IMG/VR virus record: IMGVR_UViG_3300027573_000023
Location: 1 to 64,000 of that record
Strand: one strand, 5' to 3'
Length of the DNA stretch: 64,000 nt
Source: a virus
Under the pieces are notes generated by a model. The model was not told where the DNA came from. It did not search any database and saw only the letters and a list, made by a program, of their open reading frames with translations. Shown here in pieces: positions 1 through 64,000 of this stretch (position 1 is its first letter; every line of letters begins with the position of its first letter). Made by a program: the position numbers and the translations under genes.

Positions 1-3000
1 AAGGCCTATGCTGATCAAAGATTTTCCTCTATGTTTGACAATGAGGTGAATAGATATTTTGACGACCTCAATAAAAAGATGGAAGATGCTCTTCCTAACT
101 ACTATACCCATGCTGAACAGGATTCCAGATGGTATTCCACTGATAATATATGGACAGCTAACTTCTGGTCTGATAAAGTTATCAAGAACTTAGGATATTC
201 TGCAGGTTCAATGCTTGGTGGTGGACTTTGGGGTAAAGCTCTTAAAGGTATATTTGGGATTAACAAGTTAGTTAGAATGGGAAAAGGACTGGAACTAGCT
301 AAAGGTGTTGATGATGCTATTGCATCAACTACAAGATTAAGTAGATTTGGTGCTGTTAGTGAAGCAATAGGTAGTATGGGTGCCAAAACTTTAAACCAGG
401 CTGGTAAAATTATATCCAATAGTGAAAGAGGAATTGTCTCTCTTATGGGTTCTGCTGGAGAAGCCAGTATGGAAGCTCTAGGTAATATGAATAATTACAG
501 GGATAAGATGATTCAAAATTACATAGATAGAAATGGTTACCCTCCTACAGGTGATGACTTACTTGAAATTAATAATCATGCAGAGAAAATAGGTAACTTT
601 ACCTGGGGAATGAATGTAGCTCTGCTTACAGCAACTAACTATATGATGCTCCCTAAAATCTTCAACAGTTCTAAAGCTGCTGAAAAAAGAGCAATGAATG
701 AAGTTATTAAAGAAGGAGCAGAGGAAGGATTACAGGGATTAGAAAAAACAATGGCCAGAGTGGACGCTGCATATGTATCCAAACCTTTCATTCTTGAGAG
801 AATTGCTGGTAAAAAGATTGGTGGAGCCTTTGATAAGTACTTAGTTAAACCTGGAGCTCTGTTGTTTTCAAGAATGGAAGCCTTTGAGGAAGGTATGCAG
901 TTTGCAATTGAATCAGGAACAGAAGATTATTTTAAAAGAGCTGAAGAAAATAACGAAGATATTGCAGATTTCTGGGATAATTTTACAGGTACCATGGGTA
1001 ATATCTTTACTGAAGGTGTTCATAAAGCTTTGACCACTAAAGAAGGATTGGAAAGTATTCTTATTGGTGGTATTTCTGGAGGGTTACAAGGATCATTCTC
1101 TCCTTTTGGAGACAGTAAGTTGAGAGAAAGAGGTATCACAGGAAGAGGAGGATACAAAGGAAAAAATACTGATGCTGCTATTCAGGAACTAGGTAAGGGT
1201 ACTTTGACTAAAGCATTGAAAGATGCTAAAAAATATTTTAGTATTGGTATAAATTCCCAACAACTAAGACAAGCAGCAATTGCTGACAATAATACTCTGG
1301 CTGAAAAAGACTATGAGAGAGATTATGTTCAGGCTTATATTATGCCAAGAATCAAATATGGTAAACTTGAAGCCATAAAAGAAGAAATCTCTTTGTATAG
1401 AGAACAAGCAATGGCTAGTGATAAAGCTTTTGAGGCTATGCAGGATGAAGGTATTGTTTTAGAGAATGAAACAAGAGATCAATTTCTTGGTCGCTTATCC
1501 AGTCTTGAGAACACAGCTGTCCAAATGGATAAAATCTATAATACTATTAGTGACAATTACTCAGCTACAATGACTCCTGATGGTAAAAGAGTATATCCTG
1601 ATGATGTTGTGGATATGTTGGCTTATGCTTCTGGTAAAGTATTAGATTATGATACCAGATTAAGAGATTTAAATAGTTCTTTATTGGCAAGAGATGTTAA
1701 AACTCTTCCAATTGAAGAAGCTATTAAAGCAAGTGAGGGGTGGAAAACAGGAGATGTAAACAAAATTGTTAATGACAAAGATGTTAAACAGGCTACTCTT
1801 GATGCTCTTGCTGCAATAGAATCTCAAGAAGTAGATCCTAATAAAGATAAAAAAGATATCAAAAAAGATTTGGTAGACTTTGCTTCTATGTTGGTTAAAA
1901 GAAAAGCTTTTGCAACTGAGTATGAGAATATGAAAGCTAAGCCAGAAGAATATACAAGAGAAGAAAAGATTGATGTTACTGACCCAACTGGAGCACTTAA
2001 AAGAGACCCTACCAAACCAAGAGAGTCAATAATAATTAAAACCAAAAAAGGAGATAAACAAGTCTTTATTGGTGAGATGTATATGCAAGGCAGAATTACA
2101 GAGAAGAGTGCTAAAGATCATGATGTCTATAGTGCTCCTATAATTGTAGTATTAGGAAAAAATGCAGATGGTACATATAAAATCAAAACAGCTAGTGGAA
2201 AGATAGTAGATAAAACTGCTCAGGAATTAGAAGAAGACAGTCTTTCCTTAGTAGAAGATTTAAAACAAAATAAAAAGGTAGCTTTCTATATAGCTAACTG
2301 GAATACTATATATAAACACAGAGGAGCAAGAGTTAATGGTAAAGCTGCCATGGGTAGAATCCATTATGATAAAGAACTGGACAGAATAATGTTTGTTTAT
2401 AAAAATCACAAAGGACAATTGGTACAAAAAGAGGTTATAAATACTGACCTCTCTATGAAAGAAGCCATTGCACAAGGATATAAACAACCTAAAATGACTC
2501 CTGAAGGTGTGCTTACTCCTAAGCAACAGGCAGCAACAGATGCTTTTGTAGCACAAAAAACTTCTATTTCTGAAAAGTTAAGAGTAAGAAATAGTATTAT
2601 GGTTGATTTGTATAACACAAGCAAAGAACGTTTGGATAAAGTTGTCAAAGATTTAGAGAATGCCAAACAAAAACTAGCTTCTGAAACTGCCAAATTAGAA
2701 CAACAAATTAAAGAAGAGGCTGTAACCAAAACAGGAGAGGTACGTAAAAGAACAACCAAACTTTTCAGAGACCTAACTAAAACTCTTGCAACTCTAAGAG
2801 AAACTCTTACTAATGATATTGAAGAACTGGAAGCTGAAAGAGAAGAGTTAGAAGCAACTATTCCTCAGTTTAAAGTTTTCTTAGATGATTTGGGTTCTGC
2901 TCCAGAGAGTGGTTTTGAAATGATTAAACAACTTAAAGGAGATATCAAAGATCTAGGAGAATTAGTTGAAGCTACTAAAGATGCTATCAAGCAAACTAAG

Positions 3001-6000
3001 TCAATGTTAGAGCATGTGAATGAGTTATTGGTAAATGCTCTTGGCGTGCTTAATACCTATATCAAAGATTTAAAAGCAAAAAATCCTAACATACCATTAT
3101 TCGTAGATGACTTAATAGACAGAATAGAAAAATACCTAGGTCCTGAGGGAGCACAGAAATATGTGGATGATAGGCTTGGTCTCACAGAACAAGTGGTAGA
3201 GCTCGAGAGTGATATCAATAATTTCAAAGCAGAAATTAATGTACCTGCCCTTGAGAAGAGAGCTGGCGTCCTTACTGCTGATCTCCAGGAGCTTGAAAAA
3301 AGCTTAGCTGAATTGCTTGCTATGCAGAAAGCCAAAGAGGTAATATTAAATGAATTCAAAGAGTATGCTGTAAGAGAAGCAGAAACTAAGAAGGAGGAAA
3401 AGAAACTACAATCTAATCCTGACTTCTATAAACTTCTTGTGGGCACATTAAATAAAATTGCACAGAACTTCTTTGGTGGAAGAGATTATGAAGCTGAAGC
3501 CAAGAAACCAAATGTTGCTGTAGTATCTTCCACTCGTGCTATTGATGATGGTAAACCTCATCAGGCCAGAGCTAACCATTTTGGTGCAAGACTGGATAAA
3601 ATGCCTGACAGAAAAAGAAAAAACATAAAAGGTATTATAGTTACCCAAAAAACTCAGGCAGGAGTTATCGATGGCCTTGTTGAGCATTTACTCTCTATGG
3701 TTGAGGATGCAGAAGAAAGAGCTAAATATCCTGCAGATGAGTTTATAGTTATGGTTATGGTTGAGACTGACAGAAAAGGAAATAAGTTTCTTGTAGACCA
3801 GGATGGTAAACGTATCCCTGCAGGAGCTGATGTTCTTAACACTGCCATCTATCAAGTGTTCCCTACCAAAAAACTACAGGGAACTTACAGAGATGCAAAT
3901 GGTAAAAAAGTTTTAGGCAGTATGTTCAGAGATGATACTCCTAAAAATGTAGTTGATTCTCTTACTGCACAATATGAAGAATGGGTAGATAAACAATTAG
4001 CTTTGGATAAACACGAAGCAGCTTATGATATAACTGCTTCCTTTGGTTTCCCTGACTTTGTTAAGTATATGGGTGAGACTAAAGAAGAGATAGACCATAA
4101 TGCAAGAACCTCAGCTAAAGCTGCAGGGCTTATAACAGATAAGGATTTAGAAATAGGACCTGTAGTTTCAGTTAAAATGAGTAGTAATCCTTTTACTGTA
4201 GGTAATACTACTTTCAAAGATCCTAAAGGAAGAGTGTTCTTGGTTCTTAAAAATGGTGTTGCCAAGTTATTTAACAAAAACTTTTCAGAGGATGAGGCTA
4301 TTGTGATTTATGATGTAATGCATCAAGTATCCAAAAATCTTCTCAATAATGGAGGTAAATCAGATCCTGAGACAGAAGTACTATTTGACTGGCTTAGATC
4401 TACAGTATATTGGGGATTTGCAAAAGACAGAAAAGGTAAAGAAAAACCAGCTGGCTACAATAATATATGGTTTAAGAAAGTAACTGATGAGAAGGGTGAA
4501 GATAAAGTAAGATTGTTTATCTCTGGAAAAACCACTGATCCTGCTCAGGCTATGGAATTCACTCCAAGACAATTGGAAGCCAGAAGAGGAGAGATACTTA
4601 TAGCTCTTCAAAAGATGTACAATAATACAAGTAATCATCTTTCCAATGAAAAATGGCAGGATCAATATGTTGAGATAATTGGCATAAAACCAGATGGTAC
4701 TCCTGAAACTAGAGAGTGGCTTAACTATCAGACTTATTTATTATCAGATACATATCCTGATGGAAGTGAAAGAACAGGAGATAAGATACCTCTAACAACA
4801 AAATTCAGACCATTAGTGGATGAGAATGATACCAACAGAAAAGGTATATACTTCTCTCTTACAAGTGGTCCTAAAATATTTGAAGAGCCTGAACCTGAAA
4901 TACCTAAAGAAGTTCCTGAAGAAGCACCTGAAGAAGATGAGGAAGTGGAGGAAGAAGAACCAGGTTATGTTACTGAAGAAGGATATGTATTCAATGGAAC
5001 AAAAGAGAATACCATAATGCTTAACTCAGGTCCTGCTACCTTTACTATGGATATCTACAAGCATATGTTGGATGGTGCAGGACTATCTGTCTCTGCTCCT
5101 GGTTCTACAGTTGATGCTGTTATGAAGAAATTCAATGAGACTGAAGCACAGGCTATTGAAAGAATTACAAATACTGTAGCAACAAAGCTAAAAGATACCA
5201 TTGATCAGGCCATGTCTGATTTACAGGCTGAACAAGAAGAAGGAAAAAAAGGAACAGAAGGAGTTCCTGAAGATCCTAAAGGCCCTCCAGTTAAAGTGGT
5301 TCCTACGCCTACTGTAGTGGGAGGGATTGACTTCAGTGGTAATACTTGGAATGACTTAACTATAAAGTTTGGTCCTATAAGATTTAAAATGGATGCTAAG
5401 AAGTTCTTGGCAGGTGACAGATCAAGAGATGCCATTGATGTTGAAGTTGATGATGTTATTCTTGAGGCTATCAAGACAGCTAAAGCAGCTGAGGGATATG
5501 ATGACCAGGATGCTATTGCTTTTGTTTATCAAAATATATTGTTCTTAATCAAGGATCAGTTGGCTTTGTTTGATATCAAACAGAACGCCACTCCTCCATT
5601 GAACAATCCTCCTGTTGAAGAAACTGTTGTTGAGGAAGCTGAAACTCAGGTTATTCCCTATAAAGGAAATACCTATACTGTTGATTTTAAAACAGGTACT
5701 GTTACAAATAACAAAACAAAAAAAGTTGTATCTCCTACTTCAGTTGTAGGTAAGGCAGTACTTAACCAAGTGGATTGGGATAAAGGAGAGGAGAATGTGG
5801 AAACTCCAGAAATTAAACCTGTATATCTTCCTGATACACCAGATGACTTCAATGATACACCTCTATTGAAAAGTATAGCCTCTGGCTTGAAAGTAGTATA
5901 TGTTCCAAGATTCATCCAGGAAGAAGCTTATAAAAATGATAAGCAAAATCAAGGACACCAATCTATTGACAGAATAATAGAAAGAGGAGGATATTCCGTA

Positions 6001-9000
6001 GAGGAATTATTTAACTTATTACCTAATTGGAGAGAACTAATAAACAAAAAACTTGCTGAAAAAGCTAAAGCACCTAAAGCTCCTGCTGCTGTAGAAGTAC
6101 AGAAACAAATTGAGGAAGTTAAGGAAGAAGGTAAAACAGCAAACGCTGCTGTAAAAACTGATATTGCTAATGCCAATAAAGTTAATCTTGAGGAAGCAGG
6201 TAAACCAGACAAGATTGATATCAACGACCCTTCGATTGGAACTGATGAGAGCGACGAGTTTGATTATCGTTTAGAAACTCTTGAACAAGCTAATGCTTTT
6301 GAAACTGAAAACTGGAAAAAAGTTGAAGAATTTATAGGTGAAAACTTTCCATGGATTCCTGTTTATAGAGTAATGAATATGATTAAAGCCACTAATGGTA
6401 GACAAGCCCATGGTGCCCTGCATAAAGCTGCTATCTATCTGTCTCAAAATGCTGAGGTTGGTACTGTATACCACGAGGTATTTGAGGCTGTATGGAAAAT
6501 GTTTGCTGGTCCAAAAGAAAAAGAGGCTATCATCAGAGAGTTCAGAAGCAGACCAGGGTACTTTATAGACAGAGAAGACCCACTACAAAGAAGAATTAAA
6601 TATTCTCAGGCTACCAGTCACCAGATAAAAGAACAGTTAGCAGAGGAGTTCAGAGATAAAAAGTTATATGGTAAAGACCCTATTACATATAAAGGAAAAA
6701 ATCAAGGCAACCTTATCAAAAGATTATTTGATGATTTGATTAATTGGTTAAATACATTCTTTACAGGGAAAGAAGCTATCAGCAATACTGAAAAATTATT
6801 CAGTAAAATAAGTAGTGGTTATTACAAAACATATAATCCTTACTTAACAAAATTATCTTTTGCTCAGGCAGGGATAATTGATATTGCAGATATTGATGTA
6901 GGTGATAGTGCTGAGTTGAGAATAAATAATATCCCTGCTATGCAGATTCATGATATTATTCAATTCATGACATTTAAAGCACTCTCTCCACTAGCTGAGT
7001 CTAATGAGATATTGTTCTCTCTTAAAAATGTTTTGGCTAAAGATAAGGGTAAAGCATATGAAGATTTAAAAAAACAGGTGCTCAGCAGACTTAAAACACA
7101 AGCCTTAACCTTATCAAAACAAGGTACTGAAAAAGGAGGATTTACCCCTGGAGAACAAAGAATGTATGAAAACATTGTACAACTATTTGATACTGTTCAG
7201 GATGAGTGGGATGAAATTGTTGAGAAACATGCTGAGCATTTAAAAACATTTGGGTTAGAGTTTGATGAAAATGATGAGTTAAATTTAAATACAGAAGAAG
7301 CAGAAGGTAAATCTGATTGGCAAGATGCAAGAACTATTGATAGCTTCAGAAAAGCTAACAGCGCAGTTAAGTTATTGTTAGGTACACTGCCTGCCAAGAG
7401 AATGGTAAATGGCAAACCTAAGATTATATTGTCTTCTATTGGTGGTCCTACATTATTACCTGCAGATGCTATTCATATAGATATGCAGAACAGGCTCCAC
7501 GATGCTGTTACTCCTGGTGAGATGATGGAGAGATTGAATAACATAGCTCTGAAAGAAGCTAATTATCACCAACTATTCAGACGTCTTACAGGACAAGACC
7601 CTTCTGAAAATGAATATGATTTCGCTGATATAGATGAGTCTGACTTCAGATTGATTAGTGCTTTCTGGAGAACCATGAAGAAACAGAATGCTGATGTTGT
7701 TACAGTATTTGTTCAGCCTTCAGGAGAAGTTTTTGTTAGTGATAGTACTTTAGCCAATGCTTCTAAGGAATCAAAAAGATCTATGATGGGAAGTATTATA
7801 GCTGGTATGAAAGAAGAAACAACTCCATACTTTACATATGGGAAAGATGGTAAATACAGAGCTACAGATGTACTTAAGAAAGTGACGTTTGATAAAATGA
7901 ATTCATATACAAAATTTCTGGAAGGGTTGGGAATCATAATAGATCCTATCAGAATGGAAACAGAGTTTATGCCTCATGAACAAAAGAAATTCAAAGAGAT
8001 AGTAGCGTGGATACAAAGTACCATAGCTGAGATTGGAGATAAAGAAACAGTGGTTGATCCAGAAACTGGAGAACAAGTTACATTGGATAGTGCAATTATG
8101 ACCATTAATTCCACTACTCTTGATATTGATACACGTATGTCTCAACTTGGCGTCTTTAAAGCCAAGCTCGATAATCCTATATTTGAGAGCACATACTTTA
8201 ATATCAATGGGCAACGTACACAATCTTATGTAGGTCCTAATGCTCCAAGTAATTTCTATGATGTTATTTCCAAAGTACAACACTTTGAAGAAGACTTACA
8301 AGAACCACAGAATAGAGGATATCGTTATCTGTTAACAGACAAATTTGCTAAGGGTAGCTTGATACTTAAGAGAATGTTTGTACAGGAGAAAGATGGTACT
8401 TTCTCTGATAGAATAAGTGGTTCTGAAGGAATTATGAAAACTACTTTTGTTGATGGTACTGTAGATGAATATACTGGTAAGAAAAAAGAATCCTCAAAAT
8501 TAAACTATGCTCAACGATTTCTGCAGGAAATCAATTTGAATATAGAAGGTATTTTCCTTAACCTGGTTCCTGGAGACTCTTCCATAGAGCATGCTAATAG
8601 ATTACACCATGATGATAAACCTTTTGTTAATACTTCAGCTTATCAAAATAAACTACATCTAGCAATCTTTAGGGATTATTTTATATCTGAAGTAGACTTG
8701 GCCAGAGATGATCGTCCTGTTGTAGGAGATAGAAAGACTACTGATTTACGTTTCTTTAAATCTATACTTGCTGATCCTAAATCTAAAACTCCTAATGCTT
8801 TACATGATATGATTATGTACAGTGATGAAAGTGGTGCGCTTACTGCTGAGGAGTTATATGATGATTATAAAAAAGAAATTGATATTGCTGTACAAGAGTA
8901 TATAAAACAAGAGGCAAGAGATACCAAAGAATTATTTGATAGGTTTCAAATAATTAAATCAACCAAAGAGGGACTGGTAGCTCCAGGTTTGAATTTCAAA

Positions 9001-12000
9001 GAAGAAGAACTTTCTGGAGAGTTTCTTAAACAGAAACTTGAGGTGCTTTCCACTAACTATATAATAGCCAATATTGAGATGCACAAACTAATTTACTCAG
9101 ATCCTTATCAGTATACTGATGAGTTGAAACGTATCAAAAACTTTAACTCTCCAAGACAGGCATTATTATTTGGTACCCCACAACTTAATGCTTTTCTGCA
9201 TAGTTTCTACAATAAAGGAGTTGACCCTAAAGATAAGTCTGCTTACTCTGATTTTAACAGAGATCACTTTAGAGCAATCAATATTGCTGACATTCTTGGT
9301 ATTGGAAAAAATATTGGCTACTCAGAACCTACTGAAACAACAGATGGTGGTGGATATATTACCATACAGGGTGCACGTAAGTTTAAATTAAGAGTAGGTG
9401 AGTGGACTCCTGCAAATGAAAAACAGTTTCAACATGACTTAGGTTATGAAAGATTAGCTAAATCTGGTGCAAGTAAAGAAGCACTTAAAAAATATGAGAG
9501 AAAGAATCCACATGTTAAGAACACTTACACTCCTATAAAACCTATTGTTTCTGGTAATAAAGAAAATGGTAGAGATTATAATGATGTAGTGTTACATAAA
9601 TTTGCGTTAATTCCTATATCATATAGAATATTACATCAACTGGAAGAAAATTCCATGGCTGTAAAACTTTATGATAAAATGATTGATGAGGATATTGACT
9701 ATGCAGTATATGCTTCTGGAAGTAAAGTGGGTACTGAAAAAGTTCACGATATATATGACAGAGAAACTGGACAGTTTAATGATGCTCCTTTTGAAACAGA
9801 AGCAGAGAAACATGGTTTAATGACCAACGATTTTAAACGTGGAGTATCAAATATTCCTTTCTCTATTGTAGGTTTACAAACTGAAGTTCCTTCTAAAGAC
9901 ACACCATTAGTAACACAAGGATCTCAGATAACCAAGTTGGTTACCATGGACTTCTTGGAAGCTGGTGTACCTATTGACTTTATGCCTGGTGAAGAAGATT
10001 ATATGAAAAGATTTAAAGCTTGGACTAAGCTTGATGAGAAAGGCAGAATGCAATCTGAATTGTACAGAAAGATTAAACATAACCAAGAACTTCTTGAAGA
10101 AAAAATTATTGAGGGATATGAGTCTTTGCTTAAAAAATTAGGTATTGAAGCTACTGTTAATGATGAAGGTGAAGCTGTTTTTATAATTAAAAGCAGAGAA
10201 AGATTTATGAAAACCCTTAAGGATGAGATTCTTAAAAGAGAAGTTAATGATAACATCACTGCTTCTTTTGAAGGATTTGAAGATGGCCATGTCTTACTTG
10301 AAGCTACTCCTTCATACCAACAGATAAGAAATATACTTTACAGTATAGCTGATAAGAGTGTTGTAAGACAAAAAATCTCTGGGGGATTGAAAGTACAAAT
10401 TCCTTCAGCAATGCTATTGGATAAATTCAAAGTTATTGTTGGTACTTTTACAAATGAGAAAACAGGAGAAACTAAACCTATACTTGAGTCTGAAGAATTG
10501 GCATTTTATGAGAATGAAGATGGTAAGCGTGTGTGCGAGATTATGGTTGCAAGATGGTTTAAAAGCACTAAAACTGATGAGGAGTTACTGGAGTACTTCA
10601 ATGAAGATCCTGAGGGCCAGAAACAATTGGCTGCTCTTACAGGTATAGCTTTTCGTACCCCTACACAGAAACAAAACTCTATCGAAGTATTTAAGATAAA
10701 AAGATTCCTTCCTGAAGATTTTGGTGATAGTGTTATTGTTCCAGCAGACATTGTTAAAAAAACTGGATCTGACTTTGACATTGATAAATTATCTATTTAT
10801 TTAAAATCATTGTTTGAAGATGTTGATGGTAAGATAAAAGTTATTCCTTTCTATGGATATGGTCAACAGGCTAAAGATAAGTTTGGGGCTATGTTTGACA
10901 AAATATTAACCACTGAAAGACATAAAGCTATTTCAGGATTTGCAAATGCAGAATACATGAATGATATGTTTCGTGATATTGCTACTGGAAAAGCTACATC
11001 TAAAGACAGAGAGAAATGGATTCCTAAATTCCACGATATGTTTAGTGATCTTGCAGATGAGAATGGTGTTATTGATGCAGAAGATGTGAGACTGGAATTC
11101 TTATACAGTATTCAGAAAAAAGGTAAAACTCTACTTAAGCTTACTAATGAAGATTTACAGGATGTGCAGAGAGATCTATTTATGGATAAGATGTATAGAA
11201 AATCTTTGGAGAATGAATATATCAGCTCTCTTGAAGATTTAGTTTCTGATAAACATAATTTTGATGCTTTGGTTAGACCTAACTCTGCAGAGGATCTTGT
11301 AAAACTTAATAATAAAATCAATGAGTTAAAAGGCATTCCTAAAACTGACTATACCAATGTGGGTAATATGTTGAGCAGAAAGTTTATGTCAAAACAAAGA
11401 CACAATTTCGTTTCTGGTAAACAAGGAATTGCTATTGCTGCTATTGCTCAAACTAATAATGCCCAAAACCAACGAAGCCCTATATTTACAGATTTCAGAA
11501 AAATTTATCAAGCAGGCTTTAATGAATTGGATAAAACTATCTTAGGAGGTAATTCTAATGCTGTTACTTATGCCAATAATCATAGGATTAATTTTAGAAA
11601 CTATAATGCAATTGAAGTAGATGGTGTTATATATCCTACTTTATCCATTTCTACAGCTAAACAGACTTTAGCTGAAAAAGTTGCAGGTAAAGCAAAAGAG
11701 TTTATATCTGATACTATAGGAATGTTTATTGATGGTTATGTGGACGTTGCTAAAGGTGCCTGGATTATGGAGATGGGAGCAACTTATAATACAGCAGGTA
11801 CCTGGTTGTTCCTACTTAAACTTGGTATTCCAAGAAAAGATGTGGCCTACTTTATGAATCAGCCAATCATTGTTGAGTACTTACAGTTGATAGAAAATAA
11901 AGGACAGACATGGTTGTTCTCTGATAGAAATATATCAGAAGCATTAGCAATGTTTGAGCCTATAAAAGCTATGGATAAAGAAGAGGTAGATAGAATTAAA

Positions 12001-14193
12001 GGGGATATAAACGAAATTCCTGATGCAGATACATTGGAAGGACTTATAGGTAGAGAACCTGGAGATATGACTGTTGAGGAAATGTATGAACAACAGTTTA
12101 TGTTGAAAGAGTTTGTTAAGTATGCTAAGTTGGCCTCCCAACTATTTGAAGTGATACAAGGAAGTAATCATGATACTGCCAATATCAATGACCCATACTT
12201 GGTAACTAAAAAAGAATTTCAATTGGAGGCTGCTCGTAATACAATTATCTCCAGTGTAAATGAGGATGGGGAGACTATTACAGGTGTGGACAGTATTATG
12301 AATAACTCTTTTGTTGGAAGACTTAGTGACTTTATAAATAAGTATCGAAATGCCTTCTCTACAGTACTCCTGTCAGACAGAAGCACAGTAAGAAAAGTTA
12401 TGATTGATGTACTTAAACCATATATGAAGCTTAATGATAGAGACTTTGTTAAGGTTAGCCAGAAAGCAGTTAATGATTTGTTTGATTGGGCTGTTCAGAA
12501 TGACAGAAGTATTAATAATCATGTTGTGAGTATTATGTTAGGTGATGAAAGTGAGGAGAGTGCTGCCAAACAAATTATGGAATACAGAGATAAAGTACTT
12601 GGTAATGAATCTAAAAAGATTCCTGCAGATCCATCTCATCCTATGTTCGATAATATAATTCTTAACTCCTTGATACTGGAGGAAGGTAATAATACTAAGA
12701 AAGTAGATAATATATATCTTGGTAAGATTGATAAAGTGTATGGTCAGAACCTGATCATCTATGGATTCAATGAATTAAGAGAACACTTAACTGGGGAAAA
12801 GAATCCTCTATATGGTAAGATAGTTAGACTAGCTGTTCTTCAGTCTGGTTTAACCAATTCTCGTATAGCTTTTACAACTTTACTTCCTTATGGAGACTTT
12901 AAAGAAGTATATAATGCCACTCTTTCCAAATTAGAAGAGATGGAAAACCTTCAGGACTTTAAGAATCTGGATGTTTTTGAAAGAAACAATTGGAACAACA
13001 GAGATATAATGCCTTTTGTTATGGGTAACATGAGACCAAGTAAGTTTGGAGTAGGTAACTATGATTTAAACACCTGGAAAATTGGTGAGCAAATAACTAA
13101 AGCTGTTAAGAATTTTCAGATACCTCATATTGTAAACCTTGATATATCTTCTGGTGATGCCAGAGGTGACTTTATTGTATACTCTTATGATACATGGATA
13201 TCAAAAGCCAAACGTATACTGTCCAAAAAGACTGGAGACAAAAGTCATGTCAATAAATACTTAATGAAAAAGGTATATACTGAGAATGCTAAAGGAGAAA
13301 GAGTACCTTTGATTAATATAAGTAAAGATAAAGAGGGTAGAGAATATCATAAATATGTATTCAAAGCCATTAATGCTTGGGGAGACAGTTTTAAAGCAAA
13401 TGAGTTGTATGATTATCCAGAAGTATCTAAATTAGATAATGATTTCAGACGTGTTATACAAAAAAATGATGCAAAACATAAAAGAACAGGAGCTCCTGAA
13501 GTGGAAGATAGTGTGATTGTAGATTTACTAACAGGTAAACTTACTTCAGATCAACTGGCTGCATCCAATAGAAAAACTGATTTGGAAGCTGCAGGAGTTA
13601 CAGATGTAGTTCCTTCTGCTGTAGAAGTTCTTGCAGAGTCTGGGCCAAGACACTATGTAGGAGAAATAATTCCAGCTCCTGATGTAATATTTGTATTTGG
13701 AAGTAATCCTGAGGGAAGACATGGCCAAGGTGCAGCTGCTGATGCTATGAAGAAATTTGGTGCTAAGTATTATCAGGGCAGAGGATTACAAGGAGGTGCT
13801 TATGCTTTGGTTACCAAAAATCTTAAAGCAGGATTCAAGGAAACAAAAACTGGTATTACATATGATGCTGTTGGTGAAAGATCTGTAAGACCTGACCAGA
13901 TAGTAAATAACATTGTTGAGATGTATAATGTTGCAAGAGCTAATCCTAACAAGAAATTCCAGATAGGATACAGAAATACAATAGGTAAAACTCGTAATGG
14001 ATATACAGGATATGAGATGATGGATATGTTTAAGGCTGCAGGTGAGGTCCCATCCAATGTTTACTTCAGTAAAGAGTGGGTGGATACAGGTAAAATGGAT
14101 GCTGATTATCAATCACCAAACACTCCTAATATAATGGACCCATCTAATAAACCTACAGGAAAACCTGGAATAGATAGAACTGATGATTGTTAA
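1..14193 (+). CDS. Giant virion (ejection/cargo) polyprotein containing the virion-packaged two-barrel RNA polymerase; 5' end lies outside the window
   Basis: Frame 1 is open from base 1 (AAG GCC TAT GCT...), so ATG at 31 is probably internal. Catalytic motif KTGSDFDIDKL (DFDID at 10771-10785) is preceded by FRTPTQ, as in crAss-like/phi14:2 vRNAPs. Also has N-terminal Gly-rich hydrophobic segments, a long coiled coil, a zincin-like HEVFE (6472-6486) and a C-terminal FVFGSN..GRHG.GAA domain. Confidence 0.9.
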   Translation, partial: KAYADQRFSSMFDNEVNRYFDDLNKKMEDALPNYYTHAEQDSRWYSTDNIWTANFWSDKVIKNLGYSAGSMLGGGLWGKALKGIFGINKLVRMGKGLELAKGVDDAIASTTRLSRFGAVSEAIGSMGAKTLNQAGKIISNSERGIVSLMGSAGEASMEALGNMNNYRDKMIQNYIDRNGYPPTGDDLLEINNHAEKIGNFTWGMNVALLTATNYMMLPKIFNSSKAAEKRAMNEVIKEGAEEGLQGLEKTMARVDAAYVSKPFILERIAGKKIGGAFDKYLVKPGALLFSRMEAFEEGMQFAIESGTEDYFKRAEENNEDIADFWDNFTGTMGNIFTEGVHKALTTKEGLESILIGGISGGLQGSFSPFGDSKLRERGITGRGGYKGKNTDAAIQELGKGTLTKALKDAKKYFSIGINSQQLRQAAIADNNTLAEKDYERDYVQAYIMPRIKYGKLEAIKEEISLYREQAMASDKAFEAMQDEGIVLENETRDQFLGRLSSLENTAVQMDKIYNTISDNYSATMTPDGKRVYPDDVVDMLAYASGKVLDYDTRLRDLNSSLLARDVKTLPIEEAIKASEGWKTGDVNKIVNDKDVKQATLDALAAIESQEVDPNKDKKDIKKDLVDFASMLVKRKAFATEYENMKAKPEEYTREEKIDVTDPTGALKRDPTKPRESIIIKTKKGDKQVFIGEMYMQGRITEKSAKDHDVYSAPIIVVLGKNADGTYKIKTASGKIVDKTAQELEEDSLSLVEDLKQNKKVAFYIANWNTIYKHRGARVNGKAAMGRIHYDKELDRIMFVYKNHKGQLVQKEVINTDLSMKEAIAQGYKQPKMTPEGVLTPKQQAATDAFVAQKTSISEKLRVRNSIMVDLYNTSKERLDKVVKDLENAKQKLASETAKLEQQIKEEAVTKTGEVRKRTTKLFRDLTKTLATLRETLTNDIEELEAEREELEATIPQFKVFLDDLGSAPESGFEMIKQLKGDIKDLGELVEATKDAIKQTKSMLEHVNELLVNALGVLNTYIKDLKAKNPNIPLFVDDLIDRIEKYLGPEGAQKYVDDRLGLTEQVVELESDINNFKAEINVPALEKRAGVLTADLQELEKSLAELLAMQKAKEVILNEFKEYAVREAETKKEEKKLQSNPDFYKLLVGTLNKIAQNFFGGRDYEAEAKKPNVAVVSSTRAIDDGKPHQARANHFGARLDKMPDRKRKNIKGIIVTQKTQAGVIDGLVEHLLSMVEDAEERAKYPADEFIVMVMVETDRKGNKFLVDQDGKRIPAGADVLNTAIYQVFPTKKLQGTYRDANGKKVLGSMFRDDTPKNVVDSLTAQYEEWVDKQLALDKHEAAYDITASFGFPDFVKYMGETKEEIDHNARTSAKAAGLITDKDLEIGPVVSVKMSSNPFTVGNTTFKDPKGRVFLVLKNGVAKLFNKNFSEDEAIVIYDVMHQVSKNLLNNGGKSDPETEVLFDWLRSTVYWGFAKDRKGKEKPAGYNNIWFKKVTDEKGEDKVRLFISGKTTDPAQAMEFTPRQLEARRGEILIALQKMYNNTSNHLSNEKWQDQYVEIIGIKPDGTPETREWLNYQTYLLSDTYPDGSERTGDKIPLTTKFRPLVDENDTNRKGIYFSLTSGPKIFEEPEPEIPKEVPEEAPEEDEEVEEEEPGYVTEEGYVFNGTKENTIMLNSGPATFTMDIYKHMLDGAGLSVSAPGSTVDAVMKKFNETEAQAIERITNTVATKLKDTIDQAMSDLQAEQEEGKKGTEGVPEDPKGPPVKVVPTPTVVGGIDFSGNTWNDLTIKFGPIRFKMDAKKFLAGDRSRDAIDVEVDDVILEAIKTAKAAEGYDDQDAIAFVYQNILFLIKDQLALFDIKQNATPPLNNPPVEETVVEEAETQVIPYKGNTYTVDFKTGTVTNNKTKKVVSPTSVVGKAVLNQVDWDKGEENVETPEIKPVYLPDTPDDFNDTPLLKSIASGLKVVYVPRFIQEEAYKNDKQNQGHQSIDRIIERGGYSVEELFNLLPNWRELINKKLAEKAKAPKAPAAVEVQKQIEEVKEEGKTANAAVKTDIANANKVNLEEAGKPDKIDINDPSIGTDESDEFDYRLETLEQANAFETENWKKVEEFIGENFPWIPVYRVMNMIKATNGRQAHGALHKAAIYLSQNAEVGTVYHEVFEAVWKMFAGPKEKEAIIREFRSRPGYFIDREDPLQRRIKYSQATSHQIKEQLAEEFRDKKLYGKDPITYKGKNQGNLIKRLFDDLINWLNTFFTGKEAISNTEKLFSKISSGYYKTYNPYLTKLSFAQAGIIDIADIDVGDSAELRINNIPAMQIHDIIQFMTFKALSPLAESNEILFSLKNVLAKDKGKAYEDLKKQVLSRLKTQALTLSKQGTEKGGFTPGEQRMYENIVQLFDTVQDEWDEIVEKHAEHLKTFGLEFDENDELNLNTEEAEGKSDWQDARTIDSFRKANSAVKLLLGTLPAKRMVNGKPKIILSSIGGPTLLPADAIHIDMQNRLHDAVTPGEMMERLNNIALKEANYHQLFRRLTGQDPSENEYDFADIDESDFRLISAFWRTMKKQNADVVTVFVQPSGEVFVSDSTLANASKESKRSMMGSIIAGMKEETTPYFTYGKDGKYRATDVLKKVTFDKMNSYTKFLEGLGIIIDPIRMETEFMPHEQKKFKEIVAWIQSTIAEIGDKETVVDPETGEQVTLDSAIMTINSTTLDIDTRMSQLGVFKAKLDNPIFESTYFNINGQRTQSYVGPNAPSNFYDVISKVQHFEEDLQEPQNRGYRYLLTDKFAKGSLILKRMFVQEKDGTFSDRISGSEGIMKTTFVDGTVDEYTGKKKESSKLNYAQRFLQEINLNIEGIFLNLVPGDSSIEHANRLHHDDKPFVNTSAYQNKLHLAIFRDYFISEVDLARDDRPVVGDRKTTDLRFFKSILADPKSKTPNALHDMIMYSDESGALTAEELYDDYKKEIDIAVQEYIKQEARDTKELFDRFQIIKSTKEGLVAPGLNFKEEELSGEFLKQKLEVLSTNYIIANIEMHKLIYSDPYQYTDELKRIKNFNSPRQALLFGTPQLNAFLHSFYNKGVDPKDKSAYSDFNRDHFRAINIADILGIGKNIGYSEPTETTDGGGYITIQGARKFKLRVGEWTPANEKQFQHDLGYERLAKSGASKEALKKYERKNPHVKNTYTPIKPIVSGNKENGRDYNDVVLHKFALIPISYRILHQLEENSMAVKLYDKMIDEDIDYAVYASGSKVGTEKVHDIYDRETGQFNDAPFETEAEKHGLMTNDFKRGVSNIPFSIVGLQTEVPSKDTPLVTQGSQITKLVTMDFLEAGVPIDFMPGEEDYMKRFKAWTKLDEKGRMQSELYRKIKHNQELLEEKIIEGYESLLKKLGIEATVNDEGEAVFIIKSRERFMKTLKDEILKREVNDNITASFEGFEDGHVLLEATPSYQQIRNILYSIADKSVVRQKISGGLKVQIPSAMLLDKFKVIVGTFTNEKTGETKPILESEELAFYENEDGKRVCEIMVARWFKSTKTDEELLEYFNEDPEGQKQLAALTGIAFRTPTQKQNSIEVFKIKRFLPEDFGDSVIVPADIVKKTGSDFDIDKLSIYLKSLFEDVDGKIKVIPFYGYGQQAKDKFGAMFDKILTTERHKAISGFANAEYMNDMFRDIATGKATSKDREKWIPKFHDMFSDLADENGVIDAEDVRLEFLYSIQKKGKTLLKLTNEDLQDVQRDLFMDKMYRKSLENEYISSLEDLVSDKHNFDALVRPNSAEDLVKLNNKINELKGIPKTDYTNVGNMLSRKFMSKQRHNFVSGKQGIAIAAIAQTNNAQNQRSPIFTDFRKIYQAGFNELDKTILGGNSNAVTYANNHRINFRNYNAIEVDGVIYPTLSISTAKQTLAEKVAGKAKEFISDTIGMFIDGYVDVAKGAWIMEMGATYNTAGTWLFLLKLGIPRKDVAYFMNQPIIVEYLQLIENKGQTWLFSDRNISEALAMFEPIKAMDKEEVDRIKGDINEIPDADTLEGLIGREPGDMTVEEMYEQQFMLKEFVKYAKLASQLFEVIQGSNHDTANINDPYLVTKKEFQLEAARNTIISSVNEDGETITGVDSIMNNSFVGRLSDFINKYRNAFSTVLLSDRSTVRKVMIDVLKPYMKLNDRDFVKVSQKAVNDLFDWAVQNDRSINNHVVSIMLGDESEESAAKQIMEYRDKVLGNESKKIPADPSHPMFDNIILNSLILEEGNNTKKVDNIYLGKIDKVYGQNLIIYGFNELREHLTGEKNPLYGKIVRLAVLQSGLTNSRIAFTTLLPYGDFKEVYNATLSKLEEMENLQDFKNLDVFERNNWNNRDIMPFVMGNMRPSKFGVGNYDLNTWKIGEQITKAVKNFQIPHIVNLDISSGDARGDFIVYSYDTWISKAKRILSKKTGDKSHVNKYLMKKVYTENAKGERVPLINISKDKEGREYHKYVFKAINAWGDSFKANELYDYPEVSKLDNDFRRVIQKNDAKHKRTGAPEVEDSVIVDLLTGKLTSDQLAASNRKTDLEAAGVTDVVPSAVEVLAESGPRHYVGEIIPAPDVIFVFGSNPEGRHGQGAAADAMKKFGAKYYQGRGLQGGAYALVTKNLKAGFKETKTGITYDAVGERSVRPDQIVNNIVEMYNVARANPNKKFQIGYRNTIGKTRNGYTGYEMMDMFKAAGEVPSNVYFSKEWVDTGKMDADYQSPNTPNIMDPSNKPTGKPGIDRTDDC

Positions 14194-14209
14194 TATAAAT
14201 AATTAAATT

Positions 14210-17200
14210 ATGGCCTGTCCTATTAAAATAAAAGATAAGCTTGTTGCACATGTAGAGAAAGCTACTGACCATGCTCTAAATAAATCATTGCCTGAAGCCC
14301 AGGAAATAGGCAGACGTGTTAATGATTCGTTTGGTATGCCTGTTGTCAGATTTTCTCAAACAGATGGTGACTATATAGATAGAGCCATCAATATTCCTCC
14401 TGCTTTAGTAGAAATCTATTATCAGAATGAACTGAGAATGGAAGAAGCAGAGAGAACTGAGAATGTTGTTGAGGAAGAGTTGGCTGAAGAAGAAGAACTT
14501 AGAGTGATTGATGAAGCTCGTAGCCTTCAACAAAGAGAAGCTGAACGTGCAGGAGAAGAATATGGTGATGATTTATTATACAATTTAGATTCTACAAATC
14601 CTGAAGTAAAAATCACCACTCTTAATAAGATAGGTAATTTTATTGAAAAACTGGGAGTACCTGTAGAGTTTACTGATTTTGGTGATTCTCCTGCAGTGGC
14701 TGCTGCTAACTTTGTAAAAGGAGTTATTCAGATAACTAGCAACATTGATAAAAGACCTGCAGCCTGGAATAGCCTACCTGAAGAAGCTGCTCACTGGTGG
14801 TACAGACTTTTAAAAAATCATGATCTAAAACAAGAGCTATGGGATCACCACTTAACTTTGGCCAAAGCTAATGAGCTGTATAGAACTGAGTATGGAAAAC
14901 TTGTAACTTCTCCTGAACAACTTAAGGAAGAGGCTATTGGTCAAATCATAGCAGATGTAATACAGAAGATAGAGAATGGTACTGCTACTGAGAAAGAGAA
15001 ATCATTTTGGGAAAAGTTCAAAGACTTCATAAGAAATTTTTTTAATAGAGATGCTCTTACTGATATATCAGAAGATAGTTTTACTATGGCTGCCCAGAGA
15101 ATCCTTAACTCAGACTTAAGTGATTTACTATCTCCACAAGAATACAGAGAATTATATCAGATAACAGAAAACATTATTATGGCTGAGGATGCTCCTTCTG
15201 AGGATGAGTTTGTTCCTAATGTAGAAAATGTAAATGAGTATATAGATAATCTTCTTGCTGGAAAATTCAGAAGAAGAACAAGGTTTATGCCACAGACTTT
15301 AGCAAGAATAAGTTATTTGACTACTGCTGTTTTGAAAAAAGAAAAACTTACACCAGAGCAAAAAAGAGCATTAGAAACAAAACACAGATATGCTACTATT
15401 ACTCCTGATCTTATTTCATTTGAAACACTTAGAAGAAAACACAAAAAACAACCTATACCTTTAAATGCTGATATTAAAGTTGAGGGTGCAAAAAAAGATG
15501 AGATCTCTTTATTAAATACTGTTTTGGATCTTATTAGAAAAGAGAACCCTCAAATGAAATCTATAAATGTTGAAGATTTTATTAATGAGGTTAATGTATT
15601 TTTAGATGAAGAATACAGACTGGGGTTTGCTCGTGAGGGAGAGGGAAGTATGTGGGAAACCTGGAAGGTTAATGATACATTTGCTGATCCTACAGATATA
15701 AAACACAGAAAAATAAGTTTAAGATTTAATGATGAATATATAGATAAGAGAAGCCACTTTGGTCTTTCTCCAATAGCCTTTGGAAGCTATACTCCTTTTT
15801 TGGACAGTGTACTAATACATGAGATTCAAAATGATTTCTTTGAGGAATTAGTGCCTGCTGAAAAATCTGATAAGATGTCACTAGCACACAGTATTGCACA
15901 AGTTTTGAAATATAGCAGTATTTTTTATGATACTGTTCTTGAATCTATAGATAAATCTACACCATTTAACTTTAATGAGGTACAGGATTTATATACCAAA
16001 TTTAAACAGAGATTAGATGAGCAGAATAATATGTTTCCTCAAGATAGTTTGGAACTTGAGCGTGCAAGAGATGCTATGGATAGCTTGTTTAAGATTAAAA
16101 GAGTGCTGGATGATATAAGAAACAAAAAAACTCTGAAGTTTGTTGATCAGCAAATAATGGATATGTATAAAGAGAAAGGGTTAATGAATCCTGAGGTAGT
16201 AAAAGAGGGTGCTATAACTGATTTCATAAACAGAATAGAAGAAAAAGGTTATCAACTTAAAACAGATGAGAAATATTTATTAAGAATGGCTCTTAGTACT
16301 GTAAGATTTTATAATGTAGGATTTGCAAACAGCCTTAACATAGGTAATTGGTTCAATAAGCAATACCTTGAACATAGAAGAAGAGTACAAGCTGCTTATA
16401 CCAGAGAAAGAGTAGCAAAAAGTTTGGTAGGATATAACAATATGACAGTAGAGGATTTTTCAAGATTAGTGGATAACATTCAATATAATGTAAACCTAAC
16501 ACAGGAAAATAAAGTTGAAGAAGAACAAAGAGCTATTAATTCTAATATTAAATCTTTTAGAAAAGAATTAAATTATTTCACCCCTCTTATTCATAAAGTA
16601 TTACAGACTGCTATTATAAATAATCCAGGAAAAAAATTATATTTCAGTGGTTATGATATAGCTCTAATCTCTCAGGTTCAAATAGAGAAGAAAGGAGTTA
16701 AGACCCCTACAGCAAATTTATATGCAGGACCAGAAGATGTTGCAGCTGGTAAGGCTGATAAGTTAGGAGCCATGTGGATTAATATGAATAATGTAAGAGG
16801 AGTTAAATTAAAATATGTTGAGAATATCCCAGGATTTGTAACACCAGTAAGTGGATATGAGATAGATGTTTCCAATTATAAATTTGAAGCACCTATATTA
16901 TTTTCTTTAAAAGAACAAGTAGCTGAGCAAGCAAGACCAGCAGCTATTGAAGTAGCTCCACAAACTAAGAATGTAAGACCTTCTAAAGCAAATAGTGAAA
17001 CACTGATTAAGGTGAAAGAAGCTATGCGCCAGATGGGTGTACAATTCCAGCTTCTACATGATTACGTTAAAGGTAATCCAGACATTGATGTGAAAGACGT
17101 TAATGGTTTAGCTGACCTGTCTTCAGGAGTAATTGCTGTCGCTCAGGGAATGGAAGATGTTGCGCTAACAGAGGAGATGGTGCACATTGCTACAGCAATA

Positions 17201-20200
17201 TTAGAACAAACGAATCCATCATTGATAACTAACATGATATCAAAGATAGAGAGATTCAAAATCTACAAACTTACATACAACCAATATAAAAACAACAAGA
17301 ACTACCAGCTGTCCAATGGCAAACCAGACATTCGTAAGATTAAAAAAGAAGCTGTTGACAGATTAATAGCTGAACACATCATACAACAATCTGAAGGAAG
17401 CACAGACTTCCCTGAATTAATGCAGAGAGAGGACAGAAATTTGGTGCAGTCATGGTGGGATAATATTCTTGAAACCTTAAGAAACCTTTACAGCAAAACT
17501 AAAGTTGATTTATTTGCTCAGGCTGCAGAACATATCATGGCTGGAAACATTGGCAGAATTGAAGACATGAAAGCTCAGGGAGTTTACTATCAGTTAAACA
17601 AGAATGTAGTGGGTAATAATGCTCAGGTTGATAGCCTCTTTGATCATGCTAGTAGTATTCATGGCAGAATGGAATTAAAAGATAAAACTGATGCTAAGAA
17701 ACGTCATTACCTATTGGATAAAACAATAGAAGTAGCCAGAAGTATCACAGAAAAAACCAAAGCAAAAAGCAGCATGCCTGACAGATCAGAATTTGAAAAA
17801 ATAATTGATCTTCAAAAGCAAAATTGGGGTACTGAAGGGCACAGATATATCCATAAATATATCACTGATAATCTAATAGATAAAGATGGCTTTAAAAAGC
17901 CTTTCACAGATATTCCTGTTACCTCTGTATTGGATGATGCTGCTCAAGAAGTACTTAATACATTCTGTCAAAATCTGATTAACTCTTATCCAGAGGGAAC
18001 CAGATTCTTGCTTGAGACAATGGTATTGAATCAAAGAGAGAAAGGATTGCTTGGTTCTACTGCTGACTTTATTGCAATATCTCCTGCTCAGAAAGCAGAT
18101 GGTTCAGAAGATATAGCTGTAGATGTGTTAGACTGGAAGTTTACTGACATTGATAAGAGCAGAGAAGAAGATGTGCCTTGGTACAAACAGAAAGACTGGA
18201 AGCCGCAGATGGGTGAGTACTCTAAAATTATGTATGAGTATGGAGTGAAACCTGCTCAGCTCAAAAAGGCCAGAATGATTCCTTTCATTATGAATTATGA
18301 AGACATTGTTAAAGGAGATAAAAAAAGTGGTAAGAGACCTTCATCAATTGAAGTTGGTAAAATAGATAGCTTGACAGAAACAACCTTGTATCTATTGCCT
18401 GTACCTATTAATACTGAAACAACTGGAAATGAGGCTATTGATGATTTATTGAAAACCTTACGTTCTCAATGGGATAAGATGTATTCCAAACAGGTGAGTC
18501 CTGAGGCAAGATCTATCAAGAGAATTCAGATGAATGAATTAGCCAAAGCTATTCGTGTTCTGCATGTAACTTTAAACTTTAGTCCTCTGGTAAGTGTGGG
18601 TAGAACCTTTGATAAAACGTCTAAGGCTGCTTTAGAGACATTTAAAGACATAGACTATACTAAGTTATCAACAGAACAAATTAAGGCCAAATTACAGGAG
18701 CTATTGGAGCACAAAGCTAACGCTGCAAACTTTACTATGCTTGATGAGGCTTTCATCTCTCAATTTGGAGATGAGAACCTGTCACCAGAAGCCACTAAAA
18801 CTCTGTTGGGATTAAAAGCTGTGTCAGCAAACGCTAAATCCTCTCTTAAAAAAATACTTGTTCTTCAGAAAGAGTATGTAGCACAGATTGCTGTGAGAGA
18901 AAAATTTATAAGTGAGAACAATAAAACTGCTTTATTTGATGCTGAAAGAGAAATCAGTGGTATGGTTAAGAACTTTGTTGAGGGAAGCAGACTTCCTGCC
19001 AAGCTTATAAACTTTGCTTCCAATCTTATCATGCGTGTTAAGAAATTATCAGAGAAAAAATTCATAGATAAATACAATGAATTCAAACAGATACTTCTTC
19101 CTTTAGAGAAAGAAGCAGCTGCTCGTGGTGTCAGAGCTTTTGATATGATTGGCACTACAGACGAGCATGGGTTACATCTTATTAAGAAGGTTAAGAAAGA
19201 ATTCTGGAATGCTGTTACAGAAGCTAAAGAAGAGGGTAATGAAGATAAAAAGTTCCTTATGCAGAACATGGATATGGTTGAGTTTAACAGACTTGCTAAA
19301 GAAGCCATGGATAAAGGTATAGCAGAACTTAATCTAATAGAATTCTCAGAAGATGCAGATCAGGATGCTTATATCAGAGCTGGAAAAATTAAACGCTTAA
19401 GAAACTCCATTGATATCAATAGAAAAGATTTCTTTGGCTACAATGAATATGTATTCAATCACATTTTCAGACAGGTAGTCAAATCAGATGATCACTTATC
19501 TGATGAGTATAAAAACATGGCAAAAAGCAAAGCTGCTCTGGATGCCTGGAACTTCTTTACAGAAATGAACGAAAGAGCCAGAACTGTTGGGTACATAGAT
19601 AAACAAGGGATGTCTTTCTTTCCATTAATTGAGGCCAGTATCCTTGATAAAATGAAACAGACAACCAATAAGGGAACTGAACTTTTGGATATCTTCAAAG
19701 GTTTGTATACTGTTAAGGTAAATGAGGAACAGACTTTTGGTAAGGTAGATACAGAAACAGGACAAACTAAAAAAACATTACCAAAATACTTTACCAAAAA
19801 AGGAAACTTAGCAACTGAGCAACTCTCTACAGATTTGAACAAAGTAGGTGCGCTATGGATTAAAGCCTTAATGGATTTTGAAGCAAAGGATTCCATAGAG
19901 AATACCCTTCTTACTATAGGAGCTGTTGAAAGATCTAAAGGAAGCTTAATGGTAGATGAACAGGGAGATTTGATTCCTGAGGGAGCTGGATTTAAAGTTA
20001 ACAAGAAAGTAAACAAAAATGCAGATGTGTATGATGCTATTATTGATGATGGCTTATATGATTTGGAAGAAAACTTGGGTTCTGTAGGTAATATTAGTTT
20101 AAGAAAATTTGCTAAGAGTACTACCAAAACTGCAGAAGCTGGTATAGAAAGAGAAGTTGCCCTTAGAAAAGGATTAAAAAATCTTGACACCTGGACCAGA

Positions 20201-21601
20201 GCGCTTGCTGTTGGACTTAAACCACTGATTGGATTAGCCAATGCTGTTGGTTTTAATTTCCACGCAATCATTAAGAGTGGAGGTATGTATAGTTGGAATG
20301 ACTTTTGGACTAATGAAATGAAGATAACTACTGGTATAGGCCTAACCACAGAAGATAAAGCTTTACTACATTATCTTACTACTCCAGAAGATGTTATGAA
20401 AGAACAATTAAGAGGAGCTGCATTGAAAAAAGGAGTGCTTTCTTATCTGTCTACTTGGTCCTTTACAGATGTTATGATGCTTACTAACTCTTTCCCTGAG
20501 AGAAAACTTATCTTAACCAATGCTAAAAGCTTTAATGATAATGCTATAATCATTGATGGTAAAATCGTTAATGCCAGACAGTATTTGAAAGAGCAAGACA
20601 GAGCTACTAAGTATAAATTGTCCTCAGAGGAAAGAAGAGCTAAAGAGAAAGCCTTTCCTGAAAGAGTCAAAGCCCTGATAGCCTCATCAACAAAGCTAAC
20701 CTCAGCTGTTAAAATCACTGATGAGAAAATAACTATTGAGGGAGTAAGCGAGGATGAGATAGTTAGATATAGTTTGAAGGTATCTGAGTTTTCAAGAAAT
20801 CTTAATGGTGCCATGAATCCTGATAACAAAGCTGGTTATCGTAGAGATACAATCTTCTCTTCCTTTATGATGTTTAAGAATTGGATTCCTAAGTTATTGA
20901 TATCTCGTACAGGTGGTATTAAATATAATCTTGAGACTGAGAACTGGGAATATGGTAGAACCAGAGCTCTTGCCAGAGTTATTATGGAAATGGGTAGTTT
21001 AAATATCAATAAGCTAATAGCAATTCATAGTGGTAAGGAAGAAGGATTACAAATATTAAGAGACATTCTGGTAGCTAAGAAGGCAGAGCACTTTGAAAAA
21101 ACAGGACAGGAGTTAGATATAAGCGAAGAAGAATTCTTTGACTTAATGAGATCAGAGATAGGTAATACGTACAGAGAGTTAGCTCTATTGGCAGGTACAA
21201 TGGGAGCTGTGCTTGCAGTAGGAGCCTTGAAACCACCTGATGATGCTTCAGATATAGAGAAGAACAGATGGAAATGGTGGGCTAAAGCTTTCAATAAAAT
21301 CCATGAAGAGCTTGCTTTCTACTATCTCCCTACATCAATGGAGTCAATAACAAGAGGAAGTATACTACCTTCTCTTGGTTTACTATCAAAATTTGCACAA
21401 CTGCTAAAGGCTTTCTATAAAGAAACTGAGGGATATGTTACTGATGATGATAAAGCAATGGAGCAAGCGCATCCATTTAAATACTTTCTTAACTTAATCC
21501 CTGGTCTTGCTCAGTTCCAGAATGATTATTTACCATATCTGAATGCAGACTTGGCTAAATGGCAGGGAATAAGAACAACAGAACAATCCAGAAGACAATA
21601 A
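14210..21601 (+). CDS. Second large ejection/cargo protein (2463 aa) with two zincin-like modules and a PD-(D/E)xK nuclease-like domain
   Basis: Directly follows the vRNAP. EEAAH (14780) and EEMVH (17171) modules, HEIQND motif, GTEGH...E...ADFI...DWK...Q..EY nuclease signature, and a C-terminal FMMFKNWIP segment plus hydrophobic helix typical of crAss-like cargo proteins. Confidence 0.75.
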   Translation: MACPIKIKDKLVAHVEKATDHALNKSLPEAQEIGRRVNDSFGMPVVRFSQTDGDYIDRAINIPPALVEIYYQNELRMEEAERTENVVEEELAEEEELRVIDEARSLQQREAERAGEEYGDDLLYNLDSTNPEVKITTLNKIGNFIEKLGVPVEFTDFGDSPAVAAANFVKGVIQITSNIDKRPAAWNSLPEEAAHWWYRLLKNHDLKQELWDHHLTLAKANELYRTEYGKLVTSPEQLKEEAIGQIIADVIQKIENGTATEKEKSFWEKFKDFIRNFFNRDALTDISEDSFTMAAQRILNSDLSDLLSPQEYRELYQITENIIMAEDAPSEDEFVPNVENVNEYIDNLLAGKFRRRTRFMPQTLARISYLTTAVLKKEKLTPEQKRALETKHRYATITPDLISFETLRRKHKKQPIPLNADIKVEGAKKDEISLLNTVLDLIRKENPQMKSINVEDFINEVNVFLDEEYRLGFAREGEGSMWETWKVNDTFADPTDIKHRKISLRFNDEYIDKRSHFGLSPIAFGSYTPFLDSVLIHEIQNDFFEELVPAEKSDKMSLAHSIAQVLKYSSIFYDTVLESIDKSTPFNFNEVQDLYTKFKQRLDEQNNMFPQDSLELERARDAMDSLFKIKRVLDDIRNKKTLKFVDQQIMDMYKEKGLMNPEVVKEGAITDFINRIEEKGYQLKTDEKYLLRMALSTVRFYNVGFANSLNIGNWFNKQYLEHRRRVQAAYTRERVAKSLVGYNNMTVEDFSRLVDNIQYNVNLTQENKVEEEQRAINSNIKSFRKELNYFTPLIHKVLQTAIINNPGKKLYFSGYDIALISQVQIEKKGVKTPTANLYAGPEDVAAGKADKLGAMWINMNNVRGVKLKYVENIPGFVTPVSGYEIDVSNYKFEAPILFSLKEQVAEQARPAAIEVAPQTKNVRPSKANSETLIKVKEAMRQMGVQFQLLHDYVKGNPDIDVKDVNGLADLSSGVIAVAQGMEDVALTEEMVHIATAILEQTNPSLITNMISKIERFKIYKLTYNQYKNNKNYQLSNGKPDIRKIKKEAVDRLIAEHIIQQSEGSTDFPELMQREDRNLVQSWWDNILETLRNLYSKTKVDLFAQAAEHIMAGNIGRIEDMKAQGVYYQLNKNVVGNNAQVDSLFDHASSIHGRMELKDKTDAKKRHYLLDKTIEVARSITEKTKAKSSMPDRSEFEKIIDLQKQNWGTEGHRYIHKYITDNLIDKDGFKKPFTDIPVTSVLDDAAQEVLNTFCQNLINSYPEGTRFLLETMVLNQREKGLLGSTADFIAISPAQKADGSEDIAVDVLDWKFTDIDKSREEDVPWYKQKDWKPQMGEYSKIMYEYGVKPAQLKKARMIPFIMNYEDIVKGDKKSGKRPSSIEVGKIDSLTETTLYLLPVPINTETTGNEAIDDLLKTLRSQWDKMYSKQVSPEARSIKRIQMNELAKAIRVLHVTLNFSPLVSVGRTFDKTSKAALETFKDIDYTKLSTEQIKAKLQELLEHKANAANFTMLDEAFISQFGDENLSPEATKTLLGLKAVSANAKSSLKKILVLQKEYVAQIAVREKFISENNKTALFDAEREISGMVKNFVEGSRLPAKLINFASNLIMRVKKLSEKKFIDKYNEFKQILLPLEKEAAARGVRAFDMIGTTDEHGLHLIKKVKKEFWNAVTEAKEEGNEDKKFLMQNMDMVEFNRLAKEAMDKGIAELNLIEFSEDADQDAYIRAGKIKRLRNSIDINRKDFFGYNEYVFNHIFRQVVKSDDHLSDEYKNMAKSKAALDAWNFFTEMNERARTVGYIDKQGMSFFPLIEASILDKMKQTTNKGTELLDIFKGLYTVKVNEEQTFGKVDTETGQTKKTLPKYFTKKGNLATEQLSTDLNKVGALWIKALMDFEAKDSIENTLLTIGAVERSKGSLMVDEQGDLIPEGAGFKVNKKVNKNADVYDAIIDDGLYDLEENLGSVGNISLRKFAKSTTKTAEAGIEREVALRKGLKNLDTWTRALAVGLKPLIGLANAVGFNFHAIIKSGGMYSWNDFWTNEMKITTGIGLTTEDKALLHYLTTPEDVMKEQLRGAALKKGVLSYLSTWSFTDVMMLTNSFPERKLILTNAKSFNDNAIIIDGKIVNARQYLKEQDRATKYKLSSEERRAKEKAFPERVKALIASSTKLTSAVKITDEKITIEGVSEDEIVRYSLKVSEFSRNLNGAMNPDNKAGYRRDTIFSSFMMFKNWIPKLLISRTGGIKYNLETENWEYGRTRALARVIMEMGSLNINKLIAIHSGKEEGLQILRDILVAKKAEHFEKTGQELDISEEEFFDLMRSEIGNTYRELALLAGTMGAVLAVGALKPPDDASDIEKNRWKWWAKAFNKIHEELAFYYLPTSMESITRGSILPSLGLLSKFAQLLKAFYKETEGYVTDDDKAMEQAHPFKYFLNLIPGLAQFQNDYLPYLNADLAKWQGIRTTEQSRRQ

Positions 21602-21603
21602 TC

Positions 21604-21975
21604 ATGACAGTTAGAAATAAAATATTAGTATCAGTACTTGTAGTACTTCTAATAACCATCATTTTTTTAGTATCTTTGTTACTATCTAAATATCAGGAGT
21701 TTAAATACCTGCAGGACAAGCATAATCAACTTAGAATAAGCTACGAAAACTGTCATACAGACAGTGCTAATTCAGTTATTGAGAAAGAGTTGCTCTACTC
21801 TAATGTAGAGGAACTGACTACTACTTTAAAAACTCAAACTAAGCTGATTAAAGATTTAACTAAACAAGTTATAGAACTTAAATACAACCCTATAATAGTT
21901 AGGGCAATCCCTTGTGATGATGTTCTTCAGGAATATACAAGTCCTGATGACAATACATCAGCACGAGGTTTTTAA
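21604..21975 (+). CDS. Single-pass membrane protein with coiled coil (possible i-spanin-like lysis protein)
   Basis: ATG at 21604 just after the upstream stop is the likelier start. N-terminal hydrophobic helix ILVSVLVVLLITIIFLVSLLL followed by a coiled coil with two Cys. Confidence 0.45.
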   Translation: MTVRNKILVSVLVVLLITIIFLVSLLLSKYQEFKYLQDKHNQLRISYENCHTDSANSVIEKELLYSNVEELTTTLKTQTKLIKDLTKQVIELKYNPIIVRAIPCDDVLQEYTSPDDNTSARGF

Positions 21976-21986
21976 TATACATCACC

Positions 21987-22127
21987 ATGGTAAAAGAACA
22001 CTATACCACAGCTAAGCGAGTGGTTTTCAAGAAAAACAGGTTTGGTATTCACGCCAAAAGCAAGTCTAGTAAACTAAAATCTAGTAAAAATTACCATAAA
22101 CGATACGTTGGACAGGGTAAAAACTAA
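21987..22127 (+). CDS. Small basic protein, 46 aa (not in ORF track)
   Basis: Hand translation MVKEHYTTAKRVVFKKNRFGIHAKSKSSKLKSSKNYHKRYVGQGKN; fills the gap between neighbouring genes. Confidence 0.7.
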   Translation: MVKEHYTTAKRVVFKKNRFGIHAKSKSSKLKSSKNYHKRYVGQGKN

Positions 22128-22132
22128 TAACC

Positions 22133-25100
22133 ATGGCATGCAATTGTACAGATTCAATACTTTCAAATTGTAGCAACCAGGATCTATTAAGCTTAGGAGC
22201 AATTATTGCTTCTCTTGGTTGTGGTCCTCTTGGTACCAATTTGACGTACATGCCTTCGCCAACTAATGGAACCATCTTAAGTAGCACAGGTACACCTGCC
22301 TTTGTGCCCCCAGTGAACGCTGTCAATGCTGGACTAATGCTTCCAGGACAGTACCTTAAGCTATTGAATGAAGTAGAAGTGCTATCTAATAAGCAGAACT
22401 CAATGCTTAATGATGGTACAGGGACCAAGTATCCTACAGTGGATGCTGTTAATCTATTTGGTCTTAACATACTTAAAGTTACAGCCAGTACTGGTTTCAT
22501 AGATAGGGTAGATGACTTCAGTATGGAGCTGATAGATCCTTCTACTATTCACATTACAGCATCAGATCCAGGTGCTTTTGTAAGATCTAAATTATTTGCT
22601 ACTCCTCCTATTTTCCCAGCAGATGCTGTTGTTAATATTACTGAAAGAGACTATCTGGCATCATCTCTTACTCTTCCAGCTGCTGATGGAAGATACTTTA
22701 GATTTATAGGATATAATTACTATGATGATAGTATTGTTAACTCACCAACAAGTTATTACTTATTAGATAGTATTGTACAATTAGCATACGTTGAAGTCTT
22801 ACGTTCAGGAGGAGTAAATACATTTACTGTTCTTCAAATGGAGCCTGACTTGTCAACTACAGCATTGTTTGAAACTGTAATGATAGCCAATCAGACAACA
22901 GTAGTAGTAGTGCCTAATATTCCTCCTGGATTGACTATTAACAGTACTCAAGGTTTGATTAAAGCACACACTATCAATTGGGGAACCATTGTTGGTAACC
23001 TGCATATTAAAGTTCATCCTGCAGAAGAACCAGCATCATTTCTTATTATTGATAGAAGTTATATAGATACAGCTACACCAGTTTTACCTACTACAAATGT
23101 AAATGTATCACAATATTGGAACCCTATTACACAGTTACGAGAAACAATACCTAATCCTATTAATAACTGTACCATTCAAAGATGGTTACTTACCCTTGAT
23201 GGAAGATTGATTCAACAACTTGGGGATAAAATATATACATCAAAGGCTAATGCAGAGAAGGATCTTCCTTCAGCAACTTTCGAGAATATATTTCCAAGTG
23301 ATATAGCTATTGAGATATGTAAAATGATAGCTGTCAAGAATGCCACAGATCTTACTGACCTTACAAAAGTACAGTTTTACTATGGTGGTGGTGGTGGAGG
23401 TGGTAGTTCAGCAGGAGCTACAACCCTGGATAGTTTAGTTGATGTAGAGATTGTTAATCCTCTTGATGCTCATGTGCTTACCTATGAGACTTCTACCCAA
23501 TTGTGGAAGAACAAACCACCAGTAGGGGGAGGGGGTGGCACTATTACAGGTACTGGTACTCCAGGTGTACACGCTATGTGGACAGGTCCCACTGCCTTAG
23601 CTGATAGTAGTATATCAGAGACTGCTTCTCTTATTACATTGGGATTAAATACAACTGTCAGTGGTGCTCTTATTGCAAACAGTTTTAGTGTACCATTAGG
23701 TTCATCCTCTCAATTTTTAAAAGCTAATGGAAGTTTAGACAGTAATGTCTATGCTTTAGATTCTGCACTCAGTGGTAAGCAAGACTTTATTATCGCAGGC
23801 ACTGCTTTACAATATTACAGAGGTGATAAAACCTTCCAGACTTTAAACACTTTAGCAGTTCCTGAGTTAACAAACTTATACTATACAGAAGCAAGAGTTT
23901 CTGCTAACACAGATGTTGCAGCAAATACTGCAGCAAGACATGCAGCTGTAACATTAGGAACTGCAAATGGATTATCTTTAGCTGGACAGGTACTAAGTAT
24001 GGACTTGGCAGACACAGATACAACTGGAGCATTGTCATTTACAGACTGGAATACATTTAATAATAAACAATCTTCCATAGGATTTACACCAGTACCTAAT
24101 ACTAGACTTATTAACACAACCTCTCCACTACAAGGTGGTGGTAATCTTACTGCTGACAGAACTATCTCTATACCAGTAGCTACTGGCTCTGCTGATGGAT
24201 ATTTATCATCAACAGACTGGAGCACTTTTAGTGGTAAGGAACCACCAATCGCTGCAGGTACTGCTGCACAATATTATAGAGGAGATAAAACTTTTCAAAC
24301 TTTAAATACTTCAATAGTCCCTGAATTAACAAACTTATATTACACAGAGGCAAGAGTATCTGCTAATACAGATGTAGTTGCTAATACAGCAGCCAGAAAT
24401 AAATGGGATGGTAGTGCTATTGTCACTCCTGGTGACGCAGCTGCTGCTAGAACTTCTTTAGGAGCAACTACAATTGGTGGTAATATATTTACATCTGCAA
24501 ACCCTAGTGCTATTACATTCCTAAGAGCTAATGCAACTAACACAGTTTCATGGTTAAGTGCCTCTGCATTTAGGACAGCCATAGGTGCAGGTACTGGTAA
24601 TGGTACAGTGACTTCAGTATCAGTGACACTGGGTACTACAGGAACAGATATAGCCTTTTCTGTTGCAACTCCTAATAGCACACCAGCTATAACACTTAAT
24701 ATACCAACAGCTTCTGGCTCTAATAGAGGAGCATTGTCTTCAGCAGATTGGACTACATTTAATAATAAACAACCAGGAGATGTAGGATTGACTTCATTAG
24801 CTGGATTAGCTTTTACATCAGTTGGTTTTGTTAAACAAACTGCTCTTGATACTTTTGCAATAGATACTAACACATATGCTTTATCTTCTTCTCTTGCTGG
24901 CAAACAAGATGCATTAACTGGCCCAGGATTAGTTAAAGCTGTCGCAGGAGTTATAACCTATGTCACTGATAACAGTACCAACTGGGATACTGCCTATACT
25001 GATAGAATGAAATGGGATGGTGGTTCTACTGGATTAAATGCTGCAACTGGTAGAACTTCTTTAGAAGCTACAGTGTTAGGAACCAGTATTTTTAAATCAT

Positions 25101-28100
25101 TAGACACCCCTACTTCAATTAGATTTTTACAGGCTAATGCAGACAACACTGTTTCCTGGTTAAGTGATAGTCAATTCAGAACTGCTATAGGTGTTGGTAC
25201 TGGTACTGTAACTTCTGTTACTGGTACAGGTACAGTCTCTGGTATAACATTGACAAGTTCAGGAACCACTGCAGTAACATTAACCTTAGGTGGTGCTTTA
25301 TCTCTTGCTTTAGATGGTCTTTCTGATGTTGCTGTAGCCTCTCCTACAGATGCTCAGGTTCTTGTTTATGAACAATCAACACTTTTATGGAAAAATAAAA
25401 CTATTGCTACAGGTGGTGGTACAGTAACTTCTGTTGCCTTAACCATGCCTAGTATATTTTCTGTAGGTGGTTCCCCTGTTACAGGTGCAGGAACCTTGGC
25501 AACAACATTAGTATCTCAGACAGCTAAGACATTCTTTGCAGCACCTAATGCAACAGATGATGTTCCTGCTTTTAGACTTATTGTATCTTCAGATATACCA
25601 ACACTAAACCAAAGTACAACTGGTAGTGCAGGATTTCTATCTCCAGGAGCAAATATTCAAGGTGTTTTATTCACAGGTGCTACTAATATTAATATAATAA
25701 ATGGAACTGGATTTGTTAAAGCATCTGGTACAACTATTACTTATGATAGCAATACATATCTAACAGCAAATCAATCTATTGTGCTGTCTGGGGATGTATC
25801 AGGAACAGGCTCTACTGCAATCACTACTGCTATAGGTGCTAATAAAGTTACCTTAGCTATGATGGCTCAAATTACTACTGATTCTTTCTTAGGAAGGGAT
25901 ACAACAGGTACAGGAAATGTTGAGGTATTAAGTGTAGCTACAGTTAAAACACTACTTGGTATTTCAGGAACTAATACTGGAGACCAGACTATCACCTTGA
26001 CAGGCCCTGTAACTGGTAGTGGAACTGGATCATTTGCTACTACTATAACTGATAAAGCAGTAACCCTTGCTAAGATGGCTGATATGGCTACAGCTTCATT
26101 TTTAGGAAGAAATACTGCAGCAGTTGGAGTTCCTGAAGTACTTAGTATAGCTACAGCTAAAACAATGCTTAACCTTTCAGGTAATAATACTGGAGATCAA
26201 ACAATCACTTTAACAGGAGATGTAACTGGTTCTGGAACAGGCAGTTTTGCTGCTACTATTGCTAACAAAGCAGTTACATTAGCTAAAATGGCTGATATAG
26301 CTACAGATTCATTTTTAGGAAGAGATACTACAGGTACAGGTGTTGTTGAAGTATTGAGTGTATCTACAGTTAAAACTTTACTTAATCTTACTGGAACCAA
26401 TAGTGGAGACCAAACAATTACCTTAACAGGAGATGTAACAGGTAGTGGTACAGGTAGCTTTGCTGCAACATTATCAAACACTGGTGTTACAGCAAATACA
26501 TATAACAATGTAACTGTTGATGCTAAAGGACGTGTAACAGCTGGTTCAAATGTAGCCTATGGTACAGGTACTGTAACCTCTGTTACTGGTTCAGGTACAA
26601 TTGCAGGTATAACATTAACTCAAGGAGGAACTGCTGCTGCTATAACATTAACTCTAACTGGTGCTTTAGTTGCAACAGGGGCTGCCTTTGGTTCTAAAAC
26701 AGCTACATATGTTCTTGCTGCTCCTACTGCATCAGCTGGTACTCCTGATTTTAGACCACTTGTTGCTGCAGATATACCAACACTGGCTCCTATAAATTCA
26801 CCAACATTTACTGGAGTACCATTATCAACTACTCCTACAGCAGGAGACAGTAGTACTAAGATAGCTACTACTGCTTTTGTGGCAGCAGCTATTACTACAG
26901 CTGGAGGTATCACATTTGCTTCTGCTATTCCTACTTTTACAGCAGGACCAAATTCAACAGTAGTAACTGGAGATACTCTTGAGGTTGGACTTGAAAAACT
27001 ACAAGGGCAAATAGATAACAAACAGGCATTAGACAGTACTTTAACAGAACTCGCTAAATTGGCTTGGGTTTCTGGTACCCCTTTTGTTAAAATGAATTCT
27101 GATAGTACTTTTTCATTAGACACTAATACTTATTTTATAGTTACAAGTCAATCACCTAATCAAATTTATGCAGGGCCTGCTTCTGGATCTGGTACACCTT
27201 TATTTAGAACTATGGTTACTGCAGATATTGCTAATAACATAGTAACACTTGCTAAACTTGCTACTATAGCTACAAACAGAATATTAGGTAGAGTAACTGC
27301 TAGTACAGGCAATGTTGAAGTATTAACTCCAGCTAATGTTTTAACAATATTAGGAGCTACAACAACAGGAACTGCTTTACTTACTGCTCCTGCTAATACT
27401 TTAACTAATAAATTTCTACAAGTAAATGTTGATAGCACTGTTACCTGGAATGCTGCTCCTGCTCAAAGAACAGCTCTTGGTGCAACTACACTTGGTGCTA
27501 ATATCTTTACCTCCCCTAATATCACCCTATCTGATAAGTTTCCAAGAGCAAACTATCTCGATAATACAGTGAGTTGGTTAGATGCTGCAGCAATGAGAGT
27601 AGCTCTTGGTGTAGGTACAGGTACAGGTAGTGTAACTTATGTGGATGCATTAGCAATAGATTCTGTTGGAACAGATATAACATCAAGTGTTGCTAATCCT
27701 ACCACTACACCAGTAATAACACTTAATATCCCAGATGCATCAGTATCAAGCAGAGGAGCATTAACTTCAACTGATTGGTCAACTTTTAATAATAAACAAG
27801 AAATATTAGATGGCACAGGAGTAGTTAAATCTGCTGCTGGTACTATAGAATATTTGGTAGACACAACAGTAGGTAGAAATATTTTAACTTCTACTGATCC
27901 TACAGCTATTACTTTTTTAAGAGCTAATGCAGATAATACTGTATCATGGCTGACTGCTTCTGCTTTTAGAACTGCCATTGGTGCTGGTACAAGTAGTACA
28001 TCAGGTACTGTAACCTCTGTTGGATTAGCTTTACCAAGTATATTTACTATTACAGTTTCCCCTATCTCATCCTCAGGAACATTGACTGCAACCTTAGCAA

Positions 28101-30457
28101 CACAAACAGCTAATACAATTTTTGCAGGACCTACAGCTGGAGGAGCACTTGTTCCAACTTTTAGAGCTATGGTGTCTGCAGATATACCTAGCTCAGTAGC
28201 ACTTGCAGGAAGTCCAACAACTACTACCCAAACAACAGGAGATAATAGTACTAAGATTGCTACCACTGCCTTTGTAGCAAATGCTATGGGTAGTTTTGTA
28301 ACTTTAGGTACTGCTCAAACAATTACTGCAATTAAGACCTTCTCTACTTATACAGAGATGACTGGTATACTGTTACCTGCTACTGATTTTACAATTGCTT
28401 CAGCAACAAGACCTTCTATTGGCTCCAGCCCTACTCATGATGTGACAATAAGATCAGGCAATACCTTATCAAGCACTGCTGTTGCAGAACTAGATACTTC
28501 TTTATTAACAGTAAACAGAAAATATACTTTTCAAAATGGTAGTGGTACTCTTGCTTTTACTTCAGATATACCAGCAGGTACAGGAGGTACTGTAACATCA
28601 GTTGGAGTTACTACTCCTATAGGAACTGCAGGTACTGCTCCAGCCTGGTCTGTAAGCCAAGCTAGTCCAGCTCCAGTAATTACATTAAATATACCAATGG
28701 CCAGTGCTACTGGTGTTACTGCAGGATTACTGTCCAAAACTGATTATGATACCTTTAATGGTAAAATCAACTTTGCTTCTACCATCACTGGTTTTGCAGT
28801 AGGATCAAATACAACTGTGACAAGTTCAGACAGTTTAGAAGTTGCTATTGAGAAATTACAAGGGCAAGTAAATGCTAGACAAGCTACAATAACTAATCCT
28901 GTAACAGGATTAGGAACAGGAGTTAATGGTACTATACCAAAATGGACTGGAGCAAATTCATTAGGTAACAGTGTCCTGTCTGAAACTGCTTCTCTTTTAA
29001 CTTCCACACTTGATATGACTATCAATAGTGTGAGAACAGGTAGAGGTATCAGTAGTAGTAATGCCAACAATACAGTATTTGGTGCACTTGCTTTAAACTT
29101 ATGTACTGGTTGTGGTAATAGCACAGCAATTGGTTATGGTACTTTAGCAGCTGTTGTCAGTGCTAGTGAAAATACTGCTCTTGGTAACAATGCATTGGGT
29201 GCCAATATAGCCTGTTGTAACATAGCAATTGGACATCAGACCCTTACTGGTATTAATAATGCTGCATCCATAGAAAATGTTGCTATTGGAAATCAAGCTG
29301 GATATCAAACAATTACTAGTGCAGTTAATACAAATTCTATTAAAAGTGTTTATATAGGTCATGCTATAAGAACTGCTGCAATAGGTAGTGATAATGAAAT
29401 AGTAATAGGAAATAGAGCAGATGGTGCTGGTACAAATAGTGTTACATTAGGAAATGCAAGTATACTAAAAACTATTTTAAGAGGTAGAACACTTATAAAT
29501 GGTGCAGTTGATTCTACAACTCATGCTTTACAGGTTCTTGGAACAGCTAATGCTGGAGTAATGACTATTGATATGCCAGCTGTAACTAATAACCCACCAG
29601 CTGGAGTTCCTGATGCTCTTTTTATAACTGTAAGAGGACACAATGGTGCCTCAACGAATTATACCTCAGGAATAGGTGTTGTTATAGGTGGAAATCGTTC
29701 TGGTGGAATTTATGTAGCAAACTCTGCCTCATCAGCAGACTCAACCAATTCATTTGCTGTTGATGTAGAATTTAAGGCTAACTCAACTAGCAATACTGCT
29801 TTTAGAGTAAGAAAAGGAACCACAGTTGTCTCCAGCATATTAGATTCAGGGGCTGCTTTCTTTGAGCAACTGAGATACACAAGAGGAATTGAAAATACTT
29901 CTAATGCAGATACTATTCTTGATGCTGGTTTTTATCTTGTAGATAATGCTTCTATTACTCTTAATCTTCCTGGTGGAGGATGGTGGTATCTTACAGTTGA
30001 AAGACATACTACAAATAATTATGTCCACCAGACAGCAACATCATTTGGAGCAGGCAATACAGCAAATCAAGTATTCACAAGAGTTCTTAATGGTGGTGTA
30101 TGGACAGCATGGGTACAAGTAGTAACTCAACCAAATGGAATGAAAGTATGGAGAGGAACAATAACACAATCTTCAACAGGTAATCCAACTGTAGTTGAAT
30201 TTGAAAATACTTTTGGAGGAACAATTTCTTGGACAAGAACTGGTACAACAGGTTCTTATTTAGGTACATTAACAGGTATGTTTTCAGGCTCAAAAGGCTG
30301 GGTTCAGTGTACTCCTGGACTAACTAATGGAGTTATTCGTGCATACAGAACTACAGGTAGTCAAAATTCAATTACAATTCTTACAGCAACTGCCACTGGA
30401 ACAGCATCTGATGGTATTTTAAATGAATCATCAATTGAAATAAGATCATACCTATAA
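22133..30457 (+). CDS. Long tail fibre/adhesin (2774 aa)
   Basis: G/T/S/A-rich. Recurrent S.DWxTFNNKQ, GTVTSV and STKIATTAFV fibre repeats; N(T/S)A(I/L)G beta-helix-like repeats near 29070-29460; knob-like segment GFY...WWYLTV...QTATSF...FTR...WTAW near 29920-30120. Confidence 0.85.
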   Translation: MACNCTDSILSNCSNQDLLSLGAIIASLGCGPLGTNLTYMPSPTNGTILSSTGTPAFVPPVNAVNAGLMLPGQYLKLLNEVEVLSNKQNSMLNDGTGTKYPTVDAVNLFGLNILKVTASTGFIDRVDDFSMELIDPSTIHITASDPGAFVRSKLFATPPIFPADAVVNITERDYLASSLTLPAADGRYFRFIGYNYYDDSIVNSPTSYYLLDSIVQLAYVEVLRSGGVNTFTVLQMEPDLSTTALFETVMIANQTTVVVVPNIPPGLTINSTQGLIKAHTINWGTIVGNLHIKVHPAEEPASFLIIDRSYIDTATPVLPTTNVNVSQYWNPITQLRETIPNPINNCTIQRWLLTLDGRLIQQLGDKIYTSKANAEKDLPSATFENIFPSDIAIEICKMIAVKNATDLTDLTKVQFYYGGGGGGGSSAGATTLDSLVDVEIVNPLDAHVLTYETSTQLWKNKPPVGGGGGTITGTGTPGVHAMWTGPTALADSSISETASLITLGLNTTVSGALIANSFSVPLGSSSQFLKANGSLDSNVYALDSALSGKQDFIIAGTALQYYRGDKTFQTLNTLAVPELTNLYYTEARVSANTDVAANTAARHAAVTLGTANGLSLAGQVLSMDLADTDTTGALSFTDWNTFNNKQSSIGFTPVPNTRLINTTSPLQGGGNLTADRTISIPVATGSADGYLSSTDWSTFSGKEPPIAAGTAAQYYRGDKTFQTLNTSIVPELTNLYYTEARVSANTDVVANTAARNKWDGSAIVTPGDAAAARTSLGATTIGGNIFTSANPSAITFLRANATNTVSWLSASAFRTAIGAGTGNGTVTSVSVTLGTTGTDIAFSVATPNSTPAITLNIPTASGSNRGALSSADWTTFNNKQPGDVGLTSLAGLAFTSVGFVKQTALDTFAIDTNTYALSSSLAGKQDALTGPGLVKAVAGVITYVTDNSTNWDTAYTDRMKWDGGSTGLNAATGRTSLEATVLGTSIFKSLDTPTSIRFLQANADNTVSWLSDSQFRTAIGVGTGTVTSVTGTGTVSGITLTSSGTTAVTLTLGGALSLALDGLSDVAVASPTDAQVLVYEQSTLLWKNKTIATGGGTVTSVALTMPSIFSVGGSPVTGAGTLATTLVSQTAKTFFAAPNATDDVPAFRLIVSSDIPTLNQSTTGSAGFLSPGANIQGVLFTGATNINIINGTGFVKASGTTITYDSNTYLTANQSIVLSGDVSGTGSTAITTAIGANKVTLAMMAQITTDSFLGRDTTGTGNVEVLSVATVKTLLGISGTNTGDQTITLTGPVTGSGTGSFATTITDKAVTLAKMADMATASFLGRNTAAVGVPEVLSIATAKTMLNLSGNNTGDQTITLTGDVTGSGTGSFAATIANKAVTLAKMADIATDSFLGRDTTGTGVVEVLSVSTVKTLLNLTGTNSGDQTITLTGDVTGSGTGSFAATLSNTGVTANTYNNVTVDAKGRVTAGSNVAYGTGTVTSVTGSGTIAGITLTQGGTAAAITLTLTGALVATGAAFGSKTATYVLAAPTASAGTPDFRPLVAADIPTLAPINSPTFTGVPLSTTPTAGDSSTKIATTAFVAAAITTAGGITFASAIPTFTAGPNSTVVTGDTLEVGLEKLQGQIDNKQALDSTLTELAKLAWVSGTPFVKMNSDSTFSLDTNTYFIVTSQSPNQIYAGPASGSGTPLFRTMVTADIANNIVTLAKLATIATNRILGRVTASTGNVEVLTPANVLTILGATTTGTALLTAPANTLTNKFLQVNVDSTVTWNAAPAQRTALGATTLGANIFTSPNITLSDKFPRANYLDNTVSWLDAAAMRVALGVGTGTGSVTYVDALAIDSVGTDITSSVANPTTTPVITLNIPDASVSSRGALTSTDWSTFNNKQEILDGTGVVKSAAGTIEYLVDTTVGRNILTSTDPTAITFLRANADNTVSWLTASAFRTAIGAGTSSTSGTVTSVGLALPSIFTITVSPISSSGTLTATLATQTANTIFAGPTAGGALVPTFRAMVSADIPSSVALAGSPTTTTQTTGDNSTKIATTAFVANAMGSFVTLGTAQTITAIKTFSTYTEMTGILLPATDFTIASATRPSIGSSPTHDVTIRSGNTLSSTAVAELDTSLLTVNRKYTFQNGSGTLAFTSDIPAGTGGTVTSVGVTTPIGTAGTAPAWSVSQASPAPVITLNIPMASATGVTAGLLSKTDYDTFNGKINFASTITGFAVGSNTTVTSSDSLEVAIEKLQGQVNARQATITNPVTGLGTGVNGTIPKWTGANSLGNSVLSETASLLTSTLDMTINSVRTGRGISSSNANNTVFGALALNLCTGCGNSTAIGYGTLAAVVSASENTALGNNALGANIACCNIAIGHQTLTGINNAASIENVAIGNQAGYQTITSAVNTNSIKSVYIGHAIRTAAIGSDNEIVIGNRADGAGTNSVTLGNASILKTILRGRTLINGAVDSTTHALQVLGTANAGVMTIDMPAVTNNPPAGVPDALFITVRGHNGASTNYTSGIGVVIGGNRSGGIYVANSASSADSTNSFAVDVEFKANSTSNTAFRVRKGTTVVSSILDSGAAFFEQLRYTRGIENTSNADTILDAGFYLVDNASITLNLPGGGWWYLTVERHTTNNYVHQTATSFGAGNTANQVFTRVLNGGVWTAWVQVVTQPNGMKVWRGTITQSSTGNPTVVEFENTFGGTISWTRTGTTGSYLGTLTGMFSGSKGWVQCTPGLTNGVIRAYRTTGSQNSITILTATATGTASDGILNESSIEIRSYL
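23795..24398 (+). repeat. Internal duplication in tail fibre (~48 aa unit, two copies 459 nt apart)
   Basis: AGTA(L/A)QYYRGDKTFQTLNT..VPELTNLYYTEARVSANTDV.ANTAAR at ~23795 and ~24254. Confidence 0.85.
25780..26470 (+). repeat. Tandem 71-aa (213 nt) repeats in tail fibre
   Basis: GDQTITLTG(P/D)VTGSGTGSFA.TI..KAVTLAKMAD units start at 25979, 26192 and 26405, with a diverged copy upstream. Confidence 0.85.
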
Positions 30458-30477
30458 CAATTTAAAAAATAATAATC

Positions 30478-32526
30478 ATGGGCATACCTAACAAACAAAT
30501 AGGATGGAGTCAGGAAAGTAACCTGCTCTGGGAAGTCTCCAAAGAATTACAACGCTTACAAAGTATTCTTGGTAGTGGTAGTTTGAATACTTTTAAAAGC
30601 TTAACTGTTCTTGGTACTTCTGGACCAGCATCTCTCACAGATGGTGTGTTAAACATTCCTATATATACAGCAGGAGGTGGGGGTGGTGCGCTTGGTACAG
30701 CTTCAAATGGTTTATCTGTAGCACCAGCAGGTAATGTTATATTGGGAGGGCCACTCACTGGTAATACAACTATTACTGTAGGAGCTTTTCTTTTAGCACT
30801 TACAGGTAACTCACCTACATCTATACTAAGAGTTACAAACAGCAGTGCTACTACTGGATCACATGGTATTCAAGGAGTATCTGGTGGTACAAATAGCTAT
30901 GGTATTTCTGGAGTGAATACTGGAAGTGGGGTAGGGGTGTATGCAGAAAGTTTTACAGGTACTGCAATAAGAGCAGTGTCACAGCAAGGTAATATTATAC
31001 TTGATGGAACAATTACTCCTGCTAATAATAGCACTGTTCTGCCAATGATAAGACTATTCAGAGATTCATCAGGTGCAGGAGCTGTAAATGGGATAGGATC
31101 AAGTATTGATTTTTATCACAAAGTAGATATTGGAAATACTGTAATTGCAAATAGATTAATATCAAGATGGACTAATACTATAAGTTCTCAAAGAACTTCT
31201 GAAATCTCTTTCACTGGCTATTATAATGCTGGACTTAGAGATTTGATTACTCTGGCAGGAAGTGGATTAGTAAGACTAAATCAGTATGGTGTTAGTCAAC
31301 CTGCAGGAACTGTAGATGTCTCTGCATTTGCTTTAAATATAGATGCTTTAGGTAATGTCCTTCAGGTACCTATTCCAAGCACTGATTTAGGATATCTAGG
31401 AACTCCTTTTAGTGGAACAATAACAAGTAGTAGTGGTGATGATACACCAATTCCTATTGCAAGTCAATTTATAGCAGGATTAATGTCTGCTCAACTTTTT
31501 AATAAATTGAATTCCTTTGTAGACACTAATTATGTACACAGAACAGGAGATGAACCTATTGCTGGTATCAAAACATTCAGTTCTATTCCAGTTGCTCCAG
31601 GATATTCTATTACAGGAGGGGGAGCGCCTAACAGAGTGTTACTATCAGATGGTGGTACAGCAAGCTTTGTAGAAGTAACATCAGGTGGACAGACAGAGGT
31701 ATTCTCATGGAAATATGAAACAAATCTAGCAGCAACAGATCCTGGAAATGGTAACTTTAGAGGAAACAATGCTGTAGGTAGTGCAATAACACAACTTTAT
31801 GTGGATGATTTAACATCTGTTGTAATAGCAGATATATCAGCTATGTTTGCTAAAGTGAAAGGAGATTGGCTTATTCATATCCAACAAACAAATGATGCTA
31901 CAAGATATATACAGTTTAATACATCTACAGTATATGTAGACAATATTGGATGGTGGACATTACCTGTTACTTATATACAAGGTAGTGGTTTTCCTTTTAC
32001 TAATGGACAAGCATGTACTTTTGTTTTTGTTAATCAAAATGCTGGAGCACCTCCTGCCACAACTATATTTTCACTGGTAGACTACAACATACCACCTACA
32101 CCTGGTCTTAAGAAGTCTTTCAATACATTTATTGATACAGTTGATCTTGATGTAGGTGTATATAAATTTGAATGGTTATTTGGAGCAAGAAATCTTAGTG
32201 TGGTTCAGTCTGAACTGTCAATTGGTTTCTTAGGCACAGCTGCTGTCACTCCTAATAACATCAAGTTTTCGTGCAACGCACTCAAAGCAAATGATGTTGG
32301 TTCTCCAACAGCCTCCACTCAATCTTTTCAAAAAGGATTATTGAGTAGTGAATATATTATAACAGATAAGAATAATAGAAGCTCTGCAGCTTTTGCAATA
32401 CAGGGGACTATACGTATCTTTGTACCTGGTACACTTACTCCAGCAATATCTAGTGCTGGTTTGAATTCAGGTACAGCCATAATTGAAGATAGACAATTTT
32501 TTCAAATAACAAAATTCAATATATAA
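30478..32526 (+). CDS. Fibre/spike-like structural protein with N-terminal NKQIGWSQE anchor (682 aa)
   Basis: G/S/T-rich composition, fibre motifs (YVHRTGDEPIAGIKTFS; AGLMS..LFNKL), N-terminus shared with the next two ORFs. Confidence 0.7.
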   Translation: MGIPNKQIGWSQESNLLWEVSKELQRLQSILGSGSLNTFKSLTVLGTSGPASLTDGVLNIPIYTAGGGGGALGTASNGLSVAPAGNVILGGPLTGNTTITVGAFLLALTGNSPTSILRVTNSSATTGSHGIQGVSGGTNSYGISGVNTGSGVGVYAESFTGTAIRAVSQQGNIILDGTITPANNSTVLPMIRLFRDSSGAGAVNGIGSSIDFYHKVDIGNTVIANRLISRWTNTISSQRTSEISFTGYYNAGLRDLITLAGSGLVRLNQYGVSQPAGTVDVSAFALNIDALGNVLQVPIPSTDLGYLGTPFSGTITSSSGDDTPIPIASQFIAGLMSAQLFNKLNSFVDTNYVHRTGDEPIAGIKTFSSIPVAPGYSITGGGAPNRVLLSDGGTASFVEVTSGGQTEVFSWKYETNLAATDPGNGNFRGNNAVGSAITQLYVDDLTSVVIADISAMFAKVKGDWLIHIQQTNDATRYIQFNTSTVYVDNIGWWTLPVTYIQGSGFPFTNGQACTFVFVNQNAGAPPATTIFSLVDYNIPPTPGLKKSFNTFIDTVDLDVGVYKFEWLFGARNLSVVQSELSIGFLGTAAVTPNNIKFSCNALKANDVGSPTASTQSFQKGLLSSEYIITDKNNRSSAAFAIQGTIRIFVPGTLTPAISSAGLNSGTAIIEDRQFFQITKFNI

Positions 32527-33275
32527 TGACTGCAAATAAACAAATAGGATGGAGCCAAGAGGCTATCTTGCTCCATGGCGTCTCTAAACAACTAGAGCGT
32601 CTCGCTAGCATCATAGGTGCTAGTGGTGGTGGAGGAGGTACAACAATCCCCACAGACTTGACATATACTGCAAGTGCTACTAATGGTTTACTAACCAGTA
32701 GTACAGGAGTTCTTTCTCCTGCTACAATTCCTTTGGTAACAGGAAGTTTGGCTGGGTTAATGTCTCCTACAAGTTTCAATAAACTTGCAGCTCTACCAGC
32801 AACTGTACCAGTTACTACTGTATATACTTTGTCAGCTCTTATGTCAAGTATTGTTACTAATAGGGTGGCAGTACCTGGATGGTCCTTTCCTGTGACTGCA
32901 GGCAAGAAATATAAAATAGAGATATCTGCACTCTACCAGACTGCTGCAGCTACTACTGGAGGAAGCATAGGTGTTGTTCTAACTTCAGGAACTGGTACAA
33001 TACAAGGTTATTTGGAAGGAGATGTGTCTACAGCTGCTGCAGTAGCAACAGGATTGAGAGGAACTATATCAGCTATAAGTAGTAGTAATGGTTTAGCAGG
33101 TAGTTCTATATTCACAACAGGTTCTGCTTCAATTAATACACCTACCTATATGGGTGGTATACTTACTTTTACATGTATTACTTCTGGTCAGTTTGAGGTT
33201 CAGTTTGCTACTGAGATAGTATCTAGTGCTGCTCAACTAAACGCAGGCAGTATAATGATAGTGACAGAATATTAA
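32526..33275 (+). CDS. Structural protein with N-terminal NKQIGWSQE anchor (249 aa)
   Basis: Same N-terminal motif and helix, Gly linker, beta-rich C-terminal domain. Confidence 0.7.
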   Translation: MTANKQIGWSQEAILLHGVSKQLERLASIIGASGGGGGTTIPTDLTYTASATNGLLTSSTGVLSPATIPLVTGSLAGLMSPTSFNKLAALPATVPVTTVYTLSALMSSIVTNRVAVPGWSFPVTAGKKYKIEISALYQTAAATTGGSIGVVLTSGTGTIQGYLEGDVSTAAAVATGLRGTISAISSSNGLAGSSIFTTGSASINTPTYMGGILTFTCITSGQFEVQFATEIVSSAAQLNAGSIMIVTEY

Positions 33276-33276
33276 T

Positions 33277-33284
33277 TATCTTTG
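33277..33284 (+). promoter_or_regulatory. Bacteroidota sigma-A -7 element (TATCTTTG)
   Basis: Matches TAnnTTTG, intergenic, 22 nt upstream of ATG 33307. No clear -33 TTTG seen. Confidence 0.5.
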
Positions 33285-33306
33285 TATAACTTAACAAATT
33301 AGAATC

Positions 33307-33444
33307 ATGCACTATCCAAATAAACAGATAGGCTGGAGCCAGGAGTCAATACTACTCCAGCAAATTATAAAGCAATTAGTTAGAATTAATAATCTTGCTG
33401 GAGGAGGTGGTACGCCTGCTACTACTACTAGTACAACTACATAA
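33307..33444 (+). CDS. 45-aa protein: NKQIGWSQE anchor plus Thr-rich tail (not in ORF track)
   Basis: Hand translation MHYPNKQIGWSQESILLQQIIKQLVRINNLAGGGGTPATTTSTTT; clear paralog of the N-termini of the two upstream ORFs. Confidence 0.85.
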   Translation: MHYPNKQIGWSQESILLQQIIKQLVRINNLAGGGGTPATTTSTTT

Positions 33445-33465
33445 GTAATTTAAAACCAACTACAT

Positions 33466-34482
33466 ATGAGAGAATTAGCATTTATAACTGTATGTCCAGA
33501 TGATCCTTACTATACATGGCAGGTTCATTTGTGGCTAGAGAGTTTAAGAGAAATTGGGCAATCAGATAAAGCTGTGGCCCTAATATTTACCCCTAATTAT
33601 AGGGAGCAGAACCCAAAGTGGAAGCAGGTAGTAGATTTATATCCTGAAGCCACATTCAAATTTTATAAAGATGAAGATGATGTTACCTCTCTTATTGGTA
33701 TTTATATCCCTGTGTTGCGACCTTACACGATGTGGAAGTTCCTAAGAGAGCATCCCCAATACAGTAGTAAAGCAATATTCTATTGTGATAGTGATATATT
33801 ATTCACAAAAGATTTTAATGTGGATAAATACTTAGATGATGATGTGCATTATCTATCAGATACAAATAGTTATATTAATGCTACATATTTTGACAGTAAG
33901 GTAAGAGATGTTATCCCTGAAAAGCTGGAAGAATATAAGGCTAGAGATATTCTCGCTGAACTAACCAGTCTAATAGGAATAGATAGAGCTACTTGTGAAG
34001 CAAACAATGATCACTCAGGAGGAGCACAATACTTATTAAAGAATATGGACAGTGCCTTTTGGTCTAAAGTAATGAATGATTGCATTTTGATACGCACATA
34101 TCTTCAGAAGATTAATAGAGAATTTTTCCTGTCTGAGGATGCTGGTTTCCAGAGTTGGTGTGCTGACATGTGGGCTGTTCTATGGAACCTCTGGTTAAGA
34201 AACCAGAAGACCATGGTTATACCTGAATTAAATTTTGCTTGGTCTACTGACCCTATAGATAAACTGGAAACTACTACTATCATGCACAATGCAGGTATAG
34301 TATCAGAAACAGGTAATGGTTATCCTGCCTTCTATAAAGGAAAGTATCATATGGGAGCTAATCCTATGCTTGATACACAGATAGATACAGTATTACAAAA
34401 CGAAAACTCTCAAAAATATTGCACTTGGTTCTATGCAAAAAAATTAAAAGAACTAAACGAGAAGTATAAATTAGTATATTAA
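33466..34482 (+). CDS. GT-A fold glycosyltransferase resembling HPAT/SRGT1 (GT95/GT96) peptide O-glycosyltransferases
   Basis: Ordered motifs YYTWQ, YIPVLRPY..WKFL, IFYCDSDILF (DxD), WCADMWA and late IMHNAG. No signal peptide or TM segment. Confidence 0.75.
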   Translation: MRELAFITVCPDDPYYTWQVHLWLESLREIGQSDKAVALIFTPNYREQNPKWKQVVDLYPEATFKFYKDEDDVTSLIGIYIPVLRPYTMWKFLREHPQYSSKAIFYCDSDILFTKDFNVDKYLDDDVHYLSDTNSYINATYFDSKVRDVIPEKLEEYKARDILAELTSLIGIDRATCEANNDHSGGAQYLLKNMDSAFWSKVMNDCILIRTYLQKINREFFLSEDAGFQSWCADMWAVLWNLWLRNQKTMVIPELNFAWSTDPIDKLETTTIMHNAGIVSETGNGYPAFYKGKYHMGANPMLDTQIDTVLQNENSQKYCTWFYAKKLKELNEKYKLVY

Positions 34483-34500
34483 CCCTAAAACAATTTTATT

Positions 34501-34701
34501 ATGTTCAATAATCTTAATAAGAAAGACTTAAAAGCTTTTGTCAGAATCGATGGTACTGGCAGAGTTGTTGCAGGTAGCTTAATCCTAAGAAAAAATAAGC
34601 CCAAAGTAGGTAAATGGAGAGAGATTCCAGCACATGAGTGTTGTCCACCACCAACTACTGCTGCTCCTGCAACTACCACAACAACCACTAGCGCAGCTTA
34701 A
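34501..34701 (+). CDS. 66-aa protein with basic N-terminal domain, CC motif and Pro/Thr-rich tail
   Basis: KAFVRIDGTGRVVAGSLILRKNKPKVGKWREI..HECCPPPTTAAPATTTTTTSAA. Confidence 0.8.
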   Translation: MFNNLNKKDLKAFVRIDGTGRVVAGSLILRKNKPKVGKWREIPAHECCPPPTTAAPATTTTTTSAA

Positions 34702-34706
34702 TCATC

Positions 34707-35117
34707 ATGGCACACGAATCTATTTTTCCACAGTCTATGATGGATAATGCAGAAATGTCCTTGGAAAGTGTGGCAGCTAAGCTGACATATTTTCAAGTAC
34801 AACTGCAATTTCTACATTGGCAGACTCATAGTTTTGCTGAACATCAGGCACTTGGGGGGCTCTATGACTTTGTAGGGAAACTAAAGGATGAGATAGTTGA
34901 GAAACTAATGGGCTATGCAAATAGAAGAGTAGGCAACTTTAGGCTAGAAGCTATTTCTAGTGGAGAAAGTTCATCGACTGTAGTTAATTCACTTGTTACT
35001 TTTGCCTATAACTTAATTGAATGGGCAGGAGAAAATCATTATTGTGACATTGAGAACCTGGCTCAATCTCTTTCTGGAGAGGCAGCTAAAACCAAGTATT
35101 TATTGACATTAACGTAA
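34707..35117 (+). CDS. Ferritin/Dps-like four-helix protein (DUF5856-like)
   Basis: LHWQTHSFAEHQALGGLYD...DEIVE...KTKYLLTL pattern of phage ferritin-like proteins. Confidence 0.7.
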   Translation: MAHESIFPQSMMDNAEMSLESVAAKLTYFQVQLQFLHWQTHSFAEHQALGGLYDFVGKLKDEIVEKLMGYANRRVGNFRLEAISSGESSSTVVNSLVTFAYNLIEWAGENHYCDIENLAQSLSGEAAKTKYLLTLT

Positions 35118-37183
35118 TGGATTCAAATACAAATGCAAATAACGCTGCTGGCATTTATGCCAGTGGCTTTGCATTTGGTAGAAATCCCACTCTTGCAGTT
35201 TGTTGTACGTACCATATATTTAGAGCATTAGATTATACTTCAACAACTAGTACTACAAAAAAACCTACTACTTCAACAACTAGTACTAGCTCTAGTACCA
35301 GTACCAGTACCAGTACTACATTAGTACCAACTACTACTACAACAACCACTATATTAATAACCACTTCTACAACTACTACAGTACCAACAACTAGTACTAC
35401 CACTACACCTATACCAACAACAACTACAACAACTACTATAGCACCAACTACTACAACCACATCATCATCAACATCTACTACAACTAGTTCATCTACAACT
35501 ACAACAACTACTACTATAGCACCTACAACAACTACAACCACAACTGTACCACCTACTACTACTAGTACTACAACTCCTATACCTACCACCACTACTACTA
35601 CCACTGTTGCTCCTACTACTACAACAACAACTATAGCTCCAACAACAACTACAACAACCACACCTGTACCTACAACAACTACAACTACAACTCCAGAACC
35701 TACAACAACTACTACTACTACTCCTGCGCCTACTACTACAACAACTACAACTGGTTTTCCATTTAATCTTTCTGTAGGTAATGCTTCACCAACTACTACA
35801 TGTACTTTTACTACGTATCCAAATCTAAGATATTCACGTACTGCACTTCCATTGATAAGTGGACAAATAATATATACAAACCCTGCATGTACTACTGTTA
35901 TGAATGGTGCCGCTAACTATTATAAAGAACAAATATCTCAAATTGCTTGGAGAGTAGGTAGTGGTGGAGCTCTTTCCCTTCCTAATGATTGTAATACAAC
36001 AACAACTACAACTACAGCACCACCTACCACAACAACTACAACTACAGCACCTGTTTCAACTACTACAACTACTACAACACTAATTCTATTTACTTTCTTA
36101 CCAGAAGATCCTAATCTTACTTATTTGGCAAGCAGAATTTATGATCCAATTGCAGACGTAACTTATATTTATGGAAACTTTACAGGATATAAAGATGCTG
36201 GAGTAGATAATTTTGATACAGTTCGTTTAATAAAACTAGATACTGATTTACATGTACCTGGTGGTTTTGATACTGGTACTGGATTTAATAGTGATACTGA
36301 CTTATTTTCTCAAATATTAATTCATCCTGCTGATGGTAAACTAATTGTAACAGGAGCCTTTAGTAGTTATAATGGTAGTGGTATATCAGGAATTGCTAAA
36401 ATAGATGTAGATGGAACAGTTGATGGTCCTTTTAATGCTGGAGGAACAGGATTTGGTGGTTTTCCTGGAAAAATGGATATTGGTTATGATGGTACAATTC
36501 TTGTTCCAGGAAGTTTTGGCTCTTATAATGGTAATGCTTATCAAAACCTAATAGCAATAGACCCTTCTAGTGGATTACCTACTAGTGCTGTTTTTGGAGT
36601 ACTTGATGGTGTTACATTTAGTATAAGTGCTTCTAGAACTTTTGGAGATACTTATATGATTGTTACAGGATCTTTTGATAGTTATTATAGTAATTTTGGT
36701 TATGGTGGAATAAATAAAATAGATTATATTACTGGATTTTCAGATAGCTCTTTTAACTCTGGTGGAGATGGTTTTGCTCCTCTTGCTGCTGGTACTCCAA
36801 ATTTTGTAGTAAGACTTAATGAAGACACTGATGGATCAATATATGTAGCAGGAAGTTTCACTACATACAATGGTGTTTCTGAACCTCGTATTATAAAATT
36901 AGATTCATTAGGGGCTAAAGTGGCTGCTGCTGTTTTTGATGCAGGAGGTGGGTTTAATCAAGCAGTGACTAATATTGAAGTTATCTGGGATAATAGACTC
37001 TTTATAGAGGGGCAATTTTCCAATTATAATGGTACAGCATGCTATGGTTTGGTTATATTAAATTCTGATGGTACAATACTATATGCAGCACCTGTACCTT
37101 ATTATACTCCTTTTACAGTAGGAGACAATGTTTATGGTAGAACAGATGATGAAGGTTTACACATTATATTTACAAAACCATAA
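35117..37183 (+). CDS. Mucin-like protein: long Thr/Pro tracts plus C-terminal beta-propeller-like (delta-60/DUF5122-like) repeats
   Basis: ~170 aa Thr tract and a second ~28 aa tract. C-terminal repeats DGKLIVTGAFSSYNG, DGTILVPGSFGSYNG, DGSIYVAGSFTTYNG, LFIEGQFSNYNG. Confidence 0.85.
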   Translation: MDSNTNANNAAGIYASGFAFGRNPTLAVCCTYHIFRALDYTSTTSTTKKPTTSTTSTSSSTSTSTSTTLVPTTTTTTTILITTSTTTTVPTTSTTTTPIPTTTTTTTIAPTTTTTSSSTSTTTSSSTTTTTTTIAPTTTTTTTVPPTTTSTTTPIPTTTTTTTVAPTTTTTTIAPTTTTTTTPVPTTTTTTTPEPTTTTTTTPAPTTTTTTTGFPFNLSVGNASPTTTCTFTTYPNLRYSRTALPLISGQIIYTNPACTTVMNGAANYYKEQISQIAWRVGSGGALSLPNDCNTTTTTTTAPPTTTTTTTAPVSTTTTTTTLILFTFLPEDPNLTYLASRIYDPIADVTYIYGNFTGYKDAGVDNFDTVRLIKLDTDLHVPGGFDTGTGFNSDTDLFSQILIHPADGKLIVTGAFSSYNGSGISGIAKIDVDGTVDGPFNAGGTGFGGFPGKMDIGYDGTILVPGSFGSYNGNAYQNLIAIDPSSGLPTSAVFGVLDGVTFSISASRTFGDTYMIVTGSFDSYYSNFGYGGINKIDYITGFSDSSFNSGGDGFAPLAAGTPNFVVRLNEDTDGSIYVAGSFTTYNGVSEPRIIKLDSLGAKVAAAVFDAGGGFNQAVTNIEVIWDNRLFIEGQFSNYNGTACYGLVILNSDGTILYAAPVPYYTPFTVGDNVYGRTDDEGLHIIFTKP
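35236..35752 (+). repeat. Low-complexity ACN repeat encoding P-T(6-9)-x units
   Basis: Mixed ACT/ACA/ACC codons punctuated by CCA/CCT. A second tract lies at ~35996-36080. Confidence 0.9.
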
Positions 37184-37467
37184 TGGAAACAGTTAAGAAA
37201 TTTTTTCCTGCAGTGCTACCAGAGAATGAAGCTGTTTACTTTGCTTCACTAAAGGGAGTGATTGAATCTGTTGATGAACTAAGCGCACTGGAAGTAGTGA
37301 AGACACCTAAAGCTTTTAACTTTAGACTCATACCAAGCTTACCTAAATATACTAACATGCTTATAGAAGAACTCATTAAGTTTCATAATATAATTGGTGT
37401 TAGATTAGATATGAGTAAGAGTATTAAAACTTCTGGCACTATTACTTTCGTAATTACTTTTAATTAA
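37183..37467 (+). CDS. Hypothetical protein (94 aa)
   Basis: Coupled TAATG start; fits the operon. Confidence 0.7.
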   Translation: METVKKFFPAVLPENEAVYFASLKGVIESVDELSALEVVKTPKAFNFRLIPSLPKYTNMLIEELIKFHNIIGVRLDMSKSIKTSGTITFVITFN

Positions 37468-37468
37468 T

Positions 37469-37476
37469 TAACTTTG
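37469..37476 (+). promoter_or_regulatory. Bacteroidota sigma-A -7 element (TAACTTTG)
   Basis: Intergenic TAnnTTTG upstream of 37506, with the same AATTA(T/A)CTTTGT context as the site at 33274. Confidence 0.5.
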
Positions 37477-37505
37477 TTAATTAAAAACCTTTAAAACCAA
37501 CAACT

Positions 37506-37823
37506 ATGGCAACGTATGATCCAAACAAGACGTACACATGGAGTCCTGAAACAAAGTTTCTGATCTCTGGGCAAGACTTTAGTCTTATGTTACACGCTGT
37601 TAGAGGGATTCTCTCTACAAAAGAAGCGACCAACACAATTTTGTGTTATGAATTGAATAAAAAAATTGAGGCAATGCTAAGCGATGCTGTGACTGAAGGA
37701 AAGGTAATAGAAACCCCTCCTATGGAAGCAATGCAAGGTGGTGTTGAACCACAAGAGGTAACAGAAGCAACAGATTTAAAGTTACCAAAAGAAAAATTTA
37801 GAAAACCCACTGTGGTAAAGTAA
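37506..37823 (+). CDS. Hypothetical protein (105 aa)
   Basis: ORF with A-rich leader, collinear with the operon. Confidence 0.7.
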   Translation: MATYDPNKTYTWSPETKFLISGQDFSLMLHAVRGILSTKEATNTILCYELNKKIEAMLSDAVTEGKVIETPPMEAMQGGVEPQEVTEATDLKLPKEKFRKPTVVK

Positions 37824-37824
37824 A

Positions 37825-37998
37825 ATGAAACAAGTCCCCAAGGCTAAGGGAGGGTGGATAGCCAAAGCTGCAGCCTCTATTAAACGTAGAGGCACTAAAG
37901 GAAAGTGTACTCCTATAACCAAACCAGGTTGTACAGGACGTGCTAAATCACTCGCCCTTACTTTTAAGAAAATAGCCAGAAAGAGAAAAAAGAAATGA
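37825..37998 (+). CDS. Small basic protein, 57 aa (not in ORF track)
   Basis: MKQVPKAKGGWIAKAAASIKRRGTKGKCTPITKPGCTGRAKSLALTFKKIARKRKKK; ATGA overlap with the next gene. Confidence 0.8.
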   Translation: MKQVPKAKGGWIAKAAASIKRRGTKGKCTPITKPGCTGRAKSLALTFKKIARKRKKK

Positions 37999-38492
37999 CA
38001 AAGAGTACCAACCCTAGAAATGCAGTTAGAAGAGCTAAACTTAGAGGAGTTACAGTATCTGAACTTATTCTTATCGAGCAAGAAGAACAGATAAAAATAG
38101 ATCAAGGATTTAAATGGTGTAATTCTTGTAAAGCCTGGCTTTTAAATTCAGAGTTTGGAAAAGCTCATTCATATTGTAAGCAATGTTGTAGAGATAGAAG
38201 TAATGCAAAATATGATCTCTCTAAACAAAGAGAAAGAATTTTACAAAAGAACTTTGGTATTACAAGTTTAGAATACAATCTAATGTTGGCTGATCAGAAT
38301 CACAGTTGTTATATCTGTCACATACATGAAGATAAATTAGATAGATCTCTTGCTGTAGATCATGATCACAGCACAGGAAAAGTTAGAGGACTTCTTTGTG
38401 GAACTTGTAACAGATTTCTTGGTCAGATTAATGATGATGTACATACAGCTGAGAGGCTTGTAGAGTACTTAAAACAACATCAAAACCTTTAA
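37995..38492 (+). CDS. Endonuclease VII-family (His-Me finger) endonuclease, probably free-standing homing type
   Basis: Q..SCYIC...LAVDHDHSTGKVRGLLCGTCNRFLG core plus N-terminal CxxC...CxxC zinc finger. Confidence 0.9.
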   Translation: MTKSTNPRNAVRRAKLRGVTVSELILIEQEEQIKIDQGFKWCNSCKAWLLNSEFGKAHSYCKQCCRDRSNAKYDLSKQRERILQKNFGITSLEYNLMLADQNHSCYICHIHEDKLDRSLAVDHDHSTGKVRGLLCGTCNRFLGQINDDVHTAERLVEYLKQHQNL

Positions 38493-38519
38493 AAAAATTG
38501 CTAAAAAAAGAAAAGGAAA

Positions 38520-38765
38520 ATGAAAAAAGTTGTTAAGAAAGCACAGAATGGTGCTAAGGCTACTAAAGATAGTACAGACTATTTTAATAAAGAAGCAAAG
38601 AAGAATTTTCAAAAAGCTTCTGATAGATATGGTTCACCAAGTCTTTCTAAGGAAGCCAGTAAATATAGTGACAAAGCTATATCAGCACAAAAATCTTCTT
38701 TAAGACAATCTAATAAAGGTAAACCAGGCTATGATAAGAATGGTTATCCTATTAAAAAGAAATAA
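38520..38765 (+). CDS. Small Lys-rich protein (81 aa)
   Basis: MKKVVKKAQNG N-terminus shared with neighbours. Confidence 0.75.
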   Translation: MKKVVKKAQNGAKATKDSTDYFNKEAKKNFQKASDRYGSPSLSKEASKYSDKAISAQKSSLRQSNKGKPGYDKNGYPIKKK

Positions 38766-38801
38766 AACTTTTAAAAAAATTGCACGTAACAGAAAGAAAA
38801 A

Positions 38802-38924
38802 ATGAAAGAGAAACCTAAATCAAAGAAAAAGAATACAGCTCCTGCGAGAGATGTGATTCCTGGGTATAGATTACCCACAATGAATGCTAAAAATGGTAGG
38901 AGATTAACCACTAAAAATAAGTAA
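38802..38924 (+). CDS. Small Lys-rich protein, 40 aa (not in ORF track)
   Basis: MKEKPKSKKKNTAPARDVIPGYRLPTMNAKNGRRLTTKNK; contains the AKNG motif. Confidence 0.65.
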   Translation: MKEKPKSKKKNTAPARDVIPGYRLPTMNAKNGRRLTTKNK

Positions 38925-38926
38925 TC

Positions 38927-39256
38927 ATGAAGAAGATTAAGAAAGCTCAAGCTGGAACTAAAGAAACAGCAGCAGAACATGATGCTAAGGCAGCTGCATT
39001 CTGGAAAGGAGTTGGTAAAAAAGTGGGTGATACTAAATTAAAAGATGTTCCAGGAAAAACTGTGAAAGTTGTTAAAAATGTAGGTAGTAAATTAATAAAT
39101 TCAGGTAAATTGGGAGAAGCAGCTGAAACTACAGCCAATCTTGTTACTGCAGGATACTATGGAAAAGCAAAAAGAGCTATGGGAATTAAAAAGAGTGGAG
39201 GTAAAATGTCCTATAAAGCTGGTGGTAAAATGAAAAAATGTAAAGGAGGTTGTTGA
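38927..39256 (+). CDS. Small Lys-rich protein (109 aa)
   Basis: MKKIKKAQAG...KKSGGKMSYKAGGKMKKCKGGC. Confidence 0.75.
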   Translation: MKKIKKAQAGTKETAAEHDAKAAAFWKGVGKKVGDTKLKDVPGKTVKVVKNVGSKLINSGKLGEAAETTANLVTAGYYGKAKRAMGIKKSGGKMSYKAGGKMKKCKGGC

Positions 39257-39260
39257 TATC

Positions 39261-39350
39261 ATGAAAGAGCTACTCACATTGCTATTCTTTCTTGTTGTAG
39301 CAGGTGCAGCATTGTATTTTTTTAACCATAAAAACGATGATGAGAAATGA
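39261..39350 (+). CDS. 29-aa membrane micro-protein (not in ORF track)
   Basis: MKELLTLLFFLVVAGAALYFFNHKNDDEK; ATGA coupled to the next gene. Confidence 0.6.
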   Translation: MKELLTLLFFLVVAGAALYFFNHKNDDEK

Positions 39351-39685
39351 AAAAGATTAAGAAAGCCAAAAATGGTGATAAAGTTGTAAGAAAAACAGTT
39401 GTTGATAAAACTGCTGCAAGAAAACCTAATGCCCCTCTAGTCTTGAAGAGAGAGAATGAAGCAGATCTTACAGTACAAAGAAATGCAGCCAGAACTCATG
39501 ACTATCACAGACAGTTAGATGTTGCTGCAGCAATGAAGTATCCTAAAGATGCAGACATGATGATGAAAGCTGCCAGAACTGATGATAGTTTAGCTACTGA
39601 TGCTAAAAGAAAAGCTAGAGCACTTAAAGTTAAACCTAGATTTCCACAAAAAAAATCAGGTGGTAAAGTTAATAAAAAGAAATAA
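39347..39685 (+). CDS. Small Lys-rich protein (112 aa)
   Basis: MKKIKKAKNG...KKSGGKVNKKK. Confidence 0.75.
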   Translation: MKKIKKAKNGDKVVRKTVVDKTAARKPNAPLVLKRENEADLTVQRNAARTHDYHRQLDVAAAMKYPKDADMMMKAARTDDSLATDAKRKARALKVKPRFPQKKSGGKVNKKK

Positions 39686-39822
39686 TGCAATCAGGTAAAC
39701 CTAAAAAAGCTCCTAAAGTTTCCAAGTATGACTTGGATAAGAACTATATGAAGGAGCATGATAAAAATGTAAAGAAAAAAAATCCTATGTCTCCTATGAG
39801 TAAGAAGAGACTATCAAAATAA
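39685..39822 (+). CDS. Small basic protein, 45 aa (not in ORF track)
   Basis: MQSGKPKKAPKVSKYDLDKNYMKEHDKNVKKKNPMSPMSKKRLSK; TAATG coupling; last gene before the terminator. Confidence 0.7.
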   Translation: MQSGKPKKAPKVSKYDLDKNYMKEHDKNVKKKNPMSPMSKKRLSK

Positions 39823-39864
39823 ATTCTGTGTTTCGTGTTTTTCATGCTTTGAGTGTTTAAGAAG

Positions 39865-39893
39865 AAAAAGCCAGCTTAATTGCTGGCTTTTTT
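39865..39893. terminator. Bidirectional intrinsic terminator at the convergence of the late and replication modules
   Basis: AAAAAGCCAGC-TTAATT-GCTGGCTTTTTT inverted repeat with A/T tracts on both sides. Confidence 0.85.
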
Positions 39894-39895
39894 GA

Positions 39896-40591
39896 TTATA
39901 GTTCATCTTTTACTTGCTTATAATAATCAGTTACAAAATGTGGATGTAATACTATGTCTCCTTTAGTATCATCAAGTATCTTATCTGCTGTCTCTAAAAT
40001 TTTTTCATTTGTTTGTGTACCAAGCCCTGAGACATGGAATGTACCCATTCCCCATCTATATATCATGGTATAATGTATAGGTGTTGTATATATCTTGGAG
40101 TTATGACCAAAAGTAATATCACTATCCTCTCCTGAGGACGTGTTAGGAAAAGTAATTCTATCCAAGTATTGTTTTGTATAAACATTCCCATTGTTAACAC
40201 TGCCTGCTATACCATCATATTTATTGTTAGTAAACATATACATACCCTGACTCCTGTAAATATCAAACCCTGGATGATTCAGTATATCCCCTTTGGTCTG
40301 TCTGAGGGCATAAGGCATCAGTAAATCATCATCATCTAACCTATAGATATAATCATTTTTACATTGCTTATATCCCCACTCAAGCTTGGCTGATATAGAA
40401 GGAAACCTGGTCTTGTGATTTATAATGACTACCTGTGGGTGATCATAGATATAATCCACCTCAGGATTATCATTGATAACAACCATTTCACAATCTGTAA
40501 GATCGTCCTGAGATAGGAAGGATTGTATTGCTTCTTCAAGGAGGTGATGTCTTTTGTAAGTTAATGTTAATACACTAATCATAATTTCCAT
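39896..40591 (-). CDS. Glycosyltransferase family 2 (start may be 40582)
   Basis: ISVLTLTYKR..LLEEAIQSFLSQ, EMVVIND, YIYRLDDDDL, GEDSD motifs. Confidence 0.9.
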   Translation of the reverse strand: MEIMISVLTLTYKRHHLLEEAIQSFLSQDDLTDCEMVVINDNPEVDYIYDHPQVVIINHKTRFPSISAKLEWGYKQCKNDYIYRLDDDDLLMPYALRQTKGDILNHPGFDIYRSQGMYMFTNNKYDGIAGSVNNGNVYTKQYLDRITFPNTSSGEDSDITFGHNSKIYTTPIHYTMIYRWGMGTFHVSGLGTQTNEKILETADKILDDTKGDIVLHPHFVTDYYKQVKDEL

Positions 40592-41222
40592 TTTTTAGTT
40601 TCTTATTCCAAGTAGATCCAGGTTCCCAAGATGCTAAGGTATCATGTTTAAAACAATCGTTTTCCATATCTTTCCAATTAACTACTTGTAAATTAATATC
40701 ATTTAATTCTTCTCTAAGTGCATCAACTGTTGATGTATTAGGATGAAGTCCAAGATATTTACAGATCACTTCACTCCACCAATTTGGACCAATCCATTGA
40801 CCCTCATGAATTATATTATCAATCATATTTCCTAAAAGGAAATGGTCTTTCTTAAAACCAAATATACCATTTGATAGTGCAGTCATTTTATAAGCATCAC
40901 TATAAATAATGAAACCATCATGGTGTTCGTGTGCTATAACATCTGAATGAAATCCATTTATCATTTTAAAGTCAGCATCTAAATAGATTCCTCCAAATTT
41001 ATAAACTACATACATTCGTAACAAATCTGCCTTGATTGCTGGCTCTTTATAACTATCATATATTCTTTTAAGATTTTCTGGTAGCTCAGGTAGGTTATCA
41101 TCAGTCCATAGATAGTAATTGAAATCTTTATGATGTTCCTTTATCTCATCCATATAATTTTTTATATGCTTTGGTATTCTAGTATCACTTACCCAAATCT
41201 GATGTATGTTTTTTTCTATCAT
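40575..41222 (-). CDS. Glycosyltransferase family 32 (DXD sugar-binding, OCH1-like)
   Basis: IEKNIHQIW, YYLWTDDN, ADLLRMYVVYKFGGIYLDADF, GP motif. Confidence 0.9.
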   Translation of the reverse strand: MIEKNIHQIWVSDTRIPKHIKNYMDEIKEHHKDFNYYLWTDDNLPELPENLKRIYDSYKEPAIKADLLRMYVVYKFGGIYLDADFKMINGFHSDVIAHEHHDGFIIYSDAYKMTALSNGIFGFKKDHFLLGNMIDNIIHEGQWIGPNWWSEVICKYLGLHPNTSTVDALREELNDINLQVVNWKDMENDCFKHDTLASWEPGSTWNKKLKNGNYD

Positions 41223-41844
41223 TTACTTTATATATAAAATGTAGATTAGTTTTAATTACATCCTCAGTATACTCAGATATAACTTCGTTATCTATATACT
41301 TATCAATTACATTTCGTATGTTACCATAGTTATAATCATCAAAAACAACAACTCCATCTTTTGTAAGTAGTTCTTGTGTAAAAGTAAAATCATTTTCAAC
41401 AGTTGTAGTATCATGACCTCCATCAATATGAATCAAATCAAATGTATGTAATTCATTAGAAGCTACGTACTGTCTTAATGTTAGATTACTATCACCATAT
41501 ATCTCTGTTATCTTTGTATTTGGATATGCATTTTTAATATACTCTATACATGGTTTAGTATATGCATGACCATTCAAATCAAAAATCAAATACTCTGCTT
41601 CAGGATTAGTGCTGACCATAAGTAATAAACTATGGCCAGCATTAACTCCTATTTCACATATTTTTGATTTGTTTTCAGACAGTTTTAGTAGATTGTATAT
41701 CTTACTTTCGTTTATAACATCTGTAAAGTTATCAGATGATACATCGCATATCAAATTACCTTCTACTCTTTCTCCAATTCTATCTAATATGTCAGCTATA
41801 TTAGATATGTGGACTTTAACTTCTTGTTTTATTAAATCAATCAT
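41185..41844 (-). CDS. Class I SAM-dependent methyltransferase (Methyltransf_24-like; candidate sugar O-methyltransferase)
   Basis: ICEIGVNAGHS, GDS, FDLIHIDGGH, VVFDDY. Confidence 0.85.
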   Translation of the reverse strand: MIDLIKQEVKVHISNIADILDRIGERVEGNLICDVSSDNFTDVINESKIYNLLKLSENKSKICEIGVNAGHSLLLMVSTNPEAEYLIFDLNGHAYTKPCIEYIKNAYPNTKITEIYGDSNLTLRQYVASNELHTFDLIHIDGGHDTTTVENDFTFTQELLTKDGVVVFDDYNYGNIRNVIDKYIDNEVISEYTEDVIKTNLHFIYKVNDRKKHTSDLGK

Positions 41845-41845
41845 A

Positions 41846-42136
41846 TTACCATATGTGTGCTATGTCATCAATACTTATTAGAATGACATCTTTATCCTCT
41901 GATAAAGGAATCTTCATTACTCTGCTAACTGAACCAGGGTCAATCATAACCTCATCTCCCTCGCTCAGTTCATCAGTTACACCACTACCTACAGCATAGA
42001 CTACTAGTCTGCCATATTTTCTCATCCTTTCTTTCTCTTTGAAAGCTTTAGTCTCTTCATCCAGGATGATAGAACTGTTTTCTTCCTCAGGGAGCTCGAG
42101 ATATACTCTACGCCCCAGCAGTTTCTTGAACTCCAT
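41846..42136 (-). CDS. GroES/Cpn10-like co-chaperonin
   Basis: KLLGRRVYL...SSIIL...VVYAVGSGV...LSEGDEVMI...LISIDDIA pattern; 96 aa. Confidence 0.7.
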   Translation of the reverse strand: MEFKKLLGRRVYLELPEEENSSIILDEETKAFKEKERMRKYGRLVVYAVGSGVTDELSEGDEVMIDPGSVSRVMKIPLSEDKDVILISIDDIAHIW

Positions 42137-42488
42137 CTTTTACAGGTATTGAATTATGTGCTACTAATGGTTCATCTACTGAAGCGCATCTATAGAAACG
42201 CTCTCCATCTTCCTTAGACAGGTAGATTTCTGATTGATACGTATCTCTCTTACGTGTTACTCCAGATACCTTATTGTTTCTGGGGTTAATGTTAGGAGTT
42301 TCCTGTGTTCTCTCGTGTATGTCATTCAACAACACTAATACTGAGCCATCAGCCATCTCAACGCTTCTGATTACAGCATTTAAATTGAAACTATCTCTCT
42401 TGTATGAGTAGATAGGTTCTTCATTTGGTCGAGAGGGAGCCCCATTGGCTACAACCTCACGTCTCGTGTAGAAAAATTGTGTTCTCAT
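42108..42488 (-). CDS. Hypothetical protein (126 aa)
   Basis: ORF collinear with the operon. Confidence 0.7.
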   Translation of the reverse strand: MRTQFFYTRREVVANGAPSRPNEEPIYSYKRDSFNLNAVIRSVEMADGSVLVLLNDIHERTQETPNINPRNNKVSGVTRKRDTYQSEIYLSKEDGERFYRCASVDEPLVAHNSIPVKDGVQETAGA

Positions 42489-42499
42489 TGGTTTTTGTT

Positions 42500-42724
42500 T
42501 TAAGCTTTTATAAAATCTAAGTAATATTCTTGTCCAACTTCAAAATGGTCTTCTCTGATAGTTGACATTTCAATAACTCCTCCTGGAGTTGCAGCAAAGA
42601 ATTCTTTATTTTCTTCACTACCATTTGTTACAACATTGAATTTTGCTGAATATAGTATAGGATGTCCTCCCCAACCAACTCTTTTAGCTACTTCTATACA
42701 TTGGAATTTTGCTCTTGTACTCAT
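42500..42724 (-). CDS. Hypothetical phage protein (74 aa)
   Basis: RAKFQC...EENKEFFAATPGG.IEM...FEVGQEYYLDF, a small phage protein pattern. Confidence 0.75.
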   Translation of the reverse strand: MSTRAKFQCIEVAKRVGWGGHPILYSAKFNVVTNGSEENKEFFAATPGGVIEMSTIREDHFEVGQEYYLDFIKA

Positions 42725-42742
42725 TTTTAAATAATTTAATTG

Positions 42743-43417
42743 TTAATATTCTAGTTTATAAATACTTGTTATTTTTTTACCAGCTCTATTACTTTTTAGC
42801 CTTGTAATAGTTGGTAAAGACAAAGGAGAAATTGTAGATAGTTCCATTAAAGAATTGCTCTCCCAAGATTCATTAGTTAACAAATTAACTAACTTACATT
42901 TAATTCTAATTGGAGATATTTTTCCTAGATTTATCTGTCTTAATTTCTCTTTTGTTACTTCTGATAATACTTTACCAGTATGTGCCTCACTTAATCTTTT
43001 TTTAAAAGCTTCTGAACGTTTTTTCCCTGTTGTTGCTAGAATTCTTTTCTCAATAGTTTCTTTAGAATGTTTTCTACCTAATTGAGAGTTTCTCATTTTA
43101 GTTCTAGTTTCTTCTGAAAAATTAATTCCACTAAGACCATCTCCCCCTAGAGTACAGTTTAAACCTTTAGTATAACTATTATTTTCTTTTATATGGTATT
43201 TTTCTAATATATCTAAGTTATCATCAAAAACAAGGATTGTTTCTATTGTTTCAAATACATGATTTTGCCAACCATACTTTAATAAAGAGGCATATAATCT
43301 TGTCTGATTTTTACAGTTTAAGTATTTATATTTACTCATTCTTGTTTCCAGATCAATTGTCTTCCCAATATAAACTTTACCACTTGGGTTTGTTATTTTA
43401 TAGATATATCCTACCAT
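42743..43417 (-). CDS. GIY-YIG homing endonuclease with NUMOD3-like repeats
   Basis: GYIYKITNPSGKVYIGKT, LNCTLGGDG, repeated (H/F)SEET..K motifs. Start ATG 43417 lies just after the PhoH stop. Confidence 0.9.
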   Translation of the reverse strand: MVGYIYKITNPSGKVYIGKTIDLETRMSKYKYLNCKNQTRLYASLLKYGWQNHVFETIETILVFDDNLDILEKYHIKENNSYTKGLNCTLGGDGLSGINFSEETRTKMRNSQLGRKHSKETIEKRILATTGKKRSEAFKKRLSEAHTGKVLSEVTKEKLRQINLGKISPIRIKCKLVNLLTNESWESNSLMELSTISPLSLPTITRLKSNRAGKKITSIYKLEY

Positions 43418-43421
43418 AATA

Positions 43422-44069
43422 TTAATTATACTCCAGATCCAGAATTTTTCCAACGAGATCACTTCTGTGATTCTCTTTAAGTTTAATCCACTCTATACCA
43501 TCTAGCTTTTTACTTAGCTCAATAGCATAGCTAAGCCCATTATAAGACTCTTTGATATCTTTTTGTTCGTTATCACCATTGATGATAATCTTACCTGTCT
43601 TACCAAGTCTTGTTAAAAGGGACAACATCTCATGTTTAGTGAGGTTTTGTGCTTCTTCTATAACAAGAACATCATTGATAGTTTTCCCCCTAACAAATTG
43701 TACTGGAAAGGCTTTGATCTGTTGTGTCTTAATGTAGTCCAAGATTCTAGTCTTGTCATAACACATCATCAAATTTTCTTGGAAGGCTTCCAAGTATGGA
43801 TCGAATTTTTCTTTAAGGTCTCCAGGTAGGAAACCTAAGGAATTACCAACTTCAACTGCAGCCCTTGTCACATAGACAAGTTCACATTGTTTGGTCATCA
43901 AGAACTCAAGTGCAGTATTAGCACATACTAATGATTTACCTGAACCTGCTCTCCCTGTGACTACAACAACCTGATTATCGATTATCAGTTGCTTCGCTTC
44001 TTTCTGTTCCTCATTAAGAGTAACATTAAAATGAATATCATTTTTTCTGGTTCTGTTTGCATCTTTCAT
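43422..44069 (-). CDS. phoH: PhoH-like ATPase
   Basis: GRAGSGKS, LGFLPGDLKEKFDPY, RGKT, IEEAQN, LTRLG, GDNEQKD, HRS. Confidence 0.92.
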   Translation of the reverse strand: MKDANRTRKNDIHFNVTLNEEQKEAKQLIIDNQVVVVTGRAGSGKSLVCANTALEFLMTKQCELVYVTRAAVEVGNSLGFLPGDLKEKFDPYLEAFQENLMMCYDKTRILDYIKTQQIKAFPVQFVRGKTINDVLVIEEAQNLTKHEMLSLLTRLGKTGKIIINGDNEQKDIKESYNGLSYAIELSKKLDGIEWIKLKENHRSDLVGKILDLEYN

Positions 44070-44470
44070 GACACGTTGAATTTAGTTAATACAAAGTTAA
44101 TCCTTTCTTGGTACTTTTCATTAACAAATCCCCTTGTTTTTTTATCATGACACTCTAGACATACCAGTAGAATGTTTTCTGGTTCCCACGTTAAGTGTGG
44201 ATACTTATTCTTCTCTAGCAGATGATCAAACATATATGTAAGAGGTTCTTGGCCTAAAGTCTTATTACATATCTCACATACATGTGGTTTCTTCTTCCAT
44301 ATAGACATAAAGAATTCGTTTCTCCTTTGTGCACTATTCTGTTTCCTAATCCCATCCCTAACTGGCTGCCTTAGGACTTTCTTACTAAAGGGAGTACGAG
44401 GGCTGTGCGACTGACACAACCCTTTACTCCACACAGGGTTGTTACACCCTGTTTTACTACATGTTTTCAT
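44066..44470 (-). CDS. HNH/NinG-like nuclease with N-terminal zinc finger
   Basis: CSKTGC...GLCQSH; CEIC...FDHLLEK..YPHL...ENILLVCLECH. Confidence 0.7.
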   Translation of the reverse strand: MKTCSKTGCNNPVWSKGLCQSHSPRTPFSKKVLRQPVRDGIRKQNSAQRRNEFFMSIWKKKPHVCEICNKTLGQEPLTYMFDHLLEKNKYPHLTWEPENILLVCLECHDKKTRGFVNEKYQERINFVLTKFNVS

Positions 44471-45012
44471 AACAGATGACTACCTTGAAAATCTCCTCCT
44501 GTATGGTTAGCACCCTTTCTATTAAAGATTGCTCCTACAGTAGTAAATTCAACTACTTCAACCCATTCAGTAACTGGACGAGGAAGTATAACTAACTGTC
44601 CAATCCTATCACCAACATTATAGAGAGCTGTAGTATCAACATCATCCACATCTTCTTTACCAAAACAGATAAAATCATATGTCTCTGATATGTTACCATC
44701 AGACAGATCATTTGGAATAGAGGCAAAATATCCAGCAGGCTTGAACCTAAGAATGATTTCATCTTTATCATTAGGATTGACAATTCCTATAGAGCTTGCC
44801 AACAACAAATCCTTCTTATAGTTATTACTCCTTGGAAATATCAAACCAACAAATCCCTCAGGGACTTCAATAGCTATTCCTGTTCCATACACAACATTAC
44901 CTGCCTCATCAAACACCTTAGATATGGCAACAAGGTCCATACCTACATCACCTGGCTTCATATACTGAGGAATATGAGCTTCAGGTACCAACTTCTTGAT
45001 TTTTGCTTTCAT
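44467..45012 (-). CDS. Trimeric dUTPase-fold protein with degenerate motifs III and V
   Basis: GDVGMDL, GTGIAIEVPEGFVGLIFPRS and GDRIGQLVI are present; motif III reads GIVNPNDKDEI. Confidence 0.75.
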   Translation of the reverse strand: MKAKIKKLVPEAHIPQYMKPGDVGMDLVAISKVFDEAGNVVYGTGIAIEVPEGFVGLIFPRSNNYKKDLLLASSIGIVNPNDKDEIILRFKPAGYFASIPNDLSDGNISETYDFICFGKEDVDDVDTTALYNVGDRIGQLVILPRPVTEWVEVVEFTTVGAIFNRKGANHTGGDFQGSHLL

Positions 45013-46024
45013 CTTCTACTAAATTTTTATTTCTCAATTTGTCAACAATGGCTTGTTTTACCTCATTGTAGAAACCCTCTTCAGACAGTAAGTCTATAAA
45101 ATCGTCTAGGGAATGTTTAACCTCATTAAAAGTAAAGGTACTGCCATATTTTCTTCCTAACTCAAGATCGTTGAGTAGGTCCATTATCTCTCCTCCCTTG
45201 TCTATCCCTAAACCATAAATTATGGTAAAAGAGCATAATTTGAATGGAGGGCCCATTTTGTTCTTTATTACCTTAATTTTGGTAATATTCCCAATGGTCT
45301 CATCCCCATCTTTAGCAAGAGTCTTAGATACTTCAATTCTTACATCAGTGTAGAATTTAAGAGCATGCCCACCCTGTGTCACAGTGGGATTTCCAAACAT
45401 TACACCAATTTTCTCTCTAAATTGAGAGATTACAATCATACACACGTTATTGTCAGCACATGCAGTTTTTAGTTTTGGATAAGCGTTATTATTCAATACC
45501 GCCTTCTTACCAATAGCACTATCACCTACATCACCATCTACCACCTTTTTAGGCATTAGCGATGAGTCGCTGTCAATGATAATTAGGTCAATTTCTCCAG
45601 TTTTGATGAGTTCCAGAGCTATCTGGAAGCCTTCTTCACCATTACTAGGCTGAGCTACAAGCATTTTGCTTATATCCACACCAAGGGCTTCAAAATAGAT
45701 TTTATCAACAGCATGTTCGCCATCAATATAAGCTACTGTTCCTCCTTGTTTTTGACATTCTGCAGCTGCATGGGCACATATGGTAGATTTACCTGTGCCT
45801 TCCCACCCCATTAATTCGTAGACTTTTCCCCTAACAAATCCTCCTGTGCCTAAAGCTATGTGGTCAAAGCCTATGGATCCTGTACTGAATACATCATAGT
45901 CTCCCATGATGCCATCATCTAATGTTAATACAGTTCCTTTTCCATAGGCTTTATCCAGCTTTTCTATGGCTTCCTCTAACTTGCTTTTTCCAGTACTAAC
46001 TGGTTGCTTCTTTGGTCCTGCCAT
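44981..46024 (-). CDS. recA: RecA-like recombinase
   Basis: GWEGTGKST, YIDGEHAVD, QPSNGEE, IIIDS, QFREKIGVMFGNP.V.QGGHALKFY, KNKMGPPF. Confidence 0.95.
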   Translation of the reverse strand: MAGPKKQPVSTGKSKLEEAIEKLDKAYGKGTVLTLDDGIMGDYDVFSTGSIGFDHIALGTGGFVRGKVYELMGWEGTGKSTICAHAAAECQKQGGTVAYIDGEHAVDKIYFEALGVDISKMLVAQPSNGEEGFQIALELIKTGEIDLIIIDSDSSLMPKKVVDGDVGDSAIGKKAVLNNNAYPKLKTACADNNVCMIVISQFREKIGVMFGNPTVTQGGHALKFYTDVRIEVSKTLAKDGDETIGNITKIKVIKNKMGPPFKLCSFTIIYGLGIDKGGEIMDLLNDLELGRKYGSTFTFNEVKHSLDDFIDLLSEEGFYNEVKQAIVDKLRNKNLVEDESKNQEVGT

Positions 46025-46251
46025 TTCATTTGTTTTTCAATTGTTTTCTCATCTTCAAAGATGTATCTATACTTCAGAGTTTTATACTCGTCTTCTATAA
46101 AATGATCAGCTTTCAGAGCTCTAAAGAACTTGAAAGTATCTGTAGTTTCTACAGCCAGAATGAAGTGAGTTTCACAATAACCACATACTACTCCTTGATA
46201 GCTTTCATGTACTATCAGAGTATCCTTAAACGTCTGGAACAGCTTTTCCAT
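45976..46251 (-). CDS. Hypothetical protein (91 aa)
   Basis: ORF in a tightly packed operon. Confidence 0.65.
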   Translation of the reverse strand: MEKLFQTFKDTLIVHESYQGVVCGYCETHFILAVETTDTFKFFRALKADHFIEDEYKTLKYRYIFEDEKTIEKQMKWQDQRSNQLVLEKAS

Positions 46252-46444
46252 GATGTAGTTCTTTTAAGTCCTTTTCTGCTTTCTCCCACCAATCTTTCTC
46301 ATATCCATATTCATTCCTACATTCATCATTTTTGCAGGATAAGTGCTTTATAAAATACATTGCACTTGTCATTTCACAGAACTTAATAGTCTCTTCTGTA
46401 CCAAACTGGCCTTTCAGCCTATCCAAAATTTCTTGGTTATACAT
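46226..46444 (-). CDS. Hypothetical protein (72 aa)
   Basis: ORF in a tightly packed operon. Confidence 0.65.
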   Translation of the reverse strand: MYNQEILDRLKGQFGTEETIKFCEMTSAMYFIKHLSCKNDECRNEYGYEKDWWEKAEKDLKELHHGKAVPDV

Positions 46445-46991
46445 ACTGTTTTAATTTAACACTGGTTAATACTTCTCTTTCTACATCATAGGCTTCCCAG
46501 ACTTCTTGATCTGGACCTAATACAAGACCTATTTTATCTTCCCAATAGTTAATTAGGTCTTTGGTTTTGTTAAAAACTCTATATTGCAAAGACACCTCGT
46601 CTGTTACAACCCCACTACGCATAATCTTTGTTGTTTTAGGAAACTCTCCTTGAAATTTCTTAGAAGTTTTTGAATATCTGCCTTGTTTTACCAAGTCAAA
46701 ATCATCTATGAATCTCTTATCAAGTTTATATACAACAACAACGAAACCTTTCCCATAATCATAGTCATCTACGATATTGGTAGTTCTTTCATATTCTTCG
46801 TTCAAGAAAGCCCTGAAAGTATGTAAATTATCAGGCTTGAACAGTAAATACACTGAATTCAGATAAGGAACATCTTGATCCTCATCATATTCATACGCAT
46901 TAATAAACCCATTCTCAGTAAGTTTCTCCTTTGAAATCTTCAGTGTGGGGAGCATAAATACTGTAGAAATGGTTTTTTTAAGTGGTTCCAT
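46437..46991 (-). CDS. Hypothetical protein (184 aa) downstream of the exonuclease
   Basis: Likely start ATG 46991 (MEPLKKT...) overlapping the upstream stop region. Confidence 0.7.
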   Translation of the reverse strand: MEPLKKTISTVFMLPTLKISKEKLTENGFINAYEYDEDQDVPYLNSVYLLFKPDNLHTFRAFLNEEYERTTNIVDDYDYGKGFVVVVYKLDKRFIDDFDLVKQGRYSKTSKKFQGEFPKTTKIMRSGVVTDEVSLQYRVFNKTKDLINYWEDKIGLVLGPDQEVWEAYDVEREVLTSVKLKQYV

Positions 46992-48048
46992 TAGATTTAA
47001 TGTTAACGAATCCTTTGGATTCATAATTCTTTTTGCTAATAGACCATATGTCATTTTCCTGGGCCCATTTCAGCTCCTCAATCAGTTCTTTCACTCCAGG
47101 ATACTGTCTGTCTCCTTTTGTGAAGCCTCGATAAGCATCATACATGTCCTTATACTCTAATGTATAAATGAGTGGACTGTAATAATTAATGCTGTCACAT
47201 ACAATAAACTGAGGATACTCAACATGATACTTGTACCAAGGACTGGTTTTCTGTTCAACCAGCCACTCTATGGCTTTAAAATACAAAAGTGCTTGGATAT
47301 AGGCTCTTCTATATAAGTAGTACTCATTATAGAAGTTCTCTACAGACCAAACACATTTTAAATCATATATCATTATCCTTTTCTCGTTGTGATCAACAAT
47401 AACTTTGTCAAGCATTGATTTGAACTTATGTCCATCAACAATATAGTCATCTACTACGAATTGATTAGATACAGTATATCTACTGCTGGTCACCATATTA
47501 ATGATGTCCTTAGTAAATTCATTTGTCTGTAACTCTTCAACAATTTTTTCAGCATTGGTCACATCCTGAGTTGTTATTACAGTAAGATTTCTGGAGCGTA
47601 CCTCTCTGATCTCTCTGTAGTAAATCTCAGCATCACTGCCAATAAACTTATTCAATACTGTTTCTTCAGCAAGTTTGAACCCTGAAGCTATATAAGCCTC
47701 ATGTGCAAGATCTTTAAATTCTCTGGTTACTACACCAAATCCATCTGTTGCTTCAGTAGTGACTTTATACAGAGCTTCGACGAATTCTAACATTAGTCCT
47801 GTAGGCACTGATGCTGTTGAGGACATATAGAATCTGTTGTCGAACTCTTCTGGCTGTAGCAATAATGTTTCTACAAGCCTACCCATGTTGGCAGCAAGAT
47901 TTTCTTTCTCTTCTACCTTTTCACGTAACACGTACTTTTTGTAGTACTTTCTTCTATCTAAGCTAAAATCCTTTAGCGAAGAAGAGCTATCTGTTTCGAT
48001 AGCTCTATATTTACGTTCTTCTGCTGTTTTGTTTACTCCCTTAATCAT
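46978..48048 (-). CDS. PD-(D/E)xK exonuclease (RecE/ExoVIII-like)
   Basis: SSSSLKDF, MGRLVETLLL, FKSMLDKVIVDH..IYDLK, YIQALLY. Confidence 0.8.
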   Translation of the reverse strand: MIKGVNKTAEERKYRAIETDSSSSLKDFSLDRRKYYKKYVLREKVEEKENLAANMGRLVETLLLQPEEFDNRFYMSSTASVPTGLMLEFVEALYKVTTEATDGFGVVTREFKDLAHEAYIASGFKLAEETVLNKFIGSDAEIYYREIREVRSRNLTVITTQDVTNAEKIVEELQTNEFTKDIINMVTSSRYTVSNQFVVDDYIVDGHKFKSMLDKVIVDHNEKRIMIYDLKCVWSVENFYNEYYLYRRAYIQALLYFKAIEWLVEQKTSPWYKYHVEYPQFIVCDSINYYSPLIYTLEYKDMYDAYRGFTKGDRQYPGVKELIEELKWAQENDIWSISKKNYESKGFVNIKSNGTT

Positions 48049-48289
48049 GTTCTACTAAATTAGGTATCCATTTATAAGCGTTTAAATGATAGCTTTTGCC
48101 ATCTTCAAAATTACTTTTATACTCTTTAGAAGTATAAACTAGTTTGTCTACTAGATCTTTTGGGGTAAGGGTCATAACTCCTCCCTCGTACACGACATTA
48201 ATGTCCTCCATATTTTTAATAGCTTTCTTTACATCATAGTCTTTTAAAAATATGTTGCCCTTATGGCTGCTGGTTACTTTTCTTCTCAT
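48041..48289 (-). CDS. Hypothetical protein (82 aa)
   Basis: ORF in operon. Confidence 0.65.
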   Translation of the reverse strand: MRRKVTSSHKGNIFLKDYDVKKAIKNMEDINVVYEGGVMTLTPKDLVDKLVYTSKEYKSNFEDGKSYHLNAYKWIPNLVEHD

Positions 48290-48683
48290 TTTTTGTGTTT
48301 TTATTATCGATTAAACTTTTTGCATCGTGGCAAGTTTTACATAGCACCTGGAAATTATCAACCTCACAAAACAATCCCTCTATAAAACTAGGCAAATCTG
48401 CAGCACATGTCAGGCTGCCTACAGGAACTATATGGTCCACAGCTATTTCAGTAGCTTTAAACCAGTTCTTGCAGTGATTGCATTGGTACTCATATTTTTG
48501 TCTTGTATTAGTTCCCACATATTTACGTTTAGCACGATCTCTACATAGGGTTATTGGTCTCCAGGCTAAGCTCCTCTTTCTGAGTGTGTTTCTGATGAAC
48601 TGCCAGAAGACAGCCTCACTCATTGTACCTGCATTTCTATTTTTAATTACTTTACTCACTCTCTTTGTTACTGTTCTTTTCAT
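48261..48683 (-). CDS. HNH endonuclease
   Basis: YQCNHC...IAVDHIVPVG...NFQVLCKTCHDAKS. Confidence 0.85.
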   Translation of the reverse strand: MKRTVTKRVSKVIKNRNAGTMSEAVFWQFIRNTLRKRSLAWRPITLCRDRAKRKYVGTNTRQKYEYQCNHCKNWFKATEIAVDHIVPVGSLTCAADLPSFIEGLFCEVDNFQVLCKTCHDAKSLIDNKNTKNEKKSNQQP

Positions 48684-48691
48684 AATTAAAA

Positions 48692-48737
48692 ATTTAAAGA
48701 AAGGGGATTTAAAGTTACGAAAACCTAACCCCCTTTC
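48692..48737 (-). terminator. Hairpin after the rIIB-like gene (possible terminator)
   Basis: On the - strand GAAAGGGG...CCCCTTTC 8-bp outer stem followed by a T-rich run. Confidence 0.5.
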
Positions 48738-48743
48738 AAAGGA

Positions 48744-50114
48744 TTATTGAACTAAACTTACTCTCTTACTGATAGTTTTTTTCATTTCGTTTAATGAAAG
48801 AACTATACTGTTAATCTCTGCAGTAGAGATGGAAGGAAGATTGTAAGAATACTTTTTAGACTCAGTTGTGAACCCTTCCTTAGCTCTGTCAGCTAATTCT
48901 TCTAGTTCTCTGATAGCGTAGTCCTCATCCAACTCAAGAGTATCAAAGTCCACATCGTGCAGAATTTTGGTAGCTTCTTCAGTTGGTACAGTCATTATTG
49001 GAAGATACTCATAGCATCTACCTTTGTGAGTACCAATACCCACAACTTTCATTGGATTAATCAAGATGAGGACTGATGTGTCACCACATCCTACATAATG
49101 AATCTGATCTGCTGTGAAATGCAATCCTGCATGAGCACAGTCAGCTGTACTCCAGTTACATTTCTCCATAGGCATGTTCACTACCTGTCCTACTCTGATA
49201 TCAAAGGTACCAGTATGAGCATCTGTGAATCTATTCTCTGCCATATTTGGTAGGTCAAGATACAAATCCACTAAATCTCCAACAATAATACTGTTAGTAG
49301 GAGTTTCTTTAAGTTCTAAACAATATTCTCCACCTTTCTGTACAACTCTGTAGGCGCTAGGATTCTTTTTCCACACAGCTTTTACCTTGTTATAAGCATT
49401 GCTTACAAACTGTACAAGCTCATTGTCTTTCCCAGCAGGCAGAGTTACCACATTTCTAAGTGCAACAAAGAAACCTTGCTTAGTAATTCTGAAACTGTTG
49501 TCAGTCAAGAAGTTATACAACTGTGCTGCTACTTCAGCTCTTGGATTCAAACAACACCACATAAAGAAATTCTTTAGTGATTGATACTCTTCATCTGCTT
49601 CTAAAGCATCTTCAATATCATCAAGAGGTGCATTTTTGTATTTCCCAACCACTTCAGTGAATTTCCCAACTAGTAGTTGGGGAATACTTCTGCTTGTTCC
49701 TGTAAGATAAAGAGAACCATCTTTTAATTCAAAGTCTCTAAGCTGACCAAGCATTTTAAAACCATCAGCTATTGCTGTTAGCCTTACTGCTTCTTTCTCT
49801 TGAGCATATCTCTCTGCAGCAACTTCTCTGTCACCAATAACTGCAAAAATTTCATCTCTGGTTTTAGCTACTTTAACTCTCTCATAATGCTCTTCTGTTG
49901 CAACAGCTTTATTAACAACAGATCCATCTCTAAGCACTACTGTCAAACTATCATTTACAAGCTTGATAGTAAGATAGGGGGGTTCATTTGATACTGGCTG
50001 ATTGTCATCATCAGCCAGTTTCTCAATCATTTTGTCAATTCGAGTATCTAATACTCTGTCTACAGCAGTTTCCATTTTCTGCTTGAACCAATTTAAACTA
50101 AAAAACTTTTCCAT
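48744..50114 (-). CDS. rIIB-like protein
   Basis: NP...AQLYNFL....RITKQGFFVALRNV, FTDAHTGTFDIRVGQVVNMP, CAHAGLH, INPMKVV, KGRCYEY; follows the rIIA-like gene. Confidence 0.85.
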   Translation of the reverse strand: MEKFFSLNWFKQKMETAVDRVLDTRIDKMIEKLADDDNQPVSNEPPYLTIKLVNDSLTVVLRDGSVVNKAVATEEHYERVKVAKTRDEIFAVIGDREVAAERYAQEKEAVRLTAIADGFKMLGQLRDFELKDGSLYLTGTSRSIPQLLVGKFTEVVGKYKNAPLDDIEDALEADEEYQSLKNFFMWCCLNPRAEVAAQLYNFLTDNSFRITKQGFFVALRNVVTLPAGKDNELVQFVSNAYNKVKAVWKKNPSAYRVVQKGGEYCLELKETPTNSIIVGDLVDLYLDLPNMAENRFTDAHTGTFDIRVGQVVNMPMEKCNWSTADCAHAGLHFTADQIHYVGCGDTSVLILINPMKVVGIGTHKGRCYEYLPIMTVPTEEATKILHDVDFDTLELDEDYAIRELEELADRAKEGFTTESKKYSYNLPSISTAEINSIVLSLNEMKKTISKRVSLVQ

Positions 50115-50117
50115 TTT

Positions 50118-52448
50118 TTAAGGGTTTTGTGTTAATTCTTCTATTGTTTCGTCAGTTATCTGGTCCAAGATGTCTGTGTCTTGGTTAAGGACCAGGTGGT
50201 AGTTAGTGTAATCAATTCTAATTCTATGATACTTAAACAAATCAACCAGCACATTAACATAGCGTTCATGACCTGGTTGAGCTGAATAAGAAGGTAGTAC
50301 ATCCATAGAAGTTTCTATGAAAGGAAATGTCTCCAACAGTTCTTTAATCTGTTGATACTCAGTATAAATTGTTTCATCAAATAAGTTATGCTGATTAGCA
50401 ATAACTAACATAGATTCATAGATTCTCTCATCAGCATGTCCATTATAATTAGTTTTGTTATAAGCTAATAACTCATCTAATTGTTTGTGTAATCTTTTAC
50501 TAACTGTTTTAAGTAAATACACTTTAGAAAATGTATAAGGATATTTATCTATGAGCTTATGAATCAAATAGGCTGTAATTAGCCTTTTAAAAGGCTTGTT
50601 TTTCCCTTCCATAAATTTTTCAATAGTAATAAAATTGTGAATATCCAATGTTTGTGCTACTTTGTATTCTCTTTCAGAGAGTACAAGATACTCAATCTTC
50701 TGTTTACTGGAAATTGCAAACAAACCATCAAATGTTGCTTCACTGTCCTGTTTTCCATACACAAGAAGCTTTTTGTGTGAAGATATATCTGCCACATTAA
50801 GAACTTTAGGTGTCAGCTTAGAGTTCTTGCCATGAACATATCTCTGCAAATCATCAGTTACTCTACAGTTGATTTCTCCCTGAAGTTTTACTCGTTTAGT
50901 TCCTCCAACAGCTGTAGATACTCTTTTTCTCTTTCTTGCATCTAACCAAGATTGAGCAATTGGTGTACTGTCAACATCTTTGAAGTCTTTAGTAAGCTCT
51001 TCTACAATTCTCTGGAATTCCTGAATACGATCTCTCCAAGTGTTTCTTGGATAAAGATGTAAATTTAGCATAGACATATAATTGTCATAAGAATGACTTT
51101 TATCTTTGTTTTTAAGATGAAACTCTCTGTTTTTCTTAACAAATCTGATGTTCTCATAACTATTGAGCGGCAATAGAGATTTAATAAAGGATTTTTTGTT
51201 TCCTGTAAATGTCTCATCATAAACCCAAATTTTCTGTGGATCCTTAGCATTACTGTAATTCAACTGTTTGTCATAATAACCAACAGTCTGTCTGAATTGT
51301 CCTCTTGTATAATTAATATTAGTGGTATATTCATAGAACAGATAGTCTTTGTTTCTATACAATATAGAAAAGTCAGTTAATGTATAATCCTTATACTCAG
51401 GTTTATTAAACTTTTTGTTAGTATAGACAGAAAGCTTACTGGCATCAATAGTTGTATTACCAATGATAACATTTCTGTTAGAATAACCATAGTAATTAAA
51501 GATTTCATGAATGTCCTTACAATCAATACTATTCTCATTATACTTATCAAAGAAATAATCAGACACTTTAGTGATTTTATCCAAGATAGTTTTCTTAGCC
51601 TGAGCTGTATATATCAATTGCTCTCTGTTAGGAGTTGGAAATAATCCATCACTCAAACCAAATCTTAAACCAATAGGGATATTGATATTGTTAATACCAA
51701 GTTTAGCAAAATCCATTGGGTAATATACATTATCCAAACAGATATGCATAAACTGATCAGTATTCATTTCTGACAATTGAAAATCTTCTCCTCTATGGAT
51801 AATAAACTCATTTGTCACAATATTATTCTGAACATTGACATCAAAATACACACTCTCGAAATATGCTAACTGATTTCTGATTTTCTCTAAGAAAGTATGT
51901 CTATCATTAATCTTCACTGGTACAATAATCTTCACCCCATTTCTTTCCTCTGTGGATGTTTCGTAAAGCAGGTCAATAGTATTCACATCCTCTCCTTCAT
52001 ACATCATATATTTACGCTCTATCCCATCTTTTCTACATACAAAGAAGAAAGTACTGCAGTAGGCCAATGGGGACTTGAATCCAAGCCCCATCATGCCTAT
52101 TTCTGTATTACTTTCTCTTTTGGTAGATTTACCATACTTACTGATAATGTTTTCCACATCGTCAGCATCCAAACCAGTTCCAAAATCTTCTACAGAGAAT
52201 TCATAGTTGTTCTCCTTATTGATTTTAAGGGAGACAATAATGGCATCTGTTACCCCAGCTCTTCTATGGCTGTCAAGAGCGTTGCTCGCACACTCTCTGA
52301 CAGTAGAGCCTATAGGATCTGAATAAAGATTCTTACTTAACATCTGCATCAATACCTGTGCAGAATCTAAGTCTAGTGACATTCCAATACTCTCCTTCGC
52401 TTGCCCTACCTCTAATACCTTAGACTGGGCTTGTTTTTCTTGAATCAT
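50118..52448 (-). CDS. rIIA-like protein with N-terminal GHKL (Hsp90-like) ATPase
   Basis: LYSDPIGSTVRECASNALDSH, VEDFGTGL, YGKSTKRESN, GMMGLGFKSPLAY, PTPNREQL. Confidence 0.88.
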   Translation of the reverse strand: MIQEKQAQSKVLEVGQAKESIGMSLDLDSAQVLMQMLSKNLYSDPIGSTVRECASNALDSHRRAGVTDAIIVSLKINKENNYEFSVEDFGTGLDADDVENIISKYGKSTKRESNTEIGMMGLGFKSPLAYCSTFFFVCRKDGIERKYMMYEGEDVNTIDLLYETSTEERNGVKIIVPVKINDRHTFLEKIRNQLAYFESVYFDVNVQNNIVTNEFIIHRGEDFQLSEMNTDQFMHICLDNVYYPMDFAKLGINNINIPIGLRFGLSDGLFPTPNREQLIYTAQAKKTILDKITKVSDYFFDKYNENSIDCKDIHEIFNYYGYSNRNVIIGNTTIDASKLSVYTNKKFNKPEYKDYTLTDFSILYRNKDYLFYEYTTNINYTRGQFRQTVGYYDKQLNYSNAKDPQKIWVYDETFTGNKKSFIKSLLPLNSYENIRFVKKNREFHLKNKDKSHSYDNYMSMLNLHLYPRNTWRDRIQEFQRIVEELTKDFKDVDSTPIAQSWLDARKRKRVSTAVGGTKRVKLQGEINCRVTDDLQRYVHGKNSKLTPKVLNVADISSHKKLLVYGKQDSEATFDGLFAISSKQKIEYLVLSEREYKVAQTLDIHNFITIEKFMEGKNKPFKRLITAYLIHKLIDKYPYTFSKVYLLKTVSKRLHKQLDELLAYNKTNYNGHADERIYESMLVIANQHNLFDETIYTEYQQIKELLETFPFIETSMDVLPSYSAQPGHERYVNVLVDLFKYHRIRIDYTNYHLVLNQDTDILDQITDETIEELTQNP

Positions 52449-52830
52449 AACTTAATTCTTTTAAAAATTTCATATCTTTTAATATTCTTTCAGCTACTAA
52501 ATAATTCTGTAAATCCTCTCCAGTGAATACATCATCTGGACACGTAATCTTAAGAACACGATTAGCATGATTGCTTCTAACATAGGCTTTACTAATGTGA
52601 TCAAGGGTAAACCCTTTTCTGTCTTTAGGAAAAGTTGAACCACCAGGTTGGGTAGTTCTTATACTATAAGTTTTAAAATCCCAAAGAATATTACGAGGAC
52701 TAACAAATTGAATAGTTCCAGATTTACCATTTCCACTATACCATCCAAACGCCAATCCCCAACTGTTTCCTAAGCATATGAAGTCTCCTATTTGTAGGGT
52801 TCCTCCATATTTTATTGTACTCGTTATCAT
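52420..52830 (-). CDS. Hypothetical protein (136 aa), paralog of the upstream ORF
   Basis: GG.L..GDF......FGWY...G..G.(I/L)Q motif shared with 52827-53219. Confidence 0.7.
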   Translation of the reverse strand: MITSTIKYGGTLQIGDFICLGNSWGLAFGWYSGNGKSGTIQFVSPRNILWDFKTYSIRTTQPGGSTFPKDRKGFTLDHISKAYVRSNHANRVLKITCPDDVFTGEDLQNYLVAERILKDMKFLKELSYDSRKTSPV

Positions 52831-53219
52831 TTTGCTGGAAAATTTATGTCATTTAATACCTTTTTACTGGAAAGATACAATAACTCTTGCTCTGTACCCT
52901 TTAAGAATTCCTCAGGATTAGGAACTTTGAAAGCTCTGTTGGTATCACCACTGTAACTTACTATAAAATCTTTTCTAAAATTTCTGAACTGTAAACCTTT
53001 TCCAAATTGCTTATCCCAATAAGGACTTGCAGTTTTACCTTTCAGATATTCATTATACTGTTCCTTTACCCTTTCAGGTTCATTAATTGATAAGTATTGC
53101 AAAGAACCATACTGTCCTTGCTGTACATACCAACCAAATACAATACAGTGGTTGTAGGCTACACCTACAAAATCACCAGGAGCTAAATCTCCTCCAATGT
53201 TTAGTGTTACTGTTTTCAT
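52827..53219 (-). CDS. Hypothetical protein (~130 aa), paralog of the downstream ORF
   Basis: Same motif. Start 53219 was chosen by alignment to the paralog; 53258 is the alternative. Confidence 0.7.
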   Translation of the reverse strand: MKTVTLNIGGDLAPGDFVGVAYNHCIVFGWYVQQGQYGSLQYLSINEPERVKEQYNEYLKGKTASPYWDKQFGKGLQFRNFRKDFIVSYSGDTNRAFKVPNPEEFLKGTEQELLYLSSKKVLNDINFPAK

Positions 53220-53247
53220 TTTGTTGATTTTTTCATTCATTAATACT

Positions 53248-53303
53248 TGTTTTTGCATATAATGATTGTTATTTCAATCATTTTAGCTGTTTTTGCATAT
53301 AAT
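53248..53303. repeat. 16-bp perfect direct repeat, 40-nt period
   Basis: TGTTTTTGCATATAAT at 53248-53263 and 53288-53303. Confidence 0.85.
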
Positions 53304-53311
53304 AACAGACA

Positions 53312-54043
53312 TTAGAAGGGTGCATCTATATGCAACCACGAGACTGTTTCTTCGTCTTTATCCAAAATATGTCTGTTCAACCATTCAAAACAGCCTTCTG
53401 TATCCCATTGGCCACCAGTGTAAGCAGCACTTGCAGGATGTTTGGCAGTGAATGTTGGGTTAGTAAGACATACTAAAGGCTCAAGGTGTCCTGCTTCTTT
53501 TCCTAAGAAAAGTACAGGCACTCCTGTTGGTCCAATGACCTCTTTAAGCAGGAATGTGGTGAATGGATGCCAAATAGCCATATGACTACCTGCTTTATCC
53601 TTTTCGACAGTGAGTGCTGTGTTTAGTAACATTACTCCCTGTTGGCTCAAATAACTTAAATCATCAATGTCTATATAATTTAAGTTTAATCCATTGAATA
53701 GCTCTCTCTCAATTCCTCCATAGAATTTCAAAAGAGTAGGTTGTGCTTTACCTGTAATTCTACAGTCCATTGCTACTCCTGAAGCAACTGGTGCTCCATT
53801 AACAAATTTAAAATATGGGTCCTGACATACTATAACACACTTGAGTTCTCTGAAATCTGTTTCAGCAAATGCTCTATATGTGTTCATTGATGCAGGAGCT
53901 ACCTTCTTACCTGCTTGAGTCTGTCCTCTGAGATAGGCATATATAGGATCAAATCCCCCTTCATCAAAGAAGGGTTTAATCTTATCTGCCCAAGTCCCAA
54001 ATAGGGGCTCAAACTTTTTCCATTCAAGTTTTGTCTTGCTCAT
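53312..54043 (-). CDS. ung: Uracil-DNA glycosylase (family 1-like)
   Basis: VIVCQDPY, LSQQGVMLLNTALTV...AGSH..IW, LFLGKEA, HPASAA. Confidence 0.85.
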   Translation of the reverse strand: MSKTKLEWKKFEPLFGTWADKIKPFFDEGGFDPIYAYLRGQTQAGKKVAPASMNTYRAFAETDFRELKCVIVCQDPYFKFVNGAPVASGVAMDCRITGKAQPTLLKFYGGIERELFNGLNLNYIDIDDLSYLSQQGVMLLNTALTVEKDKAGSHMAIWHPFTTFLLKEVIGPTGVPVLFLGKEAGHLEPLVCLTNPTFTAKHPASAAYTGGQWDTEGCFEWLNRHILDKDEETVSWLHIDAPF

Positions 54044-54206
54044 CTTTTAATAATGATTCTAAATCTAAAACGACTGTCTTATAGACATTCTTTTTAGCAA
54101 TTAATCTTGTTTTACCTATCTCAGTATTGCTTACTAATATCATTTCACTAAGACTTTTGATTCTTCTTTTATAGGCTGCTATGAGATCTTCTATATCTTC
54201 TTTCAT
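54024..54206 (-). CDS. Hypothetical protein (60 aa)
   Basis: ATGA-coupled ORF. Confidence 0.6.
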   Translation of the reverse strand: MKEDIEDLIAAYKRRIKSLSEMILVSNTEIGKTRLIAKKNVYKTVVLDLESLLKDEQDKT

Positions 54207-55213
54207 AATAGTCCTTTTTCTTTAAAAATTCTTTCTAATGTAGTCATGCCTTTCTGTCTTGCCAGTTCTGCCCAATCCTTAATATCATCCTTAAGATACT
54301 CTCTTGGGACATTGATATAATCAAATCCAAGCAGGGATGTAATCTGTTGAGAACTGGTTACTCCTGCAATATCACTATCAAAGGATAGAATTTGTCTATT
54401 AGAATTCTCTCTTAAAAATTCAACATTCTCTTTTGTGAAACATCCAATACTCTCGCTCTGAATTGCACAGGTGCTTTGTATGAGCTTTTTTACCACCATA
54501 TAGTCTTTCTTACTCTTATTGATAAAAACGAAGCTATTAGGGTTTAAATTTAGTTTTCCCTCTATAGTGGAAAAAGGAACATTACTTGGTGTCCATTTTC
54601 TTCTTCTGTCTTTAACATGTGGTCTGTAGATTTTCCAATGTCCATCATAATAATAGCCAAATCTTAAATCACTATCATTTAATTGGAATAACTGTTTATT
54701 CATAAACACTTTCTTTACAGAGAAAACATTGTTCTCTCTCAAGTCATCTATGTTCTGATGAAATTCATTCCAATAAGCTAATTCTTCTTTAGTGAATGGT
54801 CTTGTTATTACCTGGATATGTGAGTATCTCTTCCCAAGTTCTTCTGGCTGTTCATATTCACTTTTGATGAATTTATAAGCAGCTGTGTTCGTTTGATCCC
54901 CTGACAGCCCCAATCCAAAATCTTTATCAATTCTTTTTAACACTTCATTGATATCCTTAAGTCCCTCTATCATTTTTACGAAAGTGAAACAGTCTCCTCT
55001 TCTGAGATTGTCTGCAAAATCTACAAATAATAGGTTGCCAGATCTATTTCCTATCATAAATGAAGGATGTGTATCTGTTCTAAAAGGTGAATGAAATGCT
55101 TGATTGACTTTCCAGTTCTTTTCAGGACAATAGAACCTGAATATATCGTATGGTGTAAGTCTTTGGAATATGGTTTCAGGAGTAAGTTCTATTTTTTTAG
55201 CTCCTCCTATCAT
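54203..55213 (-). CDS. DNA primase (crAss-like, TOPRIM-type)
   Basis: SPFRTDTHPSF...DF...GDCFTFV N-terminal domain; KSKKD, QSES and FDSDIAG...KDWAE C-terminal motifs. Confidence 0.8.
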   Translation of the reverse strand: MIGGAKKIELTPETIFQRLTPYDIFRFYCPEKNWKVNQAFHSPFRTDTHPSFMIGNRSGNLLFVDFADNLRRGDCFTFVKMIEGLKDINEVLKRIDKDFGLGLSGDQTNTAAYKFIKSEYEQPEELGKRYSHIQVITRPFTKEELAYWNEFHQNIDDLRENNVFSVKKVFMNKQLFQLNDSDLRFGYYYDGHWKIYRPHVKDRRRKWTPSNVPFSTIEGKLNLNPNSFVFINKSKKDYMVVKKLIQSTCAIQSESIGCFTKENVEFLRENSNRQILSFDSDIAGVTSSQQITSLLGFDYINVPREYLKDDIKDWAELARQKGMTTLERIFKEKGLL

Positions 55214-55218
55214 TATAG

Positions 55219-55252
55219 AAAAATAAAAAGCCCCTGTTTTACGAGGGGCTTT
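55219..55252 (-). terminator. Intrinsic terminator after the putative SSB gene
   Basis: AAAGCCCCT-CGTAAAAC-AGGGGCTTT followed by TTATTTTT on the - strand. Confidence 0.75.
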
Positions 55253-55258
55253 GATTAT

Positions 55259-56134
55259 TTAATAATCAGATCCCCCATCAGTTAAAGGAGCATCTGTAGC
55301 CACTGGATTGTCTGCTGGATCATACTCTTTCAAATCTTTGAATTTGTAATAATCTTTACAGCCATACTCTCCAATCACTTTTAACACAAATCTTTCATAA
55401 GGTTTTAAATCTTTTGAAGGTTTGGTTTTCAAAGCTTCTTGTACTTCTTCGTTATCAAAGTCGATAACTCTGAAATGTTTGAATGTATAAACAGGGAAAA
55501 ATCCTCTGTTAAACACTCCTTGGTACTCTTTGGACTCTCCTTCCACATCTTTTACGATGATAGTAGATAAACATCCAACTTCGCCTGCCCATTCTCCATT
55601 CACTTGCTCTCTAAGCTCTTTCACATCACCTTTCATCAGTTTTTTCCAATTCAAAGCTAATGTGGTTTCTGCTTCACGATAGTCAAGCTTGTTTAACCAG
55701 GCTCTCATGAATTCAAACAAATCTTCCTCTCCTGAGTAAGCTGTTCTATAATCACGTTTCACGAACCAATCAGGCAAATCGCTTTCGTTTTCTGCCCAAG
55801 CACAATTACCAATACTATTGATATATTGTGTTTTGGTTTCATCTTTGTTCAATCTAACCTTATCTTCTAAGAAGAAGGTCACCTTCACTGGTTTGTCTTT
55901 TTCACCATCTGCATTTTTCTTTACATTCTGTAGCCAGAAGTCAACACGTAAGATTGTGTTTCCTTCTCTTTCACCTAAATACTCAGCAGCTTTGCTGTCT
56001 TCTTTTAACTCCATCCCAAGAATCTCTCTGTATTCTTTTTCTGTTGGATTAACAACTAACACTGTAGCTGCAAATAGGCCTACTTTTTTTACAAACTCGC
56101 CTGATTCTCTTTTTTTACCTCCAATTGAACTCAT
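55259..56134 (-). CDS. Putative single-stranded DNA-binding/replication protein (291 aa)
   Basis: Sits between the AAA ATPase and primase; acidic C-terminal tail ending DGGSDY. Function is inferred from context. Confidence 0.5.
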   Translation of the reverse strand: MSSIGGKKRESGEFVKKVGLFAATVLVVNPTEKEYREILGMELKEDSKAAEYLGEREGNTILRVDFWLQNVKKNADGEKDKPVKVTFFLEDKVRLNKDETKTQYINSIGNCAWAENESDLPDWFVKRDYRTAYSGEEDLFEFMRAWLNKLDYREAETTLALNWKKLMKGDVKELREQVNGEWAGEVGCLSTIIVKDVEGESKEYQGVFNRGFFPVYTFKHFRVIDFDNEEVQEALKTKPSKDLKPYERFVLKVIGEYGCKDYYKFKDLKEYDPADNPVATDAPLTDGGSDY

Positions 56135-56152
56135 TTTTTCCTAATTTTTAAA

Positions 56153-56989
56153 TTATTTGTAAATATCATCCCAAAAGGTAGTCGTATTACCATCTGGATC
56201 TTGGTCTGAAATTAAGACACGACCTTTTAATTGTGGAGCTCTGCTACCAGCAACGATGCTATCATTCAATACATCAAAATTGAGGTATCTCTTTTTCTCA
56301 TCAGCAACCAGTTTAGCCAAAGCTGTAACTTTTGAAGCAAAGATTCGCTTCAATTGCCCTGTTAATGCTATTTCACTGCCTATCACATCCTCTTTTCCAT
56401 TATCCTTAATGTACTTATCAGTAATGTGAGCAGCATAGATTCTATAGGGACTTATCTGTCTGAAGAAATCAATCTGTTGCATGAACCACATTCTGGTGTG
56501 GTAATAACCACCTCCATCAGGTAAGCTTAGCACACTCTTGAATTCTGGATCTGTAGGTTCATACTTCTTACCTGTTTCTGTACCTCCTGCTCTATTGAAT
56601 TTTTTACCAACTATGGTATTCATATACGCAAGAGTGCCTCCCAATTCAGATAAATCATCTAAATCAGAAAGTCCATCGATAATAAGGAATTCGTATTTAC
56701 CTTTTTGCTCAAGCAGAGCATTTCTAAACTTGATATAGTTTAGGAAACTCTCATAGCGAGAGGTCTGGTCATTTGTGTACGTTGATAGTTTTCTGGCAGG
56801 TATGTACTCATAGCCTCCCTTTTCTAAATCTAGTACAATTGCATTTTTTTGTGTAGTCAGTGATCCTAAAATTGTTCCTTTGCCCATCTTTGGAATACTG
56901 ACGATCACAAGGTCTTTTGGCGAGCTTTGTGTTACAGGTGTGATGTCCTCTGGTAATTCTATTCCTTCTTTTGTTTTTGTGTTTTCCAT
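56153..56989 (-). CDS. AAA-family (Sak4/AAA_24-like) ATPase
   Basis: SIPKMGKGT Walker A variant, LDLEKG, LIIDGLSDL, DGGGY, AAH. Confidence 0.75.
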   Translation of the reverse strand: MENTKTKEGIELPEDITPVTQSSPKDLVIVSIPKMGKGTILGSLTTQKNAIVLDLEKGGYEYIPARKLSTYTNDQTSRYESFLNYIKFRNALLEQKGKYEFLIIDGLSDLDDLSELGGTLAYMNTIVGKKFNRAGGTETGKKYEPTDPEFKSVLSLPDGGGYYHTRMWFMQQIDFFRQISPYRIYAAHITDKYIKDNGKEDVIGSEIALTGQLKRIFASKVTALAKLVADEKKRYLNFDVLNDSIVAGSRAPQLKGRVLISDQDPDGNTTTFWDDIYK

Positions 56990-57066
56990 TTTTACTTATT
57001 ATTATTTGCTACTAATTTACACATGTCTTCAGTTAATGGGTCAAAAGTTGAGGTTCTCATTGTAAA

Positions 57067-57381
57067 TTATAGAAAGTTTTTTCTAAACTCTTTTACAGTT
57101 GTTATATTAACTTCCTCTCCATCTTTTAAAGCTTCCCAAGCCTTTCTTGTCATAATGAGATCTGCTGTGTGGTCATTACCAATTCCTATATTAATACTTA
57201 CAGTATCTACAAAGAATTCTGTTTTAAATCCAGCTTTGTTTACTGCAACACAAGCTTTAGGACTGATTTTAATCTCTTTACCTAAATTATCAAACTTAAG
57301 TATAATTTGATCATAAGTTCTTGTTGCAGTTGGAGAATCCTGGTTAACCATTTTTACTCCAATTTCTTCACCTTTTTTCAT
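57067..57381 (-). CDS. Hypothetical protein (104 aa)
   Basis: ORF directly downstream of a consensus promoter. Confidence 0.7.
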   Translation of the reverse strand: MKKGEEIGVKMVNQDSPTATRTYDQIILKFDNLGKEIKISPKACVAVNKAGFKTEFFVDTVSINIGIGNDHTADLIMTRKAWEALKDGEEVNITTVKEFRKNFL

Positions 57382-57411
57382 AATTTTGTTCTATTTTTAT
57401 AATTATAGAAA

Positions 57412-57443
57412 CAAATATACAAAAATTGATTTAAACTTACAAA
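57412..57443 (-). promoter_or_regulatory. Full-consensus Bacteroidota sigma-A promoter
   Basis: - strand TTTG-N20-TATATTTG, matching the -33 TTTG / -7 TAnnTTTG consensus, in an intergenic gap. Confidence 0.8.
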
Positions 57444-57494
57444 TTTTAACTTGTTTTTATCATTTGGTTTCTAACGTAGTTAATTATTTTTGGA

Positions 57495-58595
57495 CTATAA
57501 AGATACATCTTTTTCTCGATTCAACCAAACAATTCTCTCACCATTTATGTTCGCAAGTGCTGATTTTAGCCACTCTAGCTGAAATTTCTTATTAGTTGTA
57601 AAGATATGAATATCAGAGTGATCAGTGTCTAATAACAGGCTTCTTCCTAACATTTGTTCAAGATTTTCACTGTTAGAATTAATTGAAGTGATTAGAATGT
57701 TATCCAGGTTTGGATATGTTACACCTGCAGATCCCTTCTTAATTAAACAAAGTTGATTAATTTCTCCTTTGATAAAAGACTGCAGTACACTGTCATCTTT
57801 ACTCTTGCTGTTGAACATTGGAATTTTGAATTTCTTTCCAGTTTCTTCATTCTCTGTAAAGATTATGAATCTCTTGTTAGGATTACTTATTATCCAACTT
57901 ACAACAGTAGAGATCAAAGAACCATTAGAGTTTATGAATCTCATTCTGGCTAAAGCAGCCAACATCTTCTTGTTTCCATGTAATCTTTCTACATTTTTGT
58001 TGAGACGCATCAATTCTCCCACATCTGTATTCCACCATCTTCTAAGCTTACCACCAAATTGTCTTCTTGTCACTGGATCTAACGTGTATTCATGCACGTA
58101 TACTGTGTAATCACTAATAAGACCATCTTCAATCGCTTGCTCTGTTGTATAGTTTACAATCATTGGTAAACTCGTATGGATCCTGAGATCTGCAAGAGTT
58201 GTTTTATTATATGTACCAGATGCGAATATCACATGTTCATAATCCTTAGCCATTTGTCCAGCTATAGGTAGTTTGTGCTCTTCAGGAATAAGATGAGCCT
58301 CATCAAAGACAACATAATCCCAATCTCCATCCTTAACCTTTTCCATACTAACAAAAGTACAATAGGTAATTTGCATAGGACACCCAATCTTAATACATTC
58401 ATCTTCCCAAGAGTTCTTTATATCAATATTTGGATAAAGTACCAATACTTTTGGGTTGTCTATTTTTGAATGTGCCTTTATAGCAGTAATCAGTATTCTA
58501 GTCTTCCCAGATCTAACACTTGATAACACTATTCCTCTAAAATCTGCATTAACTATCTCATAGAGGATTCTTCTCTGTATTTGGTCTTTTGTCAT
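57495..58595 (-). CDS. Superfamily 2 helicase-like protein (compact)
   Basis: SVRSGKT, VFDEAH, ASGT, AGVTYPNL, QMLGR. Confidence 0.8.
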   Translation of the reverse strand: MTKDQIQRRILYEIVNADFRGIVLSSVRSGKTRILITAIKAHSKIDNPKVLVLYPNIDIKNSWEDECIKIGCPMQITYCTFVSMEKVKDGDWDYVVFDEAHLIPEEHKLPIAGQMAKDYEHVIFASGTYNKTTLADLRIHTSLPMIVNYTTEQAIEDGLISDYTVYVHEYTLDPVTRRQFGGKLRRWWNTDVGELMRLNKNVERLHGNKKMLAALARMRFINSNGSLISTVVSWIISNPNKRFIIFTENEETGKKFKIPMFNSKSKDDSVLQSFIKGEINQLCLIKKGSAGVTYPNLDNILITSINSNSENLEQMLGRSLLLDTDHSDIHIFTTNKKFQLEWLKSALANINGERIVWLNREKDVSL

Positions 58596-59653
58596 CTTAT
58601 AAAAAATGATTTATCAATCACAGAAGCATAATCTGTATCTGTAATATCCTTTTTCTTAGGAAGCTCCTTGAACATCCCAATTTCACCATGAAATGCCAAT
58701 CCTATTCTAATATCATCACTACCATAACTATTTTTTATTATCCTTAAGCTCCTAAAGAACTTGGATCCTGTGCTATCCACAAGCTTGGCAGTATCATATC
58801 CAGATGGGTCTGGCACCTTATATCTCACTGGGTCAAAGAGTGCCATAACTACATCAGCATCATTCTGCGTTTGTGAGCTATCAGCAAAATCTTCCAGTTG
58901 AGGTTCAACATCTCCATTCTTAATTCTATTAATATTGGAGATGTCTCTATTAAATTGACTCACAACCACTGGGCTAAACCCATAGAAATCCCTGGCATAT
59001 CTAAGCTCATCAGACATCTTGTCTATACGATCTTTTTTATTTGGAAAATCCTTGGTTGCTTTCAACAAACCAATATGGTCAACAACAATCAGAGTGATAG
59101 TATTCTCATCATCAGGTACATACCTTTTGTTGTACTGATCAATCTGTTCTATGTGACCATTCTCTAAAGCATATTCTTTGATATCCTTGGCAATACCTAT
59201 TGGGTTTTCTGAACCATCAATAATAGTAACAATCTCTTCTACTTGTTTGATATAATCTTCATAAGAAAGGAACAATTCATATTCCTCAGGACTCATTCTA
59301 TCGTTCCAGCCCAAAAGCTTTGCTACAGGTATACTATATCCTGTGTCAAGAAATATCTTTCTTGCCACCCATTTAGCTAACTTGTACGTTCTGCTTCTTT
59401 CCATTGAACGATAAATGATTTTGAGTTTTATGTTTGATTTACCTTTCTGTGAAATATACCAATCAACAGGGTTGAGTATGAATGCATCATCCACAAAGGA
59501 AGTCTTTCCTGAACCAGTCAGACCTCCAATGAGATAATACATGCTTTTTCTTATTCCTATATAATGATTGAGTCTGTTGAAACCCATTGGTATCCCACCA
59601 TTTCTACCTTCTATGCCTTTTATTACTTCAGTCTTTAAGTCTTGAAAACTCAT
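58592..59653 (-). CDS. DnaB-like replicative helicase
   Basis: GGLTGSGKTSF, SME, VVDHIGLL, VSQFNR, DADVVMALF, KNSYG. Confidence 0.88.
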   Translation of the reverse strand: MSFQDLKTEVIKGIEGRNGGIPMGFNRLNHYIGIRKSMYYLIGGLTGSGKTSFVDDAFILNPVDWYISQKGKSNIKLKIIYRSMERSRTYKLAKWVARKIFLDTGYSIPVAKLLGWNDRMSPEEYELFLSYEDYIKQVEEIVTIIDGSENPIGIAKDIKEYALENGHIEQIDQYNKRYVPDDENTITLIVVDHIGLLKATKDFPNKKDRIDKMSDELRYARDFYGFSPVVVSQFNRDISNINRIKNGDVEPQLEDFADSSQTQNDADVVMALFDPVRYKVPDPSGYDTAKLVDSTGSKFFRSLRIIKNSYGSDDIRIGLAFHGEIGMFKELPKKKDITDTDYASVIDKSFFIR

Positions 59654-60270
59654 ATATCTGTTCCCCCTCCTGATGCACTGCTTGTATAAGGTACACCTTT
59701 TTCTATCATATCTATGAAAGGCACATAATGCCCATCATTTATGAATGTATAACTGTTCTGAAGATATGTGAGCTCATTGGATTTCTTCCTTAAAGAAGAT
59801 TCCTTTTTAAGAGTCACAACATAGTTTAATGCGTCAATCAATTGTCTTGCAGTATATACTCCTTCATTTAGAATAGCATTGAATTTCAATTTACACTTTT
59901 CTTTTTGAACTCGCATTCCCCTGCTTCCTGTAAAGACTCTTCCTTTATACTCAAAGTGGTCTGTACCTGGGAAAGATTCCCACCATTCATCAAAGTCTTT
60001 AGTGGAAAGTTTCTTTCTCACCATAGGAACAGCAATCTTGCTTGCCATGAACTCTAACAACTCATTCCCGGGAATTGTTATCTTGTTCTCATCAGTAAGC
60101 AAACCTTTTCTAACCAAGCTCTGATGCATAGCGTCAAGCTTCATGTTGTCTGTAATAAAGAGGTTTATATCGTGGCCCTCTTTAACAAGCATCAGTAGGA
60201 ATACATGGTCAAGGTTGTAACCTTTTTTTACCAATTCCAGAAAATGCTCTTTTGTTAGTTTTATTTGCAT
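59650..60270 (-). CDS. Replication-associated protein (possible initiator/helicase loader)
   Basis: FDEWWESFP and YLQNSYTFIN motifs; immediately upstream of the DnaB-like gene. Confidence 0.5.
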   Translation of the reverse strand: MQIKLTKEHFLELVKKGYNLDHVFLLMLVKEGHDINLFITDNMKLDAMHQSLVRKGLLTDENKITIPGNELLEFMASKIAVPMVRKKLSTKDFDEWWESFPGTDHFEYKGRVFTGSRGMRVQKEKCKLKFNAILNEGVYTARQLIDALNYVVTLKKESSLRKKSNELTYLQNSYTFINDGHYVPFIDMIEKGVPYTSSASGGGTDI

Positions 60271-60406
60271 TTTTTTTAGTTTTAACTATTATTTTAGCTG
60301 GCTGTCTTTCCTCTTCATAACGAGGGTCTAACATACTCATAAGATGTCTGTCTGATTCCAGCTCCCAATCAAATAGATCTACAAAGTTAATCGAATATTT
60401 GTCCAT
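60209..60406 (-). CDS. Hypothetical protein (65 aa)
   Basis: ORF in operon. Confidence 0.5.
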   Translation of the reverse strand: MDKYSINFVDLFDWELESDRHLMSMLDPRYEEERQPAKIIVKTKKNANKTNKRAFSGIGKKRLQP

Positions 60407-60408
60407 AA

Positions 60409-60669
60409 TTATCCTTTTATTCTTAATCCAAATGACAAATTAAACCATTCAAAAGTATGTTCAGCTTTTTTAGTATTGCATTTGAATACTTTTTTTATTA
60501 ATTTAATAGTATACTTCTTGAACTCAAGATGTTGAGCAAGTGTCATAGTATTATTAAAATACCATTCTTCGTCGTCCAATGTATCTAGCATTGTCTTACC
60601 TACCATTTCTAACTCCTTCTCTATTAAGTGACGAGTTATAGTTTCTCTATTGATCTTAACTGGTTCCAT
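60409..60669 (-). CDS. Hypothetical protein (86 aa)
   Basis: ORF in operon. Confidence 0.7.
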   Translation of the reverse strand: MEPVKINRETITRHLIEKELEMVGKTMLDTLDDEEWYFNNTMTLAQHLEFKKYTIKLIKKVFKCNTKKAEHTFEWFNLSFGLRIKG

Positions 60670-60998
60670 ATATATCCAATTTGTTTATACCAGGGTTTAC
60701 TTACTTGAATCATCTTTTGAATGAATAGTTTTCTTTGTTTCCATTCTCCTCTAGGCCACCAATACATTGAGTCTTCCTCATCACCTAAATAATCCTTATC
60801 TGCAATGAATTCAATATGTCTCCATTGTGTAGGTTTGTTTTTAGATAGGTGTTTTCTCAAGGCTAATTCTTCCTTAAAAGTTATGATATCATCATCATAC
60901 ATCTCTTGAAATAAATGACAGAAACCATAATATTTCCCATCAGGAACATCTTGTATATATTCATATACAATTTTGTAAAGTTCAGTTAATTTTCTCAT
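60636..60998 (-). CDS. Hypothetical protein (120 aa)
   Basis: ORF in operon. Confidence 0.65.
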   Translation of the reverse strand: MRKLTELYKIVYEYIQDVPDGKYYGFCHLFQEMYDDDIITFKEELALRKHLSKNKPTQWRHIEFIADKDYLGDEEDSMYWWPRGEWKQRKLFIQKMIQVSKPWYKQIGYIWNQLRSIEKL

Positions 60999-61002
60999 AG
61001 CG

Positions 61003-63006
61003 TTATTTAGCTTCTCCCCAACTGTTTCCTATGTTGGCATCAGCTTTAATTGTTAAGTTAGTTAAATAGTGATTTCCTGCTTGTAGCATTGCTACTTCTA
61101 CTGCATTTCTAGCTTGTTCTTCAAAACCTTCTATAACTTCAACGACTAATTCATCATGAACAGAATTACAAATTTTTACTATCCATTGAAGTTCGTTATC
61201 AACAATCCATTCAAATAATAGTGCTCCTGCCAACTTAATTTGGTGGGCGCCCCTAGTTTGAACTGGATTGTTGAGGCAGAGTCTGAGGTATTCTGAGCGC
61301 AGTTTGAAGTACTTAGAGACGAATTTCTTCTTTTCCTTGTAAAGTTCAACGCTTGCTGGAAATTGTAACTCATATTTGTTACCCTTCTCTTTCTCCTCCT
61401 GTAGTTTTTTATAATCATTTTTGCCAATTTTATACTTAGTCCACTCATCCCTTGTGATTGCATCTGTTTTTGCTTTAGCGTCTAAAAATTCATCATAATA
61501 AGGAAGCTTAAGCCTCCAACCATCAACTGACTCAATATAGCCAACTTTAATAGCTTTGTTCAGTACTTTTTCTCCCCAGGTATACATACCTGCATGTAAA
61601 TTCTTGAAAGCATCTTCAATTTCTTGTGCTCTCTTCATAGGAATACCCTCTTTCTGGTGTATGGTAAAAGCATTACCTCCATATTGGAAGGCAAATCTTG
61701 GTGATTTAGCAGCCTGTCTTTTATCCTTATACTCTTTCTTGATGGTTTCATCATCAAAATTTTCAAGTTCAGGAAATAACACTCTTGCAAAAGCACAATG
61801 CAAATCACTGTCTTCTGTAACAGCCAGAGTCATAGCTTCATCTCCTGATAAATCAGCAGCAATAACAGTTTCCTGTCCACTATAATCACAAACTATCATT
61901 ACGTGGCCTGGGTTGGCCACAAAGCAATCTCTTGTTTCATGGTCCTTAGGAAAATTTAGAAAATTTATGTGTCCCTGTCTGGTAGATAGTCTTGCTGTAT
62001 CAACCATTGGGTTGAAATTGGTATAAATACGCTCATCTTCAATCTTCTGATATACACCATCTCCAAATGTAGTGACACGATGTGTAGCATTTTGATATTT
62101 AAGCCACATTTCTACAAATTCATGTTTTGATTTGCTTATAACATCAGCATTAATACTGTCCTTATCATACTTATCCTTGGTAGGAATACCAAAAGCATTG
62201 AATACTTTCAGCATTTGCTTTGGAGAAGTAACCTCAACAGTAATTCTCTTGATATCATCAAACATATCATACTGTCTATTGGCAAATTGTGGAAGATTAT
62301 CATAAATATAGTCCTCAATTGTTCTTTTCCATTCAAAAGAATCAATTATATCCTGATTCATTTTGGCTTTCCAATGTTTGCTTGAGATAGGAAGACCACA
62401 CTGCTCCATGTAGGCCAACGCTTTCACATATCTGCAATGTAGCATATAGGTAGCAGTCTGACCATTCTCTCTGATTTTCTGATACATAGCCTCTTCTAAT
62501 TCAAGAAGTCTGTCTACATCATTGAATGAATAATCTATTGTGCTCTGTTGTGAAAGTTTTACTATATGAATATTCTTTTGCTCTGTCTTATCGTAAACAA
62601 CTCCAAGCTCTCTAAACATTACAGCACCAAAATCATGTCTGATTGCAAGTTCTCCATTATACAGTATTTTACTTGCAAGCATTGTATCTCTTACCTCTAC
62701 AGGCCAGAAATCATACTTATAAAAGAAACCTAAATCAAATTGAATATTGTGTCCTACTAAGACTTTACCTTGTATATATGGTATAAGATCTTCAAAATAA
62801 TAATTGTTATCATACATTACTATGATATAGTTATTCTCTCCTGTTCCTATTTGCACACAAAATATTTCATTGTGTCTTGCTGTCAATCCTGTAGTTTCAG
62901 TATCTATTGCAATCTTGTTTGGAAGTATCATATCCTCAAGATTGCAATAGTTGTACTCTCCTATTTTATCAAAGAACTCAGGATGTTTTGTTATTATATA
63001 ATTCAT
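61003..63006 (-). CDS. polA: DNA polymerase family A with 3'-5' exonuclease
   Basis: IAIDTETTGL, GHNIQFD, DTARLS, motif A DYSGQE, motif B RQAAKSPRFAFQYGG, motif C VHDELV. Confidence 0.95.
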   Translation of the reverse strand: MNYIITKHPEFFDKIGEYNYCNLEDMILPNKIAIDTETTGLTARHNEIFCVQIGTGENNYIIVMYDNNYYFEDLIPYIQGKVLVGHNIQFDLGFFYKYDFWPVEVRDTMLASKILYNGELAIRHDFGAVMFRELGVVYDKTEQKNIHIVKLSQQSTIDYSFNDVDRLLELEEAMYQKIRENGQTATYMLHCRYVKALAYMEQCGLPISSKHWKAKMNQDIIDSFEWKRTIEDYIYDNLPQFANRQYDMFDDIKRITVEVTSPKQMLKVFNAFGIPTKDKYDKDSINADVISKSKHEFVEMWLKYQNATHRVTTFGDGVYQKIEDERIYTNFNPMVDTARLSTRQGHINFLNFPKDHETRDCFVANPGHVMIVCDYSGQETVIAADLSGDEAMTLAVTEDSDLHCAFARVLFPELENFDDETIKKEYKDKRQAAKSPRFAFQYGGNAFTIHQKEGIPMKRAQEIEDAFKNLHAGMYTWGEKVLNKAIKVGYIESVDGWRLKLPYYDEFLDAKAKTDAITRDEWTKYKIGKNDYKKLQEEKEKGNKYELQFPASVELYKEKKKFVSKYFKLRSEYLRLCLNNPVQTRGAHQIKLAGALLFEWIVDNELQWIVKICNSVHDELVVEVIEGFEEQARNAVEVAMLQAGNHYLTNLTIKADANIGNSWGEAK

Positions 63007-63446
63007 TCTTCATCTTCTAGTGTTTCACTATCCTCAGACAGGAAGGAAAGGATTACCTTGCCTTCAAATAAAATGACATCTCCTGTATCATCACATTCAA
63101 CATCCATAAATCCATCATCCTTGTTTAGAATATGAGTAATGTCATCATCTGTTATAGGACGTAATTCTGTATCTTCGTTCCCATCATGGAACCAACCAAT
63201 TTCTTTAGGATCAGCTAAAGTATCATCTTCCTCTGAGGAGAGAATATGCACATTTACTGGAGCACCATAGAGTGACATAAACATATCCATATCATCAGGC
63301 ACCTGACCTAAAGTAAAGAACAACCACTCAGGCTCAATAGTACCAACAGTGATTTGAGTTAAGAAATGCATGCCCACCATTAATCTGGCAGGCACATAAC
63401 TATTAAATACAAATTCTCCTTCTACTAAATATCTTTCATCTTCCAT
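63003..63446 (-). CDS. Acidic hypothetical protein (147 aa)
   Basis: ATGA-coupled to polA. Confidence 0.7.
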   Translation of the reverse strand: MEDERYLVEGEFVFNSYVPARLMVGMHFLTQITVGTIEPEWLFFTLGQVPDDMDMFMSLYGAPVNVHILSSEEDDTLADPKEIGWFHDGNEDTELRPITDDDITHILNKDDGFMDVECDDTGDVILFEGKVILSFLSEDSETLEDEE

Positions 63447-63684
63447 CTTTTCTAAAGAAGTCTAATTTACTTATGTCAGGAAAACTGCTTACACTGTTAT
63501 CAACCACGACAGTTCTAAACTTAAACTGATGGTTATACTTTCTTTTAATCTCTGCAGCACGTCTTTTGAAAGTCGTAACAGGTTTAGGATCATAAATATA
63601 GCGATCATTTATCGCTTCCTCAGTTTCAGGCAAGGTACCACCTAATGCCTTAAACCATCTAAAAAATTGTTTAACTCTGTCCAT
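63436..63684 (-). CDS. Hypothetical protein (~82 aa)
   Basis: Likely start ATG 63684 (MDRVKQ...). The longer track ORF overlaps an upstream gene. Confidence 0.6.
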   Translation of the reverse strand: MDRVKQFFRWFKALGGTLPETEEAINDRYIYDPKPVTTFKRRAAEIKRKYNHQFKFRTVVVDNSVSSFPDISKLDFFRKDGR

Positions 63685-63709
63685 TATCTTGTGTTTTATA
63701 TACATAAAG

Positions 63710-63883
63710 TTACGAATTTTTGCTCTTTTTATCAGGCCAATGGTATTCACATTTCTCCTCTTTCTTATCATAAGGAGGTTCTGCAAAGTAACTTTGTCTG
63801 AACTGACTTGGAGTTGCTATATATCTATAGCAGGTCTCCTTTAGGGGACAATCTGTCCCACTACACATAGTAATATCTGGCAT
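63710..63883 (-). CDS. 57-aa Cys4 (zinc-binding-like) protein (not in ORF track)
   Basis: MPDITMCSGTDCPLKETCYRYIATPSQFRQSYFAEPPYDKKEEKCEYHWPDKKSKNS. Confidence 0.75.
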   Translation of the reverse strand: MPDITMCSGTDCPLKETCYRYIATPSQFRQSYFAEPPYDKKEEKCEYHWPDKKSKNS

Positions 63884-63906
63884 AATTGATTGTTTTTAAT
63901 TGTTTG

Positions 63907-63983
63907 TAGGGGTAGAAGGACTCGAACCTCCAATAGAAACCTTTACAGGATGACGTACCACATCGCCATTATACTTTACCCCT
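63907..63983 (-). tRNA. Atypical tRNA-Tyr(GTA)-like gene or pseudo-tRNA
   Basis: Acceptor AGGGGTA/TACCCCT, T-arm GGAGG-TTCGAGT-CCTTC, D-stem GTAT/GTAC, loop CT-GTA-AA. The anticodon stem is weak and there is no encoded CCA. Confidence 0.6.
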
Positions 63984-64000
63984 TACCAGAATTAACCTTT

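Follow-up and report, generated by a model that had tools for sequence, protein, structure and literature searches.

The window analysed here, a 64,000-nucleotide stretch of the 95,324-bp genome of a crAss-like phage, carries a glycosyltransferase (GT) gene set among genes whose products bear threonine-rich tracts. The 338-aa GT is encoded at 33466-34482 on the plus strand, as are all of its neighbours described in this paragraph. Upstream, alignment identified an NKQIGWSQE-type N-terminal anchor in two proteins: a 682-aa fibre-like protein (30478-32526), which also gives a weak match to BppL_N, and a 249-aa protein (32526-33275), in which the anchor is followed by a Gly linker. The N terminus of a 45-aa micro-protein (33307-33444) matches both of these (tblastn E = 1e-8 and 7e-8, respectively), and its fibre-type anchor helix, recognized by alignment and in homologues, leads through a Gly4 linker into a Thr-rich tail ending in TPATTTSTTT. 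Downstream of the GT, tblastn and alignment define a 66-aa protein (34501-34701) in which a conserved 46-aa N-terminal domain ending in ECC is joined to a Pro/Thr tail ending in PPPTTAAPATTTTTTSAA. A 136-aa DUF5856/Dps-like protein follows (34707-35117; Pfam PF19174, E = 3e-10; phrog_858), which is conserved in 74/80 relatives and has no evident role in glycosylation. Next is a 688-aa mucin-like protein (35117-37183; DUF5122, E = 1e-18) in which a 45-aa head with a CC pair leads into a Thr/Pro stalk of about 180 residues; a small Cys domain separates this stalk from another Thr stalk, and a DUF5122 beta-propeller forms the C terminus. Residues 46-225 of this protein are 60% Thr and 12% Pro and are coded by a degenerate 30-nt repeat. 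The genes lie 5-31 nt apart on one strand, and no strong terminator-like site was found ahead of 39864-39893. An earlier note on this DNA had described four ORFs of 45, 338, 66, and 688 aa, with Thr-tract genes on both sides of the GT, and all four are present; the three Thr-tract proteins are treated below as candidate acceptors.

The whole genome has 432 ORFs of 40 aa or more, and among these, tracts with at least 7 Thr in 12 residues are confined to the three ORFs beside the GT and one marginal case, a 2774-aa fibre. The clustering of Thr-tract ORFs around the GT is not due to chance. Thr codons in the tracts are mixed (ACT, ACA, and ACC), which points to selection at the protein level, and this mixed usage together with protein-level periodicity led us to reject the possibility that the tracts are DNA simple repeats. 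The idea that the 45-aa and 66-aa ORFs are spurious was likewise rejected because their N-terminal modules are conserved over dozens of diverged loci.

Related loci were collected with a 13-sequence alignment of the GT family. Using a strict cut-off of 8 Thr in 12 residues, Thr-tract ORFs were found in 72 of the 80 loci; almost all are no more than about 2.5 kb from the GT, and every one is on its strand, with none on the opposite strand. By tblastn, 77/80 loci encode a homologue of the 66-aa protein, positioned around +1040 relative to the start of the GT, making it the most conserved partner of the GT, and the 109 unique homologues differ in their number of T7-xAP repeats. In related phages, at least 50 distinct homologues of the 45-aa type (MAIPSRQIGWS..NLLWQISKQLE..T7-8) are encoded immediately ahead of the GT. 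Both small ORFs are genuine genes, with conserved counterparts in about 80 related phages. The 688-aa mucin-like protein is specific to this genome, with its C-terminal part missing from all 48 relatives that have sufficient flanking sequence.

The GT is a full-length member of phrog_4417, an unnamed phage protein family (E = 1.2e-55; residues 6-320 on profile positions 3-286 of 293). Matches to the family were found by tblastn in 77 phage records, and 762 representatives (50% clustering) match at E ≤ 0.001. No Pfam family matched the window GT at E ≤ 1, and sequence searches against solved structures, run with the single protein and with a profile, returned nothing useful. The ordered motifs that the earlier note had claimed were all located, as YYTWQ, YIPVLRPY, DSD, and QSWCADMWA, and the key residues are conserved in 66 diverse relatives: Y80, D108, D110, and Q229 are invariant, P86 and W231 are nearly so, and Y136, F257, H274, and K291 are listed as further invariant positions. 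The DSD motif (residues 108-110) is itself invariant across relatives. The AF2 model (pLDDT 97) is a single compact globular domain whose first beta-strand begins at residue 4, and it predicts a soluble, cytoplasmic enzyme. Its Rossmann-like GT-A fold and conserved DxD metal/diphosphate motif place it among GT-A enzymes. In BFVD, the matches are unnamed family members and giant-virus GT8-like proteins, with no others. The top matches among solved structures are GT8-type retaining enzymes at 7-12% sequence identity, and they mix protein-acting enzymes with lipopolysaccharide (LPS) enzymes: LgtC and WbbM are among the best, and GlyE, Skp1 alpha-GalT, and LARGE1 are also structural neighbours. 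A check of the fold, which had been proposed earlier, upheld the GT-A assignment and was divided as to acceptor; because the closest folds include LgtC and WbbM, the fold alone is no proof that the acceptor is a protein.

The gene neighbourhoods of distant family members bear more directly on the acceptor. GT homologues with 27-36% identity adjoin poly-Thr proteins in five isolated phages: phiFL1A (Enterococcus), PLE3 (Lacticaseibacillus), CHPC971 (Lactococcus), phiCTP1 (Clostridium), and MA9V-3 (Chryseobacterium). Culturable phage-host pairs exist, namely phiFL1A with E. faecalis, PLE3 with L. casei BL23, and CHPC971 or 1706 with L. lactis. In phiFL1A, CHPC971, and phiCTP1 the homologue comes straight after the gene for the major tail or tube protein, and in PLE3 it is placed after the head genes; in these four phages poly-Thr C termini are found on capsid, tail-tube, portal, and decoration-like proteins. 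In Chryseobacterium phage MA9V-3, internal poly-Thr tracts occur in the two genes upstream of the GT homologue. The association also holds for paired absence. Capsid and tail proteins of the GT-bearing phages phiFL1A and R3.3 end in poly-Thr, whereas the homologous proteins of Javan47, Javan505, Bassarid, and phiJL-1 have no extension beyond the conserved core, and the loci of these four contain neither a phrog_4417 member nor a run of five Thr. The poly-Thr tails and the enzyme have thus been gained or lost together in two lineages. In a blind scan of IMG/VR loci picked solely by Thr9-coding DNA, 9 of 109 loci contained a phrog_4417 member, each directly downstream of the Thr-tract gene (P ~1e-13 at a base rate of 0.15%). 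The other 100 had no member within the DNA examined, which indicates that poly-Thr tracts do not require the enzyme and may be plain linkers elsewhere. Linkage of GT homologues to Thr-rich ORFs in other phages, whose absence the earlier note had named as refuting its idea, is borne out by synteny in the 80 relatives, the five distant phages, the paired absence of tails, and the reverse scan.

These comparisons also weigh on whether the GT might act on host envelope glycans (in exclusion or serotype change) or on phage DNA, leaving the Thr tracts as unmodified linkers that share a variable region. Phage GTs described so far mostly modify DNA or host O-antigen (PMC12619734), LgtC and WbbM are among the top fold matches, and most Thr-tract loci are without the family, all of which would fit such a target. 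Same-strand adjacency, however, is maintained in lineages at 27-36% identity whose virions are built quite differently, tails and enzyme come and go jointly, and in the distant phages the gene is part of the head-tail operon, flanked by tube and chaperone genes, instead of being placed among early or lysogeny genes. We consider a target other than phage proteins improbable. The comparisons strongly support a functional tie between the GT and the Thr tracts, which it most likely glycosylates, and the presence of the same family beside Thr-tailed virion proteins in many unrelated phages makes it very probable that phages with phrog_4417 beside poly-Thr proteins coat their own particles with sugar.

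Three further genes that may participate lie 3-5 kb away on the minus strand. The first encodes a 231-aa GT2 glycosyltransferase (39896-40591; PF00535, E = 1.5e-11), the second a 215-aa DXD glycosyltransferase of the Gly_transf_sug/TcdA-TcdB-type GT-A group (40575-41222; PF04488, E = 1.3e-12), both candidate elongating enzymes, and the third a 219-aa Methyltransf_24/O-methyltransferase that is a candidate sugar-capping enzyme (41185-41844; PF13578, E = 7.5e-15). The GT2 gene is present in 37/48 relatives; the PF04488 (GT32-type) gene is found in 0/48, and neither it nor the methyltransferase gene is conserved among the relatives examined. In other genomes the phrog_4417 domain is fused to PF04488 plus GT2, to GT2, to Methyltransf_24, to the GT60 domain PF11397, to GT6, to O-FucT, and to GT4, and seven protein clusters of about 900-1190 aa join PF04488, PF00535, and phrog_4417 domains in one polypeptide.

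Such fusions, the two additional GTs in the window, and the structural neighbours GlyE, Skp1 alpha-GalT, and LARGE1, which are elongating enzymes, would suit a GT that belongs to the Thr-tract pathway and acts in elongation, the Thr being primed by a host enzyme or by the phage GT2 or PF04488 enzyme. Against this arrangement, the GT is the invariant partner of the Thr tracts in relatives, in contrast to the 37/48 and 0/48 found for the other two. Searches for GT25, GT8, and PF04488 genes found none in PLE3, phiFL1A, CHPC971, phiCTP1, or R3.3, and searches for GT2 and GT4 genes found none in PLE3, phiFL1A, CHPC971, phiCTP1, or MA9V-3, so that, within these searches, phrog_4417 is the only recognizable GT of the five poly-Thr Firmicutes phages. 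An elongating role is accordingly unlikely, though less so than a target other than phage proteins. Use of the GT-A fold to modify the Thr tracts by a related reaction, for instance sugar-1-phosphate transfer (phosphoglycosylation), is the least probable of the alternatives, with only a slight chance of being correct.

The best overall explanation, to which we assign a probability of roughly 75%, is that a soluble GT-A enzyme adds sugar to Thr residues of poly-Thr tags on phage proteins. As a cytoplasmic, metal-dependent (DxD) GT-A enzyme, it would transfer sugar from a nucleotide-sugar directly to Thr of the tags, before or during particle assembly. The tagged proteins would be the 45-aa protein, whose anchor is common to two tail-fibre-like proteins, the 66-aa protein, and the 688-aa stalk-and-propeller protein. 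The first sugar would probably be extended and O-methylated by the GT2, PF04488-type, and Methyltransf_24 enzymes, and the outcome would be brush-like glycoprotein filaments on the virion surface. The benefit might be shielding, hydration, or adhesion, as the earlier note proposed. Our data establish how the genes are built, the fold, the conservation, and the co-occurrence in different lineages; within this scheme we infer which residue accepts the sugar, that the enzyme primes, which sugar is donated, that the products are attached to the virion, and how the phage gains from them.

The family extends beyond phages. Twenty chromosomal homologues in Bacteroidota adjoin GG-leader precursors with Ser/Thr-rich cores and/or C39 peptidase exporters, and chromosomal homologues lack poly-Thr neighbours. 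A broader proposal, which we hold tentatively and at slightly less than even odds, is that phrog_4417 is a general soluble peptide-Thr O-glycosyltransferase acting both on portable poly-Thr tags in phages of Firmicutes and Bacteroidota (on capsids, tails, and anchor micro-proteins) and on glycocin-like secreted peptides of Bacteroidota. If so, poly-Thr and the enzyme would together form a module for glyco-tagging in the cytoplasm that needs no other component, and the family would probably be an offshoot, in bacteria and viruses, distantly related to the plant HPAT-type peptide glycosyltransferases. Literature searches on poly-Thr tails, on glycosylation of tail proteins in phages of lactic acid bacteria, and on Bacteroidota glycocins turned up no description of phrog_4417.

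If the reading of virion glycosylation is true, the job known from mycobacteriophages is done by a different and much more widespread family, which uses an easily recognized poly-Thr tag and serves phages whose hosts are lactic acid bacteria, enterococci, staphylococci, clostridia, or Bacteroidota of aquatic habitats or the gut. This would bear on phage therapy through immune visibility, mucus adherence, and stability. Annotation would change for proteins now called "hypothetical", between several hundred and a few thousand of them in the collections searched, and for many overlooked 45-70-aa genes, and for biotechnology, one enzyme and one tag would suffice for protein glycosylation in the bacterial cytoplasm.

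Comparison with known systems reveals partial resemblances. The likeness to GT8-type enzymes (glycogenin, LgtC, and GlyE of the PsrP serine-rich-repeat pathway) and to GT24/GT77 is at the level of fold only; the GT8 profile PF01501 matched nothing in five family-bearing phage genomes, whereas it did match five control genomes. The Bacteroidota homologues resemble glycocin loci (sublancin and glycocin F, with SunS-type GT2 enzymes) in having GG-leader precursors, C39 peptidase ABC exporters, and thiol-disulfide enzymes. Known glycocin GTs, however, are GT2 enzymes from Firmicutes, and the likeness of the Bacteroidota clusters lies in gene content. The window contains no GG-leader peptide or C39 exporter.

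Plant HPAT (GT95) and SGT1/SERGT1 (GT96) place the first sugar directly onto hydroxy-amino acids of repetitive peptides, as proposed here. They are Golgi membrane proteins acting on Hyp or Ser, unlike the predicted soluble window GT with its candidate Thr acceptor, and we know of no peptidyl-Hyp synthesis in the bacterial cytoplasm. The earlier note had placed the GT beside HPAT and had it act on the Thr tracts; the comparative evidence favours that action, whereas the family label has less support, as the HPAT profile PF23452 does not match the window GT at its gathering score or even at E ≤ 1. It matched 3 of 66 relatives at E ≥ 0.012 (best 0.012) and none of the five distant homologues, and it found nothing in the window genome and five phage genomes, which is weak evidence because control genomes gave no match either. 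PF23452 is present on 10-58% of members in 22 of 30 named language-model neighbour (Atlas) clusters, and a distant kinship with HPAT is possible. No SGT1/SERGT1-type protein was returned by the search among longer proteins.

Animal mucin-type O-glycosylation (GT27 polypeptide GalNAc-transferases) and the trypanosome GT60 Thr-GlcNAc transferases parallel the arrangement proposed here, in that retaining GT-A enzymes start glycosylation on dense Thr/Pro tandem repeats and brush-like glycoproteins result; some phrog_4417 members are fused to the GT60 domain PF11397, and PLE3 gp08 matches the Pfam "Mucin" family below the cut-off (E = 8.5e-5). The single 338-aa domain has no Pfam match to GT27 and lacks the GT2-plus-ricin architecture, and no secretory pathway is involved, so the earlier term "mucin-type" survives as an analogy and not as family membership.

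The closest functional parallel is with mycobacteriophages, the only phages for which, to our knowledge, glycosylated particles have been measured; their virion glycans blunt antibody recognition. Freeman et al. (2023, Cell Host Microbe) reportedly found that phage-encoded GTs glycosylate the phages' own capsid and tail-tube subunits at their C termini. Virion glycosylation of Che8, Corndog, and Myrna is cited in PMC12363180 and PMC12619734. The enzymes differ, as Che8 gp110 is GT25-like and a phrog_4417-family alignment profile found nothing in the Che8 genome, including gp108-110, at E ≤ 1. In Che8, the C termini of the capsid and tail proteins read KTGS and SDGS, without poly-Thr, and the GT genes are found at the end of the genome, while those of the window family lie beside the acceptor genes. 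The candidate acceptors in the window comprise small anchor proteins and one protein that is mucin-like, whereas those of Che8 include the capsid; the hosts are Actinobacteria for Che8-type phages and Firmicutes and Bacteroidota for phrog_4417 phages. Che8 gp108, a component of that proven system, however, combines GT2 with Methyltransf_24, and both families are also encoded in the window. As in the Che8-type systems, the presence of the GT tracks dedicated acceptor sequences on virion proteins, a correspondence that we read here from the genes.

The window lies within a 95,324-bp phage contig, estimated by CheckV to be about 75% complete. Because its portal shares 24-26% identity with those of crAss-like phages across 95% of its length, and because the nearest relatives of its 338-aa predicted glycosyltransferase come from contigs that were binned with Cytophagales, Saprospiraceae, and Sediminibacterium, a distantly crAss-like phage with a Bacteroidota host is a reasonable prediction. 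The late module, on the plus strand, opens with giant ORFs, continues with fibre-like genes, and stops at a strong terminator-like hairpin (39864-39893). Three giant ORFs (at least 4720, 2463, and 2774 aa; 1-30457, +) are followed by genes for 682-aa and 249-aa fibre-like proteins, a 45-aa ORF (33307-33444), the enzyme (33466-34482), a 66-aa ORF (34501-34701), a DUF5856 gene, and a 688-aa ORF (35117-37183), with gaps of only 5-31 nt between the genes from the 682-aa protein onwards. Every detail that the earlier note had recorded of the ORFs and motifs at this locus was borne out. Elsewhere in the genome, the large terminase is represented by two adjoining ORFs (295 and 381 aa; G000:C1:89195-91224, or L206:9195-11224), one matching the N-terminal and the other the C-terminal half of phrog_6681; the gene may truly be split, or a frameshift or the remnant of an intron or intein may be the cause.

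The enzyme has no match in Pfam, and in PHROGs it belongs to phrog_4417, whose function is annotated as unknown. The family is large: a single search gave 2597 matches, and 762 representatives were counted at 50% clustering. D108 and D110 of the DSD motif, H274, K291, and Q229 are invariant among 66 diverse members, and an AF2 model with 66 diverse sequences as input reached a pLDDT of 97.3. Together, the conserved residues and the predicted structure show the 338-aa protein to be a glycosyltransferase and do not fix its acceptor; the fold also resembles LPS enzymes. The plant HPAT/SGT1 label proposed earlier drew weak hints only, and the enzyme did not match Pfam HPAT. Other proteins join the family domain by fusion to PF04488 and GT2 together (seven clusters, about 900-1190 aa), or to Methyltransf_24, GT60 (PF11397), GT6, O-FucT, GT4, or radical-SAM domains. 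Because the same domains are fused there, we link to the enzyme a cassette of three overlapping minus-strand genes within the window (39896-41844), which encode a GT2 glycosyltransferase, a PF04488 glycosyltransferase, and a Methyltransf_24 methyltransferase.

Genome-wide, tracts with 7 or more Thr in 12 residues are confined to the three ORFs flanking the enzyme, except for a marginal one in the 2774-aa fibre, a protein with internal repeats that is rich in Gly, Thr, and Ser. Since Thr codons in the tracts are mixed and a degenerate repeat of 30 nt, or 10 residues (T7-x-A/V-P), makes up the long stalk, the tracts are a protein-level feature. The first ~35 residues of the 45-aa protein (NKQIGWSQE..LL...K.L.R and a Gly linker) are common to both upstream fibre-like proteins (anchor-module alignment A1; E ~1e-8), and in the 66-aa protein an N-terminal domain of 46 aa that ends in ECC is strongly conserved and precedes one to four T7-xAP repeats. 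Both small ORFs are real genes, given these modules and their conservation in relatives. The ~35-aa module and its linker precede unrelated payloads in three genes in a row (682, 249, and 45 aa; 30478-33444), and in relatives the module also bears small Cys-rich domains. The module has the look of an interchangeable tag for docking or trimerisation.

This arrangement recurs in a set of 80 IMG/VR loci whose enzymes are 63-81% identical to that of the window. Thr-tract ORFs are present in 72 of the 80 at a strict cut-off (8 Thr in 12), on the enzyme strand in all cases and within about 2.5 kb of the enzyme in nearly all. Just upstream of the enzyme are ORFs of the 45-aa design (anchor then T7-8), at least 50 of them distinct; most are 42-62 aa, a few reach 128 aa, and a small Cys domain sometimes follows the Thr run. 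Homologues of the 66-aa protein occur in 77/80 loci, often as tandem paralogues. The block that is kept comprises the enzyme, the 66-aa protein, DUF5856, a 94-aa protein, and a 105-aa protein, and the 688-aa protein is specific to the window genome. The DUF5856 or Dps-like four-helix protein (34707-35117 in the window) comes after the 66-aa gene in 74/80 relatives.

The predicted link between enzyme and Thr tracts does hold outside the window's clade, by four independent routes. Co-occurrence in other phage genomes, which the earlier note had put forward as a check, was found in distant isolates, a gain/loss pair, and a reverse scan. Homologues in the isolated phages share ~22-34% identity with the enzyme (tblastn). 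Enterococcus phage phiFL1A has its homologue flanked by the major tail gene and the tail chaperones, and poly-Thr forms the end of its major head protein as well as of its major tail protein. The homologue follows a tail-tube gene in Lactococcus phage CHPC971 and Clostridium phage phiCTP1, the head genes in Lacticaseibacillus phage PLE3, and, in Chryseobacterium phage MA9V-3, a pair of proteins whose poly-Thr tracts are internal. Thr tracts in these five genomes are almost entirely on structural-module proteins, the sole listed exception being a weaker tract (7 of 12) in the annotated holin of CHPC971. Between the head and enzyme genes of PLE3 is gp08 (L083:6474-6851; 125 aa), annotated as a major tail protein, about one third of which is pure poly-Thr; its score against Pfam Mucin (E=8.5e-5) falls below cut-off. 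The gp08 product is probably a misannotated decoration or dedicated acceptor protein.

The gain/loss pair spans two lineages and consists of capsid and tail homologues with 50-60% identity. Versions from phiFL1A and R3.3 extend into poly-Thr; those of Streptococcus phages Javan47 and Javan505 and Lactobacillus phages Bassarid and phiJL-1 end at the conserved core, and these four loci contain neither a family member (0/4) nor a run of five Thr (0/4). For the reverse scan, IMG/VR was searched for Thr9-coding DNA alone, which yielded 118 loci; in 109 of these, an ORF contains a T8 run. Within the locus DNA examined, most poly-Thr loci lacked a family member; the 9 of 109 that had one (27-36% identity to the window enzyme) carried it directly after the gene for a protein of 556-2067 aa that contains several poly-Thr linkers. 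The chance probability is ~1e-13 at a base rate of 0.15% (77/50,697 phage genomes), a rate that we consider generous. In other IMG/VR lineages (L159, L179, L169, L114, L180, L132, and L138), the enzyme gene overlaps with the final part of the gene for a very large protein (556-2067 aa), in which small Cys-rich domains are spaced by poly-Thr linkers and which often ends in C-x-x-C-type motifs.

About 28 homologues are chromosomal, in Sphingobacterium, Chitinophaga, Pedobacter, and related genera, and none has a poly-Thr neighbour. Twenty of them adjoin GG-leader precursor peptides and/or C39 peptidase ABC exporters, a layout the same as that of glycocin clusters. Where a precursor was found, the leader (MKKISLKNLNLKEVEQLSREQLKNVLGG) is followed by a core with a Ser/Thr-rich start and a Cys-rich end. 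These glycocin-like RiPP clusters are a second, independent setting of the family beside Ser/Thr-bearing peptide substrates. The chromosomal proteins, including those of Elizabethkingia, are 451-587 aa (loci L223-L251, e.g., L223:1948-12946, L235:6010-12360, L241, and L245); single clusters also carry HlyD, VKOR-thioredoxin, GT2, or LanC-like genes, and a protein combining C39, VKOR, and thioredoxin is also present. Our literature search found no account of Bacteroidota glycocins or of this enzyme family in them.

The fourth route concerns five small Firmicutes phages, in which the phrog_4417-type enzyme is the only recognisable glycosyltransferase within the families searched: GT2, GT4, GT8, GT25, and PF04488 genes were not found in PLE3, phiFL1A, CHPC971, or phiCTP1, nor were GT8, GT25, and PF04488 genes in R3.3. 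This favours a role in priming, whereby the enzyme would add the first sugar. The donor sugar, the linkage, the attachment of the small proteins to the virion, and any benefit for the phage are matters that we infer, and the whole case for Thr-tract glycosylation is a computational prediction.

The description of the proposed products as mucin-type may serve as an analogy and fails as a statement of membership. To our knowledge, the Che8-type mycobacteriophage system is the only experimentally established phage virion glycosylation. The window system would work alike, yet it is not a member of that system, and the enzyme-family profile (A2) had no match in the Che8 genome. Che8 acceptors have short C-terminal motifs without poly-Thr, whereas the window candidates carry Thr tracts, and Che8 glycosyltransferase genes lie apart from their acceptor genes, whereas the window enzyme adjoins its candidate acceptors. 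The two do share one combination, since Che8 gp108 consists of GT2 and Methyltransf_24, both of which are also present in the window cassette.
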